Shown: piece after piece, positions 1 to 64,000 of the stretch | Numbering within the stretch: the first letter of the stretch is position 1 | Layout: each line of letters opens with the position of its first letter | Assembly: GCA_977020255.1 (NCBI GenBank) | Contig: CDROCS010000703.1 | Location: 62,001-126,000 of the forward strand | From: Obrimoposthia wandeli | Taxonomy: Eukaryota | Direction: 5' to 3' | Length of the DNA: 64,000 nucleotides | Position numbers and translations under genes: made by a program | Notes under the pieces: model-generated | Seen by the model: only the letters and a program-made list of their open reading frames with translations | Databases searched by the model: none | Told to the model about the DNA's origin: nothing

Positions 1-191
1 TAAAGATAATATTTAGAAGAACCAATAAATTTATTTTTATTTTTCTAAGTGATTTTCCCATCAGCTTGGGTATATAAGAATGAAAATTAAGGAAATAGAC
101 AAGCATAGACAGCATTTAAGGCCAATGAGTGTATCTGCGAAAACGAAGTGAAGAGAAGTGCAGCGGCTAAAAGTCAGCAGTTGACGATGGT

Positions 192-479
192 CTACCCAAA
201 ATGGCGTATCGCCTCCATCCATGATTGGTCACGTTGTACGATGACGGCAGGGTCGAGTCCACGTAGATCGTCATCACGCACTGTTTGGTGCCCGCGTTGT
301 AGTAGAATGACCGGAAAATCTCCACTGTTGTCAGACATTTGAATTGCAACAAGATGTAAATCCAAGTATCGTTTGTTTTCACACAGATTTCTATCAGAAT
401 TTGATGATTTATGTAACAAATTGAAAGAGATTCCACTTGATTTAGATGAACCTTTTAAATACATTTCATTTATATTCAC
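192..479 (-). CDS. orphan ORF of the Maverick-like block, probably a gene fragment
   Basis: 95-aa ORF in the co-oriented gene series; no domain recognised. Confidence 0.4.
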   Translation of the reverse strand: MNINEMYLKGSSKSSGISFNLLHKSSNSDRNLCENKRYLDLHLVAIQMSDNSGDFPVILLQRGHQTVRDDDLRGLDPAVIVQRDQSWMEAIRHFG

Positions 480-706
480 GTTCGTCGATGTCTGCTGCAG
501 ACGGCTTAATTTAGCAACATAGTGTAATTACATTGATGCCACTTATAAAAAAATGGGAATGGATTTCCAGTAATTATTTGTGGGTTCACAGATTTAGAAA
601 GAGCGATCCATCACAATCTGTCGCAGCGGATGATGATTGTATTACGGTATTTCCTGAATTAAAATAATAAATAAATATAATTACAATAATATATATAATT
701 ACAATT

Positions 707-1404
707 TTAAAAAATATAAATAAAAAAACCTAATGAAGGTAATCCAACTGAAGCTGGAATGAAGTCCTCTTCATTGACGGAATCCATCCAGCTGTCGTCC
801 GTTAACTCGACGAAATCGGATTCCTCGATGGTCTCTAACCAGCTGTTGTCGCTCCACAGAGGCTGCTCCATCTCGAAATCTGACTGGGTGATATTTTTCA
901 TCCGGTCATTGTTCGAGAATTGTGTTGCTGGTGCCAACTCCTCAAAATCGTCTTGGGAGATGTCGTTCATCCACTCATTGTTAGTCATTTGAGTGGATGA
1001 GGCAGCTGCAGAATCAGGAGACGGGAGAGAAGGACCAATCGCAGAACCGTAAACGGGTTGAACGACTACAATTGGAATTGGAGCAGGAGCTGGAGCGGCC
1101 TGTGAATCGCGCACCAATTGCACAATAGCCCTCTTCTTGTTGTTGGCCGTGAAACAGGATAGGTGATCTCGATGTTCACCGACGAAGTTTCGAACCTCCT
1201 TCTCCTCCATTGTTCTGCAGAAGAGGCAGACAAAGAATTGACTCCCATGAGACTTTGTCCGATAGTAAGAAGACATTATCTCCATGCAGGACTATCCTCA
1301 ATGCGGAGCCGAAGCACCACAATACGCAGGGAATAGGTAACAAGTAATCTGAAATTATAAATATTAATAAAGAAATAATAAATAATGTTTCTTACCATAG
1401 TCAT
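707..1404 (-). pseudogene. spliced orphan gene: N-terminal CxxC/His region followed by acidic W-M/L-x-x-I-x-E/Q-x-D-F repeats
   Basis: ATG at 1404; 47-nt GTAAG..TTTCAG intron at 1349-1395. Splicing keeps the frame of ORF 707-1285, with two in-frame stops. Confidence 0.6.
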
Positions 1405-1935
1405 TAATTCAAATAGTCGGGGATTTAAATGAAGAAAGTGTTTGCTTATATTCTAAAATTTATGCACACATGCTCTTTTCTTATTGGATGAAAAAATGAA
1501 TTTATTCCTCCACTGAGAAGGATTGTTTATCTGTTATTGGTTGATAATATTATTTTTAATATTTGTTATTCCTCCAATTAAAAGGATTATTTGTAATTGG
1601 ATGAAAATTTTATTTTGTAAATAATGAATTTCTCCAATTAGAAGAATTGTTTATCTACATGTCAAGTAATAATAAGAAAGACTTAAACATTTTTATATGC
1701 GCAATGGTCACCATGATTACGATATGGGCAGCAAATATTTCGTGGAATTTTTAATAGATGATCACGTGAAATATTTAAAGTATTTAACCTCAATTTGGGA
1801 AAATATCTTTTTAAAGTCATATATTTTTTTGCCATCCATTTCATCTAAAACATAAAAAATTCCATTTTCTATATCAAAATTAGATTTTATTGTATCGAAA
1901 ATACATATTTCACAAAAAGCCTTATGTCCTTCTTT

Positions 1936-2139
1936 CTATTTTAATAAATGAAAATAATTAGTTAGATATAAATTAGTAAATTTTTTCTTATAATCTAAAG
2001 TTTTAAACGGTATATCTATTTGATATTTGAAATGCAAAGGATGAAAAACGTCGCATACATTCATAATACATAATTCTTTTATAATATAATCACCATTTTT
2101 GTTAACGAAAGCCTCAAAATCTATGATATATTCCTGCAT
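1936..2139 (-). CDS. DEDD/DnaQ-like exonuclease N-terminal fragment
   Basis: MQEYIIDFEAF...YIIKELC...TNLYLTNYFHLL resembles an Exo-I D-x-E motif. Confidence 0.5.
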   Translation of the reverse strand: MQEYIIDFEAFVNKNGDYIIKELCIMNVCDVFHPLHFKYQIDIPFKTLDYKKKFTNLYLTNYFHLLK

Positions 2140-2244
2140 AATTACCCAAATTTGTAGCAAATCCCTTTGTTTATAACGAATAAAAAAAATCATTAATCAA
2201 AAATTTATTAAAATAACAAAGTACTCAGGATTCAGTCTTTCATG

Positions 2245-2529
2245 TTAATATTGGTATATATTGTCAATTCTCCTATGAATATTAAAATAAATTATATTAA
2301 ATGTAAACATACCTAAATATTTCGAAATTAAATTACATATTTTAGCTCCAACAATTTCTGGAGTATCATTTTCTGAGAAGTAATTTTTTTTAAAATCTTC
2401 CATTAAATCTGGAGATAATTTTATGTATAATTTATTCCAAATTTTATTATCCATTTTACAAAAAACATTACATATAAATTTGTTTATATTTAGACAATTA
2501 TGTAACATAAAATTAATCAATAAAGACAA
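2245..2529 (-). CDS. orphan ORF, AT-rich
   Basis: 94-aa ORF co-oriented within the block; no domain recognised. Confidence 0.3.
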   Translation of the reverse strand: MSLLINFMLHNCLNINKFICNVFCKMDNKIWNKLYIKLSPDLMEDFKKNYFSENDTPEIVGAKICNLISKYLGMFTFNIIYFNIHRRIDNIYQY

Positions 2530-2549
2530 AATAATAATATTCCAAAAAA

Positions 2550-2870
2550 TTATTTTTTTGTAGAAGGACCCTCTTCCGGTTTAATCTGGAGGATTCTCTT
2601 TCTTGCAGCTCGCCGGTTGTCCTCCACCTCCTCTCTTCTTTTTTCATCCAGTTTCTTTTTTTCCATTTTGATCTTTTTGTTCCACTCCACGATCCGACGT
2701 CGTTCTGCTAGCCGGCTATCTTGTATCTCCACCCGGCGATTCCACTCGGTCGCGACAGCAGCATACAAATTTTGATTGAGGACCCTCTTTCTTAAGTCTC
2801 CTTTCTTCTCATTTCTTCTGATGTTTTCTTCTTTCTTCGTCAAGAGACTTTGCATTTTATTACATTCCAT
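2550..2870 (-). CDS. basic, charged coiled-coil orphan protein (106 aa)
   Basis: K/R/E-rich ORF, GC-richer than its flanks, with TATA and CCAAT motifs upstream (2900-3060). Confidence 0.6.
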   Translation of the reverse strand: MECNKMQSLLTKKEENIRRNEKKGDLRKRVLNQNLYAAVATEWNRRVEIQDSRLAERRRIVEWNKKIKMEKKKLDEKRREEVEDNRRAARKRILQIKPEEGPSTKK

Positions 2871-3192
2871 TTTTAGTTATGAAGAGGTAAATAAATTTGA
2901 ACCTATATATATATAAATTTAAGATATTTTTAATCCAATCACAGGCAAATAAATGAATTATTTTTATTTATCAAATTAGAGTTTAATAAATCTATAACTA
3001 ATTATTGCATTTATATTTAAACCTAAAAACAATTTAAATGATTCCTTATTAATCCAATCACATTCGAATAAGTTAACTATATTTTTCATCTTGATATTTT
3101 AATAAACTTAAAGATAGTATTTTAATATTACTAACTTTGTAAAAGTAATTAAATTTTTTTTTAAATAAATATTAAGAAGAAAACACATGAAA

Positions 3193-4691
3193 TTATTTCT
3201 TATAAATTATATCTTTAAAAATCTTTACAAAGTCATCATTGGGATCATCCTCATCGAAATCCCTCCGACTGAGTATTATTGGAGAAAGTGGTACTGGCTC
3301 CTTCTTCTTTGGCCAGCCCGGTTTCTTTTTCAGCTTCACCGGTTGTTGTGCAGCAATTACCGTTCCCTGAGGTTTTAAAATTAGTTTGCGCAACTTTTTG
3401 GGAGGAGGTGCAGCCGATGTTGATGTCCCCGACATAGAAGTAATGGCCTTCCTCTTCCGTGGAGCTTTCTTCAGTTTATCCTCCTTCTCACTCTGTAGCT
3501 GACGTGAGACGGCATCCTGTTGCCCTCACGAATCTGGAAGCATTGCCAGTGTATCCAGTTCCACCAGGAATTCGTCCAATCCAGCTTCATCCCAGGCCCT
3601 CTTCAAGTTCTGGCTGGTTGTAGGACGAGGAGAAGCAGTCTCCCAAGCCCTGGCCAAATTTTGGCTGATATTTAATGGAGTCCATGCTGTCTCCTGCAGG
3701 CTTCTTTGACTGAGAGCAGGACTAATCTCGATCGGAGAGACTGGGATCTTCTTGTACAGAATTGGCCTGTCGACCACCGGAGATGAGAGAATCTCCTGCC
3801 GTCCAACCACTGTCTCAGAAGAATTTGGAATTGTGGTGCAACATTTTCTCGAGCGCATCAACTTCTTAACCTCTGCTCGCTTCGTCCGTTTCTTGGGGAA
3901 TGGAGCAATTTCTCCCCAAGTCTCCTCAATTATCCAGACAGGTTCCTGCAACAACAAAACAACATTAATAAAATTGTTAAATAAAATTTTTAAATAAAAA
4001 AATATAATGAAATATTAAAACATTATTCATGCACCGTATTGTCTGCTATCGGAGTTGGAGTGAGACCATCCCAATTGTCAGTGAACAGGCGCCACTCGTC
4101 CTCGTCCAATTCTGTCACCATCGACTCGTTTACGGCTGGGGCTTCGATACTTGGCTGTATCCATTCATCAATGAATGGATTCAAGTCCTCCTCTCCATCC
4201 GACGGTACGTCATTGGTTAACAGCTCCTCGTCTGAATCTGGTGCAAGGACTATATCCGGCTGAGACAGCGGGATCAATTTCCAGGGGCGTTAGATTGCCG
4301 CCTCAAAATTGTCAAAGAGATTGGATCTCCTTGCTTCTACTGTTGAAGTTGCTGGACGAGTGGCCTCTGTGTTCTGGCGGTGAGTACAGTCTTTCCAATT
4401 CTCAATCGTATCCTAACTAGTCAGGTCGATTTATTGGGATATCTGTACCCTACCTCTCGCATCCATTGATTCTTCTCTTGGAGTTGGCCTGGCCAATGGC
4501 GATTCTTCTAGTAACAGCTCCGCTCTTGCTGCTGCTTCTCCTTCGTATCCTTCGCTCACCACCGACGAGTCTAGACTAAGTAAGTCAATGTACTGCAACG
4601 GTGGTGGCGTTCTCTGCTGTACTGGAGAGAGATCCCCATACAGCTGAATCTCCATCTCTTCGTCGAGGTCACCGTTGTTGAAAATAGGCAT
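3193..4691 (-). pseudogene. large disordered acidic/basic protein gene with one intron and in-frame stops
   Basis: ORFs 4431-4736, 4023-4277, 3526-3957 and 3193-3435 join into one frame once the 89-nt GT..AG intron at 3946-4034 is removed (..DNT/EPVW..). Internal TAA/TAG/TGA stops; C-terminal basic NLS-like PPPKKLRK. Confidence 0.7.
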
Positions 4692-4873
4692 TCTTGATTT
4701 ATGAAAAATAATAAAAAGAGGTCTCCTTATATACAAAAAACAACAGACTAATCCTCTTTTTTATCATACAATGAGAGCGGGTTATTCAAATAATTTATTT
4801 GAAAAATCCATAGGCTTTTCTCAATTTTTTAACTACGTTTGAATGTGAGAATGTCATTGGATAAAAAAATATT

Positions 4874-4907
4874 GGGGGGTGGATTAGACTGGACACATGC
4901 ACCTACT
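4874..4907 (-). repeat. Maverick-type TIR, family A
   Basis: Reverse complement starts AGTAG; matches the ends at 13479, 13658, 35615 and 52197. Confidence 0.8.
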
Positions 4908-7576
4908 GTTTTGGTCCAGGAACGGAGAATTCATTTAAAAAATTAAATGAATTGGCTATATTTATAAACCTGGTCTAAAACATATTAGGAGAAAATTAAG
5001 TTTAAAAAAATTAAAACTCCAAAAATGAGTGTAGAAAAGAGTTTAACTTACTTTAACATTCAGTTAGTTAACCTCAGGTGACTTGGACCGACTATATTAG
5101 TCAGTCTTTGTGAAAGTAAATTGTAAAGTTTACGTTTTCGATTAATACGCATTCGAGTGATACATCGGCTCAAATATGTTCTTCGGAAAATCTCTCAAAA
5201 GCTTTCTCAACGTTCATACACATTTCAATGATGAAAGAGCGTTTTCAGTGTAGACGATATCCGCAATATTGAACTCGTCGGCATGTACGTCATCAGCTTC
5301 CTTTTTTTGAAAATGTGAAAAATGTAAATTTAATGTAAAATCGCATTTTAAAACAAACCATCCGCTCCCCTAATACCAAACAAGATAATGTCGTCAGTCA
5401 TCTCTTCTCTGGTGGAAATAATTCGTTGTTGACCAAAACGTTGTTATAGACTTTTACTTACCATTTTTTACATTGGCATTTGAAATTTAAGATGATGTCG
5501 TCATCACAACACTGTAAAATAGATGTAGAGTTGATAGTTTTTTTAGTATTTCATCGCCTTGTAAAACTTTGTCAGGGACTCTTGAAATAAAACCGTATTC
5601 ATCTAGACTACCTAGTTTCCCTTCCAAACGACATTAGCAAGCAGTGAAAAGCTTTTTAAATAGTAAAAATTTCGGTGTGCTAGCTCCTTAATTAAGGTGG
5701 GTTGATAACTTCCCGAAATATTAAAACAAGCAAATAATTTATCGATGCACACATATTTTATGCGTGTCTTTTATATGCTCTATTGCATTTTTATCAGTTC
5801 GTCCGTTTTATTGTTTGAAGAAAAGTATCCACTTACAAGGAGTCGGATCACAAGGGTGGCCAATAAATGAACGTTTTATGAAGCAAATGTCGATAGTTGG
5901 GATGGAACTTCTTCTCTTGTGTACGTGGTTGATTACTTTTTCTTCTGTCACCAATGCAAGCAGATTCTAAATTGTAGAAAATTGTTCCAAAAAAAATTAT
6001 ACAAATTATATTGATGTTTTATATAAAATATATTAACATATTTAATGAGTAGTATGATTAACTTTTAATTAATATATAAATTTGTGTTACAATTAATGCA
6101 GTGTTTATTTGCTAATTATGTTAATGCAATTCGTCAAAATTAACCACTGACGTAAAATATAATTAAAAGTAACTGAAAAACAAAGAATATAAATTAAAAA
6201 TCGAAATGTGTCTAAAATAATGTCAAATTTCATGTCTAAAATTTTATTGCTTTTCACATTAACAACCAGTACAATTTCAACTTTAAAATCTGTCCTAGTC
6301 CAATAAATGCATTTGCGAATCTCTGCAGAGAAGTATCACTCAATTTCTATATTAGTCACAATTATTTACTAAATAAATCCAGTCGTAGTAGGACAAACCA
6401 AGGTTGTTGTTCACAACAAGTATATATAAAAATCATTTCTCACACTAATGGCAGAGAATGTGCTGGATGGCTTCTGAGAAAAATAATCTGTGATTTATAA
6501 AAAGATGGGAGTCGTAGTCAATAAAATGGCCATAACCGTATACATTTCAGAGCTTTACACGTGTCCACCAAATTTGGGTCTCATGCCCGTGTACAACTGG
6601 GACAATTATGTAATCCTGGTTAGATTTTGCACAAATTGACAGAAACTATTCCGCACACATTCAGAAACTACACACACGGCTTCAGCACATTTGGTCAATT
6701 ATGCCGTGGTAAGTGTTCCACTAAACTTGTATGGGATTTAACACATGCTTTTTGCATTAGAGTAACATTGGCATCCAACATGTTACTGAGCAATATGCTA
6801 TTTTTTATTCGCGATTACCACATTTTATATTTGAAATAGCCGCATTTAAATATATTTAAACAAGTAGAATTAATTACTAAATTTATTTGGAATATAATGG
6901 TTATTAAAAATTGCTTTTATTTTATTTAATATTTAAAAATATTAAATTGGAAAAAATATAAAATAATAATTTCATAAAATCAAGAATATATTTGCTAAAT
7001 TAAGGGATTACTGTTAATTATTCCCCATATAAGAGGTACATTGTAGCAGTTATAATTTGATAATCAGTGTATCGGCATTAAATTTGTGCATAAGTAATGC
7101 TGTTGATAGGGGAATCGAATATCAACTACGATATCTACTATTAACCTCATGACTATCATCATCATTCGTATCATCATCAAGATCATCGTCATCATCATCC
7201 TAAATGTTTTGATTACATCGCTTACAGGCTTGTCTATGCATCGCCATTAGTAATCAGGACTGATGTTTGTTATACATGTATCATGCGCGCGCATTTAACT
7301 GTAGAATTGTCGACATATTATGCAAGCGAACAACGTTCATTTCCCTATCAATACATGTGTGTAAATGTGCATAATTCTAACCAAGACAAAAAGCAGTGAA
7401 GACCAGTATAAATTGGAATTACTTACTTTTATTCAATTTTGCCACTGATTGCCACAGGAACAGTGGGCAGATTATAAAATATCAGTTACACATTTCTATT
7501 TGCAATGAGTCTCCCATTTTGGCACAATTCGGACATTGACACCACTGGATGATTTTTACCTTCCACTGACGACTAC

Positions 7577-7619
7577 ATGACTGCCGTTCTCTTCTTCGGC
7601 ATTGCTCTTCTGATTTCAC
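7577..7619 (+). CDS. host gene exon 1, signal peptide MTAVLFFGIALLIS
   Basis: ATG, hydrophobic run, donor GTAAGT at 7620 (phase 1). Joins exon 2 to give ...LISREAAG/NAVV. Confidence 0.75.
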
Positions 7620-10600
7620 GTAAGTTCATCATTTGGATTGGTCACTATTTACTAAAAATAATCTTTTATTTAATAGCAACATTCCAACAAATTGTGGCTG
7701 TGTTTAAAATAAACAAATAGAGATGTTTAATTTGTGATTTGCATAGTTAACGCGAATAATTGTGTAAAATCTGCAGTTTTAAATTAGAAATTTTATTGAT
7801 TTTACATTAAAATTGTTACAATCAAAGACGTAAATAATGACATAAACGTAAATATGTTGCCAATTGATGCATGATTTAGAAAAAACACATTATATTAGCT
7901 GAATAGACTTACTTCTAAACAGTGTTTTCATAAAAAACGTAAGAATAAAATTATTACAAAATTAATATAATTTTCGTTGCAATTTATTAAATAAATTTTG
8001 TAACCTAAAAATGTATTTGTACGAATTAATTCAAAACATTTATTTTCTCATTACAATTTTAATATTTTAATATTTTAAAATAATTTTAGATAATTAATCA
8101 AATATTTATGTTAAAGAAAAATTATTTTCAGTGGCTTTTTCAATTTCAGAAAAATGAAAAATGAGGAAATTTTAATTTAAAAAATAAAATATTAACTGTT
8201 AAAACATTTTATCAATTTCAATATATAAAGTAGACAAGATATACATTGTACTGATTGGTATGTTTTGAAGAAATGCATTTTGGTTAGTGCATTTTAATTA
8301 TTTAATTAAATAAGTACTTTACCAAACAAAGTATAGAATAGATGAATTCATAATAAATTAAAATATTAAATTTCTTGTTCTATTGAATAATACATCAAAT
8401 TATTTTTAAACTTCAATTTAGTTTGCATAAATATTGCATAATTTTTAATTTTTTTGATCATTTTTAAAACTCTTATTTATAACAAAGCAAAAAATTATTT
8501 CCAGTTTTCTTTTCTTATTTTTATTTAAATTGATAACTCGCTTGCACAAAAAAGTAGGTTTTAACTAAACTACCCGCAGATACAACAAAATTGAAGAAGG
8601 AACTGGGATCACTTTCTAGAAATAAGTCTAGCAACAATGCAGAATTGAAACTGACATTGGTTTGATTATAATTATTTACCAAGTTTTGTAATAAGTAATT
8701 ATTCAAACAAATTTTGTTGATTTTTTAAATATTATTTATTTTTTACTACAAAAAATATCACTAATAAAATGTCTTATAGAATATTATGTTGAATTTGTAT
8801 TTTTATAAAAGTACAGTAATTCAATCAGGGCTGGATTGACCTAAAAGCGGTTTGAGATATGAATGCTAGATATTTAAATTAATGAACGAAACCATTTACT
8901 CACGAAGAAAGTGAAGACAAAACATTAAATTAAAATTAAGGCACCAAAAGATATTTCATCCAATTTTTTATGGAAGTTTGAAAATTTTCAAACTTTAACT
9001 TACCTCTTATTGGATCCTAATCGACAAATCTTATTTTCTTTGAAACCGCGATACATCATGTACATTGTCTTTAAAAATTGTCCACACATTTTCTAATTGG
9101 TGCTTTTGTTGCTAAGTAAAATTTGAGCCTAAAGTTTCTCCTATTGTAGGAAAAACATCACCATCCAACATCAATAAAAATAATTCGATTGTTGCACGGA
9201 TGGATTTTGATAAATAAAAATACAAGGTAAATACACACATATATTAAATCAATAATTAATCAAAATAATAGCCTTCTGTGTCCAACATTTCTTAAAAAGA
9301 TTTAAAACCTGTTTGAAAAAATTCACCGGTATACAAAATGATGTAGTTTTTAATATCTGCGATAGACCACCAAATAGTTTCACAAATTTGTTTTGGTACA
9401 ATGTTTGTCTGTGGTGTATCGTCCCTCTCACACTGCTGATATAAACGCTTCCTATTGTTGTACTTTATCCACTTTCAGCACAAGTATTTAAACGTTCCAA
9501 AACACAGAAATAATTTTTTCTAAATAAAAGTGATCAACTAATCGTAAATGTTTTTATTTTAAAAAAAAATTATTCATGAGGTATTTATTTTCCTAGCTTT
9601 TTCACTATATTTAGGATTTTGTTTTACAGCTTGCCTCGCGTTGTCTACGGTATTCTAAGTTAGTGAGGTCAAACTTAAACTTTTCAAGCCATATTTAAGT
9701 GGTTCTGCCATAAGCAAAACTTACACCAAACGTTATATTTATATTTCTGAATGCTTTCGCTGCCTTGTGACTTATTTTATTTTATATTAAAAATAATTCG
9801 TTTATGGTTTTGATCCATACCAAATTTTGAGTACCTATTCTAATTTAAAAATATAAACGAATAATGTGAGTACATAATTTGGTTCATTAAAACTAGTATA
9901 AAGATGTATTGAAATTTTGACATTGCAAATCGACATTAATTATGCATCAATTATTTTATTTTTATAAAAAAATCTGCGCAGTTGTTGGCCAATTTGATAA
10001 AACATAATGCAATTTTTCTAGAAATACAAAAAATATTTTGTTCTTAATTACAATTATATATTACTTTAGAAATTACTTTCATATATATTGTTTAAACCGT
10101 TTTTAATTATTATTTGTTTAGATAATAATGTATGTTTAATTTTATTAACTTTTCATTTAACAATAATATTTCAAATGATTAATAAGTTCACTATACAATA
10201 AAAGAATATAAATAATTATTAAAATATTACTAATTCTGGTTCTTTTCTGAAGTTTTAGTTAATTTTATGTTTTACTTAGAAAATAAATAATAAATTTGAT
10301 TAGTGATACTTCATCATGTGTTCATGAATAAATAAAGTTAATTATAATCAAGACTGTAAAAAATATTCACTGTAAAAAATATTAGTCTAAATTAAAACCC
10401 CATGATTAAATAGATAATTTAGGTATACATACACAAACATCTCTATAAATAAGAGCATTTAAACTATAAAATGCTCAGAAATCATCCTGTCCGATTAGGT
10501 GATTCCAATAAAACTATTTTCACATGATATTACACAAAACATACCGAGAAATTCTATTCCAATGGGTGTTCTACCCTTAATTTGACCAAAAATTTAATAT

Positions 10601-13600
10601 TTTTTTAGATTTTTCATAATAATTTGTTAATTTTAAAATTTTTAATTCTCTGAATTTAGTTGCAAAATTTTTTAATTATTTGGTAAGAAATTTAAGTTTG
10701 GTAAGTTTTATATATGTATATATATATGTCTTCATTTCCGGTTTAGGTTGAAATGCCTAAAAAGCTGGTGTTTTCAGAAACAGAAAGTTTCAATTTTGGA
10801 AAGTTTATTGAAGCAGATACTAAAAAAGGATACCTTGACTCCTTTACTGTTTGGGGGAAAAGAAGCAAAACTTCTCGGTTACATGGACACCTTGAATAAT
10901 AGAAAATATGTTTATGAGTTCTATAGGCAAAAGTATAATAACTGTAAGTATTTATACATTAATGGAAATTGGTGTATTAATTTATTCGAATAGAGAAAAT
11001 GCAATTGGAGTGTATATCCGTATTTCAGAAAAACATACTTATTTTAAACAAGATCCTGAAATGATTCCAGATTTTATTGTTCCTACGAACTTGTGCACTT
11101 CGGATTTGAAACGCTATATACAGTGATCTGCAAAACAAATCAAACAAGATCCTTTACTACACATTACTATTTAAATTATCTAAAGACACAAATATAACTT
11201 CTCATTTCTTACACAATAGTTTATTTTCTATTACATACGAAATCGCTGCAGAAAAGTACCAAAATCAGAATTACCCCAATTTATTAACAAATCTACTTTG
11301 TAAACGTTGGCAGACAAAAATATAACCGAACTTTCGAAACCAAAGAAACATTTTGGATTTTAAAAATAAATATAAAGTGGCTAATTTCTTATGATTTCTT
11401 CTATTTCTTTCTCTCATTCTTTTTCCCACTCATTAGTAGAATAAACAACCTAATATAATTTGTGTATATTCAAAAGTATTTTAAGGGATCCTCATGTACT
11501 AAATTATATAAAAGTACAACTTAAATATAACTTAATAAAACCTAAAAGAAAACTATTTGAGTAACCTAACGTTACGAATTCGTAAGTAAGAATAATAATA
11601 AACAAATTTAGTTGATTTAATATATGTAACTGATCTGAAAATTATAAATTTAAAACGGAATCAAATCATAATTTTCGAAAGTTCAAATTGAAATACGACC
11701 TTCAAGTTGTTCAGTTAACACTTGAAAAAATTAACATGAATGTAATGGCTTATTCAACGAGTTACAAGGACAAGTCAATTAGAAGAGAGAAACCAATTTA
11801 TCATTGGCGACTGATAGTTCAGCACGATTCACTATGAACTGAAGGCTACCATATATCTTGAGTACCTACTGACAATTTAACAGGTTTTGAAGACTCGCAG
11901 ATATCGACAAAAATATTTACGAAGTATAACAATTTCTTTACGACTAATATTTATGCATTTGAGCAGGTTTCACACACTAAAATATATCAATAATGTACAT
12001 CAATTCAATTACGATTATAAAACTGATGAACTACCATTGTTTTGAAAGCAAGAAAATTGTAAATCCAAATCATCTCAATGGCACAACCAAAGGTACTATA
12101 CCAGTCAGGGTGTAAGGGTTGATAGCAAGATAGGTAATGCAGATAAATCGGATAGAAAACATGGACGTTGAGTTGGAATGATGTAATCACCGTTATCGAT
12201 TCGTTGCATCTGAAACGTTTTAATATGTTGCTGTGTGGTCCTTGGCTTTTCCAGAAAAAAAGTGCGAGACTTCATTCGATTTTGTTGACCAATGCATATT
12301 TAATTAGGTTTACGTACCTCAATGCAAAAAATGTCATATAGCTTTATAAGGAAATATTGAAAGACTTTTATAAAAAAAATATAGTGACGTTCGAAATTAT
12401 CTATTTTATTTAATAGAGTTTAATTTTAAGTTGTAAAAACAACTAAAGTAAATGTCAAAATAATTTTCAAGAAAATATCATGTTATATCAGCTATCAGAC
12501 GTTGTTTATAAATCTAATCATAAATTGAATCAAAAAATCATCTTTCAATAATTTTGGAAATGGCTTTTGATGGCGTTTACATGTTATGAACAATATATAT
12601 GTATGAAAAGTAAACTATTTAGTTCAAAAGGATTTTTATAGATTAGATTACAGATTTAATATTATTTGAAAATATATTCAAAGTTTAATATTAAATTAAT
12701 AATGTTTGCTAATATATAATATATATTATATATAATAAAACGTTGTTTTAACTGCTTATTTGTATCTCATTTTTTATTTTAAAAAAATATTTAAATCATA
12801 CAAATATTTTTGATTAACAATAGTTATATTTTTATGCTAAATATTTTAAATATATGTCAACTTGAATAAATTTAAATAAAATAATATTCATATGATAACT
12901 GATTTTTTTTATTAATTTTACTATGACTGATTTCAAATTAAAATGTTTTCATTGAAATCTCGAGCTCTGATTATAATTGTAATTTTAAAAGTTTTAAACA
13001 ACAATTATACATTTTAATAAAATTTAAGCAATGATATAGTTTATCTTAATACAGTGATCCGATAAAAACTATATAGAAGTTCTTATAAAAATAAAATTAT
13101 TTTATTTTATGAATATAAATTAAAATTTTCATTTTGATTCAAAAAAAAATTTCTACTTCATCAAGTTCACAGATTTAAACTGTACAAGAATCTTCAATGA
13201 AAAAACTCACTTTAACATTATAACATCATATTTTTGGTTTTTATACCAATATTCTACTCTCCAAACTATTCTTTTGCAGATTATTTAATTTTATTCTATT
13301 TGTGTGCTTTATATATTCAAAGATATTATGAAGGAAAATTGAAAACAAGAAGCACATTTGAGTAATAAATCATTGACCCAACAAATATTAGCACTCAATT
13401 TTTTGAAACATCTTACATTAATATATTTTAATAAAAAGGAAACGATTAATCGTTTTTCTATAAATATTTAAACTGTGTAGTAGGTGGATGTGTCCAGTCT
13501 AATCCACTCCCCCCTCCACGTTGCTTTTTCAATTTAAAAAAAAAAATCGCGTACACACATGCACGAAATTTCACTCCACACACATGCACGGTTTTAAAGG

Positions 13601-16600
13601 ACAGTGGTAGCTCCCCCGGGGGGGAGGGGGTGGATTATACCGGACACATCCATCTACTACATACACGTAAATCGGCACTACTACACAGACAGAGGCAGTA
13701 AAATTACAGGTGTGTGTGGTGCACATGAAATTTGATAGGTAGGAAAATCAATATAGGATGCAGCAATTCTTTCTGTATTAACTCCTACTTCACAGACAAT
13801 TTCCTATCTCGAAGCAAGATATAACAGCCGGCCATCGTGATCTTAAATTCACCGCTCGACTGTAAGCACTTCGATTTATTAATTAAAATGTTTAATGGAA
13901 ATATTTCAATTCGAAACAACTTGCAGTAAGATGTTTATCTGCCAGACGTCTATTCGATTAAAACCATCCATAATGAATAATCGCTATCAAATGAGGATTG
14001 GACTGGATTTAAGACATTTAGCTTCCCAAACTCTTAGCAGTTTCAAAGTACAACGATATCTTAATAGACAATCTATTAGCTATCGCCAGAGCAAAAATAC
14101 AACGTATTGAAAGTCGAAACATAAAAGGGAAGTAGATTTATTTTGTGTGGAAATCCCAATTGGTTTATATGTTTGAAACAATATTATGTGTTGAAAATCG
14201 TGCTAATCCCCTAATTTAGTTTAATAATGAAAAACTTCGAATTCCCGGCCCTCCCCATCTGTAATTTGGACTTACACCGGTTCGAATAAAATAACAACCC
14301 CTCTTAGCCTCGACATAACTACGATATAAATAGATCTTCATAACAGTAAGCAAAAGAAATGCAAATAGCAAACCCAACATTACATAAACTAAAAGGAAAT
14401 ATTCAAAATATCGTGCAATAAAAAACTCGAATTATGAGTTTTTTTAAAGTGGTTTCTGCAAGAACTTGGGTCGGAACGATGCAGAGTTACATGAAAGAGA
14501 ACCTTTGTCTATTTACGACAGAATCTGCTGACCAATCTCAATTCAGGAATTCAGGACCGATAGCATCAATGGTTTTGGATGTAAACATGCTGTCATAATT
14601 GCTGCCTCCCTCTCTCCTCTGAAATCGATGTTGATTAGGAGAAAAGATCCCAGACAAATTTGTATTTTAGGGATTTTTTAAAATTTGTTCTGAATTCAGG
14701 TTAGATATATTTTTCAGGATGCTCTTAAAAGAACACCTTTACGTGTCAATTTTTTTCGACATACTTTCTCAAAAAATATATTCTCTCACAAAAGTCAAAT
14801 TATTTATATGATCTCGATGATGACTGCAGATTGGCCAAGGAATTGTCAAATAACAAACAGAGTGAGGGAATATTTGACAATTTACGCTCTGAATCTTCAC
14901 CACAATTTACTGATGGATATAGAAACAGTGACAATGTTGAGCCTGATGCAGTGAGCATGTATATGCATCTTAGGAGCAACGGTGACGACTGCAGATTGGT
15001 CAAGAAAGTCTCAAATAACCAACAGAGTGAGGGAATATTTGATAATTTATACTCTGAATCTTCACAGCAATTTACTGATGGATATAGAAACTGTGACAAT
15101 GTTGAGCCTGATGCAGTGAGCATGTATATGCATCTTAGGAGCAACGATGATGACTGCAGATTGGCCAAGATATTCTCAAATAACAAACAGAGTGATGGAA
15201 TATTTGACAATTTATGCTCAGCATCTTCACCACAATTTACCGATGGATATAGAAACTGAGACAATGTTGAGCCTGGTGCAGTGAGCATGTATATGCATCT
15301 TAGGAGCAACGATGATGACTGCAGATTGGCCAAGAAGTTCTCAAATAACCAACAAAGTGAGGGAATATTTGATAATTTATACTCTGAATCTTCACAGCAA
15401 TTTACCGATGGATATAGAAACTGTGACAATGTGAAATATTCAATAAAATATTACGAAGAATAATGGAAAGATGAAAGTTTCATTATTGTTGTTGTTGAAC
15501 AGCAGGCATACCATCAAAGAGAGGCGTAAATCAAACAACATAAATACCATCTTCACCTAAGTGACACAGATCCTACCAGATCATTGACACAGAATCGAGT
15601 TTGAGAATAGAATTCATTGTAATAAGGCTATCATAGCAAAGAGCTTGTGGTCAGATGTGGCCTGTCTCCACTGTAATGGCTTTATTGTTGAATTTGAAGT
15701 TCAACAACCCAAGAAAATTTGTGACATTTTCCAACATTCCTGAAAAGTTCGTCTTTGATTTGGCTTTTCCAGTACGTTTTGCATCGCATCCTATGTCATG
15801 ACATCACATTTAATGTACGCATATAAAGAAAATTAATAAGTAATAAAGATATTTGTATTGTCTGAAATTAATTGCCTATTAAAGTTCTTTTAAAATGTGA
15901 TATTATATAGGCTAAATATAAATTGGAATGATAAGTTATAATAAATTTAACTAAATAAATATTTCGAAAAAACTCACATATTTGTATAATACTGATATGC
16001 TATTTTCAATTTAATTTTTACAATTAAAGTAATAATAAGCAGTTTAAAAAAAATTAAAGTATGCTCAAAAAACTATTTTAAAATATTTCAAAGCATCAAT
16101 TTAATTAGTTTGAGTTTTTTTAATATGAAAATTAACTATAATATAGATTTATTTAGTATAACCTACATGCGCAATGATAGAAAATAACTCTTTCAAATTC
16201 AGTTTTTGAAAAATTTCCACGATTTAAGAGCTTTTAAATAAAATTAATTTGGTCGTTTTTTTAATTTCAAAATTTTGTATTCTGAAGTAGTTTAAGTCGA
16301 AAAATCTAAATTTGAAAGAATGATTTTAGAAAAACATGTTTGGTTAGGTCAGTGTCAAGTATGAAGCAACCTTTTCTAGATAAAATTAATGCTTTTATTT
16401 CATAAAATTCAAGTCCATTTCGAAACTTTTTTTAGTTAATTAAGTATCATATATATCGATTTGCCCCTTCGTTCAACATCCATACATAGTATTTTGTATC
16501 TATATTTAAATAAGTATTTAGTAAGGTTATTCTGTGTGGGGGTAACTTCAGAACAAAACTTTTGGAAAACAGTCCAATACAAGAGCTTCGATTTTGAACT

Positions 16601-19600
16601 ATCGACCCAAAATAGGATGTTCCCATGGATATTACAATACGTCAGGACAACACAGCAGGTGGATCCTCGGTTTTGAAACATCCGGTTTGAATTAGACTAG
16701 TTAAGTGTATGCACTAACAAAACAAGCCGTAATTCAGAATATTAGTCAAATAGAGTTAAACACTTAAATGTAGGACCAAGGTTCATGCTTACAGAGTGTT
16801 AAACATTCTAAACATATGTTTACACAAGTAACAGTTCAATATGGTCGCCATTCGATTCTAGACATATTTGGCAACGCTTGTAAAAGGTTCCAAAAGCTCG
16901 TTTGACCATGTCAATGTCAATATTTTGAAGGAATTCTTAACACCTTTCAGGTAGCTCTTGGATGGTTTCATCTTGTGGTGACTTGTAAACTGTATTTCTT
17001 AAGTAGACCTACCACCAGAAATCATTGATTGTGAGACATGAGCTACGAGGAGGTCATTCAGCTTCAAGCTGTGAATATAAATAATTATTTTTAGAGAAAA
17101 TACAACGAATAGTTGCAAAAAATTGAAGAAACAAAATTTGTAGTTTACTTAAAAAGGCTCAAAGCTGAGTTCAACTTACAAGCAAACCCAAGTAAACCTC
17201 ACACGATTTTGGCATTTAATCAATCACGCAATATTTGTACAAAAGCTAACTCGATTTAAATGAATATTTATTATAAACACCTTTTAAAATATATTTAAAT
17301 TAATATCTAAAATAATAGAATTAAAAATATAAAATTTATATAATAAAATATACTTGGAATACATATTAGATTTTTTTTATGAAATCAAATTGAATAACTT
17401 CTTCCAAAGTTATAACTAAACATATTTTCTTGCTACAAAGCACAAAAATGTTGATGAAATCAAGAAAAACTGAATTTAAACAAAAAAATAGCCACAAATG
17501 ACAGTTTTTTATATCCTCAGTAAATTGTGGTATAGATTTGGAGCATAAATTTCAAATACTCCAGTCTCGAAAGGTCATAAATTTTCGTTTTATTTTGGAT
17601 AATAACTAGGATCTTGAATTCAATTTTGGTATTGATCAGTAGTCAAGGAAACTTCATTAAATGTCCACTTGTACTGTCAATTTTCTTTAATTTGAATATA
17701 ATTCTGACGGCTTTGTTTAACATTTTACAGGTGATTTAATTGATAAGCTCGAATATTAAAAAATAATCAAATCTTGATTTATTAATCGCATAGCGACGCT
17801 TGTTAAATTATATAAAATCATTCATATCTTAACATCCGATGAACGTATTGCTCTCAAATTTAGCGTATAAATAAACTGTGAGTCTTACAATATATTCAGA
17901 AAATTACATGGATTATAAAACTATAACCAAGTTATAAAATTTAAAAACAAAAACCTTAAAATTAGTGCAAATAAATAATAGGGAGATATGGTTATCTCTA
18001 CATATTCTTAATATAAGAGTAATTAAAGGTCATTTTTTCAAATACATAATATTTTATAATAAATGGGACTAAAAATACATCTCAATGAGAAAGAAAGGTT
18101 TAGTATAACGATTTTACATGGACTTAAGATTCCAGTTTTCAAAATAGCTAATGCCTTAGGTAGACATCGATTGTCTATGTATAGGTAAAGTTTTATAAAA
18201 GTTAATTTAATATATAATAATTTGTTCTAGAGATTTTCAATACACCATTAAACAGGAAAAATAGGTCAAAAACGGAAAATAAAGGCAAGAACTATCAGAT
18301 GAATTAGAAGGTTAGTTGTTAAAAAACCTTGTTCCGCAAAATGTATAAAAAATACGTTGGGAATTAATAGCCATGTTCAAGCGTTATGAAATGTAATGAA
18401 AAGGTTTGAAATTAATTGGAGAAAATGTACAAAAACTATGTGTTTGTCAAAAGCTAATAGAATAAAACGGTTAGTATTTTGTAAAACAAACCCCGACTAG
18501 TTTTATAAATTGGAGAAATGTCCCTTTAACCGACGAAAAGTATTTCGGATTAGATGGTCCTATTAATAATATGTATGGACGGTCCACCAAATACAATATG
18601 CACAAAATAATGAAGCGACGCTCGTCGGGAGGATCAGGGATGATATGGGAATGTATAACCTATGACGGAACATTAGGTATCATCTTTGTAGATGGAAATT
18701 TAAATGGAACCAAATATATTAATATTCTCAAATGTATGCTCCCAAATGTTTCTAGACCCCAACACATATTTCAACAAGACAATGCTCCTTGTCACATGCC
18801 TAGAATCGTAAAGGAGTGGTTTCAACAAAACGAAATCAATGTACTAATCTGGGCCCCTCAAAGCCCGGATTTAAACATCATAAAGAATGTTTGGGCCAAA
18901 ATGTCAAACGATGTATATGGTTGTAGCAAACAATATTTTTCAAAGGTTTAATTAAAAATCACAATATTAGAATCAGCTGTTAAGATGGATCGCGAATATA
19001 TTCAAAATCTGTATATTAAGCATACGAAAAAGGCTTGTAGATTGTTTTGATAGGAAAGGTGGGACTACAAAATATCAAATATTTATTGAATTTAGCTTAT
19101 TTTAATAATAAATTTACTTCGTGTCTATTTCGACTTTTATGTTAGTCAGATTATTGAAATAAAGTTATTGTCGCTATTTAATATTTGCATACAGTACGTT
19201 GGTATTGTAGTTATCTCAGTAGTAAGGTATTTTCTTATTAGATAAGTCTTTTTGATATGAATGGCATGCTCTTATCACTTTATTTATTTGACAATTCATT
19301 GCAATGTTTGCATATAGATAACTCTTATTGTTCTAAATGTTACTTTCATATCCAAAAATAATGACTAAATATTATTTTCATTTATTTTTACTTTTTTGAT
19401 TTCTTCGATGTAGCTATTTCATTAATAAGATTTTGCATTTCGGAAAATTTGTTTTCATAGTTATTAGAATCAAAATCAACATAACGTTGTGTGTCATCGG
19501 CATAAAAATAAAAATAAATATTATATTTCTTTCTAATCGCTACGATTGACGAATTATAAATCGAACCTAGAATCGAATACTGAGGACTTTAAGTATTTAT

Positions 19601-22600
19601 GATCTGAGACAATCTCATCAATTATAACAGATTGCTTTCCGTAATACTTCATTATTAAAAGATTCAAAGGCTGCATATAGATCTAGAGGTATTATAACGG
19701 GTGTATACTTGAAATCCGTACATTTTTAAATAAAATGAAAAAAAGATTTTTTAACACTTATTTTATAGCTAAATACCAGGCAAATATATTGTAACAAACA
19801 AAATAAAGTAATCTAGTTAATGCAGAAGACTTTTTACACAACGATTTTCTGCCTTTTTTAAGTCATCAACAATACCAGCCATCATGTTTGCAATGACTTC
19901 CATATCAATATGATCCAAGCAAAGTTTTATGTGTTGCTTAAGTCGCCGATGAGTTTCAGCCTTCCCTCCATTCTTAAACGCCGTATCCTTACGCAATCCC
20001 CAGAAATCCTATATAGGCCTTTGTTGCGCCACATTGTGAGGGTTGTTTTCTTTAACCACCACTTTGATTTCAAACTCTGCAAAAGTTTCCATTGTCAGTC
20101 GTGCATAATCCAAACTTGCCAAATCAAACCAGAACAAATAATGACCATCCTGTGGTATTGTTAACTGAATAGAAGCAATCTTTCAGTTATGCAGCTTTAT
20201 TGACTGCAATTCCTGACCTTTGAAAGAAAGGCTCAAAGAATCCTTGTTCGATGATGGCCACCCAAACAAACACCTTCTTTTCATTTTTTAGTGTCAGAAA
20301 ATCTGAGATTGTCAGGAGCATCACTACGAGCAGTATCATAGTAAAAGCTTTTACCAAGTAGTTTAACATGTTTGGGTGTAAAATACGACTCGTCATCCAT
20401 GATAATGGAAGGGAATTTGTCTTTTCTTAGCTGTGTAAAAAGTTTAGAGATTCTTACTTTTGAACTTCTCTTTGCTTTTCAGTGATATAAGTACGTTTTC
20501 TTTTTCGAATATGTACCCCATGGCCGTTCTCAGTTGGTGGAGTGATTTGTCTGGTTAATTCCGATAACGAACGAGATTCTAACCTGCTAAATAGTATTTG
20601 TGTGATAAGTAGCACAAACTGACTTCTTAGAGGAATCAATGGCTCTTAGCCAAATGAGATGGAGCAATAACAGGTCTGTGATGCCCTTAGATGTCCGGGG
20701 CCGCACGCGCGCTACAATGGCAGTATCAGCGAGTATTCAATCCTAGCTAGAAATGGCCGGGTAACCTGCTGAAACACTGTCGTATCAGGAATTGTGGATT
20801 GCAATTTTTCCACATGAACGAGGAATCCCTAGTAAGTGCAAGTCATTAGCTTGTGCTGATTACGTCCCTGCCCTTTGTACACACCGCTCGTCGCTACTAC
20901 TGATTGATACCTTCAGTTCTTTGCAGATTTTTGCCGCATAAGTATGATGAATTCCATACTTTGATGCTACTTCGCGCATTGACGATCAGTTTCACTTTAT
21001 GTCTTTCAACATTTTCTTGACTTTTCTTTCATTCATCTTCTCAGCTACTCCGCCAGATCCTTGTGCCCTCTCAGATGAATTTCGTTTTTTGAATCGGTTA
21101 AATACACCATAGACAGTTTGTCTTGCAATCCCGAGCTCTTTGACGTAGACGGCATCTTTATTGAATGATTCATCAGGATCAGATAGGTCGTATTGTATTA
21201 TTAAATCACTTCGTTGTTGTTTATTTAAATTATCCTTTTATCACGATAAATCGATAAGGTGATTAAAATGATTGGTTAAAACAAAAGTTTTTTTAATATC
21301 TATAATTTTTAATTGTGTCTCAAATTTCAAGATAATTTATCAAACTGTCCGATTTTTAACCCCATTTACGGATTTTAAGTATACACCCGTTAAGTACAAG
21401 TTTTCTTTTATTTAATAATTTATGTGATATATCGTTTTAAAAAATATTGTTTAATAATTTTACTTTTATTCTTTTTATTTAAGTCTTCATTTTAAAATCT
21501 TTAAATACTAAAAGGCGTCTAAATTTTTTCTTTTACTCATTTTGAATCAAATCTGAATTTTTCATTATTTGGGAATATCCTGGTTTCTCATACATTTTAC
21601 CTTTTTTTAGATTTTCTTAATTTATATTTTGCATTATAACAAAATTTCAAAGTAAAAATAACTTTTTTACACTAAAACAAGTCAGCAGAAAAAAATTGTT
21701 GATTTTAAAAACTTGAAATGTCTGCGATAGTTAATGTATACAAACTAAGATACAAAAACGTATCTTATAATATGTTCGAAAGAAGAAATATTTACAAATA
21801 TTAACCATTATGTGCCTATAATAATCCCATTTATATTTCATAAATAAAGTAAATTATATATCGATTACAAAACAAGATATTTTAACTATTTTGGAAATAT
21901 CATTACTGAACTAATTGTTTAATTATTTTATAATTTTAAATTTATAAATGGTTGAATTTAAAATGAATATTGAAGCGATTATTTTAAGACACATTTCTAA
22001 TCTTATACTTAGTTGGCTTAGTATACCTTAGCAAAAGACAGTCACCAATTGCTCCAGTTCGTGTATACAATAAAGAAATAAAGTTAGAAGAGCCCCATTT
22101 ATTGCTATTAAAGTAATTGGAACAATGAAAAAGTTTGATGAGGGTTAATGAAAGTTGAAATGCAAAAATGTTGTGACAAGCCCTTTAAAATTGAAAGCAT
22201 TGGCAAATAAAATGTGAGGATGTGGTTAAGCTACAAACTAATAATAATCGGAATGATTTGACAACATTGTCATTAATTGCCAGTAAACGTTCAAAAATTA
22301 TGAATTTTGGGTTTAATTAGCTAAAAACCGTTGAAACATTTAAATCTGAATAATATTTTATGGACAGATTAAGTCTACTTCAGTTTGAAGGTATAAGTTA
22401 AATCTGTCCAAGGTAGTGTTTGGTCTGATGTTCTTGTTCGAATTAAGATAGAAAAAGCGTTACAAGAAAAGAAGAGATTAGTGTGATGTGGGTTCATATG
22501 ACTTAAACTCAAACAATTATTTTTTCAGCAAGATGTGGCTTCTCCTCACATCGAAATAAATTTTTAAAGAAGACGCTTTAAATAATCGAAGTATGAGTCG

Positions 22601-25600
22601 TCAATGTGTCTTTTCGTTGCCACCTCGTTTCCCAGATCGCAACCCAATGGACCTTTTCTTTTACGGTTACCAGAAATATAAAATATACCAAGGAATTCTT
22701 TAGATTCATTAAAATCAACGAGAAAAGAATGTGTTGAAAATATTGATTAAAACTTACTTCGAAAAGTGATCAATTTGGTACTTGTGAGATTTGAAGCTGT
22801 ATTTCCGCGCAAAGGAAGTCATATCTAAAAATGAAACTAAATATGTTTTTATTTACATATATATTTGTAGGTAAACACTTCAGAAATTTAATTTTCTGCG
22901 ACTTCGTTGATTGAAACAATTCTAACAAAATTTCAGAAATCAAATTTGGGAGATAGTCAGAATAGGTTGGGCCGAATAAATTTCCAAATTCTCATTTTTT
23001 TTCTCGGTACCGTTCCATCTTAATTATCCCATCTAACATAGCTTGTGTGCAATAATTTCGATTTAACTCCAACAAATAGTTTGGGGTCTGTTAAGCCCCA
23101 GCATTTGTTATTAATGAAGAAGCAGCAGTCTGGGATGGTGAGGATGTACATCACGTAATTTGTGACAAGACGACATGTGCAGACAATTTCGGCAGCTGTG
23201 CTTTCATTGCCAGTTGTAATTTGATTCTGTTTCCTGCGACAAAATCGCTAGTCAAAACCGACGCCAGTCCCCGAATTATGGGGAAATTAATTCATTGTTA
23301 ATTGCTCCCATGTATGACTAGTTGTACCCTCCCCCAAATGACAGTGGGTTACTCCAAGAATCGTTCACATCCGTCACCCAAATTCGGCCGGTGTAAACAT
23401 AAATATGTTGCTTAATCAATACAAATCGTTGTCCTAATTACACGAATTCGGGCGGTGATGATGATTATTTAATTTCATAGACATTGTCAACTGGGAAAAT
23501 CAATTTCCCATCTGACACAAAATATGTATTCGATTTGCAGCCCAGGTTTTATTAGTATATTTCAATAAAAAAGTAAATTCTTTTATTTCATAGCACAAAA
23601 AAAAAGTTTAAAATTGAAATTGAGAACACCGATTCCGGCGAAAATTGCACCTTTTGTTCGATGCGTCTTATATAGTATGAGAAGAACATAAAACTTTACA
23701 AAACAGTGAATATTTAGAATTCGAAGAGCTCAATCAAAATATGATAGATCAAGAATATATTGAATCTACCAAAATGAACTGTTCGTGCTATTAGGAATGT
23801 ATGTAAGTACAGAAGCAATACGATTAAGAAGTAATGAGGTCAACAGATTTAAGTAGAAAAGTATCAACAGCTGTGTATAAAACGCAAAGAGCAGGATGTT
23901 CATCTGATTCACGAAAGTATATCGACGGACATGACAACTGGGGGAGGCAGTATGGACACCATTACGCTAAAAGAGAATATCGAGGCGGATGATTCATGGC
24001 GTGGCTTATGTTCATACCAAATGAATAACTTAGCCTTACAATAATAATACGAATAGATAACAGATCCAATGTAAAAGCTTCAAAATAGATTGTGTAACTT
24101 ATGCGACATTACATTTTGGTAATTCATTTATCCTACAAACAGATAGTTATTAAGTTCATAAGTGCAAAATGGTGAAAAGCTTTGGTCTGATTCAAATATA
24201 ACTATTCTAGATTGTCCCTCCAAAAAACGGAGGCTTTAAAAACAAAGAAGATGTTTGTATATCCACGAATCTATGAAGGAATTGCTTTGAAACGAGCAGT
24301 TACATACAAGAATACAAATAATATCGCGTAAAAGTTGTTGTTTAATTATTTAATTGATAAATATATTTATGGCATGAATTTTAAAAATTATGTAAAAATA
24401 TACTGAAAAATAAAATATTTCGAAAACAAAAAATTAAAGAATAATGATAGATGAAAACGGAAAATATTTGACATTATCATTTAAATATTAGAAAAAATTA
24501 AAAACAAATTTAATTAAAAGTTTTATTATTCATATATTTAAAAATATTTTCATATGATTATTAACATATTTTTCTTAAAATTCTAAACCTTTTTTAGAGG
24601 TAAAACGTGACTTTTCATAAAATATCGTGTTTGTTGTACTTTTTCGAGCGAAATTTTTAATATAACTTCAACCTAATATATCTTGGGAAATACTCAATTC
24701 CATTGAAAGGGAGCGCGGATACCCGCAACAATTTTTGAGACATTTATATTTATCAAAATATTGACTCAAAATTCAGCATATATCTACTGATTATTGACAC
24801 GTTGAGTTTTGACGTTCTTGGGTTAAGTAGTTAAATAACAGTGTCTCGCAAATATGTATTTGAAAAAGATCCTTAAATATAATTTAAACAAATTAGTTTA
24901 AAAGAACTCATTTGTTTGGAATATACCAAATATTTGTTGTTATATTATTTTAAATATCCTTAATTCTCGGGTATAGCTGGTGGGCTATATAAACAAAAAA
25001 GGCATTTTTTAAACATACATCAAACAACAATTTATTATCCAAAATTTCACGCATATTTTAATCTGTCACACTCGCTAGATATTGAGTTAAAATAATTTAC
25101 AATCCACTTACAAATTATTCTTCAAGGAGCTCTTTTCATATTGCCTGTTTTGATATAGGAATGATGCCCACTTTTCATCCACTTCTTCAATTCCTTTTTG
25201 AATTTTTATTTAAAACTCTTGATCACGTGGAATTACAGCAATTGAAGATGCTGAATCTAATTTTTCCTTCACAGACTGTGAAATGAGGAAGCGCAGAATA
25301 TAAAATTAGAACAGATTTGGTTTTAAAACCCAAGCCAGTACTTCATATATCCATTTCTTGAAATCCTTCATTTGCATAGACGACTATTTCAAGTGGATAC
25401 TTATATTTTGGAATAGCTTTACACTTAAAATTTACGATACGGGGGAGTTTATTCAGTTCGTGGTGACACATAATATAGCAGTGGAACTGCTTTTGTCCCA
25501 ACTGACTCAACAGCTCTGGATCGAACAACACTTCTAAAAATTTTCATACCAAGCTGCACATTTGGCTCTTTGCTTAATTGTATAAAATATCTTCTTAAAA

Positions 25601-28600
25601 GGTAAAATAAAATATTTATTTGATGCAAAAAAATCAAATATTTTAACCTTCAAAAAATATTTTAAAACTAAAATAAACCTCTACCTTTAGAATTGTCCCT
25701 CTGTTCATAAGACACATTTTATAATACTTTCTCCTTTACAAATTTTTTTAATTTAGTATTAAATTAAAAAAATGTCCCCTGGTAAAGTTAATTTATATCC
25801 CGCTAAATTTTGTTTCCAGCAATATTGATTATTTATCTAAAATTAACCTATTTGCTATTTATACGTCCCCTTTGACTATTCAATTTTGCTTTACAAGAAA
25901 AAGTTCAAAAAACATTTAATTTTTCATGCTTTTATCATAAACAACTTTCTCTACTAGCTTAACTTAAAGTCACATATATCCTTTAGTAATTATTTGAACA
26001 ATCATCAAATTATGAACGCATTCTTGCAGGTGAAGCAGCCGGCAATGCAGTGGTCAGCATCGAACCGCAGTACTCGCCAGGTCAGATCAGTGTGCGGTGC
26101 TCAGTACAGAGCACCGCCAATGACGCAGCCCTCTACAACGTGCACCTGCAGTGTCCGAGCAACTCGGGGTTTGAGCTGTGTTACTCCAACTGCAGCTCTG
26201 TCTGTTTACTCGAGCGCGGCTGCGAGAAGGAAGCCATCCGTAGCTGCCAGTATGCCAAATTAAGCGACTCAAAGGTCAGCGACTGGCTTCTCTTTCACAA
26301 CAAAATGCACAAACACACGGACCATTCATCAAGTAGCCACAGATACCGCATTTAAGAATATTCGGAGGCATCAAATGCGCCTGGTTATTATATATCCCAT
26401 ACAAACTTACATGATTGGCAAATCATAACTTACTCAGACCTAATAAAAGGCATCTAAGTGACATTTTACATATATCTCCCTCTTTTCTCCCCATTTCATT
26501 ACCTTGGCCTACTAGAAGCCCCGACTGGAACATATTGTTAGGCTCCTATGAGAGTCAGGAACTGCAACTGGAAATTGAACAAACACACATCTAAATTTGT
26601 TTTATGATTTACAGTCTCCTTTGGATTTTCCACAAGAATGAGAAACTATCAAAACAAGAATACAGAAATCGAAGCAAACTAAAGTGTCAGGGTACATGCT
26701 TTAAAAAGGGAGCTGAATATTCCTGTAATATTTTCTAATGTATACATTTTAATGAAAAATAAGCTACCTTTCACAGTTGACAGTTTCTCATAGTCCAAGA
26801 AGGAGTGGACCGATTATAATCAGTAATTATTTGATTCTCTACGAATCCAGTCTACAAATGAAGGCCTCCACAATTAGAAGCGATACACACTGAATAATCC
26901 CCAAATTTGTGGACCCAGCTTTATAATAAACTTCGGGACCTTGAAAATAGAAGCAGATTTTATTGCATAAATAACACTTTTTCGATGATTTTGAGACGAA
27001 CGCATTTTATGAGGTTTGACACATTTCAGTAGCAAATACTTCTTTAACAGTGTACATTACCTACAGTAAAAATGTATCTTTAAACTAAAGTTGTCAGGAT
27101 AAAAACAAAACTTATGACATTTAGAATGATAATTTGTATGTGTTAGTTATGTCAAGGCGATGTGACAAAAATGAACCAAAAATGAGACGAGATTCTGAGG
27201 AAGTACCCAGATGGGAACTTACTGTGTGTTGTGAAAGGAGAGGCGAGACTAAGCTATGGATGTCACAGGTCGTGCTCACATACCTGGTTGACCCTACGCG
27301 GATTCGGAGGAGTGGCCAGTGGCGTTGCATATTCAAAACCCACAAGTCCTCTGCCATCACCCTACTGAAGCGTCAGCCGCCTTCGTCAGCGACCACCACG
27401 TCATCAGCAAGCAAGCCACCAACAAATAACGAAGCCAGTGTTACTCAGACCGATACAGGGAGCATCACCAGACCCTTCATCAGTGTCATATCGAGTGAGT
27501 ATTCATTATAATAAGACAACAGAGAATAATTTGAGGTATTTTCCTTGCCTGAATTCAAATATTTAACTCAGTTTTGTAACTCATCAACATTTTATAAATC
27601 GTCGCAAAAAAATTACAAATATACATACACAAAGAGACTGTAATATAAATAGAAATGTATACATTGGTGTGTTTTTCCGCTGTGTTTTCAGTTTCTTTGA
27701 TATTTGACAACAGTACCATATCTATTTAATTTCCCTGATAAAGTTGATCGATTGTAGCTATACCGTGGTGAAATCTTTCACTTTGATCTTCATCATAAGC
27801 TCCACAGTTTTGGGAGAAGAGGTCCAAGTATGAATCGAGAAAATGCCTTTTGAACTCTGACAAGTTCATATTTTTCCCAATTTAAACATACAATGATTAG
27901 CTTTTGGATAGCATTAAGAAGCACAGCACCGACAAGCCATATGAGCTGCAAATGTTTTGTCTTGGTTTTGAAGGTGAGACATTTAAATCTTGGGCAAAAC
28001 AATTTAAAGAAACCGTCAGAATTATTTTCAAACATAGTGATGAAATGTATAAATTTTACCCTGAATCTGCACAACAATAGAAGAAATTACAACAATGTTG
28101 AATAGTTCAAGAAGCAGTTGAAGATTTTGCTATTCAGAAATAATTAAGCAAGATAATTTATTGCTTGGAAAACAGGAAACACTTCTGAGAAATAAATCAT
28201 AGATTCATGAGACATTATCGATATATTAAATATAGTTTTGTTGTTTATGTGTTAATGCATCCACTGAATATCTGACGCCATCCACTAATGTGTTTGTCCC
28301 ATACAGCAGTATCCAACCCGGATGATCATTCCAGACCAACAGTTCATCTGTCCACCAACCCCACAGAGCTGCGGAGATTCTCTATTTGTGAGTAACCTTT
28401 CTTCTAGTAGCTAGTTTATTGGTTAATGTACACTGTGATATGTGTTTCTCCCCAATACAACAGATAAGGTCGTTTCCTTTATCCCAAAATGAGCCCAGTT
28501 TCATACCACAATCATATCGTTTTTTCTTTCAGGTATCTTCTCTTGTTGCTGAAGGTCTCTTTGGATCTTCCAATCCGTTTCTATGTAGAAAATCTTTTTT

Positions 28601-31600
28601 TTTAATAATTGTCTTCTGCCTTATTTCGAGATGATTTTAAATAATCGGCACAAACTTTCATGTCAATTGTTTCTAATGACAGATTTCCATCTTCAGAATG
28701 AATGCACTTATTTCATTAAAATACCAGTGTACTTGAGTGCACTATTTTAGTAGCTTAATATCTAATAAAATATGATTATGGAAATAACTTTTAAAGTTAA
28801 AATTGTAAACAGAAGGAAATTCTCACATTGAAGTTGCTGATTTGCTAAGGGTTTCTGAAAGTTCAGATCAATTTTTATTTCGCTATAAATAGGCGAAGAA
28901 TAGGGGAAGAAAATTCTTTATAAAAAAAAGCTTTAGTTATAATTTTTTTTCAATGGAATGAAAATATAGAGAAAGCAAATGAACCTAAATTAAAACTAAA
29001 TTCGCGCGATCGTCTGTATTAGTGGTAGGATAATTCACCCGCGTATATCAGTAAAATATTTTACATACCTTGCAAATAAAAGCTCGTTACCTTATCCATC
29101 TAATGCTCCAGACTTCAGTATCATAGAAAATATATGATCTGCTGTCATTTAATTGCTACAGATAAGAATTGCTCTGTAATACTAAAATTACAAAAAGTAG
29201 GGTTACTAAAAATAGTGCACTCGCGTATACTAGATGAAGTCCAATTTTAAACTGCTCCCGAAATCTTCCAATGTTCAAACGTTTTTGTCTCAAGGCTCTG
29301 TTTTATCCGTACAGTTATCATTTCCAATTTACGTTGTTAAGCTACAAATTTGGCATTTCGAATTAATCGACTCATAATTGGTATCAAAGATTAACAATTT
29401 TTCAACCACTAGCATATATTTTAATTTAAAAACGTTACATAGCATTGGGGTGAGACGCGTTGGATTTTGTACAAACTAACGTGCATTAACAGTGAGAAGA
29501 TTGTTCAAAGAAACTTTCATCACTATATGTATGTGCACTAAAAGCTGGTGTTTTTTCCCTTACGTATTTCACAAGTTTTCTTGATTCTGAAATTAACTGA
29601 AAAATGCGAATTACTTATTAGTCGATATTCAAAGAGAATTAAAAGATACGAACACTGTGTAACGAATGAAAACTTTTATTTTCTCCCTTCAACGAAATAG
29701 CATATTTCTGGTCTAGATGTGTTATCTTACTACAATAATTGTATTTAAAAGCCTCATAAAACGATTATATGTCAGAAATCATTAGTTATAGTTATAGCAA
29801 TTAATTATTAGGTTGAATATGTACCGAAAAGATGAAATACTTGTAGTGGTTCCTAATTGTTTTCTAGATTCCATTGTTGCTAACGTGAACCAAGTCAATT
29901 AGCTGACCTTGACTTATTATTAAAGGTTCTCTAGACATCGGCCTTGCATGACCTGTATTTGTAATATAATTTTTCACAATAATTTCTTCAGTTTCTACCT
30001 CGACATTGAAATTCTTAGAAACTACAACGGTACTTTAATTAAAAAAAGGATACAAATATTAAAAGTTTATTTTTCAGACATAAAGTCCTGATTATCAATT
30101 TTTTGGACGTGAATAAACTTATTTTCATTAGAAGGAGAATTTTCATGTTGCGCTGTGTACTTAGTTTATCAGAAAATATCACATTATTTTAACTGACCAC
30201 TCACATGCTATTCTCAAATTTCAATGACCAATCTAATGTTACCCCAACCGGTTCATCTGAGTTGATTGACATCCCTCGCCACAGTGGAGCAACTCACCCG
30301 ACCAGAGCTTGTCCTAGTCCTTGTAATCACCCTCGGGTGCTCATTGCTGCTGAATCTCTGCTTCCTGATTCGGTGCGTCCTCCTCAAATCGGTGCTGGGT
30401 ACGTCATAGCCTCGCCCCCAACTGATCAATCACAAAACGGGTTTTATTGTTAAAATTTTATCATAGAAAACACTTACTAGTATACAAAGTTTACATTTTT
30501 AATAAAGATTGTATACTTTCCGAATATGATTTACATGAATTAGAATCAGATTTCAACGATTTTTCACCTGCTCTAAAGATCTTCATTTTGTAGTCTCTTT
30601 AATTATGTGGTTGGCCTTCTTCATCAAGATCAGATAAAATCTTCCAGACGTGCTTGATAATGTTTACATCTGAATCCCTAAAGGCCACACTGCCAAATAA
30701 GCTTGTTGTTTCATAAGAAAAGTCGTAACTGCAGATGTAATCTTTAACTGTATTTAATTTTAAGTACTTCACAACATATTATTTATTATTTTTACAAATA
30801 ATGCTGACTTGAATCTTCCAATTATTTCTTACGTACAAGATTCCATCAGAAGAAGTCAAAATCCACATCTTAATTCTGCAGCCACCACATTGACGCCCTC
30901 TTCGGGTCAGTTTTCCTCTTATTCCCTTTCAATCTGAATTCCAATAGTACTGAATACACCGATAATTATATTATTTCCGAAATTTCTTTCAAAATGGAGC
31001 CCTTATTTCGCAAATTCTTCACAAACTGTCTTAATTCTTTACTTTTTTGAGTTCTTTTTATTATATAATGAAAATAATAAAATTACAAAAATGTTATGCC
31101 AACTCAATTTATTAAAAATCAATTTTTAGTAATGATAATATTTCAGCAAATGAATTCTTAATTTTCTTACAATACAAAGGTGGTTTATGATTAAATAAAT
31201 GCTTATACATTGAAAGAAGTTAAACAAATTCCATTGGAAAATGTTGTAGAAATATAAATGTTTCTTAAATGAAAGAGGAAAACGTCTGAGCAGTGTAATG
31301 CTAACCAAGGGGGTCATCTTAAATAAATCTACTCTATTTTCAAAAATCTGTTTAAGCATTAATATATTATTATTGAAGACAGATAAAATTCTACGATCCA
31401 TTATGTCATATTTTCTTCCTTTTTTAAAACTTCCAAATCAATACAGTCAGACCTCTACATAACGAACACTCTACATAACGAACACTTTTTTTTAACGAAC
31501 GGTAAACCAAAATTCCCTGGATTTTTATTGCTTTTTATTGGTTAGGAAAAAATAAATACATGTCTTATTGTAAAAGTTTATTAAATTGTTCGTTCCTTTT

Positions 31601-34600
31601 TTTAACGAACATGGAATTTTTTGAAAAGTTGGTGTTCGTTATGTAGAGGTCTGACTGTGTGTATTTAAATGTGCATTTAAATAAAAAGTATATTACTAAC
31701 ATGACTGTAAATAACTATGCTCAGGAATACTTTTAGACTTTCCTTTCCTATGTTTAAAACAAAAGGATTTTAATCGATGACAGACGTTTTTGTCAGTAAT
31801 AGAAAAATCCAACCACACTTTGTAATACAGTCAGACCTCTACATAACGAACACCAACTTTTCAAAAAATTCCATGTTCGTTAAAAAAAGGAACGAACAAT
31901 TTAATAAACTTTTATTTATAAAACAAAATAAACTACAATAAGACATGTATTTTTTTTTTCCTAACCAAATAGTCAGTAATGTCTTTTGGTTTTTTAGAAG
32001 CTAAAATGTTTTTCAATTCTTGGGTAGCAATAACGCCTTCAAAACAGTTTTTAAGCATATATTGCTCGTATATTTACCGTTCGTTAAAAAAAAGTGTTCG
32101 TTATGTAGAGTGTTCGTTATGTAGAGGTCTGACTGTATATAGTTATGGAAGTTTGGCTTAAAAATGACCATACGTTTGTATTACCTTTGTCTAATTCTTA
32201 AGTTTTATGAGGTTACCTAATATCGTATCAGTTTTTCTAACTGTATCAGCGACATGAAATCTTAACCTTTAGACCATGAATAAATTTCTCCACATCAATT
32301 ATTAACAGTTTAAAAAAATTATATATTATTGAATCATTATATTTTATTATACAATTTACAAAATTTTTAGCGCTACTATACAAACTAAGAATGTTGTGTA
32401 TTGTTGATTTGGCGTTAAAAGTTGCAGGTTGATCTAGATACATACCACCTTTCATCATAACACGGGGTTTCAAAGTAGTAGTGAATTCACAATAAGATTA
32501 AAATCCATTCATATGGTGAGATTTGTAGGTGAACAAACCATCACTAGCCTCAGTACTTAATTGCTTCAAGAAAATAAATTATGAGGGGCACAAATAAAAA
32601 GAAAAAAAATCGACAAATTAGATGGAAAATGAATAATAAAAAATAGATCAAACAAAATTTACTATGTCCTAAAGCGCTTGTTAAATTAAAAAGAATATTA
32701 TAATTTTCAATATTTTTTACTACTCCCTAGTCAAAAGTAAAGCAACACTTAAAATATTCACTATCGAAAGTTTTGGTAAACTTATCAAATTATATTTGAT
32801 TAAAATAAAAATTCATGTTGACATACAGTTAATATTGCATTTAATAAATTTATTTATTCTCTTAAAATTTATACAGCAATTTTAACCTCGTCATAAATGA
32901 TTTTATACAATTAACCTAAATGATTTATTCAATAAAATCAGCTTCTATTTTCAAGGTCCCGAAGTTTATTATAAAGCTGGGTCCACAAATTTGGGGATTA
33001 TTCAGTGTGTATTGCTTCTAATTGTGGAGGCCTTCGTTTGTAGGCTGGATTCGTAGATAATCAAATAATTACTGATTATAATCGGTCCACTCCTTCTTGG
33101 ACTATGAGAAACTGTCAACTGTGAAAGGTAGCTTATTTTTCATTAAAATGTATACATTAGAAAATATTACAGGAATGTTTAGACCCCATTTTAAGCCACG
33201 GAACTCATCCCATATCATATTTGTAGATATGTTTCACCCTAGAGTTGATATCTTTATGAGACGGTTTAAAATCAATAAACGAGTAATTATGTAAACTTCA
33301 ACTGCAAGTAATTGAATTTTACATTCTGACCTCGAAAGAAGGACCTAAGTTCTCGAAAAGAGACAAAAGTTATCATGGAAGATCTGAAGATCTCAAAAAC
33401 CAGACAGTTCTAATGACCACGTCAGTATTTGACAGAATCGATTTGTAGACGAGATTTTAGATTATAATTTTGTTTGAAAATGACTGCACCTCTTATATTT
33501 GTTAAGAGTAGGGAGATGACAAAAATATGTAAATTTAAAAAATACAATAAACAAAAATTAATTTTATTAAATTTATTAAATCAACACAAATATATTTTTT
33601 TAAATTAAAAACATTTTTGCTTCACTCAAGGCCCAAAGAGGATGTACTTTGTCATTGCCATCAATATAGTATACATATTCCATATTTCTCCATCTAAATA
33701 TGTATCAATCAAATATCCTAGTTTTTCCCTCAAAACAAGACTGGAATCACTTTCAATCTTGAAAGAATTTTCTTCATATTCGTAACTTTCAAATTTTTTT
33801 TGAATTGACCAATATCAGATAATGATAAAGTTTCAATTTAATATTTATTTTCGGCTTTTGATATGTTTTCAGAATTTATAACACATTTATGTTGATGAAT
33901 TTTTAATATATTGGAAGGTTTATACTAATTTGTAACCAATATATAATTCTAATCGATTCATATAACTAAATCATTGAAGTTAATTGGATGAATTCCTTTT
34001 TTAAATTGTTCGATTGAAGGAAATATGTTATATTTCAATCGTCCAATTATAGAAGCTTAACAAGATATTTGCAAGAAATGAGCAACAAAATGACAAGTTC
34101 AGGCATATATAAAGCAGAAGTTATAGAATACTACTTTAGTCTCAGGGAACTCGTAAATTTAAAGCATAAAGGTAGGATACAAGATGATATTTCCTACTTA
34201 CCAATCAATGAGTGGAAGCTGTGACAATATGTGAAACAGTTTGATGATTTAACTTTTTTTCCTTCAATTTAGTATCTATTTTGGTTTTCATTGTCAACTT
34301 TTCTAGGAAATTGTCGTTTTATGGTATGCAAAACACCGTAAATGGCTAAATTAGATAAATCTACCATTTGAAATTAAAATCAGCATCATACAATCAGTCA
34401 CAGTTTCAGGCAATCTCAGAGAACTATTAAATCTTTATAAAATTTTTGAAAAATGAAAGGATGCATGTTTGAAAATATATATATATATATAACTTTTTTA
34501 AAAATGATCAAAATTGGAGCGATGAAGTATTTATAATATATATTATAGATAAAAAAAGATTATCCAATAATGTATAGTATTATAGATTATGATAAAACTA

Positions 34601-37600
34601 AATTTGTGGGAAGTCTTATGATCAAGTATTACAGTTAATTGATAAATCTAGTGTATATAGAATCCAAGAAATCTAAAAGTAAAGGTTTAAATAAACAATT
34701 CTATGTCAAATGGTGTGGATATTCAGTGAAACAAATCGAATAAAATAATTATATTTGATTTTACAAAGTAATAGTTTTTCTAATACACAACCTGATAATC
34801 CAGGAGAGCAGCATTAACGAAGTTTACTTATAGCAATACACCTGTCATCTTACAAAAATAATATAATAGGGTATACTAAAAATACGATTGAGAAAATGAT
34901 AGATTGTATTACAACTTCAATTTACTTAAAATCACAAAAAGTAACAGTACCTCGGTCTAATAAGTAATAATATAATACAAAATCAAAAAACATTCCATCG
35001 AAGCTAAAATACAAAAAAATCTCATAAGCAAGTAATTACAAGTAAAAATGTAGTTAAACTCATGAGAAATAAATCCGGTATATGATTATATGTGGTTGAA
35101 AAAAATCCGAATTAAATGATTTTGACTGCAATTCTAAAAGTAAAGAGGCTTTTAGAAAATATTTCTATCCTTATACAAGTTTCTGTGTTGCCGTGTAAAA
35201 ATTGGTAAGCGCAAAAAGGAATTATTGAAATTTAGAAAAACTCTTTTAGATATTGCTAATGTAAAAAAACGAAAAAATTTTATTTTAAAAAATATGGGTT
35301 TCATATGGGCTCTAACATCAGTTGTTGATTCAATTATTATAAGTAGTATAGCTGCGATATGGACATAAACAATTATTCGGAAAATACTCCAATGATATCG
35401 TTGCTTTAGTCCATGACCTTGACTGTTGTACCATCCACCGCCAGCAAAATGCTCTTATACGTTTGAAAAGTGTAAGTATGCCTCAGTTTGAAAAGTGTAA
35501 GTATGCCTCAGTTTGAAAAATTCTGAACACGGATAGAATTTTACATACATGCCTGAAATTTCCTTCCATGCACATATGGGAAAGGGATGGTTTAGACTGG
35601 ACACATAACTCTACTCACATTTTTAGTTTTAGCAAATTACAAAGAATTATAAGTAATACAATTAACAATCTATAATAATAACAATTTAAATGTAGTTTTT
35701 TTCCCTAATAATTGTTAATATTATGTTCAAATTCAGAAAGATTAATGTGGGGAAAAGGCTATCAAGAAATTGCAAATTTAATGAATATCAGTAGAAATGT
35801 AGCTAGAAATGTATGTCGTAATTGAGGAAAAAGCCATTAATTTAGCAAAATAGAAGACATTGCAATGTTTAGGCATCTAAATGTACAGTGAGATGATTAT
35901 TACAATCAAAACTAATGCTGAAATATTTTAAACTAACGTCATAAATGTATTGTCCCAACAAAGGTGGCCACATATATGTTTGAATGTCATTGAACAGTGG
36001 ATACACGATTCCCATAATTGATTTTAGGACTGTTTTCACTGGGGGAAATATTTTTTAGTTAAGATGCATCGGACGACTAAGCTACTTACTTTATGAAAAA
36101 TGAACTTCAGAGTCACCACAAGATGGAGGTAAAATTAAGGTTTGACTAATGTCTTTACTTAACAAATGCTGTCTTTTACAATTGATCGAGAATATTTTAA
36201 CTCCATAAAACTGAATTTAGACGATTTTGTACTGTATGCTGACAATAGTACACACGGTCAATTTTGTGAAGCAATTATTTTAGAAAATCTGGGCAACGTC
36301 ACGTATATGTACAGTCCTCATTTGAATATTATCGAGGATATATATTTGAAGTTAATGAAACGGTCTACGATAATGCTGAATTTGAGAATTATAATGCCTT
36401 TGAAAGAGAAATATCTACTGCGATTAAATATAAGAGATAAATAAATATAGAAGACGCTAAATATGAAAACCCTTGTATTTTGTTCCTAATTGTTTAATGG
36501 AAGTTATTCGAAAGTCTGACTATGTTTGAAATAAATACATTGTTTATTTGTTTGTGATTTTTACTTTGTTTTAAAAAATATGAAAAAATAAACAAAACAA
36601 CAGACATACGAAGACCTTGCTTTTATTCTTAGAAACCTTTCCCACTTGTCTTTCGGCTAACAAATCAAAAAACCAAACTAACAACAACAAACAATGAAAA
36701 AGAAAGCTTAACATTAAAATAACCAAATAGTTGTTTTCAAATAACTACTAAAAAACCAACAAAGAAAGAACCGAAGCAGACAACACTACAAGTAAAAGCC
36801 TCATGAAAACTTCATACAATAAACAAAATAAGTATCTTTTACACTTAAATAATAAAGACTTTAAAAATATAATAAAGAGCTTTGATTAACAGTTTTTTCA
36901 TGACCATTCTTAATGTATATTATACTCACACATGTTTGTTAAAATATATTCAAACTGCATATTATTTGAAAGTGAAAAAAATAAAAATACTAAATATATT
37001 AAAATATTTATTTTTTATTTCAAAAAATATATTTTGAGCTTTATTATGAGTCATACAAACATTCAAATTTCTGAATCACTTCTGAAGCTACAATATTTAT
37101 ATGCAAATACGAAACAGAAAATGTACTTTCACTACGTACAGCTCAAAATTATACAATATATTTAAGCCTTTAATTGAGATCTAGATTAGAAATTCCTTTG
37201 TCATACGATTCTAAAGATCTTCGTAAAATAGTTGTAGTTGATCCAAGAATATCTGCAAGATATTTAGGTGTTGATTTAGGACTTTATACATATACATTAC
37301 ACAGAGGGCTATGGCAAATGGGAAAAGTAAATCGAATGTGTAAAGTTGAACCATATTAAATGTCAGAAAATCAAAAAACGAAAAGAGTAGAAATGTGTGA
37401 ACAATTGCTGAAATATCCATTGGACAGCTATTTTATACGAATTATTACTAGTGATGAAAAAAAGGTTTATTTACGTCACTCAGATAAAAGAAACCGGCGT
37501 TTAGATGGTCAGTTTGCAGAAGTAGTAGAAAAGACGGAAGACAAGAAGAACTTAATCTGTGTTTGGTGAAATTTCGAACAAATAATTCTCTCTGAGGTGC

Positions 37601-40600
37601 TTCGTGAGTGAAGGCGAAACAATAAACTCTGATCTCTATTGTGAACAATTAGATAGAATGCATTCATATTTGAAATATGAATATCCTTATTAAGTTAACC
37701 AAACGAAAGTAGGACTGCGGCATGATAACGCAAGATCACCAAAACTACAAGGTTTGACGACATTGAATTGTCAGCACGTCGAACTTATAGCCCAGACTTA
37801 GCTCCTTCAGATTACCACCGGTTTAGATCGATGGTATCTCTTCTGAAAGGCAGGCACTTCAATGACCTTGATGATGTGGATAAGGGGTGTCTGGAGTGTT
37901 AAATCCAAGGACTGGTATTTTTGAGGAATCCGACAATTAGCAGAAAGATGGCAGCAAACACACAGATACTGAGAGACTTTATTTCAAACTTATTTTGTGT
38001 TTTTGGTAATTTTCATTTAAACATTTTTTGTAAAAACGAAAATACTTACGAGACACCTTAATATTTGAAAATAGTACTTTATTGCTTCAATTATGTTGTA
38101 TTATGAAACTATATATAGTTACATTTATACAGAAATTTTTTAGATGTGTAGAAATCCCTCTTTCATTGAGGCGGTACAAATTAGCAGATGTTTCTATTTA
38201 TTAAACGCATTGAAACTATCCTGAAAGGGAAATTGAGCGAGAATCGGTGGTGGCTGAGGGGGAATGTTGAACTTTGCGCTGTTGTAGACAGTGGGAATAG
38301 GGATTTGAAGAAGTTGTAACGCCGACAAGTTCGGTCGACAATTTGGAACTGGATCAGGTGAGATTGAACGATCATGGCATAGATATACACATTAATTAAA
38401 ATTAATCTACTTTCCGGCTCTGACATTTTGCGTAATTCGATTAACTACGAGACATTTTCGAGACAAGCGCACATGTCTCATTATGCTGTTTGATTCCGTT
38501 CCCCTCGAGAGTTTTCTTCCACCAGACAGGTTATGTAGATCCACTTGAAGAAACACAGATGAAAATGCACTGAAATTCAAGCCGACGCTTATTGAACTTC
38601 GTGGCTTTATTGGACTATCAATTGTTAATGTAAATCGTTATGAATAGAATGAAACTTTCGGTTGTCTGCGATGCAAATGGCTGAGCAGAATTTCCAATCA
38701 GAAAAAAAGAAAAGAATATGATATTCTATTTTACAATGGTCCAGTTTATCTTAAGAGATTATATTTATGAAGTTAGATGAAGACGAGTGGTGGCTGTTCA
38801 CTGATGACGGGACGGTCTCACAGCATTTCCTACTTCTGCTGCAGCTGCAATCATCAACGATACAGGGATGCTAAAATAAGTCATACTTTGACAATCACTC
38901 AAGAAAGATCGTTCAGCAGGAAGATTCTCCTGCTTTATAATGTTAGAGTTAAATTTAAAAGAACATTAAAATAACAAATACTTAAATAACTATCCTTAAA
39001 AAATATAAACCAAATAAATAACAATTGCTTAAGTTATGCATAAAGTTTATACCAAAATACTTATTAAAATGTTATGTAGTGACCCACAATAAAGAATAAT
39101 AGTTAATTAATTTTATGTAAAATTCACCTTTTTACGAATAAATTTTTAAAGAAAGACCTTAAATCAAAATCTGACTAAACATAAATTAGTAATGAAATAT
39201 CGATTTATTTCATGTATTCTCGAAAGATTTTCAACTTTTGTATTAAGAAAGATCCACAAAAATTTGATTTTTGTCAATTAAAACGTGAATTATTTAAACT
39301 TTAAAGAAGAATTTCTAGACATCTAAAAGTCGCACATAAATGAACAAAACATCATTTTAAAGTATAAATTATTTCTAATTGAACGGCTCATCAAAATCCC
39401 ACCTTTGGGTATAAAAGTCCTATAGTATAAGAAAGTACATAAAACTTTAAAATACTAATTGGTAGACACACCTACTAACGAGTTACCCGAGGAAACCTAA
39501 GTTTACAAATTATCTAAAGGACCAAACCCAATTTAATTAAACTAATCTAAATCTAAAGCCCCGATAGGAAGTCCCGGGTATTGCATGAGAGCCAAGGGGA
39601 TATAAAACCCTGGGTTTTTGGAAATAAAACACAATAATTTTACTGGACATCGTGACTGGCCTCCTACGAAAAGTTCTACAGGTCATTATTTTTATCTTTT
39701 TTTTTGTTGCTATTTTTATTTTTAAATGTGTTATGTATTAAAATATTGAAATTTTTATTTGAGAACTCTCAAAATTGTTGGTCGTTTTTTGTATGTAAAA
39801 TAATTATATTACAATTTTGTATTTTCTTTTTATAGTTAAATTAAGCCCAACAATATAAAATAATGTGTGGAGCCATTTGAGAAGAATGCGCATTCCAAAA
39901 GATAAGAAAACGTACCGGAGCTACAAAATTCAAAGACAGGTACATGATGTTATTTAGTACTAGATTGAATTTGATAAAGAACTTATTACCCCTAATTTTG
40001 GTCTGTTTCATAAATGCGCAACTATTCCTGTTCTTATTGGATAGAAGGTTGATATAGAATTCTGATATAGAATTCTGAGGAACAATTTTTTTAAAGTTTA
40101 ATTGAATCAATTAATTGGTCTGAAAATGAAATTTAGGAAAACATTTTTAACATATGATGAAAAAATATACAGAAACACTACAATTCAAAATATATTGAAT
40201 TAAAAACAATTACAAATTGTTTAACTGAAAGCGTATAATTTAAAAAATAACATGATTTAAAAAATATTATATATATAAAAATGACTAAATACAGCATTAG
40301 AACAAAATATCCATTTTTATAAAAAACTGTTTGTTTTTAATTTTAATAGTTTTGAAACTAGTATTTTAAAATGTCGGGAATTTGCAAAAAAAAATATATA
40401 ACATAACTATATTCTATATTTTTTAAACTTTTCGACTATCTTTGTATTCATCAATAATTGTAGATAATTAAAATAATGTCGTTAGGATATGTCACCTTTG
40501 TGAACTTAACACTTTAAAGTTATGCTGAGAGGCTACATATAATTATTTATGGAACCGTTTTCATTATAATTGAACCAGGTCATGAGCTAATTTAATTCGT

Positions 40601-43600
40601 ACAAATCAACTTTTTTATCAAAATATATAAAATATATAGAAAGGAGCGCTTTTATAAATAAATTTCGCTTTTGTACGTAACCCGTTTGTAACTTGATTTT
40701 TACTTTAGTTTCACTTTTGTCACGATCCAGACTCATGAACTTTTAAAAAACATTAATTTCCCAGTAACCGTACCAATATAAGGATCCATACACAGCTCAG
40801 CCGAGTAATGAGTGAGAACTTGGTGACGATATGACAATTTTCTCGCAGACAATCTCGGTCATGGTTACCACAACAGCCGCTGCTTGCTGACATGTCTGTG
40901 CCTGGAGTCGTTGACTCGCTACCCACGATATCGTAATCATGGAGGCGGGGGCTTTATTGCAATGGCAAACAGTAGTACCCTCGGAAGCGGGCTTGGAGGA
41001 GACTCAGATAGCAAGCACCACCATGGCAACCCTCACCACGGCAACAACCATCACCATAGCAGCAACCATCATCATAGTAACCACCCCATGGCAACATACC
41101 ACCATAGTAATGCTGCCTACAATCTCACACCCGCCTCCACTGACTTCTACCGCTGCCAACCTCCCTTGACTACCGGAGTTGGCATCGATACCAATCTGCA
41201 GATATATGACGACCTCAGCGCCGTGTCGAATAGTTCAGCGATGCTCATATCAGGAAGTAAAGCCACCAAGACCCCATCTGAAACAGCTGCAGATGAAGAC
41301 GCAAGACTTCTACCAGGCAGTGTATCGGGTAACGGTGGTTACTATGGCTACGTACACCATAACGGGTATCCACCTGGAAGTCAGCACAATGGCGGCCTTG
41401 GCTCAGTTTCCAGTTCTTTATCCAGGTAGGTTTATATCTGTGTATAATCGAAATTGTGCATGATCGAGGTTGTGCATGATCGATGTTGAGTATGATCGAT
41501 GTTGTGCATGATCAAGGTTGTGCATGATCGATGTTGTGTATGATCGTGGTTGTGCATCATCGAGGTTGTGCATCATCGAGGTTGTGCATGATCGAGGTAG
41601 TGCATGATCGAGGTTGTGCATGATCGAGGTAGTGCATGATCGAGGTAGTGCATGATTGGGATAGTGCATGATCGAGATTGTGCATGATCGAGGTTGTGCA
41701 TGATCGAGGTTGTGCATAATCGAGGTGGCGCGTGGTCGAGGTTGTGCATGATCGAGATTGTGTATGATCGAGGTTGCGCATGGTCGAGGTTGTGCATGAT
41801 TGAGGTTGTGCATGATCGAGGTTGCGCATGGTCGAGGTTGTGCATGATCGAGGTTGTGCATGATCGAGGTTGTGTATGGTCGAGGTTTTGCATGATCGAG
41901 GTTGTGCATGATTGAGGTTGTGCATGATCGAGGTTGTGCATGATTGAGGTTGTGCATGATCGAGATTGTGCATGATCGAGGTTGTGCATGATCGAGGTTG
42001 TGTATGATCGGGGTTGTGCATGATCAAGGTTGTGCATGATCGAGGTTGTGCATGATCGAGGTTGTGCATGATTGAGGTTGTGCATGATCAAGGTTGTGCA
42101 TGATCGAGGTTGTGCATGGTCGAGGTTGTGCATGATCGAGGTTGTGCATGATCGAGGTTGTGCATGATTGAGGTTGTGCATGATCGAGATTGTGCATGAT
42201 CGAGGTTGTGCATGGTCGAGGTTGTGCATGATTGAGGTTGTGCATGATCGAGGTTGTGCATGATTGAGGTTGTGCATGATCGAGATTGTGCATGATCGAG
42301 GTTGTGCATGATCGAGGTTGTGTATGATCGAGGTTGTGCATGATCGAGGTTGTGCATGATCGAGGTTGTGCATGATCGAGGTTGTGTATAATCGAGGTTG
42401 TGCATGATCGAGGTTGTGCATGATCGAGGTTGCGCATGGTCGAGGTTTTGCATGATCGAGGTTGTGCATGATTGAGGTTGTGCATGCTCGAGATTGTGCA
42501 TGATCGAGGTTGTGCATGATCGAGGTTGTGTATGATCGGGGTTGTGGATGATCGAGGTTGCGCATGGTCGAGGTTGTGCATGATCGAGGTTGTGCATGAT
42601 CGAGGTTGTGCATGATCGATGTTGTGTATGATCGTGGTTGTGCATGATCGAGGTTGTGCATGATCGAGGTAGTGCATGATCGAGGTAGTGCATGATCGAG
42701 GTAGTGCATGATCGGGATAGTGCATGATCGAGATTGTGCATGATCGAGGTTGTGCATGATCGAGGTTGTGTATAATCGAGGTTGTGCATGGTCGAGGTTG
42801 TGCATGATTGAGGTTGTGCATGATCGAGGTTGTGCATGATCGATGTTGTGTATGATCGTGGTTGTGCATGATCGAGGTTGTGCATGATCGAGGTTGTGCA
42901 TGATCGAGGTAGTGCATGATCGAGGTTGTGCATGATCGGGATAGTGCATGATCGAGATTGTGCATGATCGAGGTTGTGTATGATCGAGGTTGTGCATGAT
43001 CGAGGTTGCGCATGGTCGAGGTTGTGCATGATTGAGGTTGTGCATGATCGGGGTTGTGCATAATCGAGGGTGTGCATGATCGAGGTTGTGCATGATCGAG
43101 GTTGTAAAGTCAGTGTTGATATGTGTTGCTGATTACTTTGCAGACGCTACAGCAACACTCCTCCCCAGTACCCACTGCCAGTGGTTGCCGCTGGAGGAAG
43201 CAACGCCGGAGGGGGCTCATCCACTGGTGGTTATTACTTCCATCCCGGACTGGGTAATTACGTAATTGTGAGCGGCCCGATTGCTGATGGCGGAGGTGGT
43301 GGAGGCAGTCAATACACTGTGGGGACGGCTCCTCCTGGCTACTCATTGGTCCGACAGCAGCCGGTCTCGGTGCAGTCGCCTATCAACCAACTAGAAGATG
43401 AGGTGGTTGTCGAATCGGATAACAACTCGGCTCTATCGGCTGCGCTACAGAGCTCAACCACCCTGTCTCAGGTGCATACATATACAGCTTTGATTTTTTC
43501 CTATGTAAAGCCAATGATTGCATATTTTTTGCTTAATATTTTGCCCAATTTTCTTTCTTTAAGCATGTATTATACAAACCTTTTTCCTTTACCATGTTCC

Positions 43601-45283
43601 ATCGGTCTTCCACGGACAATTTCCTAAACGTACTGCTCTGATCGGAGTAATGTTCTCCTGTATAATTTGACATTATTTTTTCCCATCACATGTTTATATG
43701 AACCTTGTTCTTCTGTCCAACCGTCTTACTATTTCATCTGCGCCTCTTAACTCATATGTACTTAGAGGGCCCATTTCTGCAATATTGCATTAGAGTTTCC
43801 CTGTATTTATCCTCGCTACCTCTCTAAAAACTCCAAAATTAATATTCGTGGTAACATTTTCATCAACACCTGATATAAATAGCTGTTTCTAAAATCCCTT
43901 CGTTTCCCAAGTCGATATATTTTTTTTAAATCTTGAGAACTTCCAACTTGAGTATTTGTAGGACTGACCTTCAAATATTGGTAATGTTAACTTTCTTAAT
44001 TAAGTTAAATCAATTTGTAATACCATTCTACTTGAAATCATAGACGCTATCTGACTTATTTCTATTTCTATATGTTTTTCAATTTAGCGACAAATCCCCT
44101 CATCGTTTTTATAATTTTCATCTCAATTTCTTAGTCTCCTCTGTCCTGTATTCTTCCTCCAAATCAATAGCCATTTGCAATAGTCGGTTTAGCTCTTCCT
44201 CTACCTGTGCATAATAGAACTCATAATTCTCTAGCTTTATCTTCACTCCTTTGTTTGTCCCAAAGACTCGCATCACTGAATTACGCCTTATCGAGAGTTT
44301 CGCCTTTAATAACCATTTTCCAATCATTCCTTTACTTAACTTATTCTATTTGTTTTCCCCTTTCAATTGTATTTCTAACTGAACGCTGCTTTCTCTCTTC
44401 CTCTCTTACTGCTTCGTGCTTGACAATGTAATATGGACCGATGAAATATTTAAGGATGTGTGGCAGGTCAGATAAACCTTTAGCAATAAAGGAGAATCTG
44501 TTGTGTATAAAAAGATTTGCTTTGGAGTGGCTTTATCAAAAACCTCAAAATTAAAATTTATTTTATTCAGGGGATCTTGAATTGTTCAAAATAATTGTAA
44601 ATCTTACTAGCCCATGTCTGCGAAGCTAAGAAAGGCAGAAATTAAACTAATTTTACAACAAGGTAGAGCCCTCTTTGCATTGATATTAGAGTGCAAATCT
44701 TTTTAAACGAAAATTCCACGTAAGAACGTTTTATATATGTGAAATTGACTGTGCTTGACTCCTGAAAATATCCTGACCTAGATTTGTTAGACTTTTTAAT
44801 GGAGAATTAAGAAATATAGAGTCTACGAACACAAAACAAACAATCAGTTTAAAAATTCAAATGTTACGTAGATCAAATATAACTTTGAATAGTCATAAAA
44901 GTAAAATAATATAATTAAAATGGGAAATATACTCAAATTAAAAAGTAACCATTTTAAGCATTTAATTGAATTAAATTTTTTTTTATTGAAACATACTGTA
45001 TATAATCCGAGATGCACCCTCACAGGATCGTCATCCGAGTGCGATGGTCATGCAGTCTCCGCCTCAAGGCTTGGAGCAAGCCCCCATGCACCCCTGGCTA
45101 ATGCATGCTCCGCCCGCAACGCCGCAGCGCAGCGCTGATGGCCAGCAGCACATGTCCGCAACTTCTCTCCCAGCATATGTTACGGCCCCACAACCCCCTA
45201 AGGCCGTGTCTTCCACCGGCAGCGCTGACTGCTGCCCTTCTCATTTACCGGCTGCAGCGCGAGCAGCCAGCACCTCAAACTGA
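7577..45283 (+). CDS. 8-exon host gene: type I single-pass membrane protein (~623 aa) with signal peptide, Cys-rich Ig-like domain, Ser/Thr stalk, TM helix and low-complexity cytoplasmic tail
   Basis: Exons 7577-7619, 26030-26274, 27269-27494, 28307-28387, 30285-30398, 40849-41425, 43144-43471 and 45026-45283. All introns are GT..AG with compatible phases (1,0,1,1,1,2,0). The total of 1872 nt is one open frame. Exons are GC-rich against AT-rich introns. Family not recognised. Confidence 0.85.
9100..9760 (-). pseudogene. degenerate mariner transposase fragment
   Basis: Remnants IWLEKFKFDLTNLEY (HTH region) and KWIKYNNRKR...IWWSIADIKNYIILYTGE. Confidence 0.55.
13479..13658. mobile_element. 180-bp miniature element with family-A Maverick TIRs
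   Basis: AGTAGGTGGATGTGTCCAGTCTAATCCAC at the left end and its near-perfect inverse at the right. The right ~100 bp is the reverse complement of 52197-52290. No clean TSD. Confidence 0.8.
14826..15432 (+). repeat. 165-bp tandem repeat, ~3.7 copies, alternating A/B units
   Basis: gcagattgg recurs at 14826, 14991, 15156 and 15321; the unit is 55 codons. Confidence 0.9.
16835..17055 (-). pseudogene. Tc1/mariner transposase C-terminal fragment
   Basis: PPRSS..DFWW.VYLRNTVYK...FYKRCQICLESNGDHIE resembles WPPRSPDL..DF..WG.LK..VY...R...C....G.H.E. Confidence 0.65.
17500..17900 (-). pseudogene. CR1/L2-like LINE RT 3' remnant
   Basis: MLNKAVRIIFKLKK resembles the LQNKAVRII motif; collinear with the 19200-19690 fragment. 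Confidence 0.4.
18063..19076 (+). pseudogene. Tc1-like (DD34E-type) transposase with a 46-nt intron, degenerate
   Basis: Motifs TDEK..GLDGP, GGS.MIW, IFQQDNAPCH, WAPQSPDLNII(K)NVW and GGTTKY. Intron GTAAAG..TTCTAG at 18185-18230; frameshifts and stops. Confidence 0.85.
19200..19690 (-). pseudogene. LINE reverse transcriptase remnant
   Basis: VPQYSILG and FYADDT motifs in shifted frames near 19490-19590. Confidence 0.55.
19697..21390 (-). mobile_element. Tc1/mariner DD37E-type transposon with TIRs and TA TSD; transposase disrupted
   Basis: TIR ACGGGTGTATACTT(G/A)AAATCCGTA at both ends, each flanked by TA. Motifs IMDDESYF, VFVWVAI and FWFDLAS followed by 37 residues, then RPI(*)DFWG with the third catalytic position now TAG. 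Confidence 0.9.
20519..20907 (+). rRNA. 18S rRNA 3'-region fragment (~390 bp, pseudogenic insertion)
   Basis: Universal SSU motifs CATGGCCGTTCT.AGTTGGTGG, GCAATAACAGGTCTGTGATGCCCTTAGATGT and CCCTGCCCTTTGTACACACCG. Flanked by a TACC duplication (20514-20517 / 20908-20911). Confidence 0.95.
22515..22830 (+). pseudogene. Tc1/mariner transposase C-terminal fragment
   Basis: FQQDVASPH and PPRFPDRNPMDLFFYGYQKYKIY. Confidence 0.65.
26030..26274 (+). CDS. host gene exon 2, Cys-rich Ig-like N-half
   Basis: Acceptor ttcttgcag; encodes EAAGNAVVSIEPQYSPGQISVRCSV...CQYAKLSDSK; donor AAG/GTCAGC. Confidence 0.85.
26719..26965 (+). repeat. ~247-bp dispersed repeat, copy 1 (inverse of 32930-33176)
   Basis: Near-identical reverse complement on visual alignment. 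Confidence 0.9.
27269..27494 (+). CDS. host gene exon 3, Ig-like C-half (GQWRC) and Ser/Thr stalk
   Basis: Encodes VVLTYLVDPTRIRRSGQWRCIFKT...; donor GTGAGT at 27495. Confidence 0.85.
28307..28387 (+). CDS. host gene exon 4 (stalk), NAGNAG acceptor
   Basis: 81 nt, phase 1-1; acceptor catacagcag; donor GTGAGT at 28388. Confidence 0.75.
28729..29229. mobile_element. internally deleted Tc1-derived element (MITE-like)
   Basis: Inverted ends GAGTGCACTATTTT(T)AGTA; internal remnant DNSPAY...PSNAPDFSIIENI. Confidence 0.65.
30285..30398 (+). CDS. host gene exon 5, transmembrane helix
   Basis: Encodes EQLTRPELVLVLVITLGCSLLLNLCFLIRCVLLKSVL; donor GTACGT at 30399. Confidence 0.85.
30520..31100 (-). 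pseudogene. Tc1-like transposase fragments
   Basis: RGRQCGGCRIKMW and WPLG.SDVNIIKHVWKIL remnants. Confidence 0.55.
31444..31657. mobile_element. pogo/Tigger-like MITE, copy 1
   Basis: TIR CAGTCAGACCTCTACATAACGAACAC; TA on the left flank. Confidence 0.85.
31828..32135. mobile_element. pogo/Tigger-like MITE, copy 2, inverted relative to copy 1
   Basis: Same TIR, TA on both flanks; the interior is largely the reverse complement of copy 1. Confidence 0.85.
32930..33176 (-). repeat. ~247-bp dispersed repeat, copy 2
   Basis: Reverse complement of 26719-26965. Confidence 0.9.
33600..35615. mobile_element. internally deleted Maverick-like copy
   Basis: 33626-33770 (minus) IESDSSLVLREKLGYLIDTYLDGEIWN is homologous to ORF 52618. 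33915-34210 is homologous to the divergent promoter and ATPase start at 53200-53480. Contains an integrase-type chromodomain; family-A TIR ends at 35615. Confidence 0.75.
34555..34745 (+). pseudogene. Maverick integrase C-terminal chromodomain remnant
   Basis: PIMYSIIDYDKTKFVG...VYIE...GLNKQFYVKWCGYS; VKWxGY is the chromodomain signature. Confidence 0.7.
36160..36444 (+). pseudogene. possible LINE RT remnant
   Basis: VLYADNS resembles LYADD; no other support. Confidence 0.25.
37170..38062 (+). pseudogene. mariner (DD34D) transposase, degenerate, with right TIR-like end
   Basis: IITSDEK, LICVW, HDNAR and YSPDLAPSDYHRFRSM; terminal AAATACTTACGAGACACCTTAATA. Confidence 0.85.
38768..38870 (+). 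pseudogene. isolated fragment of the Maverick disordered-protein gene
   Basis: KLDEDEWWLFTD / GGGACGGTCTCAC matches ELDEDEWRLFTD / GGGATGGTCTCAC at 4050-4110 (minus). Confidence 0.65.
40849..41425 (+). CDS. host gene exon 6, juxtamembrane Cys cluster and His/Gly/Ser-rich tail
   Basis: Acceptor ttttctcgcag; overlaps ORF 40884-41429; donor CAG/GTAGG. Confidence 0.85.
41455..43105. repeat. 16-bp satellite (TGTGCATGATCGAGGT)n, ~103 copies, fills host intron 6
   Basis: Direct inspection; the 16-aa periodicity of the artefactual ORFs agrees. Confidence 0.97.
43144..43471 (+). CDS. host gene exon 7, Gly/Pro/Tyr-rich tail
   Basis: Acceptor tactttgcag; in frame with ORF 43181; donor CAG/GTGCAT. Confidence 0.85.
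43590..44450 (-). pseudogene. degenerate non-LTR (RTE-like) retrotransposon fragment
   Basis: Weak remnants (SYKYS; C-terminal RLG.CPW); coding-like composition inside intron 7. Confidence 0.35.
45026..45283 (+). CDS. host gene terminal exon 8
   Basis: Acceptor ccctcacag; in frame with ORF 45044-45283; ends in TGA. Confidence 0.8.
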   Translation, partial: DRHPSAMVMQSPPQGLEQAPMHPWLMHAPPATPQRSADGQQHMSATSLPAYVTAPQPPKAVSSTGSADCCPSHLPAAARAASTSN

Positions 45284-47270
45284 AACCCACAAACCGTTCA
45301 GAAACAATCCAAAATCCACACAAACTGACCGCTACAGTCGATACACAGTTGTTATCTTTGCAAACTCTGAAATAGTCGACAATCTCCGATTACAAATTGA
45401 CAAAATACACAATCAGATAACATAATCACACATAAATTAACATTCATCACAAGTGAGATATTTGATTAGCTTAGAAACAGTTTAAAATCAAAATTAAGTT
45501 ATCAAAGCCACAATAAATTTCCACTTCCGTAAAATCTTTTATTTTTGACACATGAGTCTTTTGTTTGTATCAGACATGTTTTCTACATTTTCTCTTTTCA
45601 AAAATACATATGGAAATTAAAAAAAAAATCATATACATACGGAAAAGTGAAATTTCAGTTAAATACATCAAATGTTGACTTTGAGAATAAAACAGAAAAT
45701 AATTTATATAAAATCTTTTTCATAAATTTGTAATAAGTAATAAAAAGCAATCGAATGTTTGGAAAAGTAACATCACCAATTTCTAGAACATATCAATTTT
45801 TAAAAATGAGTATATTTATTGACATTTGTTTTAAATGTTAAGTTTGTAAAGTAATATTTTTAAATATTTGAAGTATTTTTATTTTCCTTGAAGGCATTAA
45901 GTCAAATTAATGTAAAAAGAAGATTTTTTGTGAATAAAATAGAAATAAATATCAGAATTCCTACATAATTTGCACTAATTTAAGGAAATGAAATCAATTA
46001 GAAATCATGAAACTCATTGAAAATTGATCATCTATATTCAACTGATATAGTTTGGGTGCAAATTTTGTCACAGAATAATATGTACAAATTGTTTCATCTA
46101 TAATTATTCATAAAATATCATAGAAATATGTCAGAAGCAAGTTGAGATTACTTTTTGGATAGTTTCTTTCAATACAATGTGTATCGGCTTTAGCAACAAA
46201 TTTCTTCGATAATTTATGGCCACATCCTGGCGTTAATCCTCGAAACGCCGGGATATTATACCTCATTGTATTAGTGTGTGTAGTACGATTGAGGTTCTAA
46301 CCGGAATTCCTCCAAAGACTAATTGACCAAACTGAAATGACAACCTCGACAAATGCTGAGATAAATTTGTACAATACAAATTGAAGCGGGAATGTGACAA
46401 ATGCTGAGATCTGAACGAGATGAACTTTCTTGCTGTATATCCTTGTATTTTTGTAATTCTTTGACTAATTATTCACTATTGACATTGCTGATAGTATTTT
46501 TAGATTTATACTTCATTCTGATTTTCTGTATGACTATTCTGCTCATTTGCATGTGGGCATTTTGTGGCGGTTTACATCTTCCATACCATTGTCTCAATAA
46601 AGCCAGACTTATCGTTTCTTTCATTGTATGCTTACTACAATCGATCGAGTGACTTCCGTGTTAAAAAGTGACACCGATTATATAAATCCCCTATAAGCAT
46701 TTCCGAAAATGGCTCGCGAGGGAAAAGGTCACACGTTGTACCAATTGGATAATAATAATCTGAATAAAAATAACAAAATCTGAAATAGGTAAATGCAGAT
46801 AAATAAATATTTAAATGAAAAATGAAAAGATCGAGAAAGGCTAAATGAAGTGCGTATTGTACAGTCAAGTTGGTGAGAAATGCAACAACAATTACAAAAT
46901 ATATTTAGGCCTTTGTGGAGAAAATGAATCAAAACGTATAGTGATAAACCGAAAGCAATTAGACGGCATTCAAGCGATATTAAAAAATTAGCCAGAAAAC
47001 CTAAAATGTCTTCCTAATAATTATCAAATGAAATAAAATATTGTTCATCGAAACCAAAGTTTTTAAAGTTTAGAACCATCTGGTAAAAAAACGTAGAAAG
47101 ATGAAAATAACTCCTAAACTAACTGAAGATTATATGATGAAAATAACAAAATTTATTTTGACAGACATCCGATTTCCCCGATTCAAATCTGATGTAGGAT
47201 GAGAAGAGATTTAAATTGGTCGCACGGTATGAGTAGGTAAAAGGATGGAGTCTAAGCCACTTGACCCCCC

Positions 47271-47625
47271 TGTGTTAAAGATATTTTGAATATTTATAGT
47301 GTAAATCGAATAATGTTAATACTCAAATTATATAAATAAACATTTCTTTAACTAGTAAACTTTGAATAACATGAAGTTATGATTATTTTTAATGTGTTAA
47401 AGATATTTTCGAATATTTATAGTGTAAATCGAATAAAGTTAATACTCAAATTATATAAATAAACATTTCTTTAACTAGTAAACTTTGAATAACATGAAGT
47501 TATGATTATTTTTAATGTGTTAAAGATATTTTCGAATATTTATAGTGTAAATCGAATAAAGTTAATACTCAAATTATATAAATAAACATTTCTTTTATTA
47601 GTAAGCTTTGAATAACATGAAGTTA
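47271..47625. repeat. ~123-bp tandem repeat x3, directly inside the left TIR
   Basis: tgtgttaaagatatttt at 47271, 47393 and 47516. Confidence 0.9.
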
Positions 47626-48846
47626 ATTTTATCAGTTTAAATAAAAATCAATTAAGGAATGTTATAAGGATGTTTTAATTATTTATGTGAGTGTTAATTG
47701 ATCATTATAACATGTGAAAGTTATGTGAGAGAAAACACATACATGAAAATTTACATATTAATTAATATAATGTAAACATATTATTAATGTTATTCATTGG
47801 TTGCTAGTATTAATTTGAAAATTACAAATTATTTTAGGCATAAAATAATGCAATTTTAAAATTAATAAATATTTAAGATATTTAACTTATAGTTATAATA
47901 ATTAGGTTTGTATATACATTTGTTTAAATACATCAAAAGGGATAATATAAAAATAGCGGTAATTTAAAAAATATGTTAGAATTTATCATTTTACAGACTT
48001 TTATCAAAATTTAACTTGAACTTGAAGTATTCTTTTTTTTTTTAAATAAATTCTTTATATTTTAAAAATATCAAATAGTACTTGTAAATTTGTTTATTTT
48101 AATAAATTAGTTATAATTAATATGAATTGTTTTGCGTTTGAAACTATTTTCGTCATTGTTTAAATACATTAATTGTAAACAATAAAAAACCGCGCAATTT
48201 TTAAATTTTAATGTAATAAATTTGTTATTTTTTCTAAAGTTACAGTTAGATTATATAATAATGCTATTAGGCTGACGGACATACATCAATGGATTCGATG
48301 AATAACTTGTGGTAAGATGAATTTTTATCAAATTATTAATTATTTTATAATTAACATTATGTTTAAAATCAAATTTGTTTAATTAAATCAAAGAAACGAT
48401 AAAAAATTTGGCACAAATTTAAATTTTAAAAATATTTTTATTTTAGAAAATTACAAGTATTTTTCTCCAAGACCCTTATGACATGAAATTTAAGTTATTT
48501 AAAGAAATTTTACCATAATTCTTTAGATGCCTAAGCCTGGGAAAAACTTTGTACTAAATTTTCACATAGAATAGTGTGTGTGTGTGATTAGGTAAAACAT
48601 TGAGTGAGTGAACTTTCACATAGAATAATTGATTGATAGATGTGTTGGTACTTTAATATTTAAAAACTTGTTAAATTAAAATTTGTTTAACTTTAATAAT
48701 ATCTAATAAATTAAATTGGCACAAATTTAAATTTAAATTATTATTATTTTGAAGAAAAACAAAATTACAAGTAATTTTTCCGCAAAGAATTGTTTAATTA
48801 CATTAATAAAATGGATAAAAATTTGCGTAAATTTAAATATTTATCA

Positions 48847-48880
<34 letters not shown>
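48847..48880. repeat. (AAT)n microsatellite
   Basis: About 11 perfect units. Confidence 0.9.
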
Positions 48881-48882
<2 letters not shown>

Positions 48883-49761
48883 GTTAGTAAAGTAATTTGA
48901 GTTTATTAACTTTTTCCTTAATATTTATTTTAATTAATGTTACTTTAATATCTTAAAAACTTGTTAAATTAAAATTTGTTTAACTTTACCAAAATCTAAC
49001 AAAATAATTTGGCACAAATTTAAATTTAAAAATATTTTATTTTAGAAATATACAAGTTTTTTTTTTTATTTTTCACCAGAATCTCTTAAAGTATGAATAA
49101 CCTTAAGGTTATATGTGATCTAAATTTTCACATAGAATAGTATGTGTGTTAAAAACCACATTCCTTAACTGATAAAAGTGACCTTTAGCCTTGATTTTCA
49201 CATAGAATAATTGATTGAATACTATATAATTTCTTAATTTATGCCAAATCTGACCTTTAACTTGTGGACGACCTTAAATTTTTTACATGAATAAACTCGT
49301 AATATGTTGACGAATACAACTGTTAAGGTTGAGAATGAAAATTAAATATTTTAGTTGATTAAATACTAAAATAAAAATCCTTGAAAGCAAGGTCGAAAAT
49401 TAAATTAAAATATTAATTTAAGTTTTAGAAGTAAAATTAGTGAAATTTAGGGTAAAATTAGGAGGACCACGAAGGTCGTGTATTATGCGAAAATATATAA
49501 AAGTTTAAAGTTAATTAACAAAAACGACAAAAAATAAGAATAATTAAAAAGAAAAACGGTTAATTAAAACCGTCAATCAAGAAGAAAAAAGGTAAGCACA
49601 TTTCGTGCAGTAAAATCAATTTTAGTTTTTCAGCTGCCGTTGACTGACAGGAAGAATAGTCTCCAGCAATCAACCGTCAATCAAGGAAAAAGTAAGCATA
49701 TTTTGTGCAGTCGAATAATTTTTAATTTCATTTCAGCTGTCGTTGACTGACAGGAATAGAA

Positions 49762-49772
49762 GCTATAAAAGG
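49762..49772 (+). promoter_or_regulatory. candidate TATA box (CTATAAAAGGC)
   Basis: Consensus TATAAAAG upstream of the 34-bp and hairpin arrays; AATAAA at ~51058. Confidence 0.4.
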
Positions 49773-49834
49773 CAGAGGATTTGAACACCAATTCACACAA
49801 ATTCAGAATCAACTCCCTGACTACAGGTTGAGCG

Positions 49835-50225
49835 GAATAGACTCGATCCGAAAGTAACAAGTATATCTGAATAGACTCGATCCGAAAGTAACAAGTATAT
49901 CTGAATAGACTCGATCCGAAAGTAACAAGTATATCTGAATAGACTCGATCCGAAAGTAACAAGTATATCTGAATAGACTCGATCCGAAAGTAACAAGTAT
50001 ATCTGAATAGACTCGATCCGAAAGTAACAAGTATATCTGAATAGACTCGATCCGAAAGTAACAAGTATATCTGAATAGACTCGATCCGAAAGTAACAAGT
50101 ATATCTGAATAGACTCGATCCGAAAGTAACAAGTATATCTGAATAGACTCGATCCGAAAGTAACAAGTATATCTGAATAGACTCGATCCGAAAGTAACCA
50201 AGTATATCTGAAAAGACTCAATCCG
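49835..50225. repeat. 34-bp tandem repeat, ~11.5 copies
   Basis: Unit GAATAGACTCGATCCGAAAGTAACAAGTATATCT, nearly invariant. Confidence 0.95.
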
Positions 50226-50353
50226 ATTAAGAGAAGACGATATCCGAAACCGAAAAGAAGACGATCTCACGAGCGCTCCATACGGAAACTGCGTCGGACA
50301 GCTCACCCGTACCGGAATCAGCGAGTCACTGGTAAGACCACCGACTAGGTTCA

Positions 50354-50790
50354 TTCATTGCCCCTAGTAGGCAATTAGGATATATTCATTACCCCTAGTT
50401 GGTAATTCTACATTTTCTTAATAATACACAAATTCATTGCCCCTAGCTGGTAATTAGGATCACTGTCTCTTTACCACAATCATTGCCCCTAGTTGGTAAT
50501 TAGGATCGGACATTTATTCATTGTCCCCAGCGACAATTAGGAAACCTACCAGACGTTTTTTCCCGTAAGATTCATTGTCCCTAGCTGACAATTAGGTTCC
50601 TTCATTGCCCCTAGTTGGTAATTCGGATAAATATTCATTGTCCCTAGTAGACAATTCGGTAAGACTCATTGTCCACTAGCTGACAATTAGGTTCGTTCAT
50701 TGTCTGTAGTTGACAATTAGGAGTAAGGTTTCATTGTCATCTTGACAATTAGGTTTTTAGGAGATCCATTGTTTACAGTAGACAATTCGG
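50354..50790 (+). repeat. array of 12 short hairpin-forming repeats with variable spacers
   Basis: Consensus TC-ATTRYC-(5-8 nt, mostly CCTAGYW)-GRYAAT-T(A/C)GG; every stem pairs by WC or G.U on the + strand. Confidence 0.85.
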
Positions 50791-51299
50791 GTCAAACACA
50801 CACAGAGAGAGTAAGGAACAAAGAAACATTTAGCTAGAGATAAGAAGTAGGAGCGAAGAAATTTAAGAGAGTTGCGTTATATATTAACCAACCTGAGTAA
50901 GAAGACTAAACTTAAGAAACTTAATCACCTGAACGTAAAATCGATACGTGGTTCATCCCCACTTCTTGTAGAGACTCACAGAAGTCCTTTAGGAATTTTA
51001 TCATACTTTTTAGAAATACGTACATAAACGTATTGTGGTGTTAGTTACGTGAATTTTGAATAAACAATTTCCTACATTAGAACAAGTTGTTTTTACACCC
51101 TTCAGACTAAGAGACATCAAATCAAATACCTTCAGATAGTACAAGAGACTAGGCAACCATAACACTAAGTAGGCCACGACCAACTTTAAGACCTGCTTCT
51201 AATCGAACTCACGTTGGGGTCCTCCGCACATAAGAGGCTCTATACCAAGTTTCGTATAGAAACCCCAACACAACCATGTACTTGAAACTATGAAATTCC

Positions 51300-51850
51300 A
51301 ACTTTTTTAACCCTTCATCTATGGACGACCATACCTATATGGATGAATTCGTCTTCTAAAGATGATTACAACCATGTATTCAAACTTTGACATTTAAAAC
51401 TTGATTTGGTCTATATCCCGACCCTTTGATTTATGGACAGTCATACTTTATGGGTGACTTCGTCTTCTAAAGATGATTACAACCATGTACTAAAACCTTG
51501 ATATTTTAATTTTTTTTTTTTAGTCCGACCCTTTGACCTATGGACGACCACAACCCTTTAGATGTGATGACCAACCATAGTTGACCTTAATTATACCTTC
51601 AAAGTTTCAAGTCAAAACTGACCTTGACCCTTTGATTTATGGACGACCACAACCCTTTAGATGTGATGGCCAATCATAGACGGTCATGACCATACCTTAA
51701 AACCTTCAAGTCAAAACTGACCTTGACCCTTTGACCTATGGACGACCACAACCCCTTGGGTATGTTGGCCGACCATAGGCGGTCATGACCATACCTTCAA
51801 ACCTTCAAGTCAAAACTGACCTTGACCCTTTGAATTATGGACGACCATAG
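51300..51850. repeat. subterminal ~99-bp repeats rich in TGACC motifs
   Basis: tcaagtcaaaactgaccttgaccctttga at ~51607, 51706 and 51805. Confidence 0.8.
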
Positions 51851-51925
51851 TGGTATACCAAAGAAGGTTGGAGACTAAGCCACTTGACCCTTCCCCCCTC
51901 CCCCCTATCTTAACCTTTCTGAGCC

Positions 51926-52064
51926 AGACCCTTATGGTGTGGCAAGACACCCTTATGGTGAGTCAACATATACCTTCATGGTGTGACACCCCTATGGTGA
52001 GGCAACATATACCCTTATGGTATGGCAAGACACCCTTATGGTGTGACACCCTTTAACTTGGTGT
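51926..52064. repeat. seven ACC-N5-GGT palindromic units next to the right TIR
   Basis: (A)CACC/TACC-CTTAT-GGTG/GGTA repeated; the last unit has a longer loop. Confidence 0.75.
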
Positions 52065-52617
52065 GCGCACACGGGGGGGTCAAGTGGCTTAGACTCCATC
52101 CTTCTACCTACTAGTATGGGTATTCATTTTGTTGGCACAATTTGAGGCACGAAATTTAAATATTTAGAAAGTTTTATTGTAATTCAAATTGTTATGAGTA
52201 GGTGGATGTGTCCGGTCTAATCCACCCCCTCACCGGGGGACACTTTAAAACCGTGCATGTGTATGGAGTGAAATTTCGTGCATGTGTCCATCCCACCCGA
52301 AGGGGGTACCCCTACATTTTTACAAAAATTACTTTTAAATTGACCGCTAATCTCAAAGGTGATTAGAGAAGACCACGGGAATCCATATTGACCCCGGTGG
52401 CTTATCGCAGACGAGATTTCAAATAATATGTTTATGTGAATATATTACTACTATTTGTAAGAATATAAATTACTACATGTTTGTAAAATATCTAGGTCAG
52501 TTTATAGGAGAAAAATAGGAAAGATTTATATAATTTAGAGGAGATAAACCAAATACCAGTCAAAATTCTTTTCAAAACATTAATTAAATCAAACATAAAA
52601 CAACATATTGGCTTTAC

Positions 52618-52809
52618 TCAAAGTCCAAAGAGGCTGCATTTTCCCGTCATCGGCAAAATATTCATTAGACGTATGGAGATATTCCATAGTTCTTCATCTA
52701 GAATTGGTGCAATCAAATATCCTAGATCATCTTTAAAAGTCAGACTGGGATCAGTTTCAAGCTGGAAATAATTTCTTTCATATACATAATCAAGAATGTA
52801 AAATCCCAA
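52618..52809 (-). CDS. orphan Maverick-associated ORF (fragment)
   Basis: Homologous, diverged copy at 33626-33770 indicates a real coding sequence. Confidence 0.55.
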   Translation of the reverse strand: MGFYILDYVYERNYFQLETDPSLTFKDDLGYLIAPILDEELWNISIRLMNILPMTGKCSLFGL

Positions 52810-52928
52810 AATATTTTTTCAATTGATCAATATCAGATGTTGTTAAAACTTCGATGAAATATTTATTCTCCACTTTTGATATTTTCACAGGATTCAAAAC
52901 TCCTATAATTTGATGCTTCTTTAATATA

Positions 52929-53165
52929 TTACATAGTTTTCCTTTTGCAATTCTTTCTGGATAAATTTATTCTTTCAATTGTCACAGGATTTACTAATGC
53001 AATCAGTTGAGCCTTATTCAAGAATCTGACTTTGTATTTGAAATATTGTTTTACTTCTTCATACATATCCTTATCCGATTCTTCAAACATTTCTATATCT
53101 TCATCACCGCTTAATATCCGTTGGCTATCATCCATCATTGATAATTGTCTTTGATATGAATGCAT
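52929..53165 (-). CDS. orphan Maverick-associated ORF
   Basis: 78-aa ORF transcribed divergently from the ATPase across a CCAAT-rich interval. Confidence 0.5.
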   Translation of the reverse strand: MHSYQRQLSMMDDSQRILSGDEDIEMFEESDKDMYEEVKQYFKYKVRFLNKAQLIALVNPVTIERINLSRKNCKRKTM

Positions 53166-53454
53166 TTATTATGATTTGTCCTCTAATGGCGCATTCTTTT
53201 ATACTAATTTGTAACAAGGACATGAATCTCATTGGTTAATATAACTAAAGTAGTGAATTTGATTGGACTAAATTCATATACCAAATCGAAATTGATTGGA
53301 AGAAATATATCATCCAATTATAATAGGTTTGCAAGATAATTACAAAAAATGTGCAATAAAAAAGCAGGTTCAGACATATATAAAGAAGATTTTATAGAAT
53401 ACAATTTTATTCCAATGAAACTCGTAAATAAAAATTATAAAGGTAGAATAGAAG

Positions 53455-53885
53455 ATGATGTTTCGTACTTACCATTCTAGTTTCAAAAATATTTATTGGC
53501 ATCATAGTGGAGGAGGGGAAAGCGGATTAACCAAAACAGAAGTTTGCAAGTTGAAGGGAATAAAATTTTATAAAGGTTTGGATGCAAATTGGTGTGAAAG
53601 ATTGAAAAAAGAAGATGTAATAATAATTAATGATTTGTATCAGGAAGCTAACAAGGAATCGGACTTTAATAATTTATTTACAAAGATTGCAAGAAATCGT
53701 GAAGTAACATTTATATTTATCACTCAAAATTTTTTTCACCAAGGAAGTCATCATATAACAATAAATCTTAATGTACATTAATTAGTTTTATTTAAAAATC
53801 CTAGAGATCAAACAGTGTAGATTTCATAGCCAGACAGGCATTTCCCCAAAATAAGAACTTTCTATTTGTTTCATTCTATGATGCT
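53455..53885 (+). pseudogene. Maverick/Polinton packaging ATPase (FtsK-HerA/A32-like), Walker A deleted
   Basis: VIIINDL (Walker B region), TFIFITQNFF, INLNVH*LVLFKNPRD, then ARQAFP. Confidence 0.85.
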
Positions 53886-54294
53886 GTAGCCTTCCTCTGC
53901 CGCGGAACTTTCTTCAATTTTTCCTCTTTCTCACGCTGAAGCTGGCGTGAGAGGGCATCATGCTGCCCTCGTGAATCTGGAAATATTACCGGTTCCGGAG
54001 TATCCAGTTCCGCAAGGAATTCGTCCAATCCAGCTTCATCCCAGTCCCTCTTCAAGTTCTCCCTAAATTTTGGCTTATACTCAATGAAGCCGGTGCCGTC
54101 TTCTGCAGGCGTCGTTGACTAGGTGGCGACTAATCTCCATTGGAGAGACTAGTATCTTCTCGTAAAAAAATGGGCCTGTCGTCCACTGGAGATAGGAGAA
54201 TCTGCTGCTGGCCAATCACCGCCTCATAAGAAATGAGCATTGTGGTGCGACATTTTCTCGAGTGTTTGGTCTTCCGCACCTCTGCTCGCTTTTT

Positions 54295-54893
54295 GGGGCA
54301 CTCTGGTAAGCTCATAAGCTTTGTTTCCAGCTGACTTTACTAGCCTGATATTAACAGTTAGTCTGCATTCTTCTATTATGGTTTTCAATAGTGTCAGTTG
54401 CCTATGCGCTAGTGCCGATCCAAGACCATGCGTTTTTACTCGTTTGTCTGCTGATGTAATTGACTTTACCCAGCCATGGACCGTAGACGAATCTGTATAA
54501 ATAAGAATTCACGACAGCCTCCATTTGATCGCACAATTAAGTCCTTTGACAACTGCTTCTAATTCTGCCAAATTGATATGAGAGGAGTCATCTTCCTTCC
54601 GCAACCAACTGAAGTCTTCAACTACCGAACCATCAATTTCTACTACGACTTCCATTGCGAGACTGCTAGCATCACACCATACTGTTCCTTCGATCGTATC
54701 AGTCACTCTCCAGACTCCTCGCATAGGATCGTTTTCAGAAACACGTTCCTCAATTTCTTTCAGCTTTCAACGAATTTACTCTCAACGTTGTCTTCCCAAT
54801 TAGTACTGTTTGTCAATCTTTTCAAATAACTACACGCCGGTCTCAACCATCCAGCTTTGGGAAAGTGTCCAATCATCTGACCGCAGTAGGGGG
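54295..54893 (-). pseudogene. Ty3/Gypsy pol fragment: RT connection and RNase H
   Basis: CGQMIGHFPKAGWLRPACSYLKR; VWCDASS...HINLAELEAV; TDSSTV...NKA.ELTRVP. Confidence 0.9.
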
Positions 54894-54954
54894 ATGTGGC
54901 ACTTCTGGCACAAAAAAAGGTATGTACCCCTGGGAGTACCCGTATAAGCGAATG

Positions 54955-55200
54955 TATGTGTAACGTAATAGTATATGTGCACCGCACAACGGTGTGTGTG
55001 TTGCGTAATAACATGTGTGTCACGTAACAGTATGCGTGTATTACGTGATAGTATGATTGTGTTACGTAATTACGTACTAGTATGCGCTTATTACATCATA
55101 AGGTGTGTGTATTACGTACCGAGACGGTGTGTATTTGTGAGTGTGTTGCGTCATAGTGTTGTGTGTTGCGTCGTCTGTGTTGCCATGGCAACCGCAGCAC
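54955..55200. promoter_or_regulatory. cluster of bZIP-like sites (TTACGTAA, TTGCGTAA, TTGCGTCA) and a perfect X-box palindrome
   Basis: GTTGCCATGGCAAC at 55179-55192; TTACGTAA at 55062-55069; repeated ACGT/GCGT cores. Confidence 0.4.
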
Positions 55201-56199
55201 GTGCTCTACTTTTGTTTTAATCTTCAAATTTTCACGCGACTTTTAAAATTTTCCGACATTTTGAAATTTTTGAAACAATTAAAATTTACAAAGAAATATT
55301 TTTAAAATTAAACTTTTTTATAAAGAAATTTTCAGAATAATAATTTACATAGAAATTTACAATTAGTCAAATAATTATCAGCTAGATAATTTTTACACAG
55401 TTGTGAATATGAATTAAATCTATTAGTCGTTGAATTAAATTTAATGTATATAGTATAATTTTTAAAGTAAATAGTAGTTAATATACAGTTGTAGTAGTAT
55501 TCTTATAGTGTTAATTTTAAAGTTATTAAACTATTATCTAAATAATAATTAACATCAGATTTAATGTTGAAATTATTTTGTTAAATGAATACATGTTAGT
55601 ATGAACCTTGACTTTTCATATGCAAAACTTGTATCTTACGTAACTAAATGTCAATACATGTGCATATGCTAAACCAAATAAATTGATCAAGAAGATTATA
55701 TAAGAAAACCTTTTATCATTTTTTATCATTATTTTAAAATGGAATCAATGTTACAATGTTAGCTCATATATTGGAGAGCGGCTGTTCACTGGAAGAGAAA
55801 ATAGAGCTGATAGGGCCATTTCTCAAGAAAGAAGCACTGGAGCCTAGAGAACAACCCGGATTTCTCTGCTTCTGGAGTGATGAAACCCCAGCATCCTTCC
55901 ACACCCAAGTTGGAAGTAGATGATCTACATGAGAATGCATCATCAGTCCTCTTTAGGACTTTTTGTTTTTAAAATAAATTTTAGTTATTTTATGAGTTTT
56001 CTTCTTTATTTAATATTTATTGTCTTTGACTCCAATGATAAAATAATTTTAAATGTATATGTTTTCTATTTTTAAAATAAGGTTACATCATATTTATATT
56101 AATACGTGTGTGTGTGTGTTTGATCTTTAATACCTCACAAATAATTCTTATAAAAATCTGATATAAAATATGTAAATTACATAAGGATAAATATTTATT

Positions 56200-56615
56200 A
56201 AATCATTAAAATTCAGTCAATATTCCATCAATAATCTTCTATACCGGGGTTACAATTCCACAGGTACTGACTTTGTATCCTTGAATTCTTATGCATAGAG
56301 ACCATTGCTTTGCTGAAGGAATTTCATTAACAATAATTCCATTCTCACGCTTGAAAATAGCTTCATTTCCTTTGATTATAAATTTTTGTTTTCTTGAATT
56401 TGATATTTGATTCCAAGTTGTTTGAAAAAGTTATTGATTCGGTCTACATCTACTGAATTCAAATTTAAAACATGATAGACAAATTTAAGCTTCTCTACAC
56501 TAGCAGGGAAAATAAAATTATAATTCTGAGGTTTCTTCAAAAAGTGCATCTCATATGCGTAATAATTATGAACTCGTTGATAAAGATCTTCCTCATTCAT
56601 ATTGGCGGTATACAT
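56200..56615 (-). pseudogene. orphan gene divergent from the TBP-like gene, frameshifted
   Basis: ORF 56376-56615 continues in a shifted frame as FIIKGNEAIFKRENG...CIRIQGYKVSTCGIVTPV. Confidence 0.45.
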
Positions 56616-56745
56616 AATTATTACAGATAATAATATAAAATAATCAATTGTTTATCCTATAATTCTCTATTCTAATTGGATAACAATAATAATATTGATT
56701 TTTCAATTTAGTATAAAAGACTGAACTTGTTTATATTATTAAAAC

Positions 56746-57286
56746 ATGTTTCTTCACAATAATAAATTAGTGAATATCAATTATAAGGGAAAGGTCAAAG
56801 GTTGTATCAAGGATTTACCATTTCGCACTTCAAAACCGCATCAGTATCGACACAAATGCGCAGATTATACGTTAATAATTTTCAAAACTGATACATAATT
56901 TTATATTAAAATATTAATTATAATATTTAGGCTCGTGTAGAATAATGGGTTGTAAAGCAAAATTAGATGAAAGCAAGTTGCCATTTAATATAAAAATTGA
57001 AAGAATTCAATCAATCACTGTTAGTACAAATTTCAAAGAAGCGCTAAACCTGAGCAAGCTGAGCAAAAGTATGGGAATTGAAGCTGTCTATGAACCAGAA
57101 ATATTTCCAGGACTGCGATATATCAACTATAATTCGCTATGCGTAAATATTTTCGCAAGCGGCAAGATTATGATATTAGGTATAAAAACTCTAGACTATG
57201 AATATTTTATTGACACAATTTTGTATAATATATCTTCTCATACTTGTATTTTTCTTATTCACTCATCTGATTTGCATTTATATTGA
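56746..57286 (+). pseudogene. divergent two-repeat TBP-like protein (~166 aa) with a 40-nt intron whose donor reads AT
   Basis: Exon 56746-56890 plus 56931-57286 gives YTLIIFKTG/SCRIMG (repeat 1) and YEPEIFPGL...VNIFASGKIMILG (repeat 2). TATAAAAG at 56712. Confidence 0.8.
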
Positions 57287-57449
57287 TTTATTTTATATAA
57301 CAAAGCTTATTTAGTTCTAATATAAAGATGAATGAAGTGATTGTTGATGATGTTCCAATTAAATCTACTCCAGATAATGTGTCTCATACCGCAATCAAAG
57401 TAATTCCTTATAATATAAGATAAAATAAAATAATCTAACTTTTTAAAAG

Positions 57450-57990
57450 ATGGAAAAAGTAAATGAAGAAACAGAATCAGAAGCAGTAACACCGGGAAGA
57501 ACAGAATATGCTATGGTTATTGAAGAGCATCGATTGAAATTTTTAAATTGATTATATTTAATAGAGCATATAATAACCGATGCTTCTAGTATGGAAATGA
57601 ACCATATGAGACGTATTTTTAATATATTGTTTAATTCTAGATATTGTCAACTTTATAAAAAAAGGTTAGTCAGGACAAAAATTAGTGAAATTCTAACAAA
57701 TAAACTTTATATTGGTAATTATCGTGATGGGTTTAATGAAACTAGTCTACTCAAATTCGGATTTACTCATGTTATCAATACATCTCCTTCAGATCATATT
57801 CAATATAAAGAACTAAAGTTTATATCTGTTTTCATCAAAAAGAGAGAAACAGTGATGAAGTATTATAAACTAACTAATAGTATTATTCAGGAAAATATCG
57901 AAAACTGAGGAAATGTTTTAGTTTGTGGACATTATGGGATTGATCTCTCTGTGGGTTTTGTTATTCTAATCTTCTAATCTTCGATTCTAA
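57450..57990 (+). pseudogene. dual-specificity phosphatase-like gene, degenerate
   Basis: ISEILTNKLYIGN, FGFTHVIN, then after a stop GNVLVCGHYGIDLS at the HCxxGxxRS position. In-frame stops at ~57547 and ~57906. Confidence 0.75.
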
Positions 57991-59900
57991 ACCCATACTT
58001 TAATAACATATTGATAACCTCTTAAGTAGATACTATCTCTTCATTAACAACTATATCATCTACGTAAAAATCCGTTTCACTCGCCACCGTCTGATCCATT
58101 GACAAAACCCTCCCTACGATTTCAGACATAATCTTTGGAGCTACGTTGAGTCCAAAACCAAGACGCGTTAAACAGTATCGAACTCCTATGTAAACTACAA
58201 CCTGATACTTCCACAAACTTGGGTCAACATGGAATTGTAAATAAGCCTTCCTTAAATACACAATGCTCAAGTTGTCTCCCAATCTCCTCCATTCTCTCAG
58301 CTTTTCACCACATACTTCACTTTGAGATGTATGGCTTGAAACATAATCGTTAAGCTCTCGGTAATCCATCACATGACGAACTTTTCCTTTGTTTTGCTGT
58401 GGAACGGCCATGGAAGGTATTACACCAGTGTGCTCACCATCATGCTTTCTCAGCCAACCTTGTTCTATCCATTCTTCAATCTCTTCTTCAAATTGATTTA
58501 GTACCTCATCCTTTACCCGATATTGACTCACCTGGTTCTGTAGAGCTGGCTTCACGATTCCTTCTTTCCAAACCCATCTCACGATTCATCTTCCATTCTC
58601 GAACTTTGCATGGAAATCCTTATCCACGACATCCACGACTTCTCCCTGAATGGGATTCTTCATTCCTCCTTCATGTACACAAGTTTCATTCTTTGACTTG
58701 AATGTACTATTCACTGTAGAACCACATCCAACTTTTCTTCCATCGCACAATCAACTGTTGGCTTTAAAGAGTTTGTCCGAAAGTACATTCACATGAGCAT
58801 CAAGGCCAACAGACATAATTGATTTGGCCAAACCTAACATTCTTTCCATCACCCCTTACCCAAATCTCACCAAGTATATTGACAGCATCTATTCCCAACA
58901 ACATGTCATAGCCAGGTACTATACGAGAAACGATGCAATTTAGCCGAATTTTACGTCCATTGACATTAACTTCACATTCCATGCACGTCCTCGAATCTAC
59001 ACTTTTTCCGTTCATTAATGTTGTGTTATGATCAAAATTTGTGATTGATCCTTTGACTGTCAACGCATCCGAAAGAATAGATCTCAAACATCCCGTATCA
59101 ACCATTGCTCTTAAAGCTTTAGTTCCAACATGGATGGTAACAGTTGGAATATACGCCGTATCATTGGGAGAGCCACTGGTGCATACGGACTCCCTTAGTG
59201 GTTTTTTGATTCTCGTTTGGGACATACTGGCGCCAAGTGACCAACTATATTACAGATGTAGCATCTGCGTTTTTCTTCCACATAGCAGTTTCTAGAAACA
59301 TGGCCTTCATCTCCACATCGGAAGCACTTGATTCCTGAATTAATTATCCTTTTTCTACGATGAGCTGCGATAGCTCCAACTTGGCAGATACCTTCAATTT
59401 TAATTTGTTTAGTCATCCTAGTCCGGGCTTCAGCTATAACTTGCTCTAAGGAACAGTTTCCACACTTCATCGAAATTTCCAGAGCTTCTGAAGTGTCTGA
59501 AGGCAGGCCAGCGACTAGCGCCAATATTACAATGTTATCTCCCATACCAATCTTTGATGATAAATCTTTCAATTCCAACACAAACCGATCGACTGATTCT
59601 CCGAAGTATCACTTCCTTTGACTGAATCGCTTAAACGCCTCGAGCTGACCTATCCCATAGGTATCTCTTAATCGATTCATAATTGATTCTGCGTCCTTAT
59701 TTTCGTATTCTTCTAAGTTGATAAATATCAAAAAGGCTTCACCTTTCATTCTCAACGGAATAATTGAACTTAATTTTTTCTCCAGTCCTAGCAGATTGGC
59801 CTTCAGTTTTATCTCACTAATCCACTCATCCACATTCGACGTCCCATAGAAAATACTGATGGTCTTCAATTCCTTCATAGCCGAAATAGCTTGTAGACAA
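57975..59900 (-). mobile_element. Ty3/Gypsy retrotransposon 5' part: gag, 2x CCHC knuckle, protease, RT (degenerate)
   Basis: CFRCGDEGHVSRNC and CYICNIVGHLAPVC; MVDTGC...LLGID; VMDYRELN, RLGFGLNVAP and YVDD. Confidence 0.92.
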
Positions 59901-60149
59901 ATTGTAAATCCAAGATGGCTTGAAAAAAGATATATTTAAATTCTGCCGTTACACGGATTATATAATATTAAAACAAGACTTCAAACAACATAATATCTAG
60001 TAAAGTGGCATGATCATTCTACTCCAACGTGGTTTCAGTCAAATCAGATCGAAAGTAACTTTATGTGACTTGACCATCAAATGGTTGAGAAAAAACAACC
60101 TTATAATAATGCTACAATTTATAAATTTGCTATAAAACTTGGTGATGAC

Positions 60150-60530
60150 TGTTGTAATGTTGTCCACTAAGTATAGTCCCAAATGTATCACGTATTTGTT
60201 GGCATTGCCTGTATAAAACTGAATTTTTATTTACAATTTAAAGCCCTATTTTCGAAAGAAATGGAAATATATATTTTTGGGCAGAAATTAAAGATTGAAC
60301 TCCAGTTGATAGAGGAAAAACTACATGTATACTATAAATTCGATTTAATGGTAAAGGTAATGAACGCAATTCACTGCAAAGTCTGCGATAAGGCTCAAAA
60401 ACGCATATGATCAAATATACGTATACCCTAGTACTGTAGATTCGATATTAATAAAATGCTATTGCAAACTATATGGGTAGATTCTAAAACAAGTTATGGG
60501 GATGAGATGAATTTTTGAATCGTTATACCA
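60150..60530 (+). pseudogene. possible protein-primed PolB remnant (endonuclease-like segment)
   Basis: KYSPKCITYL, E.YIFGQKLKI...YYKF...HCKVC and a later WG*DEF resemble a YS..SI.WL / YEF.GC..H.C..C / WECEF series; weak. Confidence 0.35.
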
Positions 60531-60624
60531 ATGTACTTGCTTTTTTCAACAGGTTCTATAAACAATTTCAAAATTTCTAGAATTTACATGAAGGGTTAAA
60601 ACAAAATTAACTTTAGATTTAAAA

Positions 60625-62421
60625 CCCTCGTGAGTATATCCCTCGTGAGTATATCCCTCGTGAGTATATCCCTCGTGAGTATATCCCTCGTGAGTCTATC
60701 CCTCGTGAGTATATCCCTCGTGAGTATATCCCTCGTGAGTCTATCCCTCGTGAGTATATCCCTCGTGAGTCTATCCCTCGTGAGTATATCCCTCGTGAGT
60801 ATATCCCTCGTGAGTATATCCCTCGTGAGTATATCCCTCGTGAGTATATCCCTCGTGAGTATATCCCCCCGTAGTATATCCCTCGTGGGTACATCCCCCG
60901 TGAGTATATCCGTCGTGAGTATATCCCTCGTGAGTATATCCCTCGTGAGTATATCCCTCGTGAGTATATCCCTCGTGAGTATATCCCTCGTGAGTATATC
61001 CCTCGTGAGTATATCCCTCGTGAGTATATCCCTCGTGAGTATATCCCTCGTGAGTATATCCCTCGTGAGTATATCCCTCGTGAGTATATCCCTCGTGAGT
61101 ATATCCCTCGTGAGTATATCCCTCGTGAGTATATCCCTCGTGAGTATATCCCTCGTGAGTATATCCCTCGTGAGTATATCCCTCGTGAGTATATCCCTCG
61201 TGAGTCTATCCCTCGTGAGTATATCCCTCGTGAGTATATCCCTCGTGAGTATATCCCTCGTGAGTATATCCCTCGTGAGTATATCCCTCGTGAGTATATC
61301 CCTCGTGAGTATATCCCTCGTGAGTATATCCCTCGTGAGTATATCCCCCGTGAGTATATCCCTCGTGAGTATATCCCTCGTGAGTATATCCCTCGTGAGT
61401 ATATCCCTCGTGAGTATATCCCTCAGTGAGTCTATCCCTCGTGAGTATATCCCTCGTGAGTATATCCTCGTGAGTATATCCCTCGTGAGTCTATATCCTC
61501 GTGAGTATATCCCTCGTGAGTATATCCCTCGTGAGTATATCCCTCGTGAGTATATCCCTCGTGAGTATATCCCTCGTGAGTATATGACTCGTGAGTATAT
61601 CACCCGGGAGTATATCCCTCGTGAGTATATCCTCGTGAGTATATCCCTCGTGAGTATATCCTCGTGAGTATATCCCTCGTGAGTATATCCCTCAGTATAT
61701 CCCTCGTGAGTATATCCCTCGTGAGTATATCCCTCGTGAGTATATCCCTCGTGAGTATATCCCTCGTGAGTATATCCCTCGTGAGTATATCCCTCGTGAG
61801 TATATCCCTCGTGAGTATATCCCTCGTGAGTATATCCCTCGTGAGTCTATCCCTCGTGAGTATATCCCTCGTGAGTATATCTCTCGTGAGTATATCCCTC
61901 GTGAGTATATCCCTCGTGAGTATATCCCTCGTGAGTATATCCCTCGTGAGTATATCCCTCGTGAGTATATTCCTCGTGAGTATATCCCCCGTGAGTATAT
62001 CCCTCGTGAGTATATCCATCGTGAGTATATCCCTCGTGAGTATATCCCTCGTGAGTATATCCCCCGTGAGTATATCCCTCGTGAGTATATCCATCGTGAG
62101 TATATCCCTCGTGAGTATATCCCTCGTGAGTATATCCCTCGTGAGTATATCCCTCGTGAGTATATCCCTCGTGAGTATATCCCTCGTGAGTATATCCCTC
62201 GTGAGTATATCCCTCGTGAGTATATCCCTCGTGAGTATATCCCTCGTGAGTATATCCCTCGTGAGTATATCCCTCGTGAGTATATCTCTCGTGAGTATAT
62301 CCCTCGTGAGTATATCCCTCGTGAGTATATCCCTCGTGAGTATATCTCTCGTGAGTATATCCCTCGTGAGTATATCTCTCGTGAGTATATCCCTCGTGAG
62401 TATATCCCTTGTGAGTATATC
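60625..62421. repeat. 15-bp satellite (CCCTCGTGAGTATAT)n, ~120 copies
   Basis: Direct inspection; highly homogeneous. Confidence 0.98.
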
Positions 62422-62676
62422 TGATACGTAGAGTGCGAGTCAGCATAGACAACAGTATGGTTTAAGTTGGGTTTAAAAATTTAGTCAAATTGCTTTTCCA
62501 CTATAGAAGGGAATGGGGTGTATAGGTGTAAAAACTCCACAAAGTAGACAAGAATCCTGTATTAACAATCTTTTCCACAAATTGTATGAATGCAGTTGAT
62601 GATATGATACCTGGAGCTAAGATGGAAGCCGGTGGAGCATGTACTGTAGTGGCTGCCGTTCTACTATGAACAAACA

Positions 62677-62960
62677 TTGAAAAAAGACTATATTTGCTTA
62701 AATGTGGCTTGTGGAAAATCTGAACTCTGTATATTTGATCGAGCACCAGCACAAATATTTGTTGAAAATGCTAGTTTCGAAGATATTTATCCAACCAACA
62801 ACATCATCGGTAGCGACATTTTCGAGATTATGTTTAAAATTCCAGGATCTGGTGTGAATGTCAAGATTTTAATGACTGTTTCGTGTTGCTGAAAATAAAA
62901 ATACTGAAAGCTCATGGGACCACCATCGACGTTGCAGATCATGTAGTTTCAATGTAAATT
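62677..62960 (+). pseudogene. Maverick/Polinton major capsid protein (double jelly-roll) N-terminal fragment
   Basis: KSELCIFDRAPAQIFVENASFEDIYPT...IMFKIPGSG, then in a shifted frame LKIKILKAHGTTIDVADHV. Resembles the Polinton MCP start KSELDLF..PPTQ....E..P.....F.I.G. Confidence 0.7.
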
Positions 62961-63084
62961 TCAATGAACAATACAATTGTTGAAAATAACTTTTAAGAGT
63001 TTGATAATTTCAGTTTTGTTTATTATGTTGCTAAATATTAAATATGGAATATGTTTTTAGAGAATACTTCTCATGGAGTTTCTC

Positions 63085-63587
63085 AGGATGGATTTTAGCT
63101 CACTTAGTACCCCCTCCACCCAAGGGGTTGTGGTCATCCATATATGAAGTGTTTGGTTCAGTTAGGACTTAAAGGTTTGAAGGTATGGTTGAGGTCAACT
63201 ATGGTTGGCCATCATATCTACAGGGTTACAATTGTCCATAAATGAAGGGGTTTAAAATATCAAAGTTTGAGTATTTTAGTTAAGATCATCTTTAGAGGGC
63301 GAATTCAACCATAATGGTATGGTCGACCATAAATGAAAGAGTCTAAAAATGTTGGAATTTAAAAGTTTTAAATACATAGTTATGGTTGTCATAAATTTGT
63401 GCGTTTAACCATGTAACTTCAAAGCTTCATAACCTTTCTCAGTCAGACCCCTATGGTGTATCCAGCCATCCTTGGGATGTTACGCAACCACGTATGGTAT
63501 GATGTAATCACATTCACTTCCGGCTGGTGTGCGCGTACGGGGGAGGGTGTACTAAGAGGGCTTGACTCCATTCTTCCACCTATTTCG
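63085..63587. mobile_element. degenerate ~500-bp family-B mini-element
   Basis: 63430-63587 is homologous to 51910-52112; 63120-63400 is the reverse complement of the 51300-51600 subterminal repeats. Ends are imperfectly inverted. Confidence 0.6.
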
Positions 63588-63840
63588 GATGTAGAAAGTA
63601 TCAATCAAACTCTGAATTGAATGGAGAATAAATATTCATTAGATAAGTTATTCTTCCATATACGATGTGAAGACTTTTATGACCGTTTTAGAACACAGAC
63701 TCAAGGTTTTGAAAACGGTGAAAAGTGGTGTGTTGCAGAGACCTCTTGAAAATTCAATTTGATCATAAATCTCTTTAATTGTTTCTAATAAATTTTGTCA
63801 TGTATTATAAACAAATTATTTTATATTAATATGTATTATG

Positions 63841-64000
63841 AATTTTAAAAATGCAATTTATCCAGTAGAGTGTCCTTCTGGTGGTGGGAAAACCCTTTTG
63901 ATTGTAATTTACTAAATATTAAATTATTTAAATGACCTTTATAAACAATTAAATTGGCATGGACGTGGTGGGAGTGAAGCAGGTTTAACTAAAACTTAAT
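63841..64000 (+). pseudogene. second packaging-ATPase copy, retaining Walker A
   Basis: ECPSGGGKTLLI, then WHGRGGSEAGLTKT, homologous to WHHSGGGESGLTKT at ~53495. Confidence 0.75.

Follow-up and report, generated by a model that had tools for sequence, protein, structure and literature searches.

An array of conserved, putative RNA hairpins in the long terminal repeat of a Burro-like Ty3/gypsy element of Obrimoposthia wandeli

Within a 64,000-nt stretch of DNA from Obrimoposthia wandeli (contig CDROCS010000703.1; hereafter the window), twelve short hairpin units stand in a row inside a solo long terminal repeat (LTR) of a Ty3/gypsy element, and this LTR in turn interrupts a non-coding element bounded by terminal inverted repeats (TIRs). 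The features to which we refer are as follows.

47232..52112, no strand assigned: host non-coding TIR element, interrupted by the LTR and not the owner of the hairpins
49317..49320, no strand: 4-bp target duplication CAAC, left copy (the 11 of 11 empty sites have one CAAC each)
49321..51270, + strand: solo LTR (TG...CA) of a Ty3/gypsy element of about 23 kb, delimited by ends common to the fetched loci and by same-strand pairs
49764..49771, + strand: TATA box motif, which precedes the array in 45 of the 55 long loci, with a predicted start about 25-30 nt downstream
49835..50226, + strand: 34-bp tandem repeat of 11.5 copies, predicted first exon
50332..50337, + strand: splice-donor motif GTAAGA, a putative donor by motif, 24 nt before the first unit
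50356..50787, + strand: hairpin array of 12 units, from a pattern scan of the window and 847 units in 69 arrays
50937..51270, + strand: 3' block conserved across LTR types, with AATAAA at 51059-51064 and two CCTTCAG motifs
51271..51274, no strand: right copy of the target duplication CAAC (single at empty sites)

Each unit is composed of a C, a 6-bp stem of the ATTRYC/GRYAAT type, a loop of 5-8 nt with a conserved first C and fifth G (C1 and G5), and T-M-G-G. The twelve units start at 50356, 50387, 50435, 50481, 50519, 50573, 50603, 50636, 50667, 50698, 50732 and 50767, with gaps of 9-34 nt between them and loops of 5-8 nt, and the array ends at 50787. A pattern scan of the 64-kb window recovered exactly twelve units, every one in this array and on the + strand, as a sequence-only reading of this DNA had counted; the stems are also those that it listed, which by their three variable-side letters are one GCC/GGC, one ACC/GGT, three GCC/GGT, six GTC/GAC and one GTT/GAC, and the four non-Watson-Crick pairs are, as it noted, all G.U on the + strand. 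Since the 1.35-Gb genome contains 34,026 matches to a two-unit pattern and 0 to a reversed control, the array is not a product of chance. Rfam covariance models gave four chance-level matches, none of which lies over the array, and a metagenome scan gave a single isolated match to one unit in GC-rich DNA, which we judged to be chance. The twelve-unit array is a real and probably selected feature with a putative function, and one that was first assigned to the wrong context.

That first context was a non-coding Maverick derivative. Maverick/Polinton elements are recognized by AG..CT termini, TIRs and a 6-bp target duplication, and the host TIR element carries these terminal hallmarks: AG..CT ends, a 44-nt TIR that is 95% complementary and 6-bp flanks (GGTATG/AGTATG) with one mismatch. 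In both of its halves we found no Maverick/Polinton polymerase, integrase or capsid gene, the longest stop-free frame being 76 aa. However, 12 loci were retrieved for the right flank, the window among them, and the remaining 11 have a single CAAC and 0 units; because all 11 other host copies are empty at the insertion site, the array belongs to the nested LTR and the Maverick attribution has to be given up. The similarity of sister copies to the window ends at 49321 and 51270, and in a DNA search 40 of 3,007 candidates were scored, all of them 97-100% identical; several form same-strand pairs with a spacing of 21.1-21.4 kb. The host TIR element is itself a young family (1,489 first-look candidates, the best 40 at 99-100%), and a diverged, inverted relative lies near the window end on the opposite strand, at about 63147-63560. 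A further TIR-like repeat family, beginning AGTAGGTGG, has several copies in the window (4874-4907, 13479-13658 and 52197-52287), one of them 85 nt after the host element, and at 41439-43105 and 60625-62421 there are long tandem arrays of 16-bp and 15-bp repeats, respectively, in which GC skew is strong.

In the fetched loci, 5' LTR copies are followed by a primer-binding site (PBS) and a common internal end precedes 3' LTR copies. The PBS matches tRNA-Met(CAT) genes of the same genome, and since sister LTRs are followed by this primer site, the + strand is the sense strand. The primer-site pattern has 5,363 genome matches. The primer site and the 5' LTR end are 8 nt apart, the sequence directly before the 3' LTR is without a polypurine tract (e.g. 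loci L003, L004 and L006), and the tRNA-Met(CAT) genes are found at G000:C2252:485-11858 and C2837:586194-598329, on C2252 in tandem with a period of about 284 bp. Pfam searches with 13 frames of one full copy identified a CCHC knuckle, a Monjiviricetes fusion protein (PF24664), a BIR domain (PF00653), two protease-like stretches, RING, reverse transcriptase, RNase H, integrase, two DSPc domains and three more RING domains, and left three of the 13 frames without a match. The two DSPc phosphatase domains follow the integrase in tandem (L032:4224-5429, minus strand), one of them below the Pfam cut-off. A BH-like stretch was seen by eye in a 458-aa frame, where Pfam gave no match for a BCL2-like domain, and MATH and ankyrin domains had no Pfam match in the 13 frames of this one copy (a stretch in L031 was left out).

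Giant gypsy elements of planarians have been described as Burro/GYPSM1, which exceed 30 kb and have MATH and ankyrin domains and a BCL2-like domain before env (PMC6431247). Our element shares with them its membership of the giant Ty3/gypsy size class, its thousands of copies, gag-CCHC, a mononegavirus-type fusion protein between gag and protease, BIR and the protease-RT-RNase H-integrase series, but unlike them it measures about 23 kb and carries two DSPc and three RING domains after pol (compared with PMC6431247); LTR anatomy and hairpins do not come up in the excerpt of that source. On length and predicted domains, set against the published Burro description, it is classed as Burro-like and not as Burro, which suggests a planarian host. 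Comparison of about 950 sites gave 0, 3 and 6 differences for three LTR pairs, and a fourth candidate pair has 19; the Ty3/gypsy family is young.

The organization of the LTR places the array with respect to predicted transcription and processing signals. Over the 290 nt downstream of the array, none of the 55 long loci has a TATA-like match, and the 34-bp tandem repeat that follows the TATA motif in the window varies in copy number and is replaced in other subfamilies. Despite such unrelated upstream sequences, a G|GTRAGW motif stands 20-28 nt upstream of the first unit in 64 of 69 arrays, so that the distance from array to donor motif is nearly fixed whereas that from array to TATA ranges over 283-893 nt; in the window copy the array lies about 560 nt from the predicted start. 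At the other end, the conserved 3' block is present in 88 of 90 PBS loci, with AATAAA or ATTAAA in 88 of 88 and two CCTTCAG motifs in 77 of 88, and about 730 nt separate the donor motif from AATAAA. Lying between TATA and AATAAA, the array is probably transcribed, within an unusually long R; judged from these motifs, U3 would comprise about 470 nt, R about 1.3 kb and U5 about 190 nt, and the array would occupy the first part of an intron. By eye, small stems are present near the start of the conserved block (50937-51270), the two CCTTCAG motifs after AATAAA are acceptor-like, and splicing from the donor motif to them would excise the 5' poly(A) signal. Four sequencing runs of unrecorded kind proved to be contigs of one sample with even cover, which are uninformative on expression, and so is the finding that none of the 15 joints listed, beyond which there are 351 more, is a GT..AG joint.

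To follow how the units vary, we assembled the first 90 of 100 listed primer-site matches and 33 other loci, a sample that over-represents the subfamily of the window because 30 loci are its best matches. These loci yielded 69 arrays of 4-16 units, 847 units in all. Their stem states are GTC/GAC in 504, GCC/GGT in 119, GCC/GGC in 84, ACC/GGT in 66 and, in 38, a last unit whose stem base is a C.T mismatch; rarer are GTT/GAC (13), GTC/GGC (12), GCC/GAC (3) and eight singletons. The T after the stem is invariant (847/847), and loop C1 and G5 are conserved in 633 and 679 of 683 units, the number in which the arms are separated by 7 nt, while loop positions 2-4 and the spacers change among arrays. 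Across 54 LTRs of the window's subfamily, shared variants per site amount to 0.44 in spacers, 0.125 in flanks, 0.11 in stems and 0.083 at loop C1 and G5, and in internal units the shared stem variants fall at positions 4 and 5 only.

It is at these two positions that the strands can be told apart. Genome-wide, stem position 4 is G.U in 4,457 matches, against 21 matches on 21 contigs for the A.C mirror ACC/GGC (21 of 70 A.C matches), and stem position 5, counted with loops ending GYW, is U.G in 1,955 matches against 36 for C.A, each on a contig of its own. A count by eye over the first 100 U.G matches listed gave at least 15 same-strand pairs at distances of 19-23 kb, as expected for both LTRs of one element, and from subfamily to subfamily U.G turns up at units 1, 3, 4, 6 and 10. 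The states seen can be ordered into an unbroken path along which pairing is always possible (GTC/GAC, GTC/GGC, GCC/GGC, GCC/GGT, ACC/GGT), and in the last unit the loop ends switch as a pair, being C..G in 12 units and T..A in 45. In 35 distinct stem strings, positions 4-5 make up 870 cells, of which only 5 cannot pair; after shuffling of right arms within arrays, a test that ignores the relatedness of the arrays, the figure was 92.6 +/- 5.5, and 0 of 2,000 shuffles came as low as 5. Pairing of the right arm with the left arm of a neighbouring unit was tried and rejected, with 37-78 unpairable cells per offset against 5 within units. In the 54 LTRs, shared changes outside the stems show no bias of the G.U type (33 vs 38), although private changes are C>T-rich on the + strand (31 vs 9 G>A), which is a bias towards G.U.

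The comparison has its counter-cases. A last-unit lineage with C.A and a closing C-G pair has been amplified to 123 matches, many of them in LTR pairs, and the G.U state GTC/GAT, with 66 matches, is barely commoner than its A.C mirror ATC/GAC, with 48. As GTC/GAT was not amplified, G.U pairing alone is insufficient and a stability threshold must be invoked. The large counts also reflect amplification of few events, with independent stem changes perhaps numbering only about ten, and the invariance of stem positions 1-3 and 6 in internal units is explained equally well by sequence-specific DNA binding. The sequence-only reading had proposed selection on + strand pairing and held that equal frequencies of A.C and G.U across copies would speak against it; the sense G.U states (4,457 and 1,955) and their mirrors (21 and 36) are far from equal and pairing is kept within units, so its proposal survives this check, and we regard selection on sense-strand pairing as likely.

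Two explanations that dispense with RNA pairing have to be set against these data. If the units were palindromic DNA sites forming an intronic enhancer or insulator, as multimerised sites do in other LTR elements, their half-sites would presumably resemble those of Sox-like or TALE/homeodomain-like proteins. The roughly 20 conserved positions per unit and the mostly fixed 7-nt gap (683/847) would suit such sites, as would the unrelated AT-rich tandem repeats that occupy the same place in other subfamilies and the tissue-specific expression reported for planarian transposons (PMC8532177). Yet double-stranded DNA cannot distinguish a G.T on one strand from an A.C, independent half-sites would tolerate GCC with GAC and ACC with GGC, both of which are at background, and in 5 of the 12 window units the ATTGT core is lost through GCC or ACC arms, with intact flanks. 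The strand-asymmetric counts thus disfavour the Sox/HMG palindrome that the sequence-only reading had kept as its alternative, and we consider DNA sites a rather improbable explanation. Neutral tandem expansion of a chance palindrome, with arms repaired by template switching, draws on the facts that this zone of the LTR is full of fast-changing tandem repeats, that units were amplified together with their spacers in several subfamilies and that private changes have the + strand C>T bias. It would leave unexplained why shared changes are four times as frequent in spacers as in stems, why the motif is kept where the spacers are unrelated and where it stands elsewhere in the LTR (L109, L143), and why there are thousands of stable G.U units without A.C mirrors where repair predicts perfect pairs; neutral expansion is already largely refuted and in our view very improbable.

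Folding energies bear on the threshold. As sense RNA, the six amplified stems have energies of -3.0 to -5.7 kcal/mol and the four rare stems 0 to -1.7 kcal/mol, and with -3.2 kcal/mol the amplified A.C exception falls among the former, so that sense-RNA energies reconcile both exceptions, the amplified A.C lineage and the rare GTC/GAT; this threshold was noticed after the counts, on ten motifs. Antisense-RNA energies show no split between amplified and rare stems and + strand DNA energies a poor one. For the 460-nt array region as a whole, folding is modestly better than in shuffles on both strands (z = -2.3 on + and -2.6 on -), which is why the strand evidence lies in the comparison of variants and not in the energy of the region, and the minimum-energy fold pairs arms of different units. 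Single units with flanks fold as hairpins in 183 of 207 distinct variants. In whole-array ensembles, 8 of 12 units form their own hairpin in more than half of the sampled structures when the span is 25 nt, whereas once spans of at least 30 nt are allowed, 10 or 11 of the 12 do so in less than half. Since arms of naked RNA often pair between units, local hairpins would need folding during synthesis or capture by protein. An alternative hairpin, in which the loop CCTAGTT pairs with a downstream AATTAGG, wins in silico for some units (e.g. unit 4) but is unconserved, and we rejected it because TAGG/TCGG and the loop middle vary independently.

The array is an optional part of the LTR. It is carried by 36 of 90 sampled elements (about 40%), scattered over the tree, and is absent from 54; by a looser count, requiring at least 2 units, 37 of 88 LTRs are of this type (type 1). 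A second palindrome (AGAG-N-gap 4-5-RCTY), searched for over the 300 nt that lead up to the conserved block, was found in 0 of 37 type 1 LTRs and in 44 of 51 others, a comparison that leaves out the 2 of 90 loci without the block and for which a Fisher value is overstated because subfamilies are related. This palindrome is mostly AGAGC/GCTCT or AGAGT/ACTCT in 1-5 copies (L080, L100, L108, L126, L142 and others), and its closing pair exchanges C-G for T-A with no excess of G.U (C.A 4, U.G 3). Array-less LTRs also have unrelated AT-rich tandem repeats in the same zone (L070, L072, L075, L105, L142, L146, L148, L150, L154), in several cases right behind a donor-like motif. A tree of the conserved block, itself limited by recombination, requires 12 changes of array presence, against 28 in shuffles, and at least 7 are forced by well-supported branches. 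Such a distribution suggests exchange by recombination or repeated loss.

This optional occurrence bears on packaging, the function that the sequence-only reading had put forward. Retroviral packaging signals lie just after the donor, near the 5' end of the RNA, and the array has a corresponding place directly after the donor motif; the array-bearing subfamily is moreover the largest cluster sampled (27/90). However, gag fragments of array-less elements are 73-96% identical to an array-bearing copy over the main matches and post-primer leaders are closely similar in both LTR types (30 loci), and with 54 of 90 elements lacking the array while gag is near-identical, and at least 7 changes of presence on the tree, a universal packaging signal is disfavoured. 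A better candidate is a tandem repeat in the leader after the PBS (L069-L098), which in both LTR types has TCGAG ... CTCGA and TCGGG ... CTCGA stems (137 and 71 cases), the latter being G.U on the + strand. A multivalent protein-binding RNA, as proposed in the sequence-only reading, is still favoured, but its capsid-packaging role is weakened: an essential Gag packaging signal is unlikely, and we hold a Gag packaging or dimerisation signal of any kind to be improbable.

We somewhat favour a reading in which the array is a multivalent row of RNA hairpins that docks one RNA-binding protein and thereby controls splicing, export or 3'-end processing of the element's RNA. The array region would be transcribed and, with R at about 1.3 kb, present at both ends of the RNA; the hairpins would form during RNA synthesis and then be held by protein. 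Each would dock the same candidate RNA-binding protein, probably encoded by the host, which would read the shape of the stem together with the single-stranded flanks, a host protein being favoured over one of the element for the sole reason that the cassette varies while gag does not. Docking would steer splicing, export or 3'-end processing, the exact step being the least certain part, and regulation at the donor motif would keep or export unspliced genomic RNA. Regulation of the donor is favoured because the array stands at a fixed 20-28 nt from the donor motif and is not tied to the start site.

The same RNA hairpins might instead act elsewhere, in TAR-like control of elongation or in stability, translation, localisation or piRNA handling. 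All structural evidence for RNA hairpins applies equally to these roles, the array would also lie in the 3' untranslated end of every transcript that ends in the 3' LTR, and TAR is a hairpin of the R region (PMC12789967). The distance of about 560 nt from the predicted start, together with a TATA distance that varies as the donor distance does not, argues against them, and we rate another step of this kind as unlikely.

Known systems offer partial parallels for such control at the donor motif. HTLV RxRE is a retroviral R-region and export RNA element, and unlike TAR, the MPMV CTE and RxRE, which are single elements, the array comprises 4-16 small interchangeable hairpins and is absent from about 60% of sampled sister elements. 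It is like HIV TAR and the MPMV CTE, which are treated in PMC12789967, in being a structured element of the sense strand, within the terminal repeat or close to it, with a putative protein reader, and the predicted R of about 1.3 kb is unlike the 15-250 nt given there for retroviruses. As in the LTR of foamy virus, where RNA structure decides whether the donor in R is recognized, the donor motif lies inside R upstream of the poly(A) signal (PMC3694450); no tandem hairpin array was found in the part of that source seen, and here the two motifs are some 730 nt apart. Cer1/CERV of C. elegans is an invertebrate LTR retrotransposon with a dedicated protein needed for export of unspliced RNA, and the excerpt of that source names no cis element (PMC10309623).

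The Su(Hw) array of Drosophila gypsy consists of twelve non-palindromic DNA sites outside the LTR. What ours shares with it is about a dozen (putative) protein sites, set at variable distances close to the 5' end of a gypsy element; it differs in lying inside the LTR and in its strand-specific conservation of G.U. The excerpt of PMC5416891 reports twelve zinc fingers and does not confirm the number of Su(Hw) sites. For the function of the array, the TAR, CTE, foamy-virus and Cer1 precedents are analogies.

Known RNA motifs did not fit. An iron-responsive element has a C bulge, a 5-bp upper stem and a CAGUGN loop, and we rejected this match because our units have a 6-bp stem and a 7-nt loop with variable positions 2-4, only C1 and G5 being similar. 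Musashi (UAG loops), Smaug (CNGG), hnRNP A1 (UAGG) and U1A (AUUGCAC) were likewise rejected, their motifs being broken by the loops CCTCGTT, CACAGTT and CGAAGTT and by the TCGG flank (314/847). In the literature searched we found no description of such a hairpin array; the Grohme 2018 Burro paper, Repbase and supplements, which may describe these LTRs, lie outside that search. We regard the array as apparently a new variant of structured LTR RNA elements with a putative function.

Thousands of young copies amount to a natural mutagenesis screen, in which a constraint on RNA structure, an apparent stability threshold and an optional, exchangeable LTR cassette can be read. LTR variation is usually interpreted as variation of promoters and enhancers. 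A tentative and more speculative extension of our reading is that one gag-pol body is combined with swappable RNA cassettes inside the R of about 1.3 kb, either 4-16 MS2-like hairpins or an exclusive second set, each recruiting a different host RNA-binding protein, such that LTR diversity might tune the fate of the RNA (cell type, export, escape from silencing) post-transcriptionally, beyond promoters. If our reading is true, the array would be a new RNA motif with a findable partner protein, the first cis-regulatory anatomy found for Burro-like elements within the literature searched, and a ready multivalent RNA tag for an animal group poor in tools.

Follow-up and report, generated by a model that had tools for sequence, protein, structure and literature searches.

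A shortened TATA-binding protein gene of Maverick elements in Obrimoposthia wandeli and a candidate promoter box for it

The mini-TBP gene and its carrier element

The window, by which we mean the whole 64,000-nt stretch of O. wandeli DNA analysed, contains a two-exon gene for a TATA-binding protein (TBP) homologue, here called mini-TBP, inside the left part of a truncated Maverick element of a family that we designate A (Table 1). Exon 2 matches the Pfam TBP family (PF00352) above its cut-off, with an E-value of 7e-13, and exon 1 alone has no Pfam match. A protein search yielded 16 candidates, 14 of them relatives, which come from metagenome datasets, are intronless, encode 145–164 aa and are 42–61% identical to the mini-TBP. 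Because both exons align end to end with these 14 relatives, without a gap at the junction, the 40-nt piece between the exons is an insertion at one Gly codon. A 40-nt GT..AG intron is present at 27 of 30 family A loci, the window copy being counted among the 30; the exceptions are the window copy itself (AT..AG), one copy with TT..AG and one with a one-base deletion. Ten copies from diverged families carry an intron of 35–40 nt in the same Gly codon, with GT-AG borders in eight, and the intron is absent from family B (L097) and from the metagenome relatives examined. On these comparisons, splicing of the mini-TBP intron is well supported. In contigs from four sequencing runs of unrecorded type, all of one sample, none of the 15 joints listed out of 35 fell at 56890/56931, a result with no bearing on splicing. 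The window copy opens with AT rather than GT and therefore probably cannot be spliced; with this donor, and with its element cut at 57964, it is probably a dead, broken fragment that likely makes no protein. The first-pass annotation had proposed that removal of the intron restores a two-repeat TBP, which holds for the exons, as the alignment of intronless relatives attests, but probably not for expression of this particular copy.

Table 1. Positions of the features discussed, in window coordinates
Feature	Position	Strand	Remarks
Older Maverick remnant	33589..35405	+	TBP pieces at 34300-34444 and an integrase piece
Maverick family C remnant	52477..53886	+	Deletion at 53477 joins its own TBP start (53415-53477) to mid-ATPase
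Gypsy-like LTR retrotransposon piece, left of Maverick	54130..54884	-	By eye, the RNase H side
Left terminal inverted repeat of TBP-bearing Maverick family A	54885..55493	+	Begins AGTAG; matches both ends of the C302 copy; inner end approximate
Small ORF of family A element	55682..55916	+	Frameshifted in window copy
Predicted T7 gp2.5-type ssDNA-binding protein (SSB) gene	56209..56651	-	Divergent from TBP; three frames compared with the C376 copy
Canonical TATA box (TATAAAAG)	56712..56719	+	34 nt 5' of TBP start codon
TATAAACA box inside family A TBP promoter	56728..56735	-	Opposite strand, facing SSB gene
Mini-TBP exon 1	56746..56890	+	145 nt; shortened N-terminal repeat
Phase-1 intron of mini-TBP gene	56891..56930	+	40 nt; non-canonical donor in window copy
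Mini-TBP exon 2	56931..57286	+	356 nt; strand S5 and whole C-terminal repeat with YEPEIFPGL stirrup
Accessory ORF	57447..57964	+	N-half of dual-specificity phosphatase by resemblance; element cut at 57964
Gypsy-like piece, right of Maverick	57965..59935	-	Reverse transcriptase by eye; protease and zinc knuckle by Pfam

Within the window, the family A element survives only at 54885-57964, between two Gypsy-like parts, and it likely inserted into a Gypsy-like element and later lost its right ~12 kb. Its accessory ORF, which we take to be akin to the N-half of a dual-specificity phosphatase, has no Pfam match. The host genome holds at least 150 copies of exon 2, 92–100% identical; among the 30 top loci, which were picked by protein score, the median exon 2 identity is 99.4%, and the window copy is 97.7% identical to the rest. 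A within-family pN/pS of 0.09 was discarded for the reason that its 30 loci had been chosen by that score. Four family A copies were read over 28–40 kb: two are complete (14.9 and 15.1 kb) and the other two are each truncated at one end. In the C243 and C302 copies the ends read AGTAG..CTACT, that is, Maverick-type repeats starting with AG and ending with CT, and perfect target-site duplications of 6 bp flank both of the two copies that retain both ends. The gene order is small ORF, SSB-like gene (minus strand), TBP, phosphatase-like ORF, A32 ATPase, small core gene, rve-chromo integrase, probable minor capsid, small gene, major capsid, protease, a DEDD-like gene called from its motif by eye, and pPolB.

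Several of these core genes were assigned by profile: the integrase (rve, PF00665, E of 6.5e-14, plus a chromo domain), the A32 ATPase (PF04665, E of 8e-7) and the adenain-type protease (PF00770, E of 7e-6). The pPolB reaches PF03175 with E-values of 2e-4 and 2e-5, under the curated cut-off, and is 39–56% identical to a single 1089-aa ORF of the related locus L056. The major capsid has no Pfam or PDB sequence match, and PHROGs has none for capsid or TBP; the call rests on the 57%-identical L056 relative, which scores 0.98 to a double jelly-roll (DJR) cluster. The conserved ORF between integrase and capsid is a minor capsid (penton) gene by position only, with no family match. Terminal repeats, 6-bp duplications and core genes around the TBP, which lies inside the repeats wherever copies were read, show that the TBP-bearing element is a Maverick/Polinton, a connection that the initial annotation had drawn from context only. 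Separately, at C243:543500-569100 the family A copy is nested in a larger element with multi-kilobase inverted repeats, and in L117/L118 (contig C503) a single core block has a TBP-SSB module on either side, the two facing opposite ways, which suggests inverted duplication of the left module.

The annotation had also stated that the TBP shares promoter motifs with a nearby Maverick block. That block, at 52.5–53.9 kb, belongs to a different family (88–93% identical to L107, with an ATPase piece 70% identical to that of family A), but the TBP does have its own Maverick, which starts at 54885. The window holds two further TBP gene remnants, 53415-53477 and 34300-34444, from other Maverick families. 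Elsewhere in it lie a host-like gene (40800-43630) whose N-terminal exon is rich in His and which a long tandem array of 33-bp units interrupts, and further tandem arrays at 49.7–50.3 kb and 60.6–62.4 kb.

The conserved neighbour of the TBP (window 56209-56651; L097:1828-2211) is likely the ssDNA-binding protein of the element, judging from a modelled relative with an OB fold of the T7 gp2.5/ASFV CP312R type: the top four matches of the model are Enc34 SSB, T7 gp2.5, DUF2815 and ASFV CP312R, with Z of 6.8–7.8, under the line of 8 that the structure tool sets for a 'common arrangement'. The SSB gene had no useful Atlas match. The protein resembles uncharacterised giant-virus proteins, and its gene seems to contain an intron in several metagenome relatives. 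Cargo identified by Pfam in related elements comprises a ubiquitin-conjugating enzyme and a dual-specificity phosphatase (L069:225-719; L051:4008-4316).

Fold, conservation and ancestry of the mini-TBP

The structure was predicted for P0002, a relative ~60% identical to both exons, rather than for the product of the window copy. The model (pLDDT 95.4) aligns to human TBP (5fur_A) over 146 of 147 residues (Z 13.9, rmsd 2.3 Å) and matches TBPs only, with a Foldseek E-value of 3e-9, the next unrelated fold standing at Z 6.6. It contains no helix of at least four residues before residue 83, in repeat 1. On this model, the mini-TBP appears to be a two-repeat saddle without helices H1 and H2. The repeats are unequal, the N-terminal one being shorter by ~24 residues, and the compact two-repeat fold described at first needs correction in this respect.

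To compare residues we used yeast numbering, taken from Table 1 of PMC12529657 and our own alignment. Like cellular TBP and TRF (PF00352; human 5fur_A, yeast 1ytb), the family has a two-repeat saddle and, over 145 family rows, keeps the intercalating residues F116 (99%), F190 (98%) and F207 (100%), N69 of the paired Asn (95%) and the acidic TFIIB stirrup (E/D186 93%, E188 97%) together with P191. Unlike them, it is short (~145–165 aa), is mobile, forms a separate clade and has a polar DNA face; the F99 column holds P, K or R, and N159 is replaced by S or T in 98% of the rows. We take yeast F99 to correspond to Arabidopsis F57. The distance between N69 and F116 is 36 residues compared with 47 in cellular TBP, and that between T124 and N159 is 22 compared with 35, these shorter spacings recurring in most of the 145 rows. 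Fixed changes comprise V71N (80%), A100P (96%), V122R (98%), T124M (100%), I194R (76%), V203C (78%) and L205N (100%); the mapping of I194 and V203 hangs on the position of a gap, for which hhalign gives support and HMMER shifts C113 by one. These substitutions, the loss of F99, N159 and H1/H2, and an identity to cellular TBP of about one third bear out the earlier remark that the protein differs strongly from canonical TBP. The three positions behind the altered specificity of yeast TBPm3 are I194, V203 and L205, according to the accessible part of PMC1636458, and helix H2 crosslinks to TFIIA and NC2, according to that of PMC2577341. Overall, the mini-TBP gives the appearance of a saddle remodelled for another site while still presenting a TFIIB surface.

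A gene with no role for the element, either a host TBP/TRF paralogue or a recent capture from the host, would account for the spliceosomal intron, but this origin is extremely improbable given the distribution of the family. The intronless metagenome relatives are more similar to the mini-TBP than cellular TBP is, the copies number at least 150, and the association with element genes extends far beyond the host: other element genes are present at 27 of 39 metagenome loci, with most of the core set in L056, L069 and L074, and each of 10 further elements picked by their ATPase yields a TBP match in the 19 kb that were read, in nine cases no more than ~3 kb upstream. At 25 of the 29 other loci an ATPase comes after the TBP inside the 1.5-kb flank. 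Distances between TBPs and between ATPases correlate (Mantel rho 0.71, n=16, falling to 0.43 once the two most distant are dropped). A TBP profile search gave 50 clusters at E-values up to 1e-30 among 1.84 billion representatives; an IMG/VR scan had no match with TBP, single ATPase or capsid, and three distant loci each were found there with ATPase and integrase alignments. Exon 2 dN/dS has a median of 0.19 and a maximum of 0.40 in the 14 pairs with dS of 0.1–1.5, out of 231 pairs from 22 sequences (three more were dropped for stops), and on this sequence evidence the family is under purifying selection.

Phylogeny likewise sets the mini-TBP apart. The host's own TBP genes are on contig C238 and its TRF-like genes on C60, C1092 and C968, and the host TBP exon has no intron at the site of the mini-TBP intron. 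In a 51-row tree, which was built without giant-virus TBPs and hence contains no Nucleocytoviricota homologues, 34 element-type rows form one side of a branch with 100/98 support and host TBP falls among eukaryotic TBPs, although AU tests leave room for host TBP (p 0.155) as well as host TRF (p 0.43) inside the element group. The grouping with a single-copy host TBP-related factor, or the copies unlinked to Mavericks, that would have spoken for a host gene were not observed. L085 and L134, longer forms that by sequence apparently keep H1/H2, branch near the midpoint root of this tree, which suggests stepwise trimming; in an earlier quick tree, which included a misframed host row and two mislabelled rows, they were nested instead. 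Among the host genes, the two TBP genes of C238 (L089) lie head to head, less than 1 kb apart, the TRF-like genes L092 (C1092) and L091 (C60) form an intronless pair, and fragments of Polinton PolB and integrase lie 0.6–1.5 kb downstream of the C1092 copy.

The TATAAACA box and a proposed late-promoter factor

The commonest 8-mer in 13 Maverick core blocks is TATAAACA, with 80 sense and 0 antisense occurrences where 5.7 are expected; the blocks are related to each other, so these counts are not independent. Over the whole window it occurs at chance (10 compared with 8.7 expected), and canonical TATAWAWR is not enriched in the core blocks (53 compared with 64.7). Of 149 boxes, 70 are found 30–55 nt ahead of an ORF start, compared with 15 of 248 control 8-mers; the other 79 boxes fall outside this spacing. 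TATA boxes usually lie ~30 nt from the transcription start, a distance that, with a short leader added, fits this spacing. The box precedes 10 of 13 ATPase genes, the other three having none within 65 nt, and 0 of 17 TBP genes; a canonical TATA box was present at only 7 of the 17 TBP genes. It is not limited to structural genes: some SSB genes and accessory ORFs also have one in front, as does the DEDD-like gene. We ruled out a 3' signal, since the box is upstream of the ATPase even in the head-to-head layout of L073. A small ORF that starts with Met-Gly, has Cys-Cys or Cys-x-Cys ~17 residues on and overlaps the integrase start (L033:2722-2952; L050, L067, L073, L074) lies 33–48 nt behind a box in four of these loci, the box of L067 being a variant; it possibly encodes a lipid-anchored virion protein.

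In the available DNA of L131-L133 and L144-L146 we found no TBP match and no box before core genes, a weak control as these loci are distant (24–43%) and partial; L146 has five boxes, of which a tandem repeat accounts for three. Among the elements sampled, the host genome yielded no family lacking a TBP. Since our search found no close relative of that kind, the protein–box link is inseparable from shared descent.

We favour, with somewhat better than even confidence, the reading that the mini-TBP is the late-gene promoter factor of the element, predicted to bind TATAAACA and to recruit host TFIIB and RNA polymerase II. Host TBP would first transcribe the TBP gene from its ordinary TATA box, and the host spliceosome would remove the intron. 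The mini-TBP would then bind TATAAACA, presumably a weak site for cellular TBP, through a DNA face that is remodelled and has become more polar (V71>N, V122>R, T124>M, N159>S, I194>R, V203>C and L205>N, with F99 lost), the kept acidic stirrup E186/E188 would recruit TFIIB, and the loss of H2 may free it from control by TFIIA and NC2. The packaging ATPase, capsid and neighbouring genes would thereupon be transcribed with very short leaders. More tentatively, and with slightly less than even confidence, we propose that a widespread clade of 15-kb Polintons operates a one-protein early-to-late switch, in which a TBP stripped of H1/H2 and one Phe, re-specified to TATAAACA (a strained Hoogsteen site for cellular TBP), recruits TFIIB and Pol II outside TFIIA/NC2/TFIID control, forming a natural orthogonal TBP-promoter pair, here with a host-type intron common to several families. 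The first-pass suggestion of a factor for element-specific expression finds indirect support in the box, and the copy in the window is itself a broken fragment. For its other suggestion, competition with host TBP, we found no support.

The properties of the box with respect to cellular TBP bear on whether it needs a dedicated reader. In the accessible parts of the sources, cellular TBP binds a C(-25) TATA variant (1qn3), G-C Hoogsteen pairs lie beside Arabidopsis F57 in that complex (PMC5902632, PMC8643651), and TATAAACG gave 27% of the activity of TATAAATA in plant protoplasts (PMC10005294). TATAAAC is thus partly usable by host TBP, and the box need not require the element's factor. Host TBP might accordingly read TATAAACA as a weak TATA box, with the mini-TBP serving as a repressor or decoy on element or host promoters, or titrating TFIIB, for latency or host shut-off. 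A saddle with the stirrup but without H2 could block assembly of a normal complex, and a reverse box does lie inside the family A TBP promoter. We nevertheless consider this unlikely: the strict off-consensus 8-mer, in blocks where TATAWAWR is not enriched, is better explained by a dedicated reader, and the DNA face is not host-like but remodelled and fixed.

A purely architectural function with no part in transcription, in which the mini-TBP acts beside the SSB at the terminal repeats and bends the DNA there to serve replication, excision or packaging, would suit a gene that often adjoins an SSB-fold gene or the ATPase. It is very unlikely, however, since it leaves unexplained both the conserved TFIIB stirrup and the TATA-spaced boxes before ORFs, and the left terminal repeat in the window contains no TATAAACR.

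Relation to known viral TBPs

Nucleocytoviricota encode their own RNA polymerase, and in this they differ from the 15-kb Maverick, in which no RNA polymerase gene was seen. They share with it a viral TBP fold (ASFV B263R-like and mimivirid TBPs; poxvirus VITF-3, in the accessible part of PMC12917281), and the P0002 model matches Nucleocytoviricota TBPs at a best Foldseek E-value of 3e-8 and 8–19% identity. The TBP mimics of beta- and gammaherpesviruses, such as KSHV ORF24, likewise combine a viral TBP fold with a polar DNA face and are proposed to read an off-consensus late box with host Pol II (PMC12529657, PMC7498053, as far as these are accessible). According to the accessible part of PMC12529657, ORF24 differs in being a multi-domain protein that binds the Pol II CTD, has five further viral factors as partners and does not possess the TFIIB acidic residues. 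By comparison, the mini-TBP appears in the model to be a bare, shortened saddle that keeps those residues: the saddle takes up all 147 aa of P0002, with no N-terminal Pol II-binding domain or C-terminal DNA-binding extension as in ORF24.

The resemblance of the polar face to that of ORF24 raises the possibility that the mini-TBP reads its box independently of TFIIB, in the manner of KSHV ORF24 or poxvirus VITF-3, and relies on a partner encoded by the element. This is quite unlikely in our estimation, as ORF24 has extra domains and no acidic stirrup, whereas the far smaller mini-TBP keeps E186/E188, and no TFIIB-like gene was found in the family A element. As to the host factor, the core of host TFIIB is spread across exons.

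Vertebrate Mavericks (Barreat and Katzourakis 2021, PMC8097293) share with family A the terminal repeats, 6-bp duplications, size and core genes. In the accessible part of that paper TATA and TBP are unmentioned, intact genes are reported to be intronless, and two modules face inward, unlike in family A, where the core genes lie on one strand. A further precedent is a midsize linear dsDNA element that bears a TBP-like gene and a Polinton-type PolB (Starrett 2021, PMC8502044; preprint 10.1101/697771); the gene is present there as a legend abbreviation only, with no family, structure, intron or promoter box described in the accessible part. Our literature search, figures and bioRxiv supplements being outside it, found no account of a Polinton-like TBP beyond this figure label, and no TATA passage in PMC11161782 or 10.64898/2026.06.19.733378. 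Viral TBPs were thus already known from herpesviruses and Nucleocytoviricota; what is added here is the shared intron, the TBP beside the ATPase in every element sampled, the box statistics and a link between the lost Phe and position 7 of the box. The mini-TBP is a real conserved Maverick gene, a variant of viral TBP mimicry.

Maverick virions are unobserved, according to the accessible part of PMC8097293, and in the literature on these elements we found no description of how they time the expression of capsid genes. The window's own TBP copy matters little in this regard; a conserved element-encoded TBP together with a matching box provides a direct, testable model for this timing. If the model is correct, the element would commandeer Pol II by a viral route of very small size, its TBP would offer a natural experiment on which surfaces of the fold can be dispensed with, and protein and box together would be a candidate for an orthogonal promoter system.
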